This document shows, one piece after another, positions 1 to 64,000 of a stretch of DNA of 64,000 nt; position 1 is the stretch's first letter, and the number at the start of each line of letters is the position of its first letter. This stretch comes from Clostridia bacterium. GTDB taxonomy: Bacteria > Bacillota > Clostridia > JAAYHZ01. The notes beneath the pieces were generated by a model. That model saw only the letters and a list, made by a program, of their open reading frames with translations, searched no databases and was not told where the DNA came from. A program made the translations under genes and the position numbers. Location of the stretch: the NCBI GenBank assembly GCA_050950825.1, contig JBMNIH010000004.1, forward strand, positions 224,001 to 288,000, in the 5' to 3' direction.

Positions 1-1272
1 ACGGGATACACTCGAGAAGGAGTTTCTCTTTCCACTATCCGTACCAAAATGGCTGAAAACCCCCGTATTGATGCGTGGGGCTTCAATTGTGCCATGGGAC
101 CCGTACATATGCTTTCTTTAATCGAAGGATTGCCCGTAGAAAAAAACTTTATCTTATCGGCACTTCCCAACACCGGCTATCCCGTGATCAAAAACCAAAG
201 AACGGTGTATCCTTTGAATCCGGAATACTTTGCCGACCGGGTGATGAAGATCGTGGAAGCCGGAGCGAAGATAGTAGGCGGCTGCTGCGGCACCACTCCG
301 GAACATATAAAGGCCATATCCAAGCGTTTGTACGAAGCGAAATACAAGGTCAGTACAGCGGTAAAAGAAAAAAAAGAAGTCGTGGATACCGTTCCTTATT
401 CGGCGAATTCTTTTAAAGAAAAGCTGGATAGAGGAGAAAAAGTGATCATGGTGGAATTGGACCCGCCTTTTACATCGGACACCGCTTCCATGCTGCAGTC
501 GGCGGAATACATCAAGGATTTGGCCGATGCCATTACGGTAGCCGATTCTCCTTTAGGAAAGGTCCGAGCGGATTCTTTGATGGTGGCCTCTCGTATCAAA
601 AGAAGAACGGGTATCGACGTTGTGCCTCATTTGTGCTGCCGGGACAAAAATATTGTAGGATTAAAATCCGGCATTTTGGGAGCCCACGGGGAAGGCATTC
701 GGAATATATTGGTCATAACCGGAGACCCTTTGCCGGGAAATGAAAGAGCCGGTGCGAAAAGCGTTTTCAATTTGAACTCAAAGGGTCTGATTTCGTTAAT
801 CAATGAAATGAATAACGAGCTTTTTGCAAATTCCGAAATCTATATCGGTGCCGCCATCAATCCTAACGTACCGAACTTTGATGCCCAGCTTCGAAAAACC
901 GAGGAAAAAACGAAGGCCGGGGCACGCTTCTTTTTGTCCCAGCCGGTATATTCCGATGAAGCGGCGGAAAATTTGCTCCGCGCCAAAAAAGAATTGAAAG
1001 TGAAAATCATCGCCGGCATATTGCCCATTGTAAGCTACAACAATGCCGTGTTTTTAAACAACGAAGTTCCGGGAATCGTGGTACCGGAAGAATATATTCG
1101 TCGGTTCTACCAAGGCATGGACCGGGATGAAGCCTATAAGGTCGGCGTGGAGATTGCTTTGGAGTGTATCCGAAGAACCGAAGGACTGGACGGCGTTTAC
1201 TTTATGCCGCCCTTTAACCGTGTTACCATGATAGCCGAAATCATTCGAAAAATGAAAGCATCGAAACGTTAA
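1..1272 (+). CDS. Bifunctional homocysteine S-methyltransferase / methylenetetrahydrofolate reductase (YitJ-like), 5'-truncated by window edge
   Basis: GFNC and GGCCGTTPEHI Zn-binding HMT motifs followed by an MTHFR domain (VELDPP, ADSP, HLCCRDKN, TGDP, FFLSQPVY); frame is open from the window start. Confidence 0.85.
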   Translation, partial: TGYTREGVSLSTIRTKMAENPRIDAWGFNCAMGPVHMLSLIEGLPVEKNFILSALPNTGYPVIKNQRTVYPLNPEYFADRVMKIVEAGAKIVGGCCGTTPEHIKAISKRLYEAKYKVSTAVKEKKEVVDTVPYSANSFKEKLDRGEKVIMVELDPPFTSDTASMLQSAEYIKDLADAITVADSPLGKVRADSLMVASRIKRRTGIDVVPHLCCRDKNIVGLKSGILGAHGEGIRNILVITGDPLPGNERAGAKSVFNLNSKGLISLINEMNNELFANSEIYIGAAINPNVPNFDAQLRKTEEKTKAGARFFLSQPVYSDEAAENLLRAKKELKVKIIAGILPIVSYNNAVFLNNEVPGIVVPEEYIRRFYQGMDRDEAYKVGVEIALECIRRTEGLDGVYFMPPFNRVTMIAEIIRKMKASKR

Positions 1273-1338
1273 TGAAAAGGAGGAAAACAGGGCTTAAAAC
1301 CGCAATTTTTTCTCGAGGTTTTACCCTTTTGGCTTTTT

Positions 1339-3753
1339 ATGAATAAAAACGATTTGGATAACCTGCTGCGAAGCCGCCCGATCTTGCTGGACGGGGGATA
1401 CGGATTTCGATTCGCCGAAAAAGGAATGCCGGATAACGCTTGTCCGGAGGATTGGGCTTTAAAGCATCCCGAAATTTTAAAAGAAATCTACCGAGAATAC
1501 ATCGAAGCCGGGTCGGATATCATCTATACCTTTACATTAGGGGCCAACGAGTCCAAGCTATCCGATTACGGTCTAAAGCAAAAAGCTTTTGAGTTGAACT
1601 ACGGCCCGGCAAGGCTTGCGAAGGAAGCGGCTGAGGGACGCGTTTTGATAGCGGGCGATATCGGACCTACCGGAGCGGGAATTAAACCCTTAGGGTCTTT
1701 GAACTTTGAAGAAGCGGTCGATATTTACAAAAGACAGGTAAATGCGCTCTTGGAAGGGGGCGTGGATCTTTTTGTCATAGAAACCATGATCGATATCCAA
1801 GAAGCCCGTGCCGCCGCCCTTGCCATTAAGGAGACGTGCGACCTTCCTTTTATCGCTTCCGTCACTTTCGAGAAGAACGGACGCACCGTAGGGGGGACTT
1901 CTCCGGAAGCGGCCATGATCATCATGCAAAGCCTCGGTGCAAGTGCCGTAGGAACCAATTGCGGAGCAGGTCCGGATTCTCTTCTTGAAATCGTGAAGAA
2001 GATGAAACAAGTAGCGAAGGTGCCGGTGATTGCCAAGCCTAACGGGGGAATTCCTCGCTCGGTAAACGGAAAGACCCGGTACGATACGGATCCTGAAAGC
2101 TTTGTAAAAGGCTTTAAGCCTCTCCTTGATGCAGGGGCGTCGGTGGTCGGAGGCTGCTGCGGAACCGACGGGAAGTTCATCCGAGGATTAAAGGGCTTGC
2201 TAAAGGATGCGTCCTTTGAAAAACCGGCCTTTCATGGTGGCTGCTTGGCTTCCGGAACCGATGCTTTTATTTTTGATGGAAACGATACCGGGCTTATTAT
2301 CGGCGAAAGAATCAATCCCACCGGGAAAAAGAAGCTTCAAGAGGAATTGGCGTCCGGCCGTTTCGATCTGCTGATGGAATTAGCAAGAATACAGGAGAAT
2401 GCCGGAGCTCAAGTTTTGGACGTCAATGTAGCGGTGCCCGGATGCAACGAAGCCGATATTATGACAAAGGCCGTGGAGAAGTTGTCATGGGATATAAAAG
2501 TGCCGTTGTGCTTGGACTCCGCCGACCCGAAGGTTTTTGAGAAGGCTTTGCGGATATATCCCGGAAGAGCTCTGGTCAATTCGGTGTCTCTTGACGGAGA
2601 AAAAACGGATGCTGTTTTATCTGTGGTGAAAAAGTACGGTTCCATGACGATTTTGCTGCCGTTAAGCGGTGCCAGATTACCGAAGAGCATAGAAGAAAAG
2701 CACGAGAATATCCGGAAACTGGTGAAAAGAGCAAAAGAATACGGATTGTCGGAGGAAGACTTCATGGCGGATGCATTGACCATGAGCGTTGCATCCGTTC
2801 CGAAGGCCGCCTTGGATGTTTTGGATACCGTATCCTATTGCAAAGAAAAAGGATGGTTTTCCATAAGCGGGCTGTCGAATATTTCTTTCGGTATGCCGGA
2901 AAGAAAAACAATCAACGCTACCATGATGGCTATGGCCATCCAAAGAGGTCTGAATTTTGCCATCTCCGATCCTACCTGCGACCGAACGATGAACGCGGTT
3001 TATGCCGCCAAGCTTTTAACGAACAAAGATCCGAACGGAGCGGAATACATTAAGAACGTAAGAAAAATAAACGACGATAACACCCCTCGGCAGCAGACTA
3101 CGGAAGATAGGGAAACGACGGAAAAAGAAAAAGATACTCTTTACAACTGTGTTTTAAAAGGCCGATTTGAATCCGTCATCGAAGAGGTACAAAAAGGATT
3201 GGAAAAAGGGTGGACACCGGAGTTTATCGTGGAAGAAAGGCTGGTTCCGGCCATACAAGAAGTAGGGGAGCTGTATGAGAAAAACGTATACTATTTACCC
3301 CAATTGATCGCTTCTTCCAATGCCATGAAAAAAGCGGTAGACTATTTGGAGCCTTTTTTAAGAAAGGAATCGAAGGAAGGCAAAAAACCGGTATGCATTA
3401 TGGCAACGGTAAAAGGAGACATCCACGATATCGGTAAAAATATAGTGGCCTTAATGCTTTCGAATAACGGATTTCACGTTATCGACCTGGGAAAAGACGT
3501 AGACTCGGGAAAAATCATCGATGCCGCTTTGAAGCATAAAGCGGATATTATCGGTTTATCGGCTCTGATGACCGTTACCATGCAAAACATGAAGGAAGTC
3601 ATCGAACTGAAAAATAAAGTCTGTCCTTTAGTAAAAGTGATGGTAGGCGGAGCCTGCGTAACCCCGGAATACGCGCAAGCTATCGGAGCGGACGGCTATG
3701 CGGAGAATGCCGCCCAAGCGGTAAAGGCCGCGAAAGAGTTATTGAAGAAATAA
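1339..3753 (+). CDS. metH: Cobalamin-dependent methionine synthase (HMT + pterin-binding + B12 cap/binding domains; no AdoMet reactivation domain)
   Basis: LLDGG, ETMID, GGCCGT, IIGERINPTGKK and DIHDIGKNIV motifs; protein ends after the B12 domain. Confidence 0.85.
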   Translation: MNKNDLDNLLRSRPILLDGGYGFRFAEKGMPDNACPEDWALKHPEILKEIYREYIEAGSDIIYTFTLGANESKLSDYGLKQKAFELNYGPARLAKEAAEGRVLIAGDIGPTGAGIKPLGSLNFEEAVDIYKRQVNALLEGGVDLFVIETMIDIQEARAAALAIKETCDLPFIASVTFEKNGRTVGGTSPEAAMIIMQSLGASAVGTNCGAGPDSLLEIVKKMKQVAKVPVIAKPNGGIPRSVNGKTRYDTDPESFVKGFKPLLDAGASVVGGCCGTDGKFIRGLKGLLKDASFEKPAFHGGCLASGTDAFIFDGNDTGLIIGERINPTGKKKLQEELASGRFDLLMELARIQENAGAQVLDVNVAVPGCNEADIMTKAVEKLSWDIKVPLCLDSADPKVFEKALRIYPGRALVNSVSLDGEKTDAVLSVVKKYGSMTILLPLSGARLPKSIEEKHENIRKLVKRAKEYGLSEEDFMADALTMSVASVPKAALDVLDTVSYCKEKGWFSISGLSNISFGMPERKTINATMMAMAIQRGLNFAISDPTCDRTMNAVYAAKLLTNKDPNGAEYIKNVRKINDDNTPRQQTTEDRETTEKEKDTLYNCVLKGRFESVIEEVQKGLEKGWTPEFIVEERLVPAIQEVGELYEKNVYYLPQLIASSNAMKKAVDYLEPFLRKESKEGKKPVCIMATVKGDIHDIGKNIVALMLSNNGFHVIDLGKDVDSGKIIDAALKHKADIIGLSALMTVTMQNMKEVIELKNKVCPLVKVMVGGACVTPEYAQAIGADGYAENAAQAVKAAKELLKK

Positions 3754-3850
3754 AAATTTGTGACCGGGGATTAGAAGCCGTTCATTCGGCAGCCGTCTTT
3801 TACGGTTAAACGACACCGACGAGGGAAAAACCGAGTATCCGATCAAAGGG

Positions 3851-4726
3851 CTATCGATCAAGAAGATTTTTCTTCCGATACGCGGAAGGAGAATCTTCTT
3901 TGTATTTTCGAAATGCTCTCGAAAAGTAGTTGGCATCGTTAAAACCGGTGGATAGAGCGATATCCGTAATGCTCATATCCGAATTCAGCAATAGCTCCTC
4001 GGCTTTTGCGATTCGATACAAGGTAATGTATTCTCCCGGCGATTTCCCGATGGCCTTTTTAAATTCGTGGCAGAAATGGTATACGCTAAAGCCGCATTGC
4101 TCCGCAAGAACCTCCAACGTCAGCTTATCGGTGTATCGATTCTCGATATAGATTAACGCGTTTTTCAGCTTGTCAAACATTTTCTGCCGATGATTGCATT
4201 CCTCCGGAGTCAATATATTCTCGATGTGTCTTCGCAATAAGGCCGTCAGCAAATGGTATGTGGATCCTTTCACCGCAAGCTCGTAGCCCGGTTTTCCGGA
4301 TTCAAATTCCGTTATGATGTTTTCGATGCAATTCACCACTTCGCGGTCGTTTTGGATTTTGTTTTCGAATCGGTAAAGGTTGCGGACAATGGGCTCAATG
4401 TATTTGATTTCGCATATATCGATGACGTTTCCTTTTAAAAGCTCGGTACTCATATCGATGCAGTAGTAGACGACTTCGTTGTCAATACTTTCGCCTCTGT
4501 GAAGCTCGTTTGCATTGATTACCACAACATCTCCGGACCGAACCTTAATACTTTCCGTTCCGCATTCTATGATAGCGGTACCCTTTGTGAAATATAAAAT
4601 TTCCAGCACTTCATGCCAGTGGCTGTTGAAAATGCTGCCTGCATAATGGAAATTCTTCAATGAAACTTGAATGGGAAAGTGTTGATCCTTTATGTACGCT
4701 TTTTCATATAACGAGGGCTCTTGCAT
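3851..4726 (-). CDS. AraC-family transcriptional regulator with cupin sensor domain
   Basis: N-terminal HWH..EILY cupin motif; C-terminal SITDIALSTGFNDANYFSRAFRK HTH. Confidence 0.9.
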   Translation of the reverse strand: MQEPSLYEKAYIKDQHFPIQVSLKNFHYAGSIFNSHWHEVLEILYFTKGTAIIECGTESIKVRSGDVVVINANELHRGESIDNEVVYYCIDMSTELLKGNVIDICEIKYIEPIVRNLYRFENKIQNDREVVNCIENIITEFESGKPGYELAVKGSTYHLLTALLRRHIENILTPEECNHRQKMFDKLKNALIYIENRYTDKLTLEVLAEQCGFSVYHFCHEFKKAIGKSPGEYITLYRIAKAEELLLNSDMSITDIALSTGFNDANYFSRAFRKYKEDSPSAYRKKNLLDR

Positions 4727-4886
4727 TCTTTTTTATCCTTTCAAATTCATTATACAGCAAGATTGTGCTAACATTCAACAATTACATTAATGTATATTAT
4801 GGATTTTGTCAATATAATAAGGTAAGGGAAAGTATTATTGATAATACTATGTCCTATGACATATGATTGACGAAAGGGGTATGTTT

Positions 4887-6101
4887 ATGGGTAAGTTAGC
4901 AATAACCGGCGGACCGAAATTACGTACAAAACCGTTTCCTCAGTGGCCGGTCTATGGAAAAGAAGAAGCGGATGGATTGCTGCGAGTATTGGAGAGTCAG
5001 AAATGGGGAACCTTAGGACCTGAGGTTGCCAAGTTTACCGAAAGATTCTGCAATTACCTGGGTGTAAAACATGGCGTTGCGGTTACCAACGGAACGGCTA
5101 CAATGGAAGTTTTGTTAAGGGCGAAAGGAATCGGATTCGGAGATGAAGTGTTGGTTCCGCCTTATACATTTGTAGCCACTGTTTCTGCTGTTATTTGCGT
5201 TGGCGCTACCCCTGTTTTTGTAGATATTGAAGAAGATACGTTCAATATGGATCCTGACAAGCTGGAACAGGCTATTACTCCGAGAACAAAGGCTGTTATC
5301 CCGGTTCACGTAGGAGGAAGACCCTGCGATATGGACAAGATTATGGCGATAGCAAATAAGTATAATCTGTTCGTTATCGAAGATACGGCCCATGCCCACG
5401 GATCCGAGTGGAAAGGCCAAAAATGCGGGTCTTTGGGAACGGCAGGATCTTTCAGCTTCCAAGCCAGCAAGAACTTGACGGCAGGGGAAGGCGGATTCAT
5501 TTCCACCAACGATACCGATCTGTTTGAAATGTGCTGGTCCATCCACCACTGCGGAAGAGACTACAAAGGCACCGTATGGTATGGACATCCCTATATCGGA
5601 ACCAACGCCCGTATGACCGAATGGCAAGCGGTTATTCTCAATGCACAGTTAGACCGTATGGATAGCCAAATTGAAAAGAGAATGGAAAATGCCAAATATT
5701 TGACGGCCCGTCTGAACGAGATCGATTGCATTCAAACGGTAAAAGAAGACGAACGCATCACAAGAAACTCCTACCATCTGTTCTTATTCAAATACTTGGA
5801 GGAAAATTTAAAGGGCTTGCCTAGAGATAAGTTCTTGAAAGCTTTGAATGCGGAAGGTATTATTGCTTCCCCGGGATACACCTGTTTGTACAAGATGCCC
5901 ATGCTGATGACCGACCAAATGAAGAAGATGACAGGCAGCAGCATTGATTACTCCAAGGTATATCTGGAAACGGCGGAAAAACTTACGGAAAAGCAAGGCG
6001 TGTGGACAACACAGAATGTTCTTTTAGGCGAAAAAGAAGACATGGACCAGTTCGCCGATGCGATTATCAAGATTGTTGAAAACGTTGACGAAATTCTTTA
6101 A
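4887..6101 (+). CDS. DegT/DnrJ/EryC1/StrS PLP-dependent sugar/cyclitol aminotransferase
   Basis: NGT, PPYTFVAT, IEDTAHAHG and SFQASKNLTAGEGG (PLP lysine) motifs; N-terminus KLAITGG..PFPQWP. Confidence 0.9.
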   Translation: MGKLAITGGPKLRTKPFPQWPVYGKEEADGLLRVLESQKWGTLGPEVAKFTERFCNYLGVKHGVAVTNGTATMEVLLRAKGIGFGDEVLVPPYTFVATVSAVICVGATPVFVDIEEDTFNMDPDKLEQAITPRTKAVIPVHVGGRPCDMDKIMAIANKYNLFVIEDTAHAHGSEWKGQKCGSLGTAGSFSFQASKNLTAGEGGFISTNDTDLFEMCWSIHHCGRDYKGTVWYGHPYIGTNARMTEWQAVILNAQLDRMDSQIEKRMENAKYLTARLNEIDCIQTVKEDERITRNSYHLFLFKYLEENLKGLPRDKFLKALNAEGIIASPGYTCLYKMPMLMTDQMKKMTGSSIDYSKVYLETAEKLTEKQGVWTTQNVLLGEKEDMDQFADAIIKIVENVDEIL

Positions 6102-6140
6102 ACATCGAAATCAGTATAACTAAAGGAAGGCTTTATTATT

Positions 6141-6199
6141 AAAAAAGGATGTGCATCGACTGAAAGAAAGTTTTGGCCGATGCACGTCCGCCCTTTTTC
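6141..6199 (+). terminator. Intrinsic terminator-like hairpin
   Basis: GGATGTGCATCG...CGATGCACGTCC stem followed by a T tract. Confidence 0.55.
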
Positions 6200-6445
6200 A
6201 AAACCGGGACAAAAGCACAAAAGTAAAAAGAAACGTTCATAAGTTGACTAGGGGACAATAAATTTCGCTTCAAGCTTTACTTTCATCATCATTAAATATA
6301 AAAAACGGATGTATAGAAAAATAACAACGAATTTTTGGAAAAGAAAGGCGGTGACAAGCTCGATTTTCCAAATGGGAGACAGATTTTATCTCCTGCGGCA
6401 GAAAATATATAAAATATCGGTAAATATGAAAATCGGGTGTGGTAT

Positions 6446-7507
6446 ATGAAAAAAATGAAAGTCGGAATTATCGGTACAGGAAATCTTGCCGAGCTGCATA
6501 TGAAAGCATACAGGAAAAATCCGGACGTCGAAATTGTAGCGGTATGCGATTTTAATTTGGAACGAGCCAAGCAAAGAGCCGAACAATTCGGTGCAAAAGA
6601 AGTCTACCAAGATTACAAGGACATGCTGTCAAAAAGCGATATTGATGCTGTCAGTGTCATTACTTGGAATAATACCCATGCCGAAATAACCGTCAACGCA
6701 TTGAATGCAGGAAAGCACGTTTTATGCGAGAAGCCTCCGGCATTGAATGCTCTTCAGGCTTTGGAAATGGAAAAAGCGTCGCAATCGGCCGGTAAGCTTT
6801 TAATGTTTGGATTTGTGCGGAGATTCGAAGAAAAAGCGAAGCTTTTAAAGCAAAAAATTGACGACGGCGAGCTGGGTGACATTTATTACATCAAAACCGG
6901 ATACTTAAGAAGAACCGGAAACCCGGGAGGATGGTTTGCGAATAAGAAGATATCCGGGGGAGGGCCTCTTATCGATTTGGGCGTCCATATGGTGGATTTA
7001 GCCATGTTTCTCATGAACAAGCCGAAGCCCGTTTCGGTTTTCGGTGCTACCTTTAATAAAGTGGGCAATATGGCAAACATAAAAGGCGTTTCGGCTTGGA
7101 AAGCCGCCGATTATCGGAATGACGGCATCAATGACGTGGAAGATATGGCGGTCGGAATAATCAAATTTGAGAACGGTTCCTGTATCCATTTGGAAACCAG
7201 TTGGACATCACATATTAAAAAAGACGTTACGTATCTTGAGGTCTTCGGATCCAAAGGAGGCGCCAGCCTGGAACCGGATTTGGAGATCTATACCGCAGAC
7301 CGCAGCTACTTGACGGATATCAAGCCGGTATTAAAGAGCGGATTTGATTTTGACGCTTGCTTCTCGGAAGAAATTGATCATTTTGTCGATTGCGTGCTGC
7401 GAGGAACCCCGTGTACATGTTCGGCCAAAGACGGAGTTACAATCATGAAAATATTGGATGCGATATACGCTTCCTCGGAGACCGGTCAATTAATCGAAGT
7501 AAAGTAA
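6446..7507 (+). CDS. Gfo/Idh/MocA family NAD(P)-dependent oxidoreductase
   Basis: GIIGTG Rossmann motif, HVLCEKP, GGGPLIDLGVH. Confidence 0.9.
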   Translation: MKKMKVGIIGTGNLAELHMKAYRKNPDVEIVAVCDFNLERAKQRAEQFGAKEVYQDYKDMLSKSDIDAVSVITWNNTHAEITVNALNAGKHVLCEKPPALNALQALEMEKASQSAGKLLMFGFVRRFEEKAKLLKQKIDDGELGDIYYIKTGYLRRTGNPGGWFANKKISGGGPLIDLGVHMVDLAMFLMNKPKPVSVFGATFNKVGNMANIKGVSAWKAADYRNDGINDVEDMAVGIIKFENGSCIHLETSWTSHIKKDVTYLEVFGSKGGASLEPDLEIYTADRSYLTDIKPVLKSGFDFDACFSEEIDHFVDCVLRGTPCTCSAKDGVTIMKILDAIYASSETGQLIEVK

Positions 7508-7523
7508 AAGAAAGTGAAAAAGT

Positions 7524-8456
7524 ATGAAAATTATATACGCAACGGACATTCATTATGATATAACCCCTGAAAAACCGCACTACCCGTATGCTATAAGAAA
7601 TTTGAAGATTTTTTGGGATTTGCTGAAGGAAAAGATGAAAACCTTTGATCTTTTCATCGGAGGCGGGGATTTAACGGTAAAAGGACCTGCTTGTTTGGAA
7701 GAATTGGCAGGCTTCAAAGAAATTGTGGAGTGTATAACGGATCGATACATTGTGACTCCGGGGAATCACGATTTATGCCCGATAAAAGGGATGGAAAAAA
7801 GGTATCCCGGGGTGGAAGAGTATGAATACATGGAGCTTTCGGAAACCAATTTTGCAAAGGTCTTCGGGGACAAGGGTTTGCTGTATTCCGAGATGTTTTC
7901 GAATGTAAGATTGGTTGCATTTGCGGTCCGAAACGAAGATCCGGACAACCAATTGAAGCGATTGGAGCAAGAATTGAAAAAGCCGGGCAAAAAATTGGTC
8001 TTTTCCCACTATCCCGTTTTTCAGACTCGAAGAGGCGGTTTTTGCGCAACGTGGGATTACAACCGGATTCGCGACGTTAGAGAAAAGATTGCATACCTTT
8101 TGGCGAAGCCGGAGCATCAAGTTGTCTGCTATTTTTGCGGTCATCAGCACATAAACAGTACGGTTCCCATGACATTAAAAGAAGACGGAACGCCGCAATT
8201 GGAATTGCTAGAAAATCCGAAAACAATGACCGGTCTGCAAATTGAAACGGGAGCGGCTACACAAGCCACCTGCTGCTACAGAGAAATCGAAGTGAAGAAT
8301 GACCGGATTTTTATTACCTTAAAACAACTGCCCGGGATCAACGAATTGGCGGAAGGCGTTATGTGTGCGGACCGATCATTTGACGATGCCCATACGGATG
8401 TCTTTTCCTATCATATGGGAAACGAAGAAGAAAGAAATATAGTCATACCATTATAA
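7524..8456 (+). CDS. Calcineurin-like metallophosphoesterase
   Basis: TDIH, GGD, PGNHD, SHYP and CGHQH motifs in order. Confidence 0.8.
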   Translation: MKIIYATDIHYDITPEKPHYPYAIRNLKIFWDLLKEKMKTFDLFIGGGDLTVKGPACLEELAGFKEIVECITDRYIVTPGNHDLCPIKGMEKRYPGVEEYEYMELSETNFAKVFGDKGLLYSEMFSNVRLVAFAVRNEDPDNQLKRLEQELKKPGKKLVFSHYPVFQTRRGGFCATWDYNRIRDVREKIAYLLAKPEHQVVCYFCGHQHINSTVPMTLKEDGTPQLELLENPKTMTGLQIETGAATQATCCYREIEVKNDRIFITLKQLPGINELAEGVMCADRSFDDAHTDVFSYHMGNEEERNIVIPL

Positions 8457-8487
8457 ATCCTTACGGTAAAACGGAAAAAAATGCATT

Positions 8488-8513
8488 AAAAAAGGCTGTC
8501 CTCGGACAGCCTT
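8488..8513. terminator. Terminator hairpin between convergent genes
   Basis: AAAAAAGGCTGTCC-TC-GGACAGCCTT. Confidence 0.7.
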
Positions 8514-8546
8514 CGTTATATCAATCTGTTTGAATTGCAAGATGTC

Positions 8547-9086
8547 TTACATTTCCGGTTCGATTAACCCGTAGTTTTTATCCTTTCTTACGTATACAAC
8601 GTTCACTTCGTCGGTTTCCGCATTTTTAAACATGTAGAACTGGTGCCCTAGCAGGTTCATCTGCAAAATCGCTTCCTCGACGGACATGGGCTTCATGGGG
8701 AACTTCTTGGTTTTTACGACTTTATAATCAAGCTCCTCATCCACAATTTCATGACTCAACGTATCCGCGTCGTAATCGGCAATAGGCAATTTCTGATGCA
8801 AGCGTTTTTCCAGACGGGTCTTGTTTCGTCTGATTTGTCTTACCAGAATATCCACCGCTTTATCCGTTGCCGTCAGCAAATCGGATTCAAGGGTTTCGGC
8901 TCTGAAAATGATGTCGCGATAGGGAATCGTGACTTCGAGATTCATTTGGGATCTGATCTTCGACACGGTGACATTGATTTCGGTATCGTCTTTGAAAAAC
9001 TTATCAAGCTTTGATAACTTTTTCTCAATCATGTCTTTGGCCGCTTGATGAACATCAACATTCTTCTTTGTGTAATTAAATCTCAT
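8547..9086 (-). CDS. hpf: Ribosome hibernation promoting factor (long HPF/RaiA)
   Basis: KKLSKLDKFF, RQIRRNKTRL and C-terminal KPMSVEEAILQMNLLGHQFYMF...YGLIEP. Confidence 0.92.
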   Translation of the reverse strand: MRFNYTKKNVDVHQAAKDMIEKKLSKLDKFFKDDTEINVTVSKIRSQMNLEVTIPYRDIIFRAETLESDLLTATDKAVDILVRQIRRNKTRLEKRLHQKLPIADYDADTLSHEIVDEELDYKVVKTKKFPMKPMSVEEAILQMNLLGHQFYMFKNAETDEVNVVYVRKDKNYGLIEPEM

Positions 9087-9514
9087 GATTTCAGTCCCCT
9101 TTCATAAGATATTTTGTTATTGTTTTATCCATTATTATACTATCCGTTTTTGAATAAAATAATAACAATTTGTGAATCTTTCAATTTCATTATAACATAG
9201 CTTATTCTCACGTACTATTGCAAATCGTTATCATTGATATTAATTTTATCATCGCTTGCTTTTGTTATCCGTGACTTTGTCACAGGAGACCGGTCGGAAT
9301 ACAAGTTTACGAAAAACGGGTAATTGTGCTAAAATGAAGGAGTTCGGACGCATGAATTAGAATAATCCGGTAATAATTTGTCATATATATTAAAGCCGGA
9401 GATTTACATAAATGCGAAAAGGGTCAAGGCAAAATCGTCGGTTTGTTTCTAAGTACGGGAAAGGAGTAAGGCAAAGGCCTTCCGCAAGGGGATGAAGGAT
9501 TTGCTTACAAGGAT

Positions 9515-11146
9515 ATGAAAAAAAGATTTCTTATGATTTTTATTGTGATCGGAGTCTTGCTTGTGTCGAGCATGGCTTCGGCGGCCGATTTCGATATAAA
9601 GGAGTTGTTTACCGAGCAAACCATCCGGGATCTTAGCCAAGGGGAGAAAGTCAACTTTTCAAAATGGAACCGCATTGTGGTTTCCTTATCGGAAATGGAA
9701 ATTAACGATATCATTATCGATAAGCTTCTAAAGAACTATCTCGAAGCAAACGGAGAATTGTTGCCTAAAAACACGAAATTTCATTCGGCCGTATTTGACA
9801 CGGAAAACGCAACGCTGAACGTAGCGTTTCTTTACGGCTTTTTAAAAATACGATGCGATACCCAAGTAAGCATCGATACGGCGGATGAAAACGCCCTGTC
9901 TATCACGGAGCCCAAGTTAAAAATATGGGGGATTCCCATCCCGCGATTTATAACCCGCCTTATCTTGAAAGACATGGATTCTTACAGAATAAGCTACAAA
10001 GAGATTACCGGACCCGATTTTCCGATTCTTATCAATAAAATTCGGTTTGAAAATAAAGCATGCTTGGTCGAAATGGAATTTCCCGAAGAAAAGGCGGTGG
10101 ATATTTTAAAAACCTTGGTACCGGACAAACCGGTGGAGCTTCTCAAGGACAAGAATATCTCCGACTTGGTGGATTTGGACCAATTGTCCGATATCCGATT
10201 CTACATTTCCGAAGACACGGTCAACCGCATTTTTAACGATCAATTGTACGCTTATATAGAAGGCGGTGATACGGTCATACCGGAAGGGCTGCAAATCAAG
10301 CAAGTGTGGGTATCCTTAAAGGACCGGCTGTTAAAAGCGAATATCAACTTTCACGGCTTTCAAATGATTGTTCAGATGGAATTTACTCCTTACTGCCAAG
10401 ATAATGTGGTAGGAATTGATATCGGTGAAATGTATTTGGACGGACAGCAAATCCCCTCCGCCTTAACGGATGTTTTCGACGAGTTTACCAAGAATGTTCG
10501 GTTCGACTTGGCAAAGGCCGGGTTACCGTCTTTCATTCGCCTCAAAGGCTTGAATTTATTGGAGAAGGAGCTGGAAGTGAATTTATCCGTGGACCTGTTG
10601 AACAGAGAACCCGTTACCATAGACCGGCTGGAGGTTTTGTTGGGATCCGGCGTTCACGATCCGAATGCCTTCTTCGAATACTTTGCGCCTACCTCCGCTT
10701 TATCCGATGCCGTTGAAAAACTATTGGACATAGAACGGATTCGTCTTGCCGTCGACCGTATCATCACCGAAGCGCCCATTCCGAAAGGTTTGGATTTGTT
10801 GATTAACAAAGACCTTGTGGATGTGGAGGATGTTTCGTTGGATATCGCAGACCGATCGATTCGCTTGACTATAAAGGTATGGAATCTTCCCATGGAACTT
10901 AAAAGCAAATTTTCGCTGACCTCGGAGGAAGGACGAGTGAATCTTGTTTTCTATGACATCAGCCAAACGTTAGACGGCCAAGGGGTTCCTCCGCATGTAA
11001 TGTCGCAAATCACAGGGGAAGGTGTGGTATTTACCGCCGCTTTTCATGAGATTTCTGCGTTTTTATGCATGGATGAGATCGTTGTTCAAAAGCTTGCTTT
11101 GGAAGACACCGGTTTGGTGATTCGTTTTCATATGGATGAAGCATAA
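9515..11146 (+). CDS. Secreted hypothetical protein with three tandem ~140-150 aa beta-rich repeats
   Basis: Signal peptide MKKRFL...SMASAA; internal repeats share an S-E-x-x-[IV]-N-like start and a G-x-x-[IV]-P motif. Confidence 0.7.
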   Translation: MKKRFLMIFIVIGVLLVSSMASAADFDIKELFTEQTIRDLSQGEKVNFSKWNRIVVSLSEMEINDIIIDKLLKNYLEANGELLPKNTKFHSAVFDTENATLNVAFLYGFLKIRCDTQVSIDTADENALSITEPKLKIWGIPIPRFITRLILKDMDSYRISYKEITGPDFPILINKIRFENKACLVEMEFPEEKAVDILKTLVPDKPVELLKDKNISDLVDLDQLSDIRFYISEDTVNRIFNDQLYAYIEGGDTVIPEGLQIKQVWVSLKDRLLKANINFHGFQMIVQMEFTPYCQDNVVGIDIGEMYLDGQQIPSALTDVFDEFTKNVRFDLAKAGLPSFIRLKGLNLLEKELEVNLSVDLLNREPVTIDRLEVLLGSGVHDPNAFFEYFAPTSALSDAVEKLLDIERIRLAVDRIITEAPIPKGLDLLINKDLVDVEDVSLDIADRSIRLTIKVWNLPMELKSKFSLTSEEGRVNLVFYDISQTLDGQGVPPHVMSQITGEGVVFTAAFHEISAFLCMDEIVVQKLALEDTGLVIRFHMDEA

Positions 11147-11335
11147 AGAAAGTTTACTTTACCGGTATAAAAACGGGTAGAAAATCCATTTGTCTTTTTC
11201 GACATTTTTCGGTTAAATGATGTTTTCTTTTTCAACGATTAATGGTAAAATACTATACGGTTGAAACGATCTTGTATACATCATACATGTAAAAGGTCTG
11301 CTGATTTAAAGAATTATTTTACGGAGGTATTACAT

Positions 11336-11509
11336 ATGGCATATTTTATTAGTGAAGATTGCATCAGCTGCGGTGCTTGCGAATCGGAATGCCCTTCATC
11401 CGCTATCTCGGAAGGCGACGGCATCTACGTTATTGATCCCGATGAATGCATCGATTGCGGTTCTTGTGCTGATGTTTGCCCGGTAGGCGCACCTCAAGAA
11501 GCGGAATAA
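11336..11509 (+). CDS. 2[4Fe-4S] clostridial-type ferredoxin
   Basis: Two CxxCxxCxxxCP motifs; RBS GGAGGT upstream of ATG 11336. Confidence 0.95.
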   Translation: MAYFISEDCISCGACESECPSSAISEGDGIYVIDPDECIDCGSCADVCPVGAPQEAE

Positions 11510-11597
11510 ATCGGAACTATTGAAACGCACCCCACAGACCGGAGAATCCGAATTTGTCCGGATATTCGGTCTTTTTATCCGTTAAGAATAGCAGGAT

Positions 11598-11637
11598 ATA
11601 TAAAAACCTCAGAAAAGGAATTCTGAGGTTTTTATAT
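11598..11637. terminator. Bidirectional intrinsic terminator
   Basis: ATATAAAAACCTCAGAA / TTCTGAGGTTTTTATAT inverted repeat. Confidence 0.75.
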
Positions 11638-11796
11638 GTTATCTGCTCTTTTTTGAAATAACGTGAAATTTGTAATCCGGTTTTACGGTGTCTTCCAAAA
11701 GTACATGGGAGGATGTACTGTTCCTTTCATGTTTGGAAGCGATGGATTCTTCTATGTGAGTTGCTTCTTGTTGTTTTTCAAAAGGCTGTCTTTGCT

Positions 11797-12015
11797 TCAT
11801 CGGTCACGCACTTCCACGGCTTCGTCCCTGAATAGAAGACTAATGGAATACAAGCCTGCTATTCCGATGATGGTATAGATGGCGTTGCTCACAAAAGAGG
11901 CTTGACCGAATATCTGTGCCACCAAATCGAATTGAAATAATCCGACCAACAGCCAGTTGATAGCGCCAATAATAACGAATACCAACGCAACTCTATCTAA
12001 AGGTGTTCTGCTCAT
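11797..12015 (-). CDS. DUF378 family small membrane protein
   Basis: IIGAINWLLVGLFQFDLVAQIFG signature; RBS AAGGAG before ATG 12015. Confidence 0.85.
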   Translation of the reverse strand: MSRTPLDRVALVFVIIGAINWLLVGLFQFDLVAQIFGQASFVSNAIYTIIGIAGLYSISLLFRDEAVEVRDR

Positions 12016-12069
12016 AATGTGCTCTCCTTTATAACATTTTTTGCAATTTAAAATTGCTTGTTCACCCGT

Positions 12070-12098
12070 TATTTTAACCAATCCGAATCTTTTCATAC
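12070..12098 (-). promoter_or_regulatory. Possible forespore sigma-F/G-type promoter for the DUF378 gene
   Basis: GTATG-N14-GGTTAAAATA on the minus strand resembles the sigF consensus. Confidence 0.35.
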
Positions 12099-12141
12099 TT
12101 TTAATGCATTTTTAAAATAAAATAAATTTTAAAAAGTTAAT

Positions 12142-12254
12142 AAAAAAAGGGCTTTTTACAGCCCTTTATATCAACAACTTTCTGCAAAGATTTTCATGAA
12201 CTATCTATTTTGCTCATGCGTCCCTTTGCGGAAAGTTGACCGCGAGAATGCCAC
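12142..12254 (-). ncRNA. Candidate structured small RNA with its own terminator
   Basis: Long stem CAACTTTCCGCAAAG/CTTTGCAGAAAGTTG enclosing CATGAGC/GTTCATG, then terminator AAAGGGC-TGTAAAAA-GCCCTTTTTTT; TTCACA-N18-TATTAT upstream. Confidence 0.5.
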
Positions 12255-12410
12255 TAACATAATATGTGAAAAAAGCTTTGATTGTGAATAAATCGTATTG
12301 AAATCCCTTTGAAACAATTTTCGGCGGTACGACATATACTAATGTGATGCGGGCGATTGCATATTTTGTTTTGCACTTTGTAATAATAAGGGCGGAGAGG
12401 ATGTGAACAA

Positions 12411-13259
12411 ATGAAGCGTATCTGTATAAATGCCGGATCGTATGGAATGTTTCTTTTCCGATATATCCTGTTGGAATTCAAAAAACAGCTGTCTGATGAA
12501 GAACCGATCATTTATTTAGAGAAGAGCCAAGACGATCAAGAATATGTCATAGTGGAAGAATTGGAAAACGGCGATGTGGATATATTGTCCGACATCCTGG
12601 TTCAATATATTTTTAAAATTTACCAGCCGGAGATCATTGGCAGCATCATCGGTAACTTAAGCGGTTTTTACGATTACGCCGACCGGTATCAAATATTGGA
12701 TAAGACGAAAGGGAAGCTGGTTTTTTATCAGGATAAAATTCCGGATTACCAAAAAGCGGCGCATTCGAATATTGTGGAGCTGCTTCATACCCAAGGCATA
12801 TTTAATATCGAAGGCTTTATTGTATTCAGGCTGAAGGAATACATTTTTTTCTTGAGGAAATTGGTTGAAGAAGCCATGGACGATTTTCTCAGCGAAAAAG
12901 AACATGCGGAATTTATGAGAATGCTAGCCTATTTTGTCGATATGCAGGAACCTCGAACGGATACGGTTCATATTGTTCACGACGGAGATTGTTGCTTTAA
13001 TCTGTACGACGCGGCAGGTAACCGATACTATTTCCACGACCAAACGACGTTGATTGAAAATATTACGCTGCGAGACGAAGCGATCGATGTATTGATCGGT
13101 ATGCTGATATCTTTATTACCGGAAAGGATCATCATCCATCAAAATCAAAAACGTCAGCAGCTTTCGGATATTTTGACCGAAATCTTCTCCTACCGAGTGG
13201 AGGTATGCAATAAATGTCCCGACTGTACGCTTATGAAAAACGTGCTCATAAAAGGATGA
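12411..13259 (+). CDS. ytxC: Putative sporulation protein YtxC
   Basis: NIEGFIVFRLKEY, EKEHAEFMRML.YFV..QEPR, LISLLPERIIIH and C-terminal CxxCxxC. Confidence 0.8.
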   Translation: MKRICINAGSYGMFLFRYILLEFKKQLSDEEPIIYLEKSQDDQEYVIVEELENGDVDILSDILVQYIFKIYQPEIIGSIIGNLSGFYDYADRYQILDKTKGKLVFYQDKIPDYQKAAHSNIVELLHTQGIFNIEGFIVFRLKEYIFFLRKLVEEAMDDFLSEKEHAEFMRMLAYFVDMQEPRTDTVHIVHDGDCCFNLYDAAGNRYYFHDQTTLIENITLRDEAIDVLIGMLISLLPERIIIHQNQKRQQLSDILTEIFSYRVEVCNKCPDCTLMKNVLIKG

Positions 13260-13270
13260 AAAGAATACAC

Positions 13271-13672
13271 AAAAAAGGCAGTTACGTTAGAGTTTTTTTA
13301 GCTTACGATGCACTGCTTATGGTTTATCTATCTATGATAAGCACTATCGGAAGTTTCTCCTGTAGAATTAATAGGCTACGACGACATCGAAACAGGAATT
13401 TCTATTGCTAACAGTAGAAAACCTGTGACTTAAATTAAGTAGGGAGGTTAACATCATATCTGATCTAATCATATTGGTTCCTCTTATGTCATCCGGCCAT
13501 TGGTAATGCGTTCAATATACCCCTGTTTGCAAAGGACACCAACATCGGAGTTGCTAAGGCCGGCGACAATAAAATCCGCTGTCTTCGCAATACATCCGAC
13601 TTGATTGCATAGGTAATATTTTATCAATTAAAAAGAGACTGTGCACTATTTTTTCTTAGTGCAACAGCCTCT
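13271..13672. mobile_element. Non-autonomous IS1182-ended element (MITE-like) with captured fragments
   Basis: 13619-13672 is nearly identical to the IS end at 48676-48728; 13271-13317 is a degenerate match to the other IS end at 46931-46977. Confidence 0.65.
13505..13612 (-). pseudogene. Fragment resembling the N-terminal wHTH of a type IV TA AbiEi antitoxin
   Basis: Translates as NQVGCIAKTADFIVAGLSNSDVGVLCKQGYIERI; no RBS and truncated. Confidence 0.5.
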
Positions 13673-13687
13673 TGAGCCCTTGAGCCA

Positions 13688-14455
13688 TTATTCTTTCATC
13701 ATTTTATTGCAAAAATCGAGGCTTTCCTTTAAGCAATCAAAGGGACACTCGTCGTAGCAGTGGTCTTGTTCGACGGGAGCCCATTCGACCGCCGTTTTTT
13801 TGCAAGCTTCAAAGATTTCCTTCCAAGGGAGATTTCCTCTTCCGATAGGTGTCATAATTTGCTCGTTGTTTTTTACGCCCATATCTTTGAAATGGATTAC
13901 TTGCATACGTCCGTCGACTTTATATATCCATTCTACAGGAGATGCGCCTCCGGATTGTACCCAATAGGTATCGATTTCGAATCCGAATTCCGGTGCAGAT
14001 TCTTCGAAAAGAATATCCATCATGGTTCTGCCGTTAAATTTCTCAAATTCAAAACGGTGGTTGTGGTAAATAAATTGAAGTCCCTCGTCCGCCAACTTCT
14101 TTGCATGAACAGAGAACTCTTTTGCAAAAGCGATGCAGCCTTCTTCCGAACCTCTGTAAGCAGCGGGCATTCCGCCGATACCAACGTATTTACAGTCCCA
14201 AAGCTTATGCTCTTTTACCACCCGGTCAAACTCATTGGCGATGGCTTCCGGACTGATGTGGGTTGCACAAATTTTTAAACCGTATTCATCGGTAATTTCT
14301 TTGAGTTCCACGGGATCGATTTTCCCTAATCCGGAAATTTGAACGGCGGTGTATCCCATTTCGCTTACTTTTTTCAAAGATTTGCGAATATCTTCCGGCG
14401 TTTTCATGTAATCTCTCAACGTATACAGTTGAGCCGCAACAACAAAATCTTTCAT
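13688..14455 (-). CDS. Sugar phosphate isomerase/epimerase (xylose isomerase-like TIM barrel)
   Basis: QLYTLRD, YHNH.FEF, EIDTYW, HFKD and VEQD motifs. Confidence 0.85.
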   Translation of the reverse strand: MKDFVVAAQLYTLRDYMKTPEDIRKSLKKVSEMGYTAVQISGLGKIDPVELKEITDEYGLKICATHISPEAIANEFDRVVKEHKLWDCKYVGIGGMPAAYRGSEEGCIAFAKEFSVHAKKLADEGLQFIYHNHRFEFEKFNGRTMMDILFEESAPEFGFEIDTYWVQSGGASPVEWIYKVDGRMQVIHFKDMGVKNNEQIMTPIGRGNLPWKEIFEACKKTAVEWAPVEQDHCYDECPFDCLKESLDFCNKMMKE

Positions 14456-14584
14456 GCGCGAACACTCCTTATATAAGAAATTTGAGCACAATAACAGTAT
14501 ACATGATTTTCCTTGTCATTTGTAGTATAATGTTGAAAAGCAAAAAAAGAATATGACCTTTGTTCAAAGAAAGTAAGGAGAATT

Positions 14585-15097
14585 ATGACGGATACCATCA
14601 AAGAAGCGGTTACGTACGAAGATGCCAAAGCGTTAAGCCGATTGGCATTTAAAATTTGGCGAGAACACTACACCCCCATTATCGGAAAAGATCAAACCGA
14701 GTACATGTTGGAGAATTTTCAATCGGAAGAAAAGATCTTCGATTCCATGCAAAACGGTATGGTTTACTACATGGTTTTTTGTGACGATATTTTATGCGGT
14801 TATGCCGCCGCTATGTACACGGACCGGGACAATTCGGTTTTTTTGAGCAAGTTCTATATCGAAAAATTGTATCGAGGAAAGGGATTATCCAAAAAGCTTT
14901 TGGAGAAGGTGAAGAATTTTGCCTACGGTCGGAAAGCTCAAAGCATTTGGCTTACGTGCAATAAATACAATTCCCTTGCTTTGAGCGTGTATAAAAAGTT
15001 AGGATTTGAAATCATCGATTCCATCGAAACGGATATCGGAGAAGGCTACATTATGGATGACTATGTTCTTGAAATGAAGCTTTCGACTTCCCCGTAA
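14585..15097 (+). CDS. GNAT family N-acetyltransferase
   Basis: LSKFYIEKLYRGKGL, NKYNSLA..YKKLGF. Confidence 0.85.
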   Translation: MTDTIKEAVTYEDAKALSRLAFKIWREHYTPIIGKDQTEYMLENFQSEEKIFDSMQNGMVYYMVFCDDILCGYAAAMYTDRDNSVFLSKFYIEKLYRGKGLSKKLLEKVKNFAYGRKAQSIWLTCNKYNSLALSVYKKLGFEIIDSIETDIGEGYIMDDYVLEMKLSTSP

Positions 15098-15231
15098 CCG
15101 GGTACGAAACAAGGATGTAAATATATGTAAAATAAGAGATGAAGCTCTTGTACGAGAGCTTTGCCATATGCTAAAATGAAAAATACAAATCGGGATTTTT
15201 ACGTAAATACGAATTAACGAAGGATATAAAG

Positions 15232-16056
15232 ATGTATGTAATCGGATTTGTCGGTCCAAGCGGTACCGGTAAAAGCCACAATGCCACTTGGGTAGCCAAC
15301 GAAAAAAACGTTTCCTTAATCATAGACGACGGATTGCTGGTCCGTAAAAACAAGGTTTTGGCGGGAAAGTCCGCTAAAAGAGAAGAAACCCGAATAGGAG
15401 CGGTACGCCGTGCTCTTTTCATGGATGAAGAGCATGCCAACGAGGTAAGGGAAGCTATTGCCAAAACGGGTGAAGATCGAATTTTGGTATTGGGCACTTC
15501 GGTTAAAATGGTGGACCGTATCGCCGAGACGTTAAGATTGCCGAAGCCGGACGAATACGTATTCATAGAACAAGTGGCAACTCTCGAAGAGATCAACAAG
15601 GCTTTGACGGTAAGAAACAGCCAAGGCAAGCATGTGATACCGGTTCCTACCATGGAGATAAAAAAGGATTTCTCCGGATATTTTATCGATCCGTTAAACT
15701 TTTTCCGACGCTCGAAAGGAAGAAGGGAGCCGGAAAAAACCGTGGTTCGGCCTACCTACAGTTATTTAGGTAAATACACCATATCGGACTTAGCCATTTA
15801 CCAGCTCATCGAATATTCCGTTAACAAAGTGGAGGGCGTAGGAAAAATCAACAAGTACCGCTTTGTGAACCAATCCGAAGGACTGTATATTGATATTGAA
15901 ATCTCGGTTTTATACGGATACAACATAAAGGAAATTTTAAGACAGATTCGGGAGAATGTGATTAAAAACATCGAAAACAATACCGGGTTGAATGTGTACA
16001 GGCTGACCGCCAACGTAAGAACCCTGATCGTGCCAAAGCCCCAAGGCAAGGTATGA
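15232..16056 (+). CDS. P-loop domain fused to Asp23/Gls24 envelope stress domain
   Basis: N-terminal GPSGTGKS Walker A; C-terminal VVRPTYSYLG...TGLNV Asp23-like region. Confidence 0.7.
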   Translation: MYVIGFVGPSGTGKSHNATWVANEKNVSLIIDDGLLVRKNKVLAGKSAKREETRIGAVRRALFMDEEHANEVREAIAKTGEDRILVLGTSVKMVDRIAETLRLPKPDEYVFIEQVATLEEINKALTVRNSQGKHVIPVPTMEIKKDFSGYFIDPLNFFRRSKGRREPEKTVVRPTYSYLGKYTISDLAIYQLIEYSVNKVEGVGKINKYRFVNQSEGLYIDIEISVLYGYNIKEILRQIRENVIKNIENNTGLNVYRLTANVRTLIVPKPQGKV

Positions 16057-16126
16057 TGCTGTTTTAGGTCCCTCGAAGGTCTCCGTGAGGATGTCCCGGG
16101 AAGTCAAAAAAAATATAAAATACGTA

Positions 16127-16155
16127 TTGACAATTTAATTTGCCGCTGTTACAAT
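16127..16155 (+). promoter_or_regulatory. Sigma-A promoter of the tRNA cluster
   Basis: TTGACA-N17-TACAAT. Confidence 0.8.
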
Positions 16156-16187
16156 GAATAAGCATCTTGCACATGACATAAAGTCGT

Positions 16188-16264
16188 GGCGGCGTAGCTC
16201 AGTTGGCTAGAGCATGCGGTTCATACCCGCAGTGTCATTGGTTCGAATCCGATCGCCGCCACCA
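16188..16264 (+). tRNA. tRNA-Met (CAT), elongator type
   Basis: Cloverleaf GGCGGCG/CGCCGCC, anticodon loop TTCATAC, TTCGAAT, encoded CCA. Confidence 0.92.
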
Positions 16265-16270
16265 TTTCAT

Positions 16271-16345
16271 GGCCCATTGGTCAAGTGGTTAAGACATCGC
16301 CCTTTCACGGCGGTAACAGGGGTTCGAATCCCCTATGGGTCACCA
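16271..16345 (+). tRNA. tRNA-Glu (TTC)
   Basis: GGCCCAT/ATGGGTC acceptor stem, anticodon loop CTTTCAC, encoded CCA. Confidence 0.95.
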
Positions 16346-16347
16346 AC

Positions 16348-16423
16348 GGGCGCTTAGCTCAGCCGGGAGAGCACCTGCCTTACAAGCAGGGGGTCATAGG
16401 TTCGATCCCTGTAGCGCCCACCA
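16348..16423 (+). tRNA. tRNA-Val (TAC)
   Basis: GGGCGCT/AGCGCCC acceptor stem, anticodon loop CTTACAA, encoded CCA. Confidence 0.95.
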
Positions 16424-16488
16424 AAACTGTATTCGGAATGAATACGGTTTTTTCTTTTTTTTGCAATAATCGATATAAGGAGACGACA

Positions 16489-17550
16489 ATGTATCCTCTG
16501 GTTTTCAATGACGTATTCAAAGACTACATTTGGGGCGGGAGAAACTTGGAACGGTGGGGGAAAAAGCTGCCCGACGGAATTACGGCGGAGAGCTGGGAAA
16601 TTTCTTGTCATCCGGACGGGCCCAGCGTTGTAAATAACGGCGAATACAAAGGCGTGAAGCTTGCGGATTTGGTCTTTCGATTCCCGGTAGAAATGATGGG
16701 TTCGAAAATGGCGAACCGTTATATCGATTTTCCCTTATTGGTAAAATTAATCGATGCGCAAGAAAAATTATCGGTTCAAGTTCATCCGGACGACGCTTAT
16801 GCACGGCTTCATGAAAACGATAACGGAAAAAACGAGATGTGGTACATTTTATGGGCGGCACGGGATGCGCAGCTCATATTGGATGTGAAGGAGAATACGA
16901 ACAAAGAGCGTTTTTTGGAATGTCTTGCCCGAGGAAATGTCGAAGAGATTCTTCGAACCGTGCATGTAAAAGAAGGAGATGTGATTTACATACCTTCGGG
17001 ATTGGTACATGCGATCGGCTCCGGAATCGTTTTGATTGAGATACAGCAAAATTCCAATGCCACCTATCGGTTATACGATTACAACCGAAAAGGAAAGGAC
17101 GGGAAACCCCGACCCTTGCATATCGACAAAGCATTGGACGTAATTGATTTTCAAAATGCCGGAAGGCGACGTATATTTCGCGGTTTGACCATACCGGGTC
17201 CCGGCCTTACGCGAAAAATTTTATCGGCGTCTGCATACTTTTCGGCGGAAGATTGGTATCTTCAAACTCATACCGTTATCGAAACCAAAAAAGAACGGTT
17301 TTATTTATTTACTTGCCTGGAGGGAGAAGCCCTCGTGAAATGGGAAGAAGTATGTGTTCCCGTGAGAAAAGGAATGTCTTTTATGATACCGGCACTATGC
17401 GACCGCACCGTGATCGAAGCAAATAAAGGAGGATGCCGTCTGATTATTTCTACGGTTCCGGATATCGAGAATGAAATAATCCGGCCTCTTCTTGATGCGG
17501 GATACGATGAAAACGTCATTTTGAACGAAATTCCGGGAATTCGACTTTAA
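16489..17550 (+). CDS. manA: Mannose-6-phosphate isomerase, class I
   Basis: YIWGG, AESWE, PLLVKLIDA, LSVQVHP, GKNEMW, HAIG, EIQQNS, TYRLYDY; RBS AAGGAG before ATG 16489. Confidence 0.88.
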   Translation: MYPLVFNDVFKDYIWGGRNLERWGKKLPDGITAESWEISCHPDGPSVVNNGEYKGVKLADLVFRFPVEMMGSKMANRYIDFPLLVKLIDAQEKLSVQVHPDDAYARLHENDNGKNEMWYILWAARDAQLILDVKENTNKERFLECLARGNVEEILRTVHVKEGDVIYIPSGLVHAIGSGIVLIEIQQNSNATYRLYDYNRKGKDGKPRPLHIDKALDVIDFQNAGRRRIFRGLTIPGPGLTRKILSASAYFSAEDWYLQTHTVIETKKERFYLFTCLEGEALVKWEEVCVPVRKGMSFMIPALCDRTVIEANKGGCRLIISTVPDIENEIIRPLLDAGYDENVILNEIPGIRL

Positions 17551-17620
17551 ACGACTAAAAAATCAATTGAAAAAAATATATTTGATTTCACGATATGATT
17601 ATGGTAATATCATGTGTGTC

Positions 17621-17671
17621 GTTCCTTGCTCTACATTCGAATTGTAGGGCCGTTTAGTCCGGGAGGAGGTG
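17621..17671 (+). promoter_or_regulatory. Probable S6:S18 autoregulatory ribosomal protein leader
   Basis: CCTTGCTC...GGGCC...CCGGGAGGAGG hairpin pairing with the rpsF RBS. Confidence 0.65.
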
Positions 17672-17677
17672 ATATCA

Positions 17678-17965
17678 GTGTTGAGAAGCTACGAAACTAT
17701 ATTTATCGTTAGCATGGAATTGGATGAAGAAAAGCGTAATGCAACTGTAGCCAGAATTAAGGAAATTATCGAGAAGGATGCTCAGTTGGAAAGCTTTGAC
17801 GAGTGGGGAACAAGAAAACTCGCTTATCCGATCAATTATCAAAAAGAAGGGTATTATGTATTGGTAAAGTTTAAGGCCGATCCTGCGTTTATCGAGGAGT
17901 TGGAAAGAAACTATAGAATTACCGATGATATACTCAAGAGTATCGTGATAAAAAAAGATAAGTAA
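17678..17965 (+). CDS. rpsF: 30S ribosomal protein S6
   Basis: YETIFI, DEWGTRKLAYPI, EGYY. Confidence 0.95.
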   Translation: MLRSYETIFIVSMELDEEKRNATVARIKEIIEKDAQLESFDEWGTRKLAYPINYQKEGYYVLVKFKADPAFIEELERNYRITDDILKSIVIKKDK

Positions 17966-17977
17966 GGTGGAATCATA

Positions 17978-18424
17978 ATGAATAAGGCAATATTAATGGG
18001 ACGACTGACAAAGGATCCGGATCTTCGCTATGCCGCAACAAGTTCTACGGCATGGGCTTCGTTTACGTTAGCCGTGAACCGAAGATTCGCTAAACCGGGA
18101 GAAGAAAGACAAGCCGACTTTATTAACATTGTTGCTTTCGGAAAAACCGCTGAGTTTTGTTCAAAATATTTTAAAAAAGGCCAGCAAGTTGCCGTTATCG
18201 GCAGAATCCAAACCCGTTCATGGGATGACCAAGACGGAAAGAAAAGATATGCAACGGATATTGTAGCCGAAGAAGTATACTTTGCGGACAGCAAACGTAC
18301 AAGCTTCGACAGCGGCGATGCGGGTGAAAGATTTGAGCAGACTCCTTTTCCGAAGCAAGATTCGGACACCATGCTTGATGACGACTTTTTCAGTGATGAC
18401 GACGACAATGACGTACCGTTTTAA
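17978..18424 (+). CDS. ssb: Single-stranded DNA-binding protein
   Basis: MNKAILMGRLTKDP, acidic tail ending DVPF. Confidence 0.95.
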   Translation: MNKAILMGRLTKDPDLRYAATSSTAWASFTLAVNRRFAKPGEERQADFINIVAFGKTAEFCSKYFKKGQQVAVIGRIQTRSWDDQDGKKRYATDIVAEEVYFADSKRTSFDSGDAGERFEQTPFPKQDSDTMLDDDFFSDDDDNDVPF

Positions 18425-18471
18425 TGTACCCGTATAACAACATTCGGATTTGAAAGGAGGTAGGGTATACA

Positions 18472-18729
18472 GTGGATAGCAAAAAACAAGCTCGGAGCGA
18501 AAACCCCGCTGCACGCTACAAACGTCCTCGAAAGAAGGTATGCAACTTTTGTGTAGACAAATTGGAAATTGATTATAAAGACGTAAATCGTTTATCGAAA
18601 TATATTTCCGAAAGAGGTAAAATTCTTCCCAGAAGAATGAGCGGAGTATGCGCGAAGCATCAAAGAGAGCTCACAAGAGAAATTAAAAGAGCAAGACAAA
18701 TTGCGCTTTTACCTTTCTCGAAAGACTAA
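18472..18729 (+). CDS. rpsR: 30S ribosomal protein S18 (Zn-binding form)
   Basis: [27 protein letters not shown]. Confidence 0.95.
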
Positions 18730-18902
18730 GAATAAAAGAAACATGAGGCATATCGCAAAAGATGATGCCTCTTTTTTATGCCTTTTTATTTCATATTCAC
18801 CGAACCGGAATATTTCTCAAACAGTATGGGAAATAATGGAATTCAGTTATAATGGGGTTAAGGATCTTACCTGATCCGTGTCGAAAAAGGAAGGTGGATG
18901 TG

Positions 18903-19217
18903 ATGTCGATTTCGTCAAGACAGAGTCTTGATATTATGTATAAGATGAACGAAGTGGATGTATTGAAAACGAAAATATTAGCTTCCATAGCCAATCTTTA
19001 CGACAATATGACCCCGGGAAATTCGGATCCCGACGAATTGGCCGATGCGTTAGGCGATGTGGTATTATATACATTCCTATTGGGAAAGAAAACCGGGTTT
19101 GACTTTGATCGGGTGCGAGAAGAAGCCTGTCATAAAATAAGGCTGTTGTTAATCAGCGATTATACGGACGTTTCGAACGACGATTTGTGTTTGTTAGCTC
19201 AATATCTAGGCGCATAA
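18903..19217 (+). CDS. MazG-like family protein
   Basis: ALGDVVLYTFLLGKKTG helix motif; usual position downstream of rpsR in Clostridia. Confidence 0.6.
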   Translation: MSISSRQSLDIMYKMNEVDVLKTKILASIANLYDNMTPGNSDPDELADALGDVVLYTFLLGKKTGFDFDRVREEACHKIRLLLISDYTDVSNDDLCLLAQYLGA

Positions 19218-19481
19218 AGGATTTGTGCCATAAAATCTCCTCATAATAAGTTTGCGGTAAAGGGTACAGTTTTTCGACTGTACCTTTTGCTTTGCTCTGG
19301 ATTCAAGCGTCCTCCTTCCGGCGGGAACCGTGACCTTTTCACGGTCAATTGATTCGTTGCATGGAAAAAGGTATAATGATATAATTAATTTGTCCCGGTA
19401 ACAAAGTGAATATCGTTTTACAAAGGATAAGACCAGGGCGGTTTTGTCGGTAAAAGGATGTATTACGGATGGAGGTTTTCT

Positions 19482-19931
19482 ATGAAGGTTATTTTAAAAG
19501 CGGATGTTAAGGGCTTAGGAAAAAAGGATGATTTAATCGAATGCAAGGACGGTTATGCCAGAAACTACTTGTTTCCTCATGGACTGGCCGTACCGGCAAC
19601 CCCGGAAAACCTTGGTATTATGAATAGCAAGAAGAAGGCGGAAAGTGAAAAAGTAACAAGAGAAGTCCAACAGGCAAAGAACATGGCGGCGCGATTGCAA
19701 GGCCAAACCGTTGTTATCGATGCATCCGCCGGAGAAAAAGGCAAATTATTCGGATCGATTACCAACAAAGATATTTCGGACGCGATCAAACAGCAATTGA
19801 ATATCACCGTGGATCGAAAGAAAATCTTAATGGACGAAAACATCAAGAGCATCGGGGAACATAAGTTAACCGCAAAGCTATATACCGGAATCGATGTGGA
19901 ATTTATCGTTTCGGTTCGTGCGAAAAGTTAA
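19482..19931 (+). CDS. rplI: 50S ribosomal protein L9
   Basis: [31 protein letters not shown]. Confidence 0.95.
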
Positions 19932-19949
19932 TAAGGTAGAAGGTTAAAA

Positions 19950-21287
19950 ATGATGGATAAAGCTGCAGGCAGGATACCTCCTCAAAACATAGAAGCCGAA
20001 CAAGCGGTTTTAGGTTGTATGCTGCTGGACCAAAGTGCCGTATATACGGCGGTAAATATATTGAAGGATACGGACTTCTACAGAAAAGACCATGGGGAAA
20101 TATTTAACGCCATGCTGTCTTTGTTTATGGAAAGCCAGCCTATCGATGTTATTACCGTTGCCGATCGACTAAAAGCACGAGGAATTCAGAAAGAAACCGG
20201 GGGAATCGAATATTTGGCCACGCTGGTAAACATGGTGGAAACCAGCGCCAATGCCGAATATTACGCAAGAATCGTAGAGAAGTGTTCCATACTGAGAAAA
20301 ATAATTACGGTTTGCGTTAAAAATGCGAATTTGGCATACGAGGAAACGGAGGATTATTCCTCCATTTTAGACGCATTGCAGCAGGATGTGCTGAGCATAT
20401 CCATGGGACGAGAGTCCGGCAGTGTGGTACATATTCGTTCGGTGCTTAACTCCACCATGGATATGCTGGATATGCTGTCCAGAAACGAGGGAGAGGTTTC
20501 CGGCATCCCCACAGGCTTTACGGATTTGGACAATTGTTTGAACGGACTCCACAATTCGGATTTGATACTGGTAGCAGGAAGACCCGGAAGCGGAAAAACC
20601 TCTTTTGCATTGAATATCGGGCAATATGCGGCAATACATAAAAACAAATCCACCGTTGTGTTTAGTTTGGAGATGTCCCGGGAACAACTTGTAAATAGGA
20701 TCATATCGACGGAAATTCATCTTGACAACAAAAAGTTGAAAACCGGAAATCTGTCTAAGGCCGATTGGTCGAATATGATTACGCTTATGGGTAAGCTTGC
20801 CGAAACACCTTTGTACATCGACGATACGGCCGGTATTACGGTAAATGAAATAAAAGCGAAATGCACTCGATTAAAAGCCCAAGGAAAACTGGATTTGGTT
20901 TTAATCGACTATCTTCAACTGATTACCGGTCCGAAAAGGGACAACAGGCAGCAGGAGATTTCGGAAATCTCCCGTGCTCTGAAAATCATGGCAAAGGACC
21001 TTAATGTTCCGGTAATTACCTTGTCCCAGTTAAGTCGTGCTCCCGAAACCCGAGCGGACCACCGGCCGATGCTGAGCGACTTGAGAGACTCGGGAGCCAT
21101 TGAGCAGGACGCGGATATCGTTTTATTCCTGTATCGAGACGATTACTATAATAAGGAAAAGTCACAAGAGCCGAATGTGGCCGAGTGTATTATAGCAAAG
21201 CATCGAAACGGCGAGATCGGTACCGTCAAACTCCGATGGTTCGGGGAATATACCAAGTTTGCCAATTTGGGAGACAGGTTTCAATAA
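19950..21287 (+). CDS. dnaB: Replicative DNA helicase
   Basis: PPQNIEAEQAVLG, GRPGSGKT, IDYLQL, LSQLSR, SDLRDSGAIEQDAD; no intein. Confidence 0.97.
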   Translation: MMDKAAGRIPPQNIEAEQAVLGCMLLDQSAVYTAVNILKDTDFYRKDHGEIFNAMLSLFMESQPIDVITVADRLKARGIQKETGGIEYLATLVNMVETSANAEYYARIVEKCSILRKIITVCVKNANLAYEETEDYSSILDALQQDVLSISMGRESGSVVHIRSVLNSTMDMLDMLSRNEGEVSGIPTGFTDLDNCLNGLHNSDLILVAGRPGSGKTSFALNIGQYAAIHKNKSTVVFSLEMSREQLVNRIISTEIHLDNKKLKTGNLSKADWSNMITLMGKLAETPLYIDDTAGITVNEIKAKCTRLKAQGKLDLVLIDYLQLITGPKRDNRQQEISEISRALKIMAKDLNVPVITLSQLSRAPETRADHRPMLSDLRDSGAIEQDADIVLFLYRDDYYNKEKSQEPNVAECIIAKHRNGEIGTVKLRWFGEYTKFANLGDRFQ

Positions 21288-21308
21288 GAAATACGAATTG
21301 AGTGTAAT

Positions 21309-22724
21309 ATGCGTAACATTGCGGAACATGTCCTTAAAACGATAGAGAAGTACTCAATGGTCCATCGAGGCGAAACCATCGTGTGCGGCCTTTCCGGGGG
21401 GCCGGACTCGGTTTGCATGCTCCATATTCTTCATAGACTGAAAGATTATTTGGGAGTGACGCCGGTTGCGGTGCACATCCACCACGGTATCCGAGGAAAA
21501 GAAGCCGAGGAGGATATGCTTTTTTCGGAGAAATTTGCAAAAGAGCTTGGAGTGGAATTTATAACACGGGCTTTTAATGTCCCCGAGTTGGCAAAGCAAC
21601 TTAAAATTTCCGAAGAAGAAGCCGGACGAAGATTACGGTACGATACCTTCAGAGAAATCGGGAAAAAGAAGGCGCCGTATAAAATTGCGGTTGCCCATAA
21701 TGCGAACGATGTGGCGGAAACCTTTCTTTTCAATTTGGCAAGAGGTGCAGGTTTAGAGGGTTTATGCAGCATCAAGAGGGTCAATGAGGATATCATTCGG
21801 CCTTTGTTGGATGTATATAAAGATGAAATTATGGAATACCTGGACCAAAATCGACTTGGCTATCGAATCGATAGCACCAATCTTGAATGCGATTATACAC
21901 GGAACAAAATACGTAACCGGTTGATTCCGGAAATGAATCGGGTTTTAAATACCGATATCGTGTATAAAATTTTGCAAACGACCGATGTGTTGGAAGACGA
22001 TTTAGTTTGGCTAAAAGAATCCGGTAAAAAAGCATACGAAGCATGTACGACGGTTATTGACGGTCAAAAGGAAATCGACTGTACCTTATTTAATGAATAC
22101 CCTTTGGCTTTGCAAAGACAAATGATCCGGCTGTATCTTCACGAATGTACCGGTTCTTTGGACGGTTACGGCAGCTACCATGTGAACCGGTTGATTGAGC
22201 TTACGAAAAGCGAATCGCCTATATCCACGGAGCTTCCGAATAAATATTGGGCCATATATCGATACGGGCGGCTTTATATTGGAAAAAACCAAATTCAAAA
22301 AGACACATATTTTACGGAGATTTCTTTATCCATACCCGGAGAAACGGAAAGCGCGAACTGGAAGATTTGCTCCGAAATATTGGAGGCGGACCATAAAACG
22401 GACTACCGTAAGATGGCCGGAAAATATGTTCAATTCTTTGATTTTGAAAAAACCGGACCTTGCCTAAAGGTCCGCTACCGAAAAGACGGCGACGTTTTTA
22501 AGCCGATCGGATTAAACGGAACAAAAAAATTAAAAGATTATTTTATCGATAATAAAATTGAAAGGGAAAAAAGGGCAAAAATACCTTTGATAGAAGGTCC
22601 GGAAGGCATTTTATGGGTTGTCGGTTGCGGGCGTTCGGATTTGGCAAAAGTAACCGATCAAACCGAAAAAGTGCTTAAACTGTCCTTCCAAGAAACGAAA
22701 GGAGAAACGACGGATGCAATATAA
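21309..22724 (+). CDS. tilS: tRNA(Ile)-lysidine synthetase
   Basis: SGGPDS PP-loop, AHNAND, IIRPLL, RNKIR. Confidence 0.95.
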   Translation: MRNIAEHVLKTIEKYSMVHRGETIVCGLSGGPDSVCMLHILHRLKDYLGVTPVAVHIHHGIRGKEAEEDMLFSEKFAKELGVEFITRAFNVPELAKQLKISEEEAGRRLRYDTFREIGKKKAPYKIAVAHNANDVAETFLFNLARGAGLEGLCSIKRVNEDIIRPLLDVYKDEIMEYLDQNRLGYRIDSTNLECDYTRNKIRNRLIPEMNRVLNTDIVYKILQTTDVLEDDLVWLKESGKKAYEACTTVIDGQKEIDCTLFNEYPLALQRQMIRLYLHECTGSLDGYGSYHVNRLIELTKSESPISTELPNKYWAIYRYGRLYIGKNQIQKDTYFTEISLSIPGETESANWKICSEILEADHKTDYRKMAGKYVQFFDFEKTGPCLKVRYRKDGDVFKPIGLNGTKKLKDYFIDNKIEREKRAKIPLIEGPEGILWVVGCGRSDLAKVTDQTEKVLKLSFQETKGETTDAI

Positions 22725-23271
22725 CGACGACATTGAAAGGGTTTTGATAGATAAAGAAACGATCTTAAAAAGAGTGAAGGAATTGGGAGCCGAAATCACC
22801 CGCACATATGAGGGGAAAGAGCTTCTCGTGGTGGGCGTATTAAAGGGCGGTTTTATCTTCATGGCCGATTTGGTTCGAGAAATCCGGTGCAAATTGCAAT
22901 TGGATTTCATATCGGTGTCCAGCTACGGCAATTCTACCGAGTCTTCCGGTATTGTAAGGATTATAAAAGACATTGAAACCAATATCGCAAACAAGCACGT
23001 TTTGTTAGTGGAAGATTTGATTGATACGGGATTGACCTTGTCCCATTTGAAGCAATTGCTATACACGCGTAAGCCCGCGAGCATTAAAATATGTACCATG
23101 TTCGACAAACCTTCCCGAAGAAAGATCAATTTGGAGGTTGATTTTATCGGATTGGAAGTACCCGATTATTTTATTGTAGGATACGGATTGGATTACAGCG
23201 AATCTTACCGTAATTTACCGGAGGTTTGCGTATTGAAGCCGGAAGTTTATCGTAAAAAATGTGAACAATAA
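22714..23271 (+). CDS. hpt: Hypoxanthine phosphoribosyltransferase
   Basis: VLLVEDLIDTGLT PRPP motif, VGYGLDY. Confidence 0.95.
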   Translation: MQYNDDIERVLIDKETILKRVKELGAEITRTYEGKELLVVGVLKGGFIFMADLVREIRCKLQLDFISVSSYGNSTESSGIVRIIKDIETNIANKHVLLVEDLIDTGLTLSHLKQLLYTRKPASIKICTMFDKPSRRKINLEVDFIGLEVPDYFIVGYGLDYSESYRNLPEVCVLKPEVYRKKCEQ

Positions 23272-23477
23272 TTTAACAATAGGTTAAATCATTGTTTTAT
23301 TAAACCGATTATGCTACTATGAATAATGAAACTTTACTGTGAATTTGTACGAATTATGACGACAAATGCCGGTTTACGATATACGTGTTTTATTCGTTTT
23401 ACGGGAACAATAAAGGCAATCCTATACGGATATTTCGAATTTGAAAGACCAACCCTTTCATGAAGGAGGGAAAAATA

Positions 23478-25292
23478 TTGAAGCATTTTAAGGGATTAAC
23501 ATTTTATATAATACTACTGATCATAATATTATTCATACTTAGCATATTATGGTCGGATACGGCACCCGGAGTGATGAAGTATTCCGATCTGATATATCAA
23601 TTAGAAAACAATAACGTAGAAAGCATCGTAATAAACAGTACGTATGCCGATGTGAAGCTGTTTTCTCCCGGGCCGGACGGTAATTTGGAATATGTGGTAA
23701 ACTTCGGCTCCATAGAGAATTTTAGTACCATGTTGGACTCTTACTACAAATCGGAAGGCGGATTCTCCTATTTTTATGCACCTGAGAAAACGGCGCCGTG
23801 GTGGCTGTCTTTGATATCGCCGCTGATACTCATTGTGCTGTTTGTACTGTTTTGGGTATTTTTTATCCAGCAAGCCCAAGGCGGAGGCGGCAGCAAGGTC
23901 ATGAGCTTCGGCAAAAGCCGAGCTCGTTTGATGAGTGACGAGGACAAGAAAAAGACATTTGAAGACGTGGCGGGAGCGGAAGAAGAGAAAGAGGAATTGG
24001 CGGAAATAGTCGAGTTTCTAAAACACCCATCCAAGTTTATTGATGTGGGCGCAAGAATTCCGAAAGGTGTTCTCCTTGTAGGGCCTCCGGGAACCGGGAA
24101 AACGCTTTTGGCAAAAGCGGTAGCAGGCGAAGCCGGCGTCCCCTTCTATACCATCAGCGGATCGGATTTCGTTGAAATGTTCGTCGGTGTCGGTGCTTCT
24201 CGTGTTCGTGATTTATTCGACCAAGCCAAAAAGAATTCTCCTTGTATCGTGTTTATCGACGAAATCGATGCCGTAGGACGCCACAGAGGTGCAGGCTTAG
24301 GAGGCGGGCACGATGAAAGAGAGCAGACATTGAACCAATTGCTGGTTGAGATGGACGGATTCGGAGTAAACCAAGGGGTTATCGTATTAGCCGCTACCAA
24401 CCGACCGGATATTTTGGACCCTGCCCTTTTAAGACCGGGACGATTCGACCGCCGAATTTACGTAGGTATGCCGGATATTAAGGGAAGGGAAGCCATTTTA
24501 CGTGTTCATGCGAGAAAGAAGCCCTTGATGCCGGAAGTGGATTTAGGCGAAATCGCCAAGATTACGCCGGGATTCACCGGTGCCGATTTGGAAAACTTAA
24601 TGAACGAAGCGGCAATTTTGTCGGCGAGAAAGAATAAGAAGGAAATCGGAAACGCGGAAATAAAGGAAGCCATATTTAAGGTTCAAATCGGTCCTGAGAA
24701 GAAGAGCCGAGTCATATCCGAGCATGAAAGAAAGCTGACGGCTTATCATGAGGCCGGTCATGCCATTGCCGTACGTGCCGCATCCACTTTCAATAAAGTG
24801 GATAGAGTAACGATCATTCCTGCCGGTGCCGCAGGCGGTTATACCGTATTTAAGCCGGACGAGGACAAAAGCTTCTATACGAAATCGCAGTTGATGGAAG
24901 GGATCATTGTCGCCTTAGGAGGAAGAGCCGCCGAGGAAGTGGTGTTAGGCGAAATCAGTACCGGAGCGGGAAATGACCTGCAGCAAGCGAATAAAATCGC
25001 CCGAAGCATGATTGTGAAGTTCGGTATGAGCGAAAGATTGAGCAACCTTGTCTTTAACGGCGAGGAAAGCGAAGTATTTATCGGAAGAGATTTTGGACAT
25101 ATACGAAATTACAGCGACGAATATGCCGCTATGATCGACGAAGAAGTCAAAGCCATTATCGACAATGCCTATAGCAAAACGGTACAGATCATGAAGGAAA
25201 ACATCAACAAGTTGAAAGTCATCGCCGAAACGTTGCTGCAGAAGGAAAAAATCGATGGTGAAGAATTTGAAGAATTGTTTGCAAGCGCATAA
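23478..25292 (+). CDS. ftsH: ATP-dependent zinc metalloprotease FtsH
   Basis: Two TM segments, [20 protein letters not shown]; RBS AAGGAGG before TTG 23478. Confidence 0.97.
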
Positions 25293-25320
25293 TAAAATGA
25301 AAATAAATGAAAATGAATAA

Positions 25321-25345
25321 GAAGAGGCGAAAGCCTCTTTTTTAT
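25321..25345 (+). terminator. Intrinsic terminator after ftsH
   Basis: AAGAGGC-GAAA-GCCTCTTTTTT. Confidence 0.85.
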
Positions 25346-25383
25346 TTGCTAGCTATCCGATGATGAAATTCAATCTCATCCAT

Positions 25384-25413
25384 GAATAAAATCCTGCCAA
25401 ATTATTAATAATA
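25384..25413 (+). promoter_or_regulatory. Probable sigma-G promoter of spoVT
   Basis: GAATA-N18-AATAATA resembles the sigG consensus; spoVT is sigG-controlled in B. subtilis. Confidence 0.5.
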
Positions 25414-25447
25414 ACCATATACATTAACAATATGGAGGTAACGATAC

Positions 25448-26002
25448 GTGAAAGCAACGGGTATTGTAAGAAGAATAGATGACCTTGGCAGAGTGGTTAT
25501 ACCGAAAGAAATTCGAAGAACTTTGAAGATTCGAGAAGGGGATCCTTTGGAAATATTTACGGACAAAGACGGCGAAGTCATTCTGAAGAAGTATTCGCCT
25601 ATCGGAGAATTAGGAGATTTTGCCGTTCAGTATGCCGAGTCCCTTCACAATGCTTCAGGGCACATTACTTGTATTGCGGATCGTGACAGTATTATTGCCG
25701 TATCGGGCGATAATAAAAAAGATTATTACGCCAAACCCTTAAGCGAGGAATTGGAGCGTGTTATTCAAGAAAAACAGACCGTAGTCGTATCTTCGAAAGA
25801 GGAAAAACCGTTGAGTATATTCTCGGGAGATACGAACACGAAAAAGTATTCCTCACAAGTAGTTGTTCCTATTGTAGCGGAAGGCGACCCTATCGGCGCA
25901 GTAATTATGCTTTCTACCGACCCGAATGCGAAAATGGGCGAAGTGGAAGCGAAATTAGCCCAATCGGCGTCAGGATTTTTAGGAAAACAAATGGAACAAT
26001 AA
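25448..26002 (+). CDS. spoVT: Stage V sporulation protein T
   Basis: MKATGIVRRIDDLGRVVIPKEIRR AbrB domain plus GAF domain ending GFLGKQMEQ. Confidence 0.95.
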   Translation: MKATGIVRRIDDLGRVVIPKEIRRTLKIREGDPLEIFTDKDGEVILKKYSPIGELGDFAVQYAESLHNASGHITCIADRDSIIAVSGDNKKDYYAKPLSEELERVIQEKQTVVVSSKEEKPLSIFSGDTNTKKYSSQVVVPIVAEGDPIGAVIMLSTDPNAKMGEVEAKLAQSASGFLGKQMEQ

Positions 26003-26031
26003 TAATTAAGCAAATCAAAGTGCAACCTCAG

Positions 26032-26075
26032 AAAAAGTGCCCGGTAAACGATGAAATTTACCGGACACTTTTTTG
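26032..26075 (+). terminator. Intrinsic terminator after spoVT
   Basis: AAAAAGTGCCCGGTAAA / TTTACCGGACACTTTTTT. Confidence 0.75.
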
Positions 26076-26188
26076 TTTTTCTTAAAAACGGTATACCCCT
26101 TATACGGAAGTTTATATAAGAAAGGAATTTTCAATTCGAAGGTTATGGTGTATGATATCTTAAAGCATAAGCAAAAAGGAGAGACATT

Positions 26189-26911
26189 ATGCATCTTCGT
26201 TTCATGAGTTACAATATTCAACACGGTTTTGATTATGTAAGAAAAGACCGAATCGATTTGTCATTGACGGCGGATGTTATTCGCCGTTATGATTCCGATA
26301 TTATCGGCTTGAATGAGGTGAGAGGGCAAGGCGTTATTCCGGAGTATTTCGATCAAGCAAAAGCTCTTGCCGATATGTTAGGATACTACTATTATTTCGG
26401 TCCTTCCATTGTATTTCCGGAAAGAGGGCCTTACGGAAACGCCATTCTTTCAAAATACCCTATAAAGCATGCCGAAGTTATTCCCATACCGGACCCGTCG
26501 GTAAAAGACGAAGACACCTACTACGAAACCCGGTCCATTCTCAAAGCGGAATTTGATATCGAAGGCTGCAGAGAATTTACGGTTTACATCTCTCATTTCG
26601 GTCTGGCAAAAGCCGAAAGAAAAAATGCCGTGGAAACCTTGTTAAAAGTACTGGAAAACCAAGAAAAGCCCTGTGTTTTCATGGGTGATTTGAACATGAC
26701 TCCGGACGATATGCTTGTAAATGCAATATCGGAAAAGCTGAAGGACACGGCCGTTATATTCCGTGAACCGCTTCTTAGTTTTACGTCGGACAAACCGACG
26801 ATCAAGATTGATTACATGTTTGTGAGCAATCACATTAAAGTACATTATGCCGACATTCCGCCGGTTGTTGTTCACGACCACCGCCCCTACATTGCACATA
26901 TTGAAATTTAA
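26189..26911 (+). CDS. Endonuclease/exonuclease/phosphatase (EEP) family protein
   Basis: MSYNI, GLNEV, YGNAILSKYP, GDLN, IDY, DH motifs. Confidence 0.85.
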   Translation: MHLRFMSYNIQHGFDYVRKDRIDLSLTADVIRRYDSDIIGLNEVRGQGVIPEYFDQAKALADMLGYYYYFGPSIVFPERGPYGNAILSKYPIKHAEVIPIPDPSVKDEDTYYETRSILKAEFDIEGCREFTVYISHFGLAKAERKNAVETLLKVLENQEKPCVFMGDLNMTPDDMLVNAISEKLKDTAVIFREPLLSFTSDKPTIKIDYMFVSNHIKVHYADIPPVVVHDHRPYIAHIEI

Positions 26912-27054
26912 AAAACCGGCTGTATGGTTTTCGGATCAAAGGGGAATAAATATATAGCGAAAAGTATCATTCCGTATCAGGATGAATAGAATGAAAGGTT
27001 GATATTGCCAAAAAATTGGAATTATATTTCATCGATTTTTTTGCTGTCAACAAC

Positions 27055-27083
27055 TTGACACGATCATGTATTCGTGTTATGAT
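27055..27083 (+). promoter_or_regulatory. rRNA operon promoter
   Basis: TTGACA-N17-TATGAT with extended -10 TG. Confidence 0.8.
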
Positions 27084-27269
27084 AAGCATCCACTCACACG
27101 AGTGGACAGAACCTTGAAAAATGAACAGTGTATTGAACCCGTCAAACTTAAGCTTGAAAAAGCGAGAGTTTAACATTTAAAAGTAAATCCAAAGTGCGAG
27201 AAAATCGCACGGGACAAGAAGTCTAAAAAAGACAGGACAAACAAGAGACCCGAAGAGGGTTTGAAGATT

Positions 27270-28816
<1,547 letters not shown>

Positions 28817-29152
28817 AGATTGACGACGGAAGAAATTTCGCCGTAATCGTATAAGGTCGATTGACGGTTCAATACACTTGTTTCATTAAAAAGGCAAACG
28901 CGCAAGCGATCGCACCTTGAAAACTGCATAATGCGTCAAAAGGTTCCATGAAGAATGGAACCGCGACAAAAAGGAAGACAAAGAGAGTTAAAACGAGAAG
29001 CCGAAATAAAAAACGGTAACGAGTGACTCACTGAGTCTGCAATTTTATCGAAAACGACAAAAAAACAATGCTGAAACAATGCTAAAAAAACAATCAGGAA
29101 AAGCGACGAGCTTGGGACAATCAACCTATATGAAATGATGGACCAAAGGAAA

Positions 29153-32074
<2,922 letters not shown>

Positions 32075-32152
32075 AGGTCGTCGCTGAAGAAAAAAAGACG
32101 TATTATGCAGTTTTGAGGGTGCGATAAAAAGCGCGCGAAGAGAATAAAGATT

Positions 32153-32268
32153 TTCGGTGGCAATAACGAGAAGGACCCACCCGTTCCCATCCCGAACACG
32201 GCAGTTAAGCTTCTCGGTGCTGAAAATACCGGGGCGTGGCGCCCCGGGAAGATAGGTCGCTGCCGGAA
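32153..32268 (+). rRNA. rrf: 5S rRNA
   Basis: CCACCCGTTCCCATCCCGAACACGGCAGTTAAG; terminal stem TTCGGTGGC/GCTGCCGGA. Confidence 0.97.
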
Positions 32269-32274
32269 CTATAC

Positions 32275-32310
32275 GAGTCCCGCATCCGAACAAGATGCGG
32301 GATTCTTTTT
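32275..32310 (+). terminator. rRNA operon terminator
   Basis: GAGTCCCGCATC / GATGCGGGATTC followed by TTTTT. Confidence 0.8.
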
Positions 32311-32466
32311 ACTATAAAAACATGGAATAATAAAAAAGCCGGGATTTGAATTTCCCGGCTTTTTTGCTTTTTCGATATTTCATCGAAAAATAAAAAGAGA
32401 GTGTTTGCTTCAACAATCTGAAAACACACTCTTTCATAATTACTCTTTTTAATAAAAATATAAGAC

Positions 32467-32742
32467 TTACGCGTTAATCTTATCTTTAAATCCTTTACCG
32501 GGTTTGAATACCGGTGTCTTCGATGCGGCAATACGAATCGGTTCCTTGGTTTGGGGATTTCTGCCCATTCTTTCGGCACGCGCTCTTACTTCAAATGTAC
32601 CGAAGTTAACTAATACTATTTTTTCATTGTTCGTTAATGCTTCTTGTACTGCGTCTACAAAGGCATTTAATGCAGCCTCACTGTCCTTCCTGCTGAGCCC
32701 TGATTTTGTTGAAATCGCTCTTACTAAATCTGCTTTATTCAT
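32467..32742 (-). CDS. hup: DNA-binding protein HU
   Basis: MNKADLV, FGTFEV, GRNPQT, PVFKPGK. Confidence 0.95.
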   Translation of the reverse strand: MNKADLVRAISTKSGLSRKDSEAALNAFVDAVQEALTNNEKIVLVNFGTFEVRARAERMGRNPQTKEPIRIAASKTPVFKPGKGFKDKINA

Positions 32743-32985
32743 TGGGGTCCTCCTTTACATGGAATTTGTCACCATTCTACTCCTGAAACCTTGATATGTC
32801 AAGAGTTTCGAGCTAATTACAAGTATTTTTACCAATAAAATTAATTGCTATTCAATAATTACTGTAAAATAAGAAATATGATGTAAGGAAGGCAAGGAAT
32901 CACATAAAAATCCATATCCCCTTATTGAAGATAAATGCGTTTTCCATGTATACTAAGAACAAATAAATAAAGATAGGATAAGACA

Positions 32986-33828
32986 ATGAGAGTCATACAA
33001 GATACTGTCGTTATTGCCGCCGTAGAAAAAATGTGCATCGAAGCAAACTGTCATTTGTGTGAAGATGTCAAAAGTGCGATTGAAAAGGGGCGAAAGGAAG
33101 AAACATCGCCCATAGGACAATATATTTTGGACCAATTAATCGAAAATGCCGAAATTGCAGACAGCTGCAATATGCCGATCTGCCAAGATACCGGAATGGC
33201 GGTTTTCTTTGTTGAAGTGGGAAACAAGGTGCTGATCGAGGGGAGAAATTTGACGGAGGCCATCAATGAAGGCGTTCGCCGAGGATATACCCAAGGTTTT
33301 TTGCGTAAGTCCGTTGTTGCCGACCCTTTCTTCAGGGAAAATACAAAGGACAATACGCCTGCCGTTATTCATTATGAATTTACGGAAGGAGATCGATTAA
33401 AAATTACATTTGCCCCGAAAGGCTTTGGCAGTGAGAACATGAGCCGGCTGAAAATGTTGAATCCTTCGGACGGAATGGAAGGGGTAAAAGAATTTGTGAT
33501 AGATACGGTTTTGAAAGCGGGGCCGAATCCGTGTCCGCCCATTGTTGTGGGTGTGGGAATCGGAGGAACCATGGAAATGGCGGCTTTACTGGCGAAAAAG
33601 GCGTTAACAAAGCCGATACATGAGAAGAATCCCGTTGAATACTTGGATCGCATGGAAAATGAAATTTTAGAAAAAATCAATGAAACGGGAATCGGACCCG
33701 GCGGTTTAGGGGGGAAAACTACGGCTTTGTGTGTTCGTATCCTTGTTTATCCTACCCATATTGCCGGATTGCCTGTAGCGGTAAATATCAATTGCCATGC
33801 CGCACGCCACGCGGAAGTCGTCATTTAA
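32986..33828 (+). CDS. Fe-S fumarate hydratase class I, alpha subunit (tartrate dehydratase alpha family)
   Basis: PICQDTG, PKGFGSEN, NPCPP, CHAARH. Confidence 0.88.
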   Translation: MRVIQDTVVIAAVEKMCIEANCHLCEDVKSAIEKGRKEETSPIGQYILDQLIENAEIADSCNMPICQDTGMAVFFVEVGNKVLIEGRNLTEAINEGVRRGYTQGFLRKSVVADPFFRENTKDNTPAVIHYEFTEGDRLKITFAPKGFGSENMSRLKMLNPSDGMEGVKEFVIDTVLKAGPNPCPPIVVGVGIGGTMEMAALLAKKALTKPIHEKNPVEYLDRMENEILEKINETGIGPGGLGGKTTALCVRILVYPTHIAGLPVAVNINCHAARHAEVVI

Positions 33829-33852
33829 TTGCATAATAGGAAGGATAAGAAT

Positions 33853-34395
33853 ATGAAAAACATTGTAAAGCTGACTACCCCTTTGGATCCTAATAGAATC
33901 GAAACGCTCCGGTGCGGGGACTTTGTGGAAATCACAGGCACGATCTATACCGCCAGGGATGCAGCCCATAAAAGAATGAAGGAAATGCTTGAGAAAAATA
34001 TGAGCTTGCCTTTCGATTTGTCCGGACAAATTATCTATTATGCCGGACCTTGTCCCGCCAAACCGGGACAGGTTATCGGTTCCATAGGGCCTACCACATC
34101 CGGTAGAATGGATGTCTATACGCCGCTTCTTTTAAAGCAGGGTTTGGCGGGAATGATCGGTAAGGGCAAGAGAAGCCAAGAAGTCATTGACGCCATGATT
34201 CGTTACAAAAGCGTGTATTTCGGAGCGACCGGCGGTGCAGGAGCTTTGATATCCAAATGCGTGAAAAAGGCGGAAGTGATTGCTTTTGATGACTTGGGAA
34301 CGGAAGCGATACGAAGGCTGTATGTAGAAGATTTGCCGGTTATCGTGTTGATCGATTGTAAAGGCAATAAGCTGTACAAAGAGTTTGACAAGTAG
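33853..34395 (+). CDS. Fe-S fumarate hydratase class I, beta subunit
   Basis: TARDAAH, GPTTSGRMD, MIGKG, LGTEAI. Confidence 0.88.
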   Translation: MKNIVKLTTPLDPNRIETLRCGDFVEITGTIYTARDAAHKRMKEMLEKNMSLPFDLSGQIIYYAGPCPAKPGQVIGSIGPTTSGRMDVYTPLLLKQGLAGMIGKGKRSQEVIDAMIRYKSVYFGATGGAGALISKCVKKAEVIAFDDLGTEAIRRLYVEDLPVIVLIDCKGNKLYKEFDK

Positions 34396-34453
34396 AATGA
34401 CATTCAGTAAAATGAAAAGAACGAGAAAGAGAGTATGTAAATGAGGTGTTAGG

Positions 34454-35665
34454 ATGCAAAAAATAAAGATGGTTACGCCGCTTGTGGAGATCGACGGAGA
34501 CGAAATGACGCGTATATTATGGCAAATGATAAAAGACAAGCTGCTGTACCCTTATATCGATTTAAAGACCGAATACTACGATTTGGGATTAAAACATAGA
34601 GATGAAACGGACGATCAAGTGACGGTCGACGCGGCGTATGCCATTAAGAAATACGGCGTCGGCGTTAAATGTGCCACCATCACGCCGGATGCGTCTCGAA
34701 TCAAAGAATACGGATTGAAAAAAATGTGGAAGAGCCCTAACGGCACGATTAGAGCGATTCTTGACGGTACCGTTTTTCGTGCTCCCATTTTAGTGAAGAA
34801 TATAAAGCCGATGGTAAGCGGTTGGGAAGAGCCGATAATCATAGCAAGACATGCCTACGGAGATGTATATAAGGGAGTGGAATTTAAAGCAACCGGTAAA
34901 GGCAAAGCCGAAATGGTGTTTACGGACGAAAACGGCCAAGAAACCCGACAGACCATTCACGAATTTGATGAAGAGGGCGGAATCGTCTTATCCATGCATA
35001 ATACCCATAAATCGATTCGAAGCTTTGCTAAGGCTTGCTTCGAATATGCTTTAGGAGAAAAAAGAGACCTTTGGTTTTCTACCAAGCAAACCATTTCCAA
35101 AACCTATGACCATACCTTTATGGACATCTTTAATGAGCTTTATGAAAGCGAGTACAAGGAAGCCTTTGAAAAAGCCGGTATCGAATATTTTTATACGTTA
35201 ATCGACGATGCGGTTGCACGAATTATCCGTTCGAAAGGCGGTATGGTATGGGCTTGCAAGAACTATGACGGTGACGTCATGTCGGATATGGTAGCGACCG
35301 CCTTCGGAAGCTTGGCCATGATGACATCGGTACTTGTATCTCCCGAAGGCCATTACGAATACGAAGCCGCTCACGGTACCGTACAGCGTCATTATTACAG
35401 GCATTTGAAGGGTGAAAAAACATCCACCAACTCCATGGCCACTTTATTCGCTTGGACCGGTGCGCTCAGAAAGCGCGGAGAAAAGGACGGCTTAAAGGAT
35501 TTATGCGAGTTTGCCGATAAGCTTGAAAAAGCCGCTATCAACACCATTGAAAATGGAACCATGACAAAAGACTTGGCTTTGTTGTGTGAAGAAGGCGATT
35601 TAAATGTTGTCAATTCCGAAGAATTTTTAGACGCCATTAAGAATGAGTTGGAAAAAATGTTATAA
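34454..35665 (+). CDS. icd: NADP-dependent isocitrate dehydrogenase
   Basis: [30 protein letters not shown]. Confidence 0.95.
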
Positions 35666-35717
35666 TTAATAACGACATACGAATAATAAATTCAAATATA
35701 GAACAAGGAGAAGGATT

Positions 35718-35927
35718 ATGGCAAAAGTTACATTAGACACAATCATTTCGGACGTATTGAAGATGGATAGAACCACAGCACCGATCTTCATCAAATATGG
35801 AATGCACTGTATCGGATGCCCCGTTGCATCCGCCGAAAGCATTAAAGAAGCTTCTGCTGTTCACGGAATTGATGCCGAGAAGTTAGTGGAAGAATTAAAC
35901 AAACATCTTGATGCCAAAAATGCATAA
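35718..35927 (+). CDS. DUF1858 domain protein
   Basis: GMHCIGCP...ESI...VHG. Confidence 0.85.
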   Translation: MAKVTLDTIISDVLKMDRTTAPIFIKYGMHCIGCPVASAESIKEASAVHGIDAEKLVEELNKHLDAKNA

Positions 35928-36029
35928 ATGGCTATCATAAACAAGCGGCGCAGTCTTCACAAGCTGCGCTTTTGTTTTTATCTAAGAAGTGAAAATCCGT
36001 ATGGAATGAAGCGTAAAAAGGAGTGGCAT

Positions 36030-36551
36030 ATGGAGAATCTGAAACTTGTATTGCCTACCCTTGATATGGAGAAAGAAGCGCTTTCTTACAGGCAAGAGTA
36101 CATTGATTACGGAGAAACCTATATACACGGCAGCGCCGGCTTGATGAAGGAGGAAGATTACAAGCTTTGGGTGGAGAAGATCACGTATGCGCGAACGGAG
36201 AAGATGCCGGAGGGGCTTGTCAACGCTTCCACCTATTTTGCCGTCGTAGGAGACCGGATTGTGGGCACCATTCAGATCCGATACAGGCTGAATGAATTTC
36301 TTCTAAACTACGGTGGCCACATAGGCTACGGCGTCCGTCCGTCGGAACGGCGCAAAGGATATGCAACCGAGATGCTTTCACAAGCTCTTGAAATATGTCG
36401 AAATCTCGGTTTGGAATGCGTTCTTATTACCTGCGACAAAGACAATATCGGTTCGGCACGGACCGTTATGAAAAACGGCGGTATTCTTGAAAACGAAATC
36501 CCTCGAGAAGACGGCGGGATAACCCAACGATATTGGATTACGCTAAAGTAG
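36030..36551 (+). CDS. GNAT family N-acetyltransferase
   Basis: GGHIGYGVRPSERRKGYA, TCDKDNIGS..KNGG; RBS AAGGAG before ATG 36030. Confidence 0.88.
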   Translation: MENLKLVLPTLDMEKEALSYRQEYIDYGETYIHGSAGLMKEEDYKLWVEKITYARTEKMPEGLVNASTYFAVVGDRIVGTIQIRYRLNEFLLNYGGHIGYGVRPSERRKGYATEMLSQALEICRNLGLECVLITCDKDNIGSARTVMKNGGILENEIPREDGGITQRYWITLK

Positions 36552-36570
36552 AAAAATGAATTTACATAAA

Positions 36571-36606
36571 CAAAAGAGCCCGGTCATTTGTATTCGGGCT
36601 CTTTGC
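36571..36606. terminator. Terminator hairpin between convergent genes
   Basis: AAAGAGCCCGG / TCGGGCTCTTT. Confidence 0.7.
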
Positions 36607-36627
36607 GTATGTTGAAAATTTTTAAGT

Positions 36628-38466
36628 TCAGTCGAAAAAAGGTCTTGATCGGTCGATGACGGATCCTACATCGAATAAGTCGGCCAGCATTTCCGGATTG
36701 TTGAACATGCGCACGCCGTCAATGTTTTGTCTGTCCATGATCAAAGCCTTTTCGGTAATGACATGGTAAGGATATCCGCCTACGCCGCAAATCGCTTCGT
36801 ATCCTTGGGAAGTCAAGTATTCGTATTTATCCGATCCCGGCTTAACTTGGTAGCCGAAAGGCGTGATATAGATGTTTGTGGGTCCCGTAATCGGTTCCAC
36901 CTCACGCTTCCAGCGTTCCGTGTCGTGTTCCAGTATGACAAGTTCGAATTCCCCGTCGGAAAAGTCGTCATTATGAGAATAACTGTGATTTGCAAACCGC
37001 CAGCCGGAGGATTTTAAGGCGTCGGCCACGCGCTTTGCTTCTTCGTGTACGGATGCGTAATTCGCCGCATCGGTTAAGTTGGTACGGTAACCCAATACGC
37101 CCTCGTATCCGGTTAAAGCGATGATCCCTTTGGCGCCGAGATAAGAAAAGTCCGGGTGTTTTTCAACGAACGCATCCACGATAGGCATGACATCTCCGTC
37201 GTATGTGATAATTTCGGATCCGTCCGGAGTCGTGACCGCCGTTGCGATCTTTCCTTGATCGTCCACAACGAGACGGCTTGCAAATCCGTCTCCCTTCATG
37301 TACTCATAATAGGAGACGTCGTCAATGGAAAGCACCAAAGGTTTTTTCCCCTTCGGCAGGTACAAATCTTTTTTCTTAACAAGGGTGTGGTCGTTGTCAC
37401 GGTAGGTTTCGAAAAGATCGTTAATATCGACTAATATATAATTTCTTTCATACAGTTGATTCAGTATTTTTACAAACTCATCGACGGTTACCATGTAGTC
37501 GTTGTAGCCTTGGGTTTTGTAATCGCCGTCAAATGCCAATTCCGGATAGACGATCAAGCTGTGGAAGAACACATGATAAATCGGCCCTTGGTAAAGATTC
37601 ATTTCCGCCAATCGGTCTCGGCAGTAGTTTATTTTCTGCAAAAGCTCCGCATTGTCGGGATAATGAGTTTTGGCATTGTTCAGTATGGTTAAGGCATCTT
37701 GGTACCTTTTGCCGTCAATCAGCAATTGCGCTTTTTCCAAAGAATCCTTTAGTATGGCGGCATGGCATTCTTCGATTCTTTTCTGTGCGTCGGTATAGAA
37801 TTGAATATCGCTTTCGGGAACGTTTTGAAAATAGGAGATGGCTTCGGCGTATTCGCCTCTTGCCATGCTGTTCACTCCTTTTTGGTAGTCGGAGCGAGTA
37901 CGGTTCAGGTCTTCTACCGTGTTGATATAGGAGGCGAGTTTATCTTGAAACAATTCAAACAATTGCGCGTTTCTTAAGAAATTGATGGTCGGTTGGTAAT
38001 CGCTCTGTAAACCGATAAAGGACTTGTAGTGATTTTCAATCGACTCTTCCAGAAGCTTTTTTATTTGCTCTTCAAAAACGGTTATTCCTTTTACTCTTTT
38101 GGCGATGCTGTCGTTTACCGTTTCTCCGTAAAGAGATTGGCATAGCAAGTTGTATTCATCCGCTACCTTCCGAGTCATATCGGATATATAGCGGTCGTAT
38201 TTGCCGTCCGTATTGTCTTTAATAACAGAATTTAAAAGATCATAGGCTTTTTGATAATTCCCGTTTTTGATGGATTCGTCAAAGTTTTCGACCCTTGCTT
38301 GGATGTTTGCCATGATCTGCTGCTGTTTTCTTTCCGATTCACCGGCTTGAAATAGTTTTATAGAAACGGATGCCACAAAATAGATTAATAATGCGGCGGC
38401 CAATATAAATCCTATGTTCAAGTATAAATACTTTAGATATGATTGCTTCTTCTTTTTATCTTGCAC
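36628..38466 (-). CDS. Membrane-anchored TPR/helical-stalk protein with C-terminal polysaccharide deacetylase (CE4)-like domain
   Basis: N-terminal TM, TPR-like helices, HVFFHSL, LSIDD, NHSYSH motifs. Confidence 0.7.
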   Translation of the reverse strand: MQDKKKKQSYLKYLYLNIGFILAAALLIYFVASVSIKLFQAGESERKQQQIMANIQARVENFDESIKNGNYQKAYDLLNSVIKDNTDGKYDRYISDMTRKVADEYNLLCQSLYGETVNDSIAKRVKGITVFEEQIKKLLEESIENHYKSFIGLQSDYQPTINFLRNAQLFELFQDKLASYINTVEDLNRTRSDYQKGVNSMARGEYAEAISYFQNVPESDIQFYTDAQKRIEECHAAILKDSLEKAQLLIDGKRYQDALTILNNAKTHYPDNAELLQKINYCRDRLAEMNLYQGPIYHVFFHSLIVYPELAFDGDYKTQGYNDYMVTVDEFVKILNQLYERNYILVDINDLFETYRDNDHTLVKKKDLYLPKGKKPLVLSIDDVSYYEYMKGDGFASRLVVDDQGKIATAVTTPDGSEIITYDGDVMPIVDAFVEKHPDFSYLGAKGIIALTGYEGVLGYRTNLTDAANYASVHEEAKRVADALKSSGWRFANHSYSHNDDFSDGEFELVILEHDTERWKREVEPITGPTNIYITPFGYQVKPGSDKYEYLTSQGYEAICGVGGYPYHVITEKALIMDRQNIDGVRMFNNPEMLADLFDVGSVIDRSRPFFD

Positions 38467-38573
38467 GGCATAACCGCCCTTTCCTTGATATGATACCCTC
38501 TATTATACCACAGGGTCGAATTTTCGTAAAATCCGAAACAAAGTCGGACTTCTTTGTACGGATTTATTCGGAT

Positions 38574-40532
38574 TTATTTGATCAGATCGAAATCGTCAAA
38601 GTCTCCGTCTCCGTCAATTTCCAGTTCGACCAATTGGGGCAACCGGTAGACGAGGTACAAGATATCTTCGCGGTTTACGGGAACATTTACCAAGGAAAGC
38701 CTTTTTAATTGCGTGCATCCGGTAAGAGGAGTTATGTCCTTGATTTGATTACCGTCCAGGATTAAGGTTTCCAAGGAGGTTAAGGCCTCAAAGCCGTCCA
38801 AATCGGTTATGAGGTTATAGGCCAAATTTAAGGTTTCCAGTCTTTTCATAAAGGACAGCACATTAACGTACACGGTATAGTAATTGATATTTACGTGGTA
38901 ATTAATAAAGCGTACTTTGTTCCATGAAAGGTCAAGATGCTTGATTCCCGTGGTATACATCAATGAATCAATAATCATGATCTCGTTATGGGGAAGACTT
39001 AAGGTATTCATATTTTTAAAATATTGTATACCGTCCAAATCGCGAATTTTCCCGCCTTCGGATCCGTCATGGGATATGGCTTCGACTCCTAATGCCCATA
39101 TGGCCGTCATCTCGGCTTTACCCGCAACTTTTTTCACCGTATCAAAAAGGACGGAATCCGGAAAATACAATTCTCCGTCCGTTATCTGATAAATTTGAAG
39201 CATGGTTCCGGTCGATACCGGTTGTCCCGGCTCGTAACCTACATACATGAATTCTCCCGGTAGTCCTTCGTAGGTATGGATACGTATGATACTGTATCTG
39301 CGATAACCGTTATAATGTAAAATGTTTTTAACCTCTTCCTCGTCATTTGTCGTTAAGTTAGGTAAAAAGGCCGCAGTATTCACTTTTAATACAACGGATT
39401 CATCGGAGTTTAAAACCGGTTCTCCGGGAGCGGGAGTCTGCTCTAATACCTTGTTACCGGGGTTATCCTGCAGATAAATATAATCCAATTTATAGGCAAT
39501 GTTGAATTCTTTTAAAACATCTTCGGCATCGGCGAATTGTAAGCCCGTAACGTCCGGCATATACACTTCCTTGTTATTATATATCTCTACCGTAAAATCT
39601 TCCTTTACGGGATGGTTTCCGGTAGCGGGATTTTGCATCGATATAATATTGGGCTTGTAAGCCGCATTATAGGACTCCTTGGCGATATAGTTAAGACCGT
39701 ATCTTTCTAAAGTGCTTACCGCTTCTTCAATCGGCCGCCCCGTTACATTCGGAACATAAACGGCATGATTGACGGTAAGCTTCACCGGAAAATCGCTTTT
39801 TTTAAGAACGGTTCCTGCAGGAATTTCTTGTAATAGGATTTCTCCGGGGGAATCGTCCGTCGAAAAGACCAAGTTTGTTTCATAGGGAATACGGGCTTTG
39901 TTCAGTATTTCCGCCGCCTTATCTATATTCAAGCCCGCAACATCCGGCATTTTCACGGGTTTTGGGAAAAGAATAAGGACCGATACAACAAAAAGGATGG
40001 ATGCCGCAAGGATACCGACCTTTTTCGCTTTTTTCGGTATTCGTTCCCAAAAGGAGACTTTGAATTGAGAAAGAGGCTCGTAAGCAAAATTCTTTTCGGT
40101 ATACTCCATGATAAGATAAGCGGTTTTGTTTTCTTCGAAAACCTGGTAAGCGGACTCCATATTGGATAATCCCGCTTGCTTCGTCAGCAGCACGCCTTCT
40201 TCTAAGAATATCTTTCGTTTTTGAGCGTACAATTCCTGACGATTTTCTTTTACGGTTACTTCCGACGTGTATTTGGAATCGCGGAGCGCTTCATTTTCCG
40301 GAAAGTATTCGACGATCAGAATTTTTTGCAAGAACGCATAATCGTACCCTAAATAGGTGATGTAATTGCGCCCTTTTTTAAGAACCTTTCCGACGATAAA
40401 TCTACCTTTCAGGATTTTATCTTCTTTTAATGAAAACGGAAGCTCTCCCGATCCGTTTATATATCCGCAGTGAGGACAGACATGATCATAACCTTTGTTT
40501 TCCATGCAACCGAAACACATAAAATCCGTCAT
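38574..40532 (-). CDS. Zn-ribbon + truncated Ser/Thr kinase N-lobe + TM + PASTA repeats + leucine-rich repeats
   Basis: CFGC..CPHCG, GRFIVGKVL, EYFP, TAYLIMEY; MPDVAG/VPNVTG/MPDVTG/LPNLT repeats; LxxLxLxxNxIxD repeats. Confidence 0.75.
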   Translation of the reverse strand: MTDFMCFGCMENKGYDHVCPHCGYINGSGELPFSLKEDKILKGRFIVGKVLKKGRNYITYLGYDYAFLQKILIVEYFPENEALRDSKYTSEVTVKENRQELYAQKRKIFLEEGVLLTKQAGLSNMESAYQVFEENKTAYLIMEYTEKNFAYEPLSQFKVSFWERIPKKAKKVGILAASILFVVSVLILFPKPVKMPDVAGLNIDKAAEILNKARIPYETNLVFSTDDSPGEILLQEIPAGTVLKKSDFPVKLTVNHAVYVPNVTGRPIEEAVSTLERYGLNYIAKESYNAAYKPNIISMQNPATGNHPVKEDFTVEIYNNKEVYMPDVTGLQFADAEDVLKEFNIAYKLDYIYLQDNPGNKVLEQTPAPGEPVLNSDESVVLKVNTAAFLPNLTTNDEEEVKNILHYNGYRRYSIIRIHTYEGLPGEFMYVGYEPGQPVSTGTMLQIYQITDGELYFPDSVLFDTVKKVAGKAEMTAIWALGVEAISHDGSEGGKIRDLDGIQYFKNMNTLSLPHNEIMIIDSLMYTTGIKHLDLSWNKVRFINYHVNINYYTVYVNVLSFMKRLETLNLAYNLITDLDGFEALTSLETLILDGNQIKDITPLTGCTQLKRLSLVNVPVNREDILYLVYRLPQLVELEIDGDGDFDDFDLIK

Positions 40533-40638
40533 AGTGCCCCCCGAAAACAGTTGTACCTTTAAGGCTATTATATCATATTCTATCGTTCTTCGGGCTTTTC
40601 CTTGCGGCCGGGATAGGAAGTCATTAAAAGATGAATAA

Positions 40639-40650
40639 ACGTAATTACGT
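40639..40650. promoter_or_regulatory. Perfect 12-bp palindrome (candidate operator) in a divergent promoter region
   Basis: ACGTAATTACGT, 9 bp upstream of TTGACA at 40660. Confidence 0.5.
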
Positions 40651-40727
40651 AAAATCATATTGACAACAACGAGGATGGCTTAGTATTGAATTGCGGAAAT
40701 ACGTAGTAACATAAAAAGGAGGCCGTT

Positions 40728-41351
40728 ATGGAATACGATTGCAGAAAGGAAATCGAAAGACTTCGAAAAGAAATCGAGGATTTGAAGGAGCGATTCGGCC
40801 GAATGGAGCGCATCTCATCGAAGGAACCGCTAAAAAAGCCTCATATTATGAGAAACGAGCAATCGAACCCGGAGTCGAACCGTATTATGGATTCTCTGTT
40901 GGAGATCAGTGAAAAAGAAAACCGTACGGGAAGCGTAACGTGCATGGGGGTTTTCCGGTCGAGCGGAAGGCAATCTCAATGGATTACGGAAAGCCGAAAT
41001 ACGGACGATTTGTTGGCTTTGATTGAAATCAAGTTGGCATCGGCGGTACTGCAGTGCATCGGCAACAGCGACCGCTTGAACTTGCTTCTTACGCTCTTGC
41101 GTACGCCTATGACCGTCGCTTCTTTGGTTGAAAAGTGCGGATTCAATACCACAGGACAAGCGTATCATCATCTCAAGCCGTTAATCGCGGCGGATTTGGT
41201 TTATGAGGTTGAACAAGGAGAAAGAGGCGTTTACGCCGTAAGACCTCATCGGGTGCAAGGTATCATCATGTTATTAGCCGGTATAGCGGATTTGACGGAT
41301 CCGAGATACTCCCGGGGAAATTGGATATCGGATGAAAGAGAAGATAAATAA
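40728..41351 (+). CDS. Winged helix-turn-helix (ArsR-like) regulator with N-terminal coiled coil
   Basis: RLNLLLTLL..PMTVASLV...TTGQAYHHLKPL..ADLV..RGVY. Confidence 0.75.
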   Translation: MEYDCRKEIERLRKEIEDLKERFGRMERISSKEPLKKPHIMRNEQSNPESNRIMDSLLEISEKENRTGSVTCMGVFRSSGRQSQWITESRNTDDLLALIEIKLASAVLQCIGNSDRLNLLLTLLRTPMTVASLVEKCGFNTTGQAYHHLKPLIAADLVYEVEQGERGVYAVRPHRVQGIIMLLAGIADLTDPRYSRGNWISDEREDK

Positions 41352-41416
41352 ATTTTACCGAAATGACGATACGACAAACTTGTTAAAAAACGAATAAAAT
41401 CTTATGATATAATGAT

Positions 41417-41521
41417 TATGCGTTTTATCAATTCGCAACACAAAAAGAAACCACCACAATGTGAATGTGGCGGGTGTTGTAAACTAAAATATATTCGGAC
41501 AAGAGAATTGATAAACGCATA
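41417..41521. other. Long bulged hairpin adjoining the mobile element end (candidate ncRNA or folded target site)
   Basis: TATGCGTTTTATCAATTC / GAATTGATAAACGCATA stem with one extra T; inner GCAACAC/GTGTTGT and CCACCACA/TGTGGCGG. Confidence 0.55.
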
Positions 41522-41728
41522 TTGTACCAAACCGCGTAGGTTCTCATTTTCCCATGGGAATTTTAAAAGGTCAACATCGGTTTGATTCGAACATTTTAGG
41601 CTTAAAAGTACGTTAAAACGGTACTTCGCACCTTGAAAATCGAAGAAAAAGCGGAAAATCGCCTGAAAAAGAGCAAGCTACGCCCTCCCATAAAGGGTCG
41701 TTTTACACGATATTCAGTTGTCAAGAAT

Positions 41729-42886
41729 CTACGGTCCGGTACCGGTAGGCAATAAAGCCGGCTGCGCGTACAAAGAGCGAGGAACCAAAAGAAAAGATTG
41801 GCTTCCGCATTTCGGACAGCGGTCAAGAGGTTCAACTTTGCACTTGGGGAATTCTTGAATAACTCCCGTGGGTGCGGTTGCCTTCAGCAAATCTCTGCAT
41901 AATTCCAAACGCTCTTCTCTTCCTCGGTTGGCAAGCAATCCGTAATGTCGAATTTTCATGAATCCTTTGGGCAACACATGGAGGAGAAAACGGCGTACGA
42001 ACTCGTCTTCGGAAAGCTGCATGATCTTGATTTTGTTGTGATCTTTGTAATCTTTCCAGTGGAAACGCACCGTCTGCGTGTCGGGATTATGAGAAACGAT
42101 TCGGCTGTCCGAGATCGCCACTTTGTGAGTATATCGGCCGAGATACCGTATAACGGCGGAAGCGTCTTTAAACGGTTTCTTGCAATAGCATACCCAATCC
42201 TTGGAGTACAGTAAGTCCAGAAATTGTTGCCTTTTTTGAACGGTATCCAAACCTTCCGTCAATTGAAGGGTGTTATTAACAAAGAATGTTTTCAATTCCT
42301 CGAGGAACTTTCCCCGGAAAACGATGCTGATCGCTTTAAGAGGAAGGAAAAAGGAATCTTTGGAAACAACGAATCGTTTGCGATCGCTGGACAATCCGCC
42401 GCCCGTTACGATACAATGCAAATGGGGATGGAACTGAATGTTTCGCCCCCATGTATGTAAGACGGCGATAAAGCCGGGTTGCGCCCCGAGAAATTTTTCG
42501 TTCTCCGAGAGAGTCAAAACGGTTTGACTAGCGGCACGAAAGAGCAGATTGAACATATTGTCGGGGTTTGCAAGAAACAAGGGATTGAGTTCGGCAGGCA
42601 CGGTGAAAACCACGTGGAAATAGGGTATCGGGAGCGTGTTGGCGACTTGCTTTTCAACCCATTTTCTTTGGTTGGACCCTTGACAAACGGGACAATGTCG
42701 ATTTCGGCAGGAATTGAAATGTGCCTCGGTGTAACCGCAATCGTCACATCGTTGGACGAATCCTCCCATTTCGGGAGTGCGGCACTTACAGATTGCGTCA
42801 ATGACTTTTGTTTTTTGGGGAGAATAGCTTTGGGACGGCAATCTCTCTTTAAAGGACTGAAAGATCTTTTGAATTTTAGAGGACAT
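41729..42886 (-). CDS. IS91-family (HUH/Y2) transposase
   Basis: Zn-binding CRT...CDDC...SCRNRHCPVC, HVVFTVP, HTWG, HPHLH (HUH), YLGRY (Y2), KIRHYGLL. Confidence 0.93.
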   Translation of the reverse strand: MSSKIQKIFQSFKERLPSQSYSPQKTKVIDAICKCRTPEMGGFVQRCDDCGYTEAHFNSCRNRHCPVCQGSNQRKWVEKQVANTLPIPYFHVVFTVPAELNPLFLANPDNMFNLLFRAASQTVLTLSENEKFLGAQPGFIAVLHTWGRNIQFHPHLHCIVTGGGLSSDRKRFVVSKDSFFLPLKAISIVFRGKFLEELKTFFVNNTLQLTEGLDTVQKRQQFLDLLYSKDWVCYCKKPFKDASAVIRYLGRYTHKVAISDSRIVSHNPDTQTVRFHWKDYKDHNKIKIMQLSEDEFVRRFLLHVLPKGFMKIRHYGLLANRGREERLELCRDLLKATAPTGVIQEFPKCKVEPLDRCPKCGSQSFLLVPRSLYAQPALLPTGTGP

Positions 42887-43751
42887 TAAAATCACCTCCG
42901 AAACCGTCAGCCGGACTCTTCACCCCTTGAAGATGCTTCCGTGCCAAGTGCGTGTAACGTTTGGTGGTCCAAATGCTTGCATGACCGAGTAGGGATTGTA
43001 TGACTTCGATATCTTGTCCGGATTCGTAAAGGTGTGTCGCAAAGCTATGGCGTAAAGAATGAATGCACGCATTTTTGCGGATTCCGGCTTTTATTACGGC
43101 ATCATGAAACGCCTTTTGGATTCCCTGCGCTGCCATAGGCTTACCGGAAGAGGCACCCGGGAAAAGATAAGGACCTTCAGGTCTGTAAAGCCTCCAATAA
43201 TCTCGAAGAAGCGTCAAATACTCCGGAGACAGTATCGTATAGCGATCTTTGTTGTTTTTACTTTTTCGAACGGCGATCTGCATATTCTCACTGTCAATAT
43301 CTTTGATTTTTAGATTCAAGGCTTCTCCGAGACGAAGACCTGCAGAATAACAAAGGTATAGAATGACTCTGTATCGAGGGTTTCTTATGTAGGAAAATAT
43401 TCGTTTGATTTCATTTTGCGACAATACGGCAGGCAGTACAGTTTCCTTACGAACACGAGGAAGTAAAGACTCATCAAAAGTTTTTTGCAATCCTACACGG
43501 AAGAAAAGACGTATGGCTGCTCTGACTTGGTTGATGTAATCCGCACTCAAGGATCGCTTAACAAGACCGTGCAAATACAAAAGTACATCTTGCTGAGAGA
43601 TTTGACAGGGATGTTTCTGAACCGTTTGATAAAACTTAATAATTTGTCGCTCATAAAGATAGATTGTTCTTTGAGAATAACGGCAGGTCTCAAGAACAAA
43701 CTTAACATTGTGGAGCGCTTGATCAAAATCGACGGATAAATTTGTTGACAT
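42876..43751 (-). CDS. Tyrosine recombinase/integrase with N-terminal SAM-like domain
   Basis: YSAGLRLGE, K, HSLRHSFATH, LLGH, TTKRYTH catalytic set intact. Confidence 0.93.
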   Translation of the reverse strand: MSTNLSVDFDQALHNVKFVLETCRYSQRTIYLYERQIIKFYQTVQKHPCQISQQDVLLYLHGLVKRSLSADYINQVRAAIRLFFRVGLQKTFDESLLPRVRKETVLPAVLSQNEIKRIFSYIRNPRYRVILYLCYSAGLRLGEALNLKIKDIDSENMQIAVRKSKNNKDRYTILSPEYLTLLRDYWRLYRPEGPYLFPGASSGKPMAAQGIQKAFHDAVIKAGIRKNACIHSLRHSFATHLYESGQDIEVIQSLLGHASIWTTKRYTHLARKHLQGVKSPADGFGGDFNVL

Positions 43752-43939
43752 AACAATACCACCTTTCAAAATCAAATTAATGGGAGCTATTATATACGAT
43801 TTTGAAGGTGATAGGAATTAAATATAAAGGTTAGGACCCGAAAAGGGTAAATACTGTTGAGCTACCGCGCAGCGGTTTGGTACAATTATCGGTTATACGG
43901 GGTTTCTTTAGATACCCTAAATATCATTTGAGGTTTTTT

Positions 43940-44431
43940 ATGGCCAAAGGAAAAATAACGTGTTCCTTTCAATTGAACGAAAAGGATTTTTTAAATTTTA
44001 ATTATGCAGTCAATCGAAGACCGCTACGCTTTATGCTGTTGTATGGTTTTATTTTGATGGCATTGGTTATCGGTTTTGAAGCCGTAAAAGAAAAAATAAA
44101 CGTCATTCCTATCATGATCGGCTTGTTCATTATTATCCTCTCCTTCGGCGTTACCCTTTTCAATATGGTTCGAAAAAGCAGAGAAGGTTGGGCGGTAAAT
44201 ACGGCTTTTCATGACCCGATGACGTTTGCGTTTGACGACAAAGGATTTTCTTGCACGACCCCTAAGCATTCGGCTCGTGTGACTTGGCAAAAAGTCACTA
44301 AAGTCGTATGGGGGAAAAAGATTATTGTTATCATGACGGGAGGCACCCAAGCCTATTTAATACCGACACGGATAGAAAACATAAACGAGGTAAAAAAAGT
44401 GATATGGGAGTACGTATCACATAAAAAATAA
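43940..44431 (+). CDS. YcxB-like membrane protein
   Basis: Two TM helices followed by FDDKGF...VTWQKV...YLIPTR. Confidence 0.65.
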   Translation: MAKGKITCSFQLNEKDFLNFNYAVNRRPLRFMLLYGFILMALVIGFEAVKEKINVIPIMIGLFIIILSFGVTLFNMVRKSREGWAVNTAFHDPMTFAFDDKGFSCTTPKHSARVTWQKVTKVVWGKKIIVIMTGGTQAYLIPTRIENINEVKKVIWEYVSHKK

Positions 44432-44478
44432 AGTGATTGTATGAAGACGATAAGACCGTAAGGAAAGGAAGAAAAGAC

Positions 44479-45207
44479 ATGCAAGATTTCAAAGAGCAAA
44501 GCGAAAGAAATTTTCAAATGTTAAAAGAAAATGCATATCCGGGCAGAGGAATCGTGTTGGGAATGGATTCTCAATCCAAACACTATATCCAAGTGTATTG
44601 GATAATGGGAAGAAGCGAAAACTCAAGAAATCGAATTTTCGTAGAAGAAAACGGATTCGTCAAAACGAAAGCATATGACGAGAATAAATGTACCGACCCT
44701 TCTTTGATTATCTATTACCCCGTGAAACACATCGGCTCTTGCCATATCGTTACCAACGGGGACCAGACGGATACCGTTTATGAAAGGATTAAAGAAAAGA
44801 AAACCTTTGAACAGGCGCTTATGGAAAGAACCTTCGAACCGGACAAACCGAATTTTACCCCTCGTATTTCCGGTTTGATCGACTTAAAAGATCCTCTTTT
44901 TGCATACAGGCTGTCCGTTTTAAAGACGGTCAATAATCGGGAAGAGTACGGGCAGAAGAATTTTTACTACTACCACAAGGCAATTCCCGGCTTTGGCCAC
45001 GGCATCACCACCTATCGGTCGGACGGCAATCCCTTGCCTTCATTTTCATCGGAGCCTTTGCTGCTGCCCTTGGAAGATTGCCCTGAAAAAACCGCCGAGT
45101 TGTATTGGAATGCATTGAATGAAGAGAATAAAGTTTCGCTGTTGGTGAAGTTCATCGACGCAGAATCCGGGGAATTTCAAATCGTAATCAAAAACAAGCT
45201 GGCATAA
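44479..45207 (+). CDS. Stand-alone IMP cyclohydrolase (PurO-like)
   Basis: YPGRGIVLG, YWIMGRSENSRNR, IVTNGDQTD, FEPD.PNFTPRISG. Confidence 0.85.
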   Translation: MQDFKEQSERNFQMLKENAYPGRGIVLGMDSQSKHYIQVYWIMGRSENSRNRIFVEENGFVKTKAYDENKCTDPSLIIYYPVKHIGSCHIVTNGDQTDTVYERIKEKKTFEQALMERTFEPDKPNFTPRISGLIDLKDPLFAYRLSVLKTVNNREEYGQKNFYYYHKAIPGFGHGITTYRSDGNPLPSFSSEPLLLPLEDCPEKTAELYWNALNEENKVSLLVKFIDAESGEFQIVIKNKLA

Positions 45208-45221
45208 GGAGGTATCTTTTT

Positions 45222-45494
45222 ATGGAAAAAGCGGTCGTTACGGTGTTAGGCGTAGACCGAGTAGGTATTATTGCGGATACTAGTGCCGTGATGAAAAAGT
45301 GCAACATTAATATCTTGGACATATCCCAGACCATTGTTCAAGATATGTTTACCATGATGATGATTGTGGATCTTACGAACGGCAACCGACCTTTCGACAA
45401 CGTAAAAGAAGAATTGGATAAAGTGGCATTGGATTTAGGCGTCCAAATCAAAATACAGCATATGGACATATTTCAGTCGATGCACAGAATTTAA
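45222..45494 (+). CDS. ACT domain protein (UPF0237-like)
   Basis: VTVLGVDRVGII, NILDISQTI, IFQSMHRI. Confidence 0.88.
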   Translation: MEKAVVTVLGVDRVGIIADTSAVMKKCNINILDISQTIVQDMFTMMMIVDLTNGNRPFDNVKEELDKVALDLGVQIKIQHMDIFQSMHRI

Positions 45495-45513
45495 AAGAAC
45501 AGGAGGCTGATTT

Positions 45514-46872
45514 ATGCCGGGGCTTTATGAAGTATATGAAACCTTGAAAATGATCGAGAAAGAGCATTTGGATATACGAACGGTTACCATGGGGATCTCT
45601 CTTTTCGACTGCTGCGACAGCGACGGCAAAAAAGCGTGTCAAAAAATATACGATAAGATTACCAAGAGAGCGGAGAACTTGGTAAAAACCGTGGAAGCGG
45701 TAGAAAGAAAATTCGGAATACCCATTGTCAACAAAAGAATATCCGTAACACCCGTTTCTTTGATAGCCGGATCTTCCGATGCAAAGGATTATACATGTTT
45801 TGCGGAAGCCATGGATAAAGCGGCCGCGACTACCGGGGTCGACTATATCGGAGGATTTACGTCTTTGGTGCAAAAAGGCTTTACCAAGGGAGACGAAATA
45901 TTGATCAATTCCATTCCCAAAGCCATTGCATCCACCCGCAAGGTATGTTCTTCGGTGAACGTGGCTTCTACAAAAGCCGGCATCAATATGGATGCCGTGA
46001 AAAAAATGGGTGCGGTTATCAAGGAGCTGGCTTATGCCACCAAAGAGGAAAACTGCTTCGGCTGTGCAAAGCTGGTGGTGTTTGCCAATGCACCGGACGA
46101 CAATCCTTTTATGGCGGGAGCCTATCACGGTATCGGAGAACCGGAAACCTGCATTAACGTAGGAGTCAGCGGACCCGGAGCCGTAAAAGCCGTACTGGAA
46201 AAGGTTAAAGGAGAGGACTTGGGAACGGTAGCGGAAACCGTTAAAAGAACCGCCTTCAAAATCACCCGTGTCGGCCAATTGGTGGCAAGAGAGGTGTCCG
46301 CCCTTTTAGGTACCAAGTTCGGCATAGTGGATTTGTCCCTTGCGCCTACACCCGTGGTGGGAGACAGTATCGCGCGGATTTTGGAAGAGATGGGCGTGGA
46401 AAAGTGCGGTACCCACGGTTCGACGGCGGCTTTGGCTTTATTAAACGACGCCGTGAAAAAAGGCGGTGTTATGGCTTCATCTTACGTTGGGGGATTAAGC
46501 GGTGCCTTCATCCCGGTTAGCGAAGACGAAGGCATGTGTGCGGCCGTTATGGACGGTGCTTTGTCATTGGATAAATTGGAAGCCATGACCTGCGTATGCT
46601 CGGTAGGCTTGGACATGATCGTGGTTCCCGGAGACATCTCCGCCGAGACCATTTCCGCCATTATTGCCGATGAAGCGGCTATCGGTATGATCAATAACAA
46701 AACCACTGCCGTTCGATTGATTCCGGCCATCGGTAAAAAAGAAGGCGATGTAATCGAATACGGCGGCTTATGGGGGAAAGCACCGGTCATGAAGGTGAAT
46801 CCGTACAAAAGCGCCGAATTTATCAATCGGGGAGGAAGAATCCCTGCCCCCATCAACAGTTTGCGAAACTGA
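45514..46872 (+). CDS. PFL-like family protein (UPF0210/DUF711)
   Basis: [43 protein letters not shown]. Confidence 0.88.
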
Positions 46873-46933
46873 AAGCGAGCCATTGTCCGCCGACATTTGT
46901 CGGCGGACCGTGATATTATGATCAAAATAAAAA

Positions 46934-48728
46934 GGGGCTGTTGCATTAGAGGTTTTTTAAACATCTGATGCACTGCCTCTTTTTCAATATTTTACCTTGA
47001 ATTTAAGGAATTTTAATTAATTTTAATCAACAAAGAAGCCGATTACTAAAAAAGGGTGCACTTAATACACCTTTTGTAATAATCGGCTTTTTCTTTAATT
47101 TGTTTTCACTTAAGCACTATTTTCAAATTGAAAAAGATGTGTACCGGTTCGTCCGGCTTGAATTTTACTGTGAAGCTTATTTACGTTAAAAGCCATAGCC
47201 AGTAGTATGCTCTCGGCAAGTACATTCGCCTTACCTCTGCACAAAAATCTCCGAAATCCCATGTCCTGCTTTATTGTTCCGAAAGATCCTTCCGCCTGTA
47301 TGCTTCTGTTTATTCTAAGAATTTCCTTTTATACATTTACTTTTGAAGGAGCAATCACTGCAATCTTCGCATGTATAAACCGTTTTCCTCGCTCAAAAAT
47401 CCGTTTTTGCTTCTTTTCTTTATTATATCGCTAACGACAAGTTTTCTCTTGTTATGACAGACGTAATAATCTCCTTCTGCATGGTATTCCATATTTTCCA
47501 TAAGACCAATGTCATTTTTATATTTCTTGGTTTTGGATTGTTCGTAATTTAACGGTTTAATATACGCCGATTGGCCGTTTTTATCCAAGTAAATATAGTT
47601 TTCTTCGCTTTCGTATCCTGCGTCCGCGACAACTTTTTTGTATTTGAATTTTAAATGGGATCTCATTTCATTCAAAAAAGGTATTAGAGTCGGTGCATCC
47701 GTTGTGCATTGATTCACCGTTACCCATGTTATGTACTCGGAGTCAACGCCATGCTGAATGTTATATGCCGCTTTCAGCTGACCGTTGCCCATAGCGTCCT
47801 CTTTCATTCTCATAAACGTCGCATCGTGATCCGTTTTTGAAAAACTGTTGCGGTCTCCGCATACATGTATGTTTTTCGTATATTCCTTCAGCTTATCCAA
47901 ATAATTCTCCAAAGTCTCAATGGATCGTTGGAAAGGTGTTTTTCTCTTCCCTTTTCCATGTACGAACTCGATGTTTTCTTCCTTCTTTATGGCATACAGT
48001 CTCTTGCGTAACTTTTTAACGTGTTTCATTTCGACTTGATTATTGTATACTATTTTGATTCCGTACTTTTCCTCGCATTCCGCGAAGAAATCCGCCAATT
48101 TTGCAAGCAACTTCTCTTGATTTTTTGTGACCGCTCTTTTCCAGACAAAAGTGTATTTGTTTGCACACGCCTCTATTTTCGTGCCGTCAATAAATATGGC
48201 GTCGCCGGATAATTCTCCGATATCATAGAGAAATTCGGACATTTCACTCAAAATTCTTTTGGCACAAGGTGTGAAATGCAAGCTTCGAAACCTGGAAAAC
48301 GTTGCATGATCAGGTACCGGCATACCCTCTAAAAGGTACATAAAATTTACATCGCGACGACATGCTTTTTCTATGTCTCTTGATGAATAAATATGATTCA
48401 TGTATGCGTAAATTAAGATTTTAAGCATCTGACGCGGGCTTGCTTGGTTTCTCTTTATACGAGAATAAGTCGAATACAAATCTTCTAAATCCATCTCCTC
48501 CACAAAATGACTCAACAAGCGAACCGGATCATCGTCAGGAATTTTATATTCCAATTCTATTGGAAGTTTTAGTTGATAATTTCTTCGTTTAAATGTATAC
48601 TTCTTATTAAGTTTTAAGGTTTTCATATTGTTATTTTATCATAAATCCCTTGCTTCTTGGGCATCGGGATTTATTTTTTATCAATTAAAAAGAGGCTGTG
48701 CACTATTTCTTTTTAGTGCAACAGCCCC
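46934..48728 (-). mobile_element. IS1182-family insertion sequence (defective)
   Basis: Terminal IR GGGGCTGTTGCA / TGCAACAGCCCC; each end folds into a hairpin. Confidence 0.85.
47110..48626 (-). pseudogene. IS1182 transposase with frameshift and apparent internal deletion
   Basis: IDGTKIEA, TDHDATFMRMK, VADAGYESEEN; C-terminal NRSIQAEGSFG..KQD..FRRF lies out of frame beyond the stop at 47355. Confidence 0.85.
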
Positions 48729-48761
48729 TTTTTTCATGTATTCGAGTTTTCCTTAAATCTC

Positions 48762-50579
48762 TTACCACGGGTTTTCGGGGAATGCCGGACGTCTGCTATC
48801 GATGGTGTATACGGGATCAATCAGGTCTTTTACCAAGCTCTTGTTGTACGTCATCATAAATCCGTCTAAGTTCTGTCGGTCCATGCTGACGGCCTTTGAC
48901 CCGTAGCTTACGTAAGGCATGCCGCCTACGGCACAAATGATGTTAAATCCTTCGGAGACAAGGTAATTGTAGCTTTCCGAGCCGGGTCTCGATTGGTAAC
49001 CGAAGGGAGTAATGTAGATATTGGTTTTGCCGATGATCGGTTCCACTTCTTTTTTCCAACGCTCCGTATCTCTCTTTAATAAATCCAAGGAAAATACGCC
49101 GTCGCTGAAGTCGTCGTGGTGGGTGTAGCTGTGGCTTGCAAAGGCCCAGCCGTTAGCTTTCAAGGCGTCCGCCACTTTTTTGGCTTCAGCGGTCAACGCT
49201 TCGATTTCGGCCTTGTCCTTTTCATCGGGATTGTTGGTTCTGTAGCCCAATACTCCTTCGTAACCGGTCAGCGCGATAACGCCTTTTGCTCCTTGGTAGG
49301 AGAAGTCCGGATGCTCTTCCACGAATTTGTCTACCAAAGGCATTACGTCATGTTCTCTGGAGATCACTTGACTTCCGTCCGGTGCAATCGTAAGGTTTGC
49401 GACTTTTCCGTTTTCGTCGATAATGAGTTTTTCGGGGAACCCGTCTCCCTTCATATATTCGTAGTAGGAAACGTCGTCAATGGATAATATAATCGGTTTC
49501 TTTCCCTTCGGAACCATAATCTTGTTCTTGGTAATGGTTCCGTCCGGATTGGTGGTGATTAATTTTCGAATATCGTATAGTATGAAATTTCTTTCGTAGA
49601 GCTGCTCCAATATTTTTTTGCATTCTTCCACGGTTGTCATCCAATAGTTGTATCCCTGTTGTTTATAATCACCGTCAAAGGCTTTCTCGGGATAAACGAT
49701 CAAACTGTGGAAGAAAATGTGATACAAGGGTCCCGTATACTCGTAAAGCTCCGCCAAATATTTTTGACCCGATTCTTTTAATTCCAAAAGCTTTGCGCTG
49801 TCGGGGAAGAGGGCTAAGTATTCGTCGGCCTTGTTTATGGCATTTTCATATTCGTAGGATTGAATCAGCTTTTCCACTTCGTCGATATAACCGTTTAGCA
49901 GAGCTTGGTTCAATTCCTCTATTTTTTCCTGCGCCTGTATGTAATGGTATTGGTCTTTGCCGATCGTTTTTAATATATCGATGGCATCGGCGATTCTATT
50001 TTGATTTATTTGATCCAAGGCACGGTCGTAAATTTCTTTGGATTTTTTAATTTCAGGCAGTTGTGCCAAATAATCGTCTCGTTCCTTCAGCTCCGGGGCT
50101 ACCGATTTGGACCGGGTTAAATAATTCATGGCACGGTCATAGGAAAGCTTGTTATCCAAATAGTCTTGCACGATTTGGTCGGTTACTTGCAAAATGATCT
50201 TTTGCGTATAGGAAGAAAAAACTTTAAAGCCTTCCAGCTTCTCCGAGGTTTCCTTCGAAATTTCCGAAGAAGACATGGATTCCGCCAAAGAAGCGTATTC
50301 TTCCATAAGAAGACTGTTCATCAGGGTTACGGTTTCGTCGTTTTTTCCGTCTTTGTTTTTACCGACGATATATTCGTAGTGCTCCTTCGCACTTTTGTAA
50401 TCTCCCTCCTTCAGAGAATCGCTGAAGTTCTGAAACCTTTGTTGAATGGTTTTATTCGCTCCGGTAGGAGTACCGGGGTTTTGGGTGTTTTGAGGGTCGT
50501 TCACCGAACCGAATTCGCATGCCGACGCCGACAAGATAAGGGTTACAACTAAAAGAAGCGAAAAAAATCTTTTTATCAT
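48762..50579 (-). CDS. Lipoprotein with helical/TPR stalk and CE4-like deacetylase domain (paralog of 36628-38466)
   Basis: Signal peptide ending LSASAC; HIFFHSL, LSIDD, SHSYTH. Confidence 0.72.
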   Translation of the reverse strand: MIKRFFSLLLVVTLILSASACEFGSVNDPQNTQNPGTPTGANKTIQQRFQNFSDSLKEGDYKSAKEHYEYIVGKNKDGKNDETVTLMNSLLMEEYASLAESMSSSEISKETSEKLEGFKVFSSYTQKIILQVTDQIVQDYLDNKLSYDRAMNYLTRSKSVAPELKERDDYLAQLPEIKKSKEIYDRALDQINQNRIADAIDILKTIGKDQYHYIQAQEKIEELNQALLNGYIDEVEKLIQSYEYENAINKADEYLALFPDSAKLLELKESGQKYLAELYEYTGPLYHIFFHSLIVYPEKAFDGDYKQQGYNYWMTTVEECKKILEQLYERNFILYDIRKLITTNPDGTITKNKIMVPKGKKPIILSIDDVSYYEYMKGDGFPEKLIIDENGKVANLTIAPDGSQVISREHDVMPLVDKFVEEHPDFSYQGAKGVIALTGYEGVLGYRTNNPDEKDKAEIEALTAEAKKVADALKANGWAFASHSYTHHDDFSDGVFSLDLLKRDTERWKKEVEPIIGKTNIYITPFGYQSRPGSESYNYLVSEGFNIICAVGGMPYVSYGSKAVSMDRQNLDGFMMTYNKSLVKDLIDPVYTIDSRRPAFPENPW

Positions 50580-50745
50580 AATTAACGTTCCTTTACTAAG
50601 TAGTATATTTGTTAGACGAGTGAAACGCCTCGTTTGGGTGCATAAAAATCAAAAAAAGTTATTAAATATTCGCAAAAAATTTCAATAAAAAAATAGTATC
50701 AAGAAAAACAGGTATTTTCAATATCTATAGTTTATGTTATTTTAG

Positions 50746-53979
<3,234 letters not shown>

Positions 53980-54069
53980 CTTCCGCAGTCCTTTTTGCAC
54001 TGCAAGAAAAAATATTGATTCTTGCAGTGTTTTGCGTTAAAATAAAGCTTATTTCAGAATGGAGATTGC

Positions 54070-54591
54070 ATGGAAGAAATGATACCGTGGGTACTTGTAG
54101 TTATGGGAAGCGACTCGGATTACGATGTCGTTAAAGGTTGCCTGAAAATATTAAAGCAATTTGGAATCGGATTTGAAGCGGTTGTATGTTCCGCCCACCG
54201 AACACCGGACGCTGCCGCGGAATATGCGAAAAACGCCGCGGATAACGGTTTTGAAGTCATCATCGCCGCTGCCGGTAAGGCGGCTCATTTACCCGGAGTT
54301 TTAGCAGCCTATACGACTTTACCGGTTATCGGATTGCCGATCAAATCCTCTACTTTAGACGGCTTGGATTCTTTACTGTCCATCGTTCAAATGCCGAACG
54401 GCGTGCCGGTTGCCACCGTTGCCATTAACGGAGCCGAAAATGCCGGTTTGCTGGCGGCTCAAATTCTTGCGCTGAAATATCCCGAAATCGAAGCGAAGCT
54501 GATTTCGTTTAAGGAGGATATGAAAAACGGCGTGGTCAAAAAGAATATCGATTTGCAAGAAAAGATTAAGAACGATATGAATACACTGTGA
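54070..54591 (+). CDS. purE: N5-CAIR mutase
   Basis: [30 protein letters not shown]. Confidence 0.95.
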
Positions 54592-54667
54592 CACTTTGCA
54601 TATTAACGATGATGGTTTATTTGATTTTATATAAACATTGTATAAATTAGTAGTGGAGGAAACAAAT

Positions 54668-55690
54668 ATGAAGTATAAGGATTCCGGTGTTGATGTTGAG
54701 GCCGGTTACAGAGCGGTCGAATTGATGAAGAAACATGTCAATAAAACCCTGACTCCGAATGTAATCGGAGGTATCGGCAGTTTTGGCGGACTCTATGCTT
54801 TGGATGTCAAAGACATGAAAAGTCCCGTTTTGGTCTCCGGTACGGACGGTGTAGGTACGAAGCTGAAATTTGCTTTCATCGCCGATCGTCATGATACTAT
54901 CGGAATCGACTGCGTAGCCATGTGTGTCAACGATATCATGTGCAGCGGTGCAGTGCCCTTGTTCTTTTTAGACTATATTGCTTGCGGCAAAAACTATCCG
55001 GAAAAGATCGAGCAAATCGTAAAGGGCGTAGCGGAAGGCTGCATCCAAGCGGAATGTGCCTTGATCGGCGGTGAAACGGCGGAAATGCCCGGTTTTTACG
55101 ATTACGACGAATACGACATTGCCGGTTTTGCGGTAGGAATTGTGGAACGCGATAAAATCATCGACGGAAGCAAAATAACGGAAGGGGATGCGCTGATCGG
55201 TTTGGCGTCTTCCGGGTTACATAGCAACGGTTTTTCTTTAATTCGAAAAGCAGTCGGCGAAAATCAAGAAAGATTAAATCAAAAAATCGATGATTTTAAA
55301 GGCAGCATTTTGGACGAGCTTTTAACTCCTACGAAAATATATGTAAAAACCTTAAAGAGCGTTTTATCGCGGTATGAAGTCAAAGGAATCGCCCATATCA
55401 CCGGAGGCGGATTCTACGAAAACATACCCCGAATACTGCCGGAAGGATATACCGCCAACGTAAAAAAAGCCACATGGCCGATTCTGCCTATCTTCCACTT
55501 GATTAACAATGCGGGGATGATTCCGGAGGATGAAATGTACCGTACATTCAACATGGGAATCGGTATGGTTCTTGCAGTCGGAAGCGATATCGCCGACGAA
55601 TTGACTTCCTTTATCAATACCCGAACGGACAGCCGAGCATACATAATCGGAGAAATCGGCAAAGGGGAAGAGAGTATAAAGCTATGGTAA
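54668..55690 (+). CDS. purM: Phosphoribosylformylglycinamidine cyclo-ligase
   Basis: YKDSGVD, GTDGVGTK, GGETAEMPG, SGLHSNG. Confidence 0.95.
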   Translation: MKYKDSGVDVEAGYRAVELMKKHVNKTLTPNVIGGIGSFGGLYALDVKDMKSPVLVSGTDGVGTKLKFAFIADRHDTIGIDCVAMCVNDIMCSGAVPLFFLDYIACGKNYPEKIEQIVKGVAEGCIQAECALIGGETAEMPGFYDYDEYDIAGFAVGIVERDKIIDGSKITEGDALIGLASSGLHSNGFSLIRKAVGENQERLNQKIDDFKGSILDELLTPTKIYVKTLKSVLSRYEVKGIAHITGGGFYENIPRILPEGYTANVKKATWPILPIFHLINNAGMIPEDEMYRTFNMGIGMVLAVGSDIADELTSFINTRTDSRAYIIGEIGKGEESIKLW

Positions 55691-56310
55691 ACATTGCAGT
55701 TTTCGTATCCGGTGGTGGAACCAATTTGCAAGCTTTAATCGATAAAATCAACGGCGGATACATCACCGGTGCCAAAATCGCAGTGGTGGTATCAAGCAAT
55801 TACAAGGCATATGCCATCAAAAGAGCCGAAGAAAACGGTATTCCCTATAGAGTGATTTCAAAAAAGGATTTTTCCTCGATAGAGGAATTTGACCGAGCAA
55901 TGCTGGACGTATGCGAAGAGTACGGCATCAACCTGGTGGTATTGGCCGGATATTTATCCATGTTAGGACAAGGTTTTGTTTCCGCCTATAAAAACCGTAT
56001 TTTAAACATCCACCCGTCTTTGATTCCTTCCTTCTGCGGAAAAGGATACTACGGAATCACGCCTCATGAAAAAGCATTGGAGTATGGCGTAAAGATTACG
56101 GGTGCTACGGTTCACTTTGTGGATTTTGAATACGACAGCGGCCCTATTGTTTTACAAAAGGCCGTTGAAGTAAAAGATAACGATACACCGGAGATCTTGC
56201 AAAAAAGAGTTATGGAAGAAGCGGAATGGGAGATCCTTCCGCTGGCGGTGAAGTTGTTTTGCGAAGGAAAGTTAAAAGTGGAAGGCAGGAAGGTTCGCAT
56301 CTTGCCATAA
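55684..56310 (+). CDS. purN: Phosphoribosylglycinamide formyltransferase
   Basis: SGGGTNLQA, LNIHPSL, GATVHFV. Confidence 0.95.
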   Translation: MVNIAVFVSGGGTNLQALIDKINGGYITGAKIAVVVSSNYKAYAIKRAEENGIPYRVISKKDFSSIEEFDRAMLDVCEEYGINLVVLAGYLSMLGQGFVSAYKNRILNIHPSLIPSFCGKGYYGITPHEKALEYGVKITGATVHFVDFEYDSGPIVLQKAVEVKDNDTPEILQKRVMEEAEWEILPLAVKLFCEGKLKVEGRKVRILP

Positions 56311-56366
56311 ACTTTGACATTATACGGAAAGCGTGGTGAAGCTCCTGATTTTATTCAGGTGAATAT

Positions 56367-57629
56367 ATGAATATACTCGTAATCGGAGGCGGCGGCAGAG
56401 AACATGCCATCGTATGGAAGCTGTCTCGATCTTCTCATAATGTGAAGCTGTGGTGTGCCCCGGGAAACGGAGGCATATCCCGTTTAGCCGAATGCGTCGA
56501 CATCAAACCCATGGAATTTGATAAAATCGTATCTTTTGCAAAGACGCAAAAAACGGATTTGGTTGTGGTAGCGCCGGACGATCCTTTGGCGGCAGGGCTT
56601 GTAGACCTTTTGGAGGCAAACGGTATACCGGCCTTCGGACCTTGCAAGGACGCCGCCCGTCTGGAAGGCAGCAAGGCCTTTGCAAAAGATTTTATGAAAA
56701 AATACAAGATCCCCACGGCGGATTATCGGGTGTTTGACAATCCGAAGGATGCTTTGGATTACCTTGATGATTGTTCTTTTCCCGTGGTGGTAAAAGCGGA
56801 CGGCTTGGCTTTTGGTAAAGGCGTTATCATTGCGGAAGACAAAACAACCGCCGTAGATGCCGTTGAAAGCATGATGGAAAAGAAAAGCTTCGGAGAAGCC
56901 GGTAAAAAGATTGTTATTGAAGAGTTTTTAACCGGTCGGGAAGTTACGGTATTGGCGTTTACCGACGGTACGACCTTGCTTCCTATGGTCAGCTCCCAAG
57001 ACCATAAAAGAGTTTATGACAACGACAAAGGATTAAACACCGGGGGAATGGGAACCTTTGCTCCGAGCAAATTCTACGACGAAGAAACGGAAAAGCTCTG
57101 TTACGAGACTATTTTTCAGCCGACACTGGAAGGCTTGAAAAAAGAAGGAATCAAATACAAAGGGGTATTGTATTTCGGATTGATTTTAACGGAAAAAGGA
57201 CCCTATGTATTGGAATACAATGCCCGATTCGGCGATCCGGAGACCCAAGTGGTGCTTCCTTTATTGAAAAACGATTTGTCGGATGTTTTCATGGCGGTAA
57301 GAAATGAAAGCTTATCCGATGTCATTTTGGAATGGGAAGACAAATATTGCGTGTGCGTGGTTTTGGCATCCGGAGGGTATCCGGGGTCCTACAAAACCGG
57401 GTATGAAATACAGGGGCTTGATCGATACGAAAATTCGGAGGATATTCTTTTGTTCCATGCGGGAACGAAAAGAATGGACGAAAAATTTATGACGGCCGGA
57501 GGAAGAGTTTTAGGCGTTACGGCAAAGGGCAGAAGCATGGAAGAGGCCCGAGAAAAGGCGTATGAAGCGGTAAAACATATCCGTTTTACCGACATGCACT
57601 ACCGTACCGATATCGGCATAAAAAAATGA
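56367..57629 (+). CDS. purD: Phosphoribosylamine-glycine ligase
   Basis: GGGGREHA, KADGLAFGKGV, NTGGMG, EYNARFGDPE. Confidence 0.96.
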   Translation: MNILVIGGGGREHAIVWKLSRSSHNVKLWCAPGNGGISRLAECVDIKPMEFDKIVSFAKTQKTDLVVVAPDDPLAAGLVDLLEANGIPAFGPCKDAARLEGSKAFAKDFMKKYKIPTADYRVFDNPKDALDYLDDCSFPVVVKADGLAFGKGVIIAEDKTTAVDAVESMMEKKSFGEAGKKIVIEEFLTGREVTVLAFTDGTTLLPMVSSQDHKRVYDNDKGLNTGGMGTFAPSKFYDEETEKLCYETIFQPTLEGLKKEGIKYKGVLYFGLILTEKGPYVLEYNARFGDPETQVVLPLLKNDLSDVFMAVRNESLSDVILEWEDKYCVCVVLASGGYPGSYKTGYEIQGLDRYENSEDILLFHAGTKRMDEKFMTAGGRVLGVTAKGRSMEEAREKAYEAVKHIRFTDMHYRTDIGIKK

Positions 57630-58243
57630 GTAAACGATTAATTGCAGTGATCGGAGGAAGCTTCAATCCGGTCCATAACGGACATATTGCCATAGGAGAA
57701 GCCGTGGAAAGGGCGCTTTCGCCCGATAAGATTCTCTTTATCCCTTCCTATATCCATGCAGATAAAGGGAAAGCGCAAGGGGCGTCGCCCGAGGATCGAT
57801 TTTTTATGCTGCAATTGGCCTTGGAAGGCCGATCCGGATGGGAAGTATCGGACATCGAATACAAGAGGGAGGAGACCTCCTACACCGTTCATACCATGGA
57901 AAAACTTACGAAGATGTACGAAAACACCGAATTCCATTTTGTATGCGGTGCCGACATCATGTATACCATTCACACTTGGAGAGAACCGTATCGACTTTTT
58001 CAATTATGTAAATTTGCCGTCGTTCAAAGACCGGGTTATACCACCGAAGAATTTTTGGAACAGGTGGACAGGGTAAGAAAAGAATACGACGGCCATATTA
58101 AAGTTATTGAGTGTGACCAATTGGACATATCCTCTTCGGATATTCGACAACGATTGAGCCGCGGTGCGGATGTTGCCGGTATGCTGCCAGAAAGGGTTTT
58201 GGAATACATTAAGGAAAAGGGGCTTTACAAAGCGAGTGTTTAA
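57626..58243 (+). CDS. nadD: Nicotinate-nucleotide adenylyltransferase
   Basis: GGSFNPVHNGH, SYT, GAD, ISSSDIR. Confidence 0.92.
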   Translation: MSKRLIAVIGGSFNPVHNGHIAIGEAVERALSPDKILFIPSYIHADKGKAQGASPEDRFFMLQLALEGRSGWEVSDIEYKREETSYTVHTMEKLTKMYENTEFHFVCGADIMYTIHTWREPYRLFQLCKFAVVQRPGYTTEEFLEQVDRVRKEYDGHIKVIECDQLDISSSDIRQRLSRGADVAGMLPERVLEYIKEKGLYKASV

Positions 58244-58250
58244 TGGAAGT

Positions 58251-58838
58251 ATGAATGCGGAAGAAATTTTGGCAAAACTGAAAAGCATACTGCCTGAAAA
58301 AAGATTTCGACATACCTTGGGTGTAACGGATACGGCGTTAAAGCTGGCACGAATCTACTCTGCAGATAAGGAAAGGGTTTTTTTGGCGTCATTGCTGCAT
58401 GACTGTGCAAAGCACATGACCGACGAGGAAATGATCGAATTTCTGAATAAAAGAAATATAGAGGCGGACCCCGTTATGAAGGCAATCGGGGGAAACGTGC
58501 TGCATGCTTTGGTCGCCCGATACTTGGCGCAAGAAGAGTACGGCATCGAGGATCCGGAAATACTGTCGGCCATCGAGTGCCATACGTTGGGAAAGGTCGG
58601 AATGACCTTGACGGAAAAAATCGTGTTTATCAGCGATTACATAGAACCCGGCCGAAAATTCGAAGGAGTGGAAGTGCTGCAGAAGCTGGCGCCGAAGAAT
58701 TTGGATGAAGCGGTCGTTGCCGCAATTCGTTCCACTCTCATGTATTTATTATCCGAAAATCGTCTGATTCATCCGAGGCTTTTGGAGACAAGAAACGATT
58801 TTTTAATAAAAAAGGCTTCGGAGGAAAAGGAGATGTAA
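58251..58838 (+). CDS. yqeK: HD-domain Ap4A hydrolase YqeK
   Basis: RFRHTLGV, LLHDCAK, HT, DYIEPGR; position after nadD. Confidence 0.88.
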   Translation: MNAEEILAKLKSILPEKRFRHTLGVTDTALKLARIYSADKERVFLASLLHDCAKHMTDEEMIEFLNKRNIEADPVMKAIGGNVLHALVARYLAQEEYGIEDPEILSAIECHTLGKVGMTLTEKIVFISDYIEPGRKFEGVEVLQKLAPKNLDEAVVAAIRSTLMYLLSENRLIHPRLLETRNDFLIKKASEEKEM

Positions 58839-58977
58839 TCTTCTCTTCGCTTTTTGATTCATTCAAAATACAAATTAACCGTTTATAGCCGGCGGGTTTG
58901 TGGTATAATAAGGCAACATGGAAATATTGCTTTATGCCCGTGTTTTACAAATATTATGTTAGAAGGAGCAGAAAGTT

Positions 58978-59340
58978 TTGAACGAAAAAGAATTAGCCAA
59001 TAAAATAACGCAGGTTCTCGTAGATAAAAAGGGTGTCGATATCGTTCAGATCCATGTAGGAAACCTGACCACTTTGACGGACTATTTTATCATTGTCACC
59101 GGAACGTCGGACCGCCATATGCAAACATTGGCGGAAAGCGTGGAAGAAGAACTGCAAAAGGAAGGCATTCTTCCGCGGCCAAGCGAAGACCGAAAGAATA
59201 AAAGCTGGATTTTGTTGGACTACGGCGACGTGGTTTTAAACGTATTTGACGAAGAATCCCGTCGTATGTACAATCTTGAGCGGCTCTGGGCGGACGGCGA
59301 TATTCTTCGAATTGAAGAATTGATTCGAAAACACGAATAA
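58978..59340 (+). CDS. rsfS: Ribosome silencing factor
   Basis: DKKG.DI, DYFII, WILLDYGDVV, YNLERLW. Confidence 0.92.
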   Translation: MNEKELANKITQVLVDKKGVDIVQIHVGNLTTLTDYFIIVTGTSDRHMQTLAESVEEELQKEGILPRPSEDRKNKSWILLDYGDVVLNVFDEESRRMYNLERLWADGDILRIEELIRKHE

Positions 59341-59390
59341 GATATTTTTGAGCATAGACATACGAAATTTATGACCGAGGTGTATATATA

Positions 59391-61829
59391 ATGGCGTACT
59401 CTGTTGAGACCGATAGGAAATGGCAAAAGATTTGGGAAGAGAAAAAATTGTATAAATTCAATCGAGACAATATCGATAAAAAGCTTTATTGTCTTGAAAT
59501 GTTTTCATACCCGTCGGGAGCGAAGCTTCATGTAGGGCATTGGTATAATTTCGGGCTAACCGATTCATGGGCTCGAATGAAGAGGCTTCAAGGTTACGAA
59601 ATATTCCAGCCTATGGGATTTGATGCTTTCGGACTTCCTGCCGAAAACTATGCTATAAAAACCGGAATTCATCCGAAGGATTCCACAATGAAGAATATCG
59701 AGACCATGGAAGACCAACTGAGAAGAATGGGCGCCATGTTCGATTGGGATTATGAGGTCAAAACATGCGAACCGGAATACTATAAATGGACCCAATGGTT
59801 GTTTTTAAAGTTATATGAAAAAGGCTTGGCATATAGAAAGAACGCTCCCGTGAACTGGTGCGATTCTTGTATGACGGTGTTGGCCAACGAGCAGGTTATT
59901 GACGGTCGCTGCGAACGCTGCGACAGCGAAGTTATTCGAAGGGATTTAACCCAGTGGTTCTTTAAGATTACGGAATATGCCGATGAGCTTTTGGATATGC
60001 TGCCTTCGCTGGATTGGCCGGAAAAAACCAAGAAAATTCAAACCAACTGGATCGGAAGGTCGAGGGGAGCAAAGATTCGTTTCCAAGTTGCGGATTCCGA
60101 TTTATCCTTCGACGTATTTACTACCCGTGCCGATACCTTGTGCGGAGTAACTTACGTGGTGTTGGCTCCGGAAAATCCTTTGGTTGACAAGATTACAACG
60201 GAAGAGTACAGAGACGGAGTAGAACAATACCGTATCATAACGGCAAAGATTACCGAAATCGATCGTTTGTCGACGGTGAAGGAAAAGACCGGCGTGTTCA
60301 CCGGTGCATATGCGGTTCATCCCTTGACCGGTGAAAAGGTTCCCATTTGGATCGCCGATTATGTATTGGCTTCCTACGGCACCGGTTGCGTTATGGCGGT
60401 TCCCGCTCATGACGAAAGAGACTACGAATTTGCTACCAAATTCGGACTTCCCATAAAACGAGTTATCAAAGGAGCACAGGGGCAGGATGACAGCCTTCCC
60501 TTTGTAGAGGACGGTACTTTGGTAAACTCCGATAAATACGACGAATTGACTTCCGAACAGGCCCGAGAAGCCATCGTTCTCGATCTGAAGAAGGAATCGA
60601 AGGGGGAAGAAACGGTCAATTACCGTTTGAGAGACTGGCTGGTGTCCCGTCAGCGCTACTGGGGGGCTCCCATTCCCATCATATACTGCGATGACTGCGG
60701 CGTAGTGCCGGTACCTGAAAAAGATCTGCCGGTAGAGCTTCCTTACAACGTGGAATTTACTCCGGACGGAAAGTCTCCCTTGTCCAAGTCCGAAGAATTT
60801 ATGAATACAACTTGTCCGAAATGCGGAAAGCCCGCAAGAAGAGATCCGGACACATTGGATACCTTCGTCTGCTCGTCCTGGTATTATCTGCGATACCCGG
60901 ATAACAAGAACGACAAAGAACCCTTCGATAAAGAATGGATTAACAAGATGCTGCCCGTGGATAAATATGTAGGCGGTGCCGAGCATGCGGCCATGCATTT
61001 GCTGTATGCCCGCTTTATTACGAAGTTTTTAAGGGATATCGGCTACTTGAATTTCGATGAGCCGTTCTTGTCCTTGGTCCATCAAGGACAGATCTTAGGC
61101 CGAGACGGGTTTAAGATGAGCAAGTCTCGAGGAAACACCATTTCTCCGGACGATTACATCAACGAACACGGTTCCGACGTATTCCGTTTGTATTTGGCAT
61201 TCGGTTTTGCCTATACCGAAGGCGGTCCTTGGAGCGACGAAGGAATCAAAGCCATTGTGCGTTTTGTAAACCGTTTGGAAAGATTGGTTGAAAACCTTAC
61301 GGCTATGGAAGAAAAGAAGAACAACCCGGTAAAGGAAGACGCCGAATTGATTTACGTTCTGCATAACACCATTAAATCCGTTACCGAGGATGCGGAAGTA
61401 TTCCAGTTCAACACATCCATCGCACGTATTATGGAGCTTTTAAACGCTTTGTACAAATACGAAGCCAATCCGGAAGGCATCAATTATGCCTTGTATAAAG
61501 AAGCGATTGAAAAAATGCTCGTACTGCTTTCGCCTTTCGCTCCTCACTTTACCGAAGAAATGTGGGAGAAAATCGGTCATACCGATTCCATTTTCAACGA
61601 AAAGTGGCCTGAATACGATGAAAAAGCGTTGGTGAAGAACGAGATCGAAATCGCCGTTCAAATCAACGGTAAAGTAAGAGGAAGGGTCATGGTAGACTCC
61701 TCCTTGGGCAAAGAAGAAATGGAAAAAGCTTTAATGAAAGACGAAGCCGTCCTGTCCTTGATCGGAGATAAAACCCCGGTGAAGGTGATTACCGTTCCCG
61801 GCAAGTTGATTAATATTGTTGTAAAATAA
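59391..61829 (+). CDS. leuS: Leucine--tRNA ligase
   Basis: [31 protein letters not shown]. Confidence 0.96.
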
Positions 61830-61844
61830 AGAATTATTCATATT

Positions 61845-61876
61845 AAAAAAGAGCGATTGATTTCGCTCTTTTTTTT
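61845..61876. terminator. Bidirectional intrinsic terminator
   Basis: AAAAAAGAGCGA / TCGCTCTTTTTTTT. Confidence 0.85.
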
Positions 61877-61955
61877 ACTTATTTTCCATGTATTCTTTGT
61901 TAGAAACTCTCCAAACACTTTAAGAAACGACGCAAGCTTTATTTTAGCTTATATA

Positions 61956-62093
61956 TTACCGAAAGGCCTTTTTATTCTCGATTCGTAAGGCTTCTTCTTT
62001 TGCATTTTCGATGCCTATTTGCTTCCCGTTATCATCGATACCGAACAGGATGGTTTCGTCGGTATAATTGGCATAAGCACAAACGGTTTTTAT
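61956..62093 (-). pseudogene. Fragment of an AlbA_2/Schlafen-domain protein
   Basis: Translates as IKTVCAYANYTDETILFGIDDNGKQIGIENAKEEALRIENK, fitting the (S/C)AxAN..G.I.FG[IV]xD motif; no start codon or RBS. Confidence 0.55.
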
Positions 62094-62129
62094 CGTTGCA
62101 CATTGACGTGCCGTGAATGTGCGGTATGT

Positions 62130-62816
62130 TCATTCAACGGTGATAAGGTTTCGTATTTGGCTGAATTTGTTTTCCTTAATGCCGGGGACGTTCATGATAT
62201 CCTCGATTTTTTGAAAAGGTCCGTTTTTTCTACGGTATTCGACGATGGCGTTGGCCGTTGAAGGGCCGATCCCGGGGAGAGTAGCCAGTTGGTTTGCATT
62301 TGCCGTGTTGATGTTAATTCGCTTGTACGACTCTTCGGAGGATTCATGACCGTCTTGTCCCGCTATAACGCCGCCGTCTCCGTCGATGATTTCCAATCCC
62401 GAAGGCATGCTTTCTCCGTCCGTTTCATGGATGGATTTGATGCGTAAGGTGACGTTTTCGTACAATTTGAACACCAAATTGATATTCTTGTTCGCATCCT
62501 CCGTAAACCCTCCGGCTAATACAATGGCATCGTAAATAATTTGGCCTTCTTCGAGTTCGTAGATACCCGGATTTTTTACGCATCCGGTGACATAAACCTT
62601 GATTGTTTTTTTGAGCGCGGTTTCTTCCTGTACATTATCCGAACCATCCGGTTCCGTCTCGTTTTCTAACGGATCTTCGAAATCTTCAATTTGAAAAGTC
62701 GTTGAAACGGACATGATGTATCCGATGGCGGAAAAGAATAGGATCAATGCAGCCGTAAGGAAGATGACGGTCTTTTTTCTCATTTGTATCTTCTTGCCTA
62801 CGATATTGATTTTCAT
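62130..62816 (-). CDS. comEA: Competence DNA receptor ComEA (SLBB + helix-hairpin-helix)
   Basis: TM, VYVTGCVKNPGIY, ININTA...LPGIGP, VPGI. Confidence 0.88.
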   Translation of the reverse strand: MKINIVGKKIQMRKKTVIFLTAALILFFSAIGYIMSVSTTFQIEDFEDPLENETEPDGSDNVQEETALKKTIKVYVTGCVKNPGIYELEEGQIIYDAIVLAGGFTEDANKNINLVFKLYENVTLRIKSIHETDGESMPSGLEIIDGDGGVIAGQDGHESSEESYKRININTANANQLATLPGIGPSTANAIVEYRRKNGPFQKIEDIMNVPGIKENKFSQIRNLITVE

Positions 62817-63036
62817 CCTCTTTTTTTCCTCTTTCGTTATACGGAAAGGATAACACAGGAGGTAAGATCAAACAATCCCGGACGTCAAGAACGGACATTA
62901 TAACAGAAAAAACGAAAAAATTCGACATGAGAATCCGGCTTCGTTATACGGGTAAAACATTGAATTAATATAAATCGTTTTTCGTCTGTTTGGTATAATT
63001 GAGAGGTAAGAAATCTGATTTTTAGAGGAGACTTTT

Positions 63037-64000
63037 ATGTACGAGTTGGATATCGAGCAATTTTGGGCGGATGACGAATTGGCACACAAAGACAATTGCT
63101 TTTATAAAGATGCTCCCCAAGTGGCTTTAGGCATTCGAATGAGCGACGAATGCGTTTTTGCCGAACTGGACGTTCCGGGAGATCCTTGGGGAGATCTTGA
63201 TCCTTTATTAAGAGCCCGATACAACAAGATGTACAACGATAAAGCCGAAAAAATCGTAGGGCGAAGGCTGCTCAGTGAAAAAATCCCGAACCCGGATGCC
63301 GCCTTTCCTTACGTCAAAAGGATCGGAGAGATCTTCGGAGGCACTTACATACGGGGAGAATACACAAGCGAATGGCTTGTAAGCGACATCAAAACCTACG
63401 ACCTGCTGGAAAAAAGGCTGGATTATATTGACCGTATGGATTTGGCGGATTTTATGCTTCCTCCCAATTGGGAAGCCAAAAAGAATAGAATTTACGAAAA
63501 ATACGGAATACTGCCCGATCCGATTAATGCTATCCGCGGTCCGGTAACCTTGGCTTGCTCCATCGTAGGCGAAGAAAATCTCATCTTTATGTATTACGAT
63601 GCCCGCGAGCTTTTTGAAAGATTCGGTAAAACCATCGGTGACGTTATTATCGGTATGATCGATGTAATGAATAACGAAAGAGGAGCTAAAGCGCCCGTAA
63701 GCCGGGGATTTTCCTTTTACGACGACAACTGCGTACTGCTTACTCCCGAGATGTATGAAGTATTCGGTTATCCGATTTTAAAAAGAGTATTCGACTACAC
63801 GGCTCCCGGGGAAAGGGATCGCAGATACCAGCATTCCGATTCCGCCATGGAGCATCTTTTGCCCGTTTTGGCTCGCTTAAATTTAACCGGATGCAACTTC
63901 GGACCTACCGTTACGGTAGACAAGATACGAAGGTACATGCCGAAAACCCGAATCGACGGATGTTTGTCTCCTTTGACTTTTATGAGAAACAACCCGGATG
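63037..64000 (+). CDS. Uroporphyrinogen decarboxylase-like (URO-D/MtaA) family protein, 3'-truncated by window edge
   Basis: RBS GAGGAG, ATG 63037, frame open to the window end; RGPVTLA, DD.C..LTPEMYEVF, HSD. Confidence 0.65.
   Translation, partial: MYELDIEQFWADDELAHKDNCFYKDAPQVALGIRMSDECVFAELDVPGDPWGDLDPLLRARYNKMYNDKAEKIVGRRLLSEKIPNPDAAFPYVKRIGEIFGGTYIRGEYTSEWLVSDIKTYDLLEKRLDYIDRMDLADFMLPPNWEAKKNRIYEKYGILPDPINAIRGPVTLACSIVGEENLIFMYYDARELFERFGKTIGDVIIGMIDVMNNERGAKAPVSRGFSFYDDNCVLLTPEMYEVFGYPILKRVFDYTAPGERDRRYQHSDSAMEHLLPVLARLNLTGCNFGPTVTVDKIRRYMPKTRIDGCLSPLTFMRNNPD

Follow-up and report, generated by a model that had tools for sequence, protein, structure and literature searches.

Genes of the element

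The window (the whole stretch of DNA analysed, 64,000 nucleotides) contained an insertion sequence of 2473 bp at positions 41414–43886, with both of its genes on the minus strand. The gene nearest the left end (41729–42886, minus strand; start ATG at 42886, product of 385 aa) encodes an IS91-family transposase of the HUH-Y2 type that begins with a zinc-binding domain at its N terminus. It matched the Pfam families Zn_Tnp_IS91 (9.5e-30) and Y2_Tnp (2.1e-60) and the NCBIfam model for the IS91 family transposase (NF033538, 423 bits vs. a cut-off of 125). Residues H153-P-H155, Y248, and Y252 were invariant in all 10 aligned members.

A tyrosine recombinase gene of the Xer/integron-like type (42876–43751, minus strand, 291 aa from the ATG at 43751, alternative start TTG at 43775) was located inside the element, directly upstream of tnpA and in the same orientation. 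Its product matched Phage_integrase (1e-40) and SAM_4, and the residues R, K, HxxR, H, and Y were kept in 10/10 aligned members. With the transposase start at 42886, the two genes overlapped by 11 nt, and the motif GGAGGTG was found 6 nt upstream of this ATG; a recombinase/transposase gene overlap was also present in 8/9 relatives. The recombinase is predicted to be catalytically intact and co-expressed with the transposase. The first-pass annotation had described both genes as intact and had reported the overlap with its internal GGAGGTG; the protein family matches and the sequence itself bear this out. Its reading of the locus as a two-enzyme mobile element also stands, and both enzymes keep their catalytic residues. 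The part in which the recombinase acts on duplex inverted-repeat ends is very unlikely to hold.

The highest model scores of the recombinase were obtained with the XerA and integron-integrase models, and the best structures by sequence were XerA and IntI4. All scores were below the respective cut-offs: 188 bits vs. 265 for TIGR02249 (in two stretches), 120 vs. 435 for NF011946, and, for the Xer equivalogs, 159 vs. 335 (XerC), 158 vs. 330 (XerD), and 206.5 vs. 220 (XerA). The IntI-specific insertion was absent, as both the integron models and the structure 2a3v aligned in two stretches. The recombinases of IS91 elements have been described as the closest relatives of integron integrases, placed in an integron-like subgroup and lacking the extra helical insertion of IntI (bioRxiv 10.1101/542381). 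Among relatives with an identity of at least 37%, 11 of the 13 evaluable ones carried the recombinase, vs. 0/5 evaluable loci of 24–31% identity.

Ends, copies, and abundance

The limits of the element were determined by comparing its copies in the genome. These number four, are identical in sequence, and include two arranged head to tail with a tandem period of 2473 bp. The genome additionally carried a 63-bp solo end fragment. Unitigs of 2477–2480 bp from three metagenomes ended at the same limits (41414 and 43886), and in these metagenomes the sequencing depth of the element was 7–10 times that of its flanks. The internal orientation was identical in 4/4 genome copies and in every relative examined. 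The head-to-tail joint was observed in the genome and in one metagenome contig, and it demonstrates a tandem, not a circle. No circle, empty-site, or inversion joints were found in the contigs of four runs, which are blind to rare forms. A search of genome contigs with a single protein returned one locus only. In 40 related genomes, DNA of the element was absent apart from weak pieces, and the region 41200–44100 had no Rfam match at E values up to 0.1. RNA libraries also contained the element, and DNA carry-over is possible in them.

The element is an active, multi-copy insertion sequence that encodes an integron-like recombinase beside its rolling-circle transposase. More can be learned from this copy than is usual: the four identical copies, their tandem, the sister-species empty site, and the metagenome junctions together locate both ends with single-base precision and also reveal a 9-nt promoter-like target, a target-like element end, and a conserved folded joint.

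Target site and insertion rule

All four left junctions in the genome ended in TATAAT, which in the window lies outside the element, in the flank (41408–41413, plus strand). Together with the three preceding bases it reads TGATATAAT and resembles an extended −10 promoter box. Four additional left junctions were recovered from metagenome contigs that matched the window from 41408 or earlier. TATAAT was present at eight distinct left junctions and TG(A/G)TATAAT at seven of these, with two contigs having one mismatch of unlocated position; the exception was TTATATAAT, at the solo fragment. As a background, TATAAT precedes only 3.9e-4 of genome positions. The insertion point is directly 3' of TG(A/G)TATAAT, on the strand antisense to the genes of the element, and TGGTATAAT is a target-type sequence for it.

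The orthologous empty site in the sister species contained a single TGTTATAAT. Target duplication was absent, and the flanks of the three full insertion sites shared only the target-like hexamer; the alignment of the junctions agrees with the earlier statement that no target is duplicated. The junctions read as flank TATAAT|GATT...GGTACAAT|flank and the tandem joint as GGTACAAT|GATT. The far (terIS-side) end of the element, TGGTACAAT, resembles the target, which explains the head-to-tail tandems. The junctions obey the IS91 rule: the end that lies downstream of the transposase gene abuts a specific target, and the opposite end carries a sequence similar to it. In a fragment from G076, the flanking DNA on the oriIS side repeated 8/8 bases of that element's own terminus, and in G021 and G335 the likeness between flank and terminus was weak or offset. 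Dyad symmetry was looked for by eye at the insertion points and at the joint, and none was consistent from site to site.

By consensus match, the right end contains a putative outward promoter (43857–43886, plus strand; TTGAGC-N18-TACAAT, with TG ahead of the second hexamer), and its −10 hexamer occupies the exact former position of the target's TATAAT. GC skew placed the transferred strand on the G-rich strand in copies C4 and C10 and in both G021 clusters; C7 was ambiguous and the solo fragment opposite, the number of sites being too small for a test.

Inverted repeat and folded joint

A perfect 15-bp inverted repeat was present at 41521–41535 and 43872–43886, as annotated before. It had been taken to mark the outer limits; however, the repeated unit starts at 41414. 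The right copy alone is terminal, and its counterpart lies 107 bp inside the left end. The boundaries of homologous copies likewise do not coincide with the left repeat. A weaker related copy had been proposed near 41578, but it has more than three differences from the 15-mer and is not above chance on sequence alone (matches with three mismatches per window: 4 found, 2.04 expected by chance). The motif TTTTAAAATTCCCATG is on the minus strand at 41553–41568 as reported; its distance from the real end is approximately 140 bp, not 30 bp.

The 107-nt arm on the oriIS side (41414–41520, plus strand) was delineated by folding the natural head-to-tail joint, and relatives have an equivalent arm. It begins with GATT (41414–41417), followed by a stem in which 41418–41434 pairs with 41505–41520 around a loop. 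An inner hairpin followed by a T run (41451–41473, minus strand) resembles a terminator for the recombinase-transposase transcript. The arm is adjoined by the internal inverted copy of the element's last 15 nt (ATTGTACCAAACCGC, 41521–41535, plus strand). Gene-ward of this copy lies a perfect palindrome, TTCCCATGGGAA (41549–41560), read from the sequence, which is part of an AATTCCCATRG-like motif kept in relatives; similar motifs were seen, in a comparison by eye only, in L024, L031, L027, the Rhizobium copies, and G021. At the opposite side, the terminal 15 nt (43872–43886, plus strand; the terIS-side end, defined by the repeat and the junction alignments and ending TGGTACAAT) are adjoined by a small subterminal hairpin, ACCGC-GCA-GCGGT (43864–43876), also read from the sequence. 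The ACCGC/GCGGT stem with variable loops was also found in five Rhizobium copies and in L027.

When the head-to-tail joint is folded, the element's final 15 nt form base pairs with the internal copy at 41521–41535 and prolong the stem of the arm, and GATT forms a 4-nt bulge at the precise position of the joint. The two halves of the 'inverted repeat' therefore make up a single stem within the folded joint and are not two outer ends. The long joint hairpin had a folding energy of −39 kcal/mol (z −8.15), and 0/200 shuffles were as good. Clostridial and rhizobial relatives shared this end layout, with sequences of their own (L024, L031, L027, L029, Rhizobium, and G335); G337, a single copy, was not among the members with fixed ends. 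The long-range repeat beat every shuffle in only 4/10 evaluable members. In the control set of recombinase-less Y2 loci it exceeded the shuffle maximum in 0/7 evaluable cases, but two of these were within one point of it, and the repeat is therefore not claimed to be specific to the recombinase-carrying clade.

Mechanism and alternative explanations

The evidence leans slightly towards an active IS91-family element, of the subgroup in which an Xer/integron-like recombinase gene precedes the HUH-Y2 gene and is translationally coupled to it, that moves as the IS91 model describes. In this model, the Y2 enzyme would nick where the TATAAT of the flank meets GATT, at oriIS, the end on the downstream side of its gene, and the plus strand would be peeled off by replication. 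A second cut after TACAAT (terIS) would close a single-stranded circle, which the Y2 enzyme may then set beside a new TG(A/G)TATAAT, as the TnpA of IS91 does with its tetranucleotide. For the recombinase, our leading guess would be an accessory role, with the folded joint or aberrant products (read-through or multimeric) as its substrate. Several observations sit uneasily with this account. The intact catalytic residues and strict linkage of the recombinase are hard to reconcile with a dispensable helper, and the target similarity of approximately 9 nt exceeds the tetranucleotide of classical IS91. The likeness of flank and terminus in G021 and G335 and the minority of members in which the long-range repeat surpassed all shuffles also speak against it.

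A division of labour as in integrons and CTX, in which the Y2 enzyme does no more than copy out a single-stranded circle and insertion falls to the recombinase, is possible but rather unlikely. Its insertion step would have the recombinase join the attC-like folded joint with double-stranded TG(A/G)TATAAT by a single strand exchange that replication resolves. The best model and structure scores of the recombinase and the published placement of IS91 recombinases in an integron-like subgroup (bioRxiv 10.1101/542381) point in this direction, as does the geometry of the ends, which matches a cassette in its integrated state. The element starts with nucleotides complementary to a box that precedes a stem-loop at its 3' end, the flank behind the element resembles these starting nucleotides, and the joint is at the edge of an unpaired spacer (the 4-nt bulge here, approximately 10 nt in Rhizobium, and an 8x7 internal loop in G335). 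Stable head-to-tail arrays are expected from integration of a hairpin, since a joint in duplex form could not serve as substrate for the reverse reaction, and an essential step would suit a recombinase that is so strictly linked and keeps its catalytic residues. On the other hand, the recombinase is without the IntI-specific insertion, no dyad-symmetric pair of binding arms was seen by eye around the joint fold, the junctions have no GTT/AAC core, and TnpA alone suffices for classical IS91 (PMC13181058). We suggest only tentatively that the element is a self-contained cousin of integron cassettes, in which the Y2 enzyme makes the circle and the recombinase pastes the folded joint into TGnTATAAT extended −10 boxes, the element's own end replacing the −10. 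With this replacement box supplied, the downstream gene would stay expressed. If true, this would provide a function for IS91-linked recombinases and a plausible evolutionary link from rolling-circle insertion sequences to integrons.

The resolvases TnpR and TnpI of the Tn3 family are the model for another role, in which the recombinase clears cointegrates or multimers formed when rolling-circle replication overruns the terminating end. One-ended transposition is frequent in IS91 (18–53% of events; Table 3, PMC13181058), and in IS91 itself the gene ahead of tnpA, orf121, influences how the ends are recognised, so that a similar task is plausible here. If the recombinase resolved direct repeats efficiently, however, head-to-tail dimers would be lost, and these persist although both recombinase genes in them are full-length and at least 99.7% identical to that of the window (tblastn); we consider this role improbable. 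Still further down in probability, and very hard to uphold, is the earlier proposal that the recombinase excises and integrates 41521–43886 at the duplex 15-bp repeats, or its variant, an inversion switch that flips this segment relative to the arm and a promoter outside. The perfect repeat exists, and the −10 box at every left junction could read into the element. Yet the boundaries of the copies are 41414–43886 and not 41521–43886, recombination between inverted sites inverts DNA and does not excise it, the inverted orientation was seen in 0/4 copies and in none of the relatives examined, and the contigs of the four runs contained no strand-changing joint. What survives of the proposal is that the HUH enzyme may produce a single-stranded circle and that the recombinase may act on the repeat as a folded hairpin.

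The transposase-recombinase gene pair is common on rhizobial plasmids, and the same pair has been reported beside tetX/catB11 in Bacteroidota (PMC11194056). Our literature search found no paper stating the role of recombinases on IS91-type elements. With the ends, the target, and the folded joint fixed, this role becomes a testable question with defined substrates.

Comparison with known systems

The element had initially been ranked as a candidate for an undescribed system. The pairing of transposase and recombinase is, however, already catalogued (bioRxiv 10.1101/542381), and many Rhizobium plasmids carry it under the annotations 'tyrosine-type recombinase/integrase' and 'IS91 family transposase'. 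This recombinase-carrying IS91 subgroup, with entries in ISfinder, has the same genes in the same order, a similar size (2490 bp in Rhizobium L052, 2473 bp here), and the same end layout. The transposase is 43–46% identical to those of the Rhizobium copies, whereas the end and target sequences differ and the host, an uncultured digester bacterium of the Clostridia, adds a new lineage. Our literature search found no paper on the ends or mechanism of the subgroup.

Classical IS91 inserts without duplication, next to a target at oriIS that is related to the terIS cleavage site; it has subterminal palindromes, and its inserted form is the bottom-strand circle (PMC13181058). Elements of the family move through single- and double-stranded circular intermediates in which the two ends abut. 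IS91, IS801, and IS1294 share with the present element the transposase family, the lack of duplication, the target beside the end downstream of tnpA, and a related far end. Subterminal palindromes and an overlapping gene upstream of tnpA (orf121 in IS91) are further common features (PMC13181058). The upstream gene encodes a full tyrosine recombinase here and a 121-aa protein in IS91, and the target similarity extends over approximately 9 nt (TGRTAYAAT) vs. 4 nt. In the present element, the oriIS arm is adjoined by a sequence perfectly complementary to the terminal 15 nt, giving one long joint hairpin; main-text passages of PMC13181058 make no mention of such cross-end pairing for IS91.

In the IS200/IS605 family (IS608), an HUH enzyme also produces a single-stranded circle, and the target is recognised by its resemblance to, or pairing with, a transposon-internal sequence near a hairpin. 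The present element would share these features, and it has a possible, weak lagging-strand template bias. The differences are a one-tyrosine enzyme of another family, short guide tetranucleotides, and no recombinase.

With IntI acting on attC/attI and with XerCD acting on the folded CTX phage genome, the element shares a related recombinase subgroup, head-to-tail arrays, and a predicted folded single-strand site that has two stems, an unpaired spacer, a variable loop, and a putative crossover at the spacer edge. An attC site is characterised by R and L boxes, an unpaired spacer, extrahelical bases, and a conserved GTT/AAC at the crossover. Action of the recombinase on the hairpin of the present element is hypothetical. 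In contrast to the integron system, the IntI-specific insertion is lacking and no conserved GTT/AAC core was seen. The element also encodes its own recombinase together with an HUH enzyme, and it has no platform with a promoter and attI.

Ends and copies of the element

The genome that contains the window (3.55 Mb in 11 contigs) carries the IS91-family element in four identical copies, of which two stand in exact head-to-tail order on contig C7, and also has a solo 63-bp piece of the element's left end. The junctions aligned as flank-TATAAT|GATTATGCG ... GCGGTTTGGTACAAT|flank, and the element was therefore placed at 41414–43886 (2473 bp, the same length as the tandem period); the tandem joint reads GGTACAAT|GATTATGCG. 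In metagenomes, unitigs of 2477–2480 bp end where the element ends, the depth of the element is 7–10 times that of its flanks, and one contig with element sequence throughout spans the head-to-tail joint. The first-pass annotation had placed a perfect 15-bp inverted repeat at both outer limits. The repeat exists (41521–41535 and 43872–43886), but according to the copy boundaries only its right copy is terminal, and the left one lies 107 bp inside. The absence of a target duplication, also claimed there, was borne out by the aligned junctions.

In the tandem (G000:C7:293087-298032, G000 being the window's genome), the recombinase of one copy is 99.7% identical to the others (tblastn, 299 residues), so a fresh artefact in the assembly of a single copy does not account for the dimer. 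Solo fragments of 63–65 nt from the outer half of the oriIS-side arm (41414–41520) lie outside the window at G000:C4:567529-567591 and at 128–192 of locus L066 in a relative's genome (G076:C100). Each adjoins a target-like flank (TTATATAAT at G000:C4, AACGAACTAAAGG in G076), the one in G076 agreeing with the terminus of the G076 element in 8/8 bases. Both end inside the arm's loop, the same type of remnant in two unrelated genomes, and could have been left by a broken hairpin or an aborted event.

Genes and their products

The region 41200–44200 contains two co-oriented minus-strand genes. The upstream gene (42876–43751, from ATG) encodes a tyrosine recombinase with a Phage_integrase match (1e-40) and an N-terminal SAM_4 domain; the downstream gene (41729–42886, from ATG) encodes the transposase, with the Pfam domains Zn_Tnp_IS91 and Y2_Tnp and a score of 423 bits against the NCBIfam model 'IS91 family transposase' (cut-off 125). 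The genes overlap by 11 nt, as in the first-pass annotation, and a GGAGGTG motif lies 6 nt before the transposase ATG. The top-scoring models for the recombinase were archaeal XerA and integron-integrase models, every one below its cut-off, the integron models aligning in two stretches. Among solved structures, XerA (4a8e, 5hxy), IntI4 (2a3v, aligned in two stretches), and XerD come nearest by sequence.

About 0.80 of the sampled words, equal to the element's share of the stretch, were present in six metatranscriptome runs from five studies (X15–X20). A contig of run X15 covering 42136–43267 had a depth of 216, compared with 13–16 across the rest of the element; these signals may come from expression, related elements, or DNA carry-over.

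Target site and flanks

At the four left junctions of the genome, the sequence is TGATATAAT, TGGTATAAT, TGATATAAT, and TTATATAAT. Four more occur on contigs of sequencing runs X9 and X2 and agree with the window from 41408 or earlier; a single unlocated mismatch is present in each of two of these contigs. In the genome, 3.9e-4 of positions are preceded by TATAAT, and TG(A/G)TATAAT was counted 245 times (both strands summed). The six distinct right flanks diverge straight after 43886 or within 3 nt. The two flanks of the copy on contig C10 are 389 bp apart in the same-genus genome G001 versus 2860 bp, and the matching place of G001 contains TGTTATAAT once, with CA after it, an orthologous empty site of ~70% identity.

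The target resembles an extended −10 box, and in the window the ATG of a YcxB-like gene follows it at a distance of 55 nt. The last 30 nt of the element score as a promoter-like site (TTGAGC-N18-TACAAT, TG upstream) with the −10 exactly at the former TATAAT position, which might conceivably restore the neighbour's expression. Of three full sites, one had a clear co-oriented gene downstream.

An unoccupied site at 62985–62999 (TCTGTTTGGTATAAT) matches the terminal 15-mer in 12/15 positions and has the full TGGTATAAT target. At the corresponding position in G001, the outer flanks are only ~150 bp apart, and a counterpart of the ArsR/HTH-like gene that sits immediately to the left of the insertion in the window (40728–41351) is missing.

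Folding of the joint

The natural head-to-tail joint (43886|41414) was folded as single-stranded DNA, with 200 shuffles as a control. The plus strand gave −39 kcal/mol (z −8.15; 0/200 shuffles as good) and the other strand the same energy. The terminal 15 nt pair with 41521–41535 in stem 1, directly followed by stem 2 (41418–41434 with 41505–41520, one extra T); the sole bulge between them is GATT, the first four bases past the joint. In the predicted structure, the 15-bp repeat is one stem of the folded joint. The hairpin loop contains a smaller hairpin scoring as a terminator for both genes.

The Rhizobium/Sinorhizobium element (2490 bp, ends set by five diverged copies that vary in hairpin loops only) starts with GGATTGAACGAAGCCGC and ends with CCAGATTC. 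Its joint folds like that of the window: 15 of the terminal 17 nt pair with the internal copy, a ~10-nt bulge follows at the joint, and then comes the arm hairpin. In other relatives, the repeat comprised 12 perfectly paired bp with an 8 × 7 internal loop at the joint and an arm stem (G335, ends set by three junctions per side), 25 bp with 3 mismatches and a long arm (G076), or 22 bp with one mismatch (L029). In genome G021, the internal copy and the arm are homologous, but the other end carries ~85 nt of additional palindromic sequence, and the joint folds weakly (z −1.3). The flank-to-terminus resemblance is shifted by 3 nt in G335, and a clear one was not seen in G021. The cross-end repeat scored above every shuffled control in 4 of the 10 evaluable members, and the Rhizobium copy tied the maximum. 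None of seven recombinase-less loci exceeded the shuffle maximum; two came within a point of it, so the repeat cannot be called special to the recombinase-carrying clade.

The G021 relative (2.5 kb, 4–5 clustered copies; L018 and L019, G021:C1, ~945 kb and ~1297 kb) has a transposase 51% and a recombinase 42% identical. Paired changes in the subterminal palindrome at its recombinase-side end (TTC...GAG in some copies, TAC...GTA in others) produce a near-perfect palindrome in two copies.

Distribution and gene linkage

Transposase matches at E up to 1e-20 were found in 21 of 399 scored Clostridia genomes. Of 13 loci of at least 37% identity in which the upstream DNA extends for 900 nt or more, 11 have the recombinase gene directly upstream, the exceptions being L028 (short gene) and L047 (a pseudogene, four stops). 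Two further loci, L030 and L032, begin at contig ends and were left out of this count. The recombinase gene was present in 0/5 evaluable loci of 24–31% identity. The genes overlap in eight of nine intact relatives with both, and the catalytic residues of both enzymes are all kept in 10/10 aligned members. Many plasmids carry the pair as well (426 records at E up to 1e-30, for the most part from Rhizobiaceae), annotated as recombinase and IS91 family transposase, with 43–46% transposase identity among the best 30 of the 426. On the Variovorax plasmid NZ_LR594665.1 (L051; transposase 44.5% identical), an IS1071 transposase gene occupies the position expected for the recombinase gene, and a recombinase annotation is absent from the 3 kb shown upstream of the transposase.

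Role of the recombinase

An HUH enzyme and a tyrosine recombinase each cut 3′ of a recognised arm, and the sequence alone at AAT|GATT is compatible with cutting by either the Y2 transposase or the recombinase. We lean towards an IS91-type pathway with the recombinase in some helper step; a reading with Y2 alone has its basis in classical IS91. The kinship of the recombinase, the cassette-like geometry of the joint, the duplex-sized 9-nt target, and the persistence of tandems speak for an integron-like division of labour between the two enzymes, which we regard as possible and distinctly less probable. The same persisting tandems weaken a role as resolvase, an improbable one in our estimate. 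The boundaries of the copies, and the one orientation seen everywhere, contradict both an inversion switch and the first-pass proposal that the recombinase excises and integrates at the two duplex repeats as outer ends; both are very improbable. With a terIS end that resembles the target, an old copy can offer a landing site directly behind itself to a new one, which explains the tandem.

Comparison with known systems

In the available part of bioRxiv 10.1101/542381, an integron-like subgroup takes in recombinases of IS91 and IS3 elements without the IntI insertion; 'IS91' is nowhere in the text of the published version (PMC8138268). A tetX-catB11-IS91-XerD cluster and an IS91-family element beside an attC site appear in the available parts of PMC11194056 and PMC9229058, respectively. 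A literature search without ISfinder/TnPedia or paper supplements found no paper on the ends or mechanism of the recombinase-carrying IS91 subgroup.

The IS91 rules in the accessible part of PMC13181058 are that there is no duplication, that the target tetranucleotide adjoins oriIS, the end downstream of tnpA, that a related tetranucleotide lies at the terIS cleavage site, that subterminal palindromes are present, and that the inserting form is a bottom-strand circle. The window element obeys every one of these that is testable by sequence, and 41414 would be its oriIS end and 43886 its terIS end; it differs in a longer match between target and end, TGRTAYAAT. This kind of element is already known; the useful additions on recombinase-carrying IS91 elements are the ends at base resolution, the promoter-like target, and the conservation of the folded joint.
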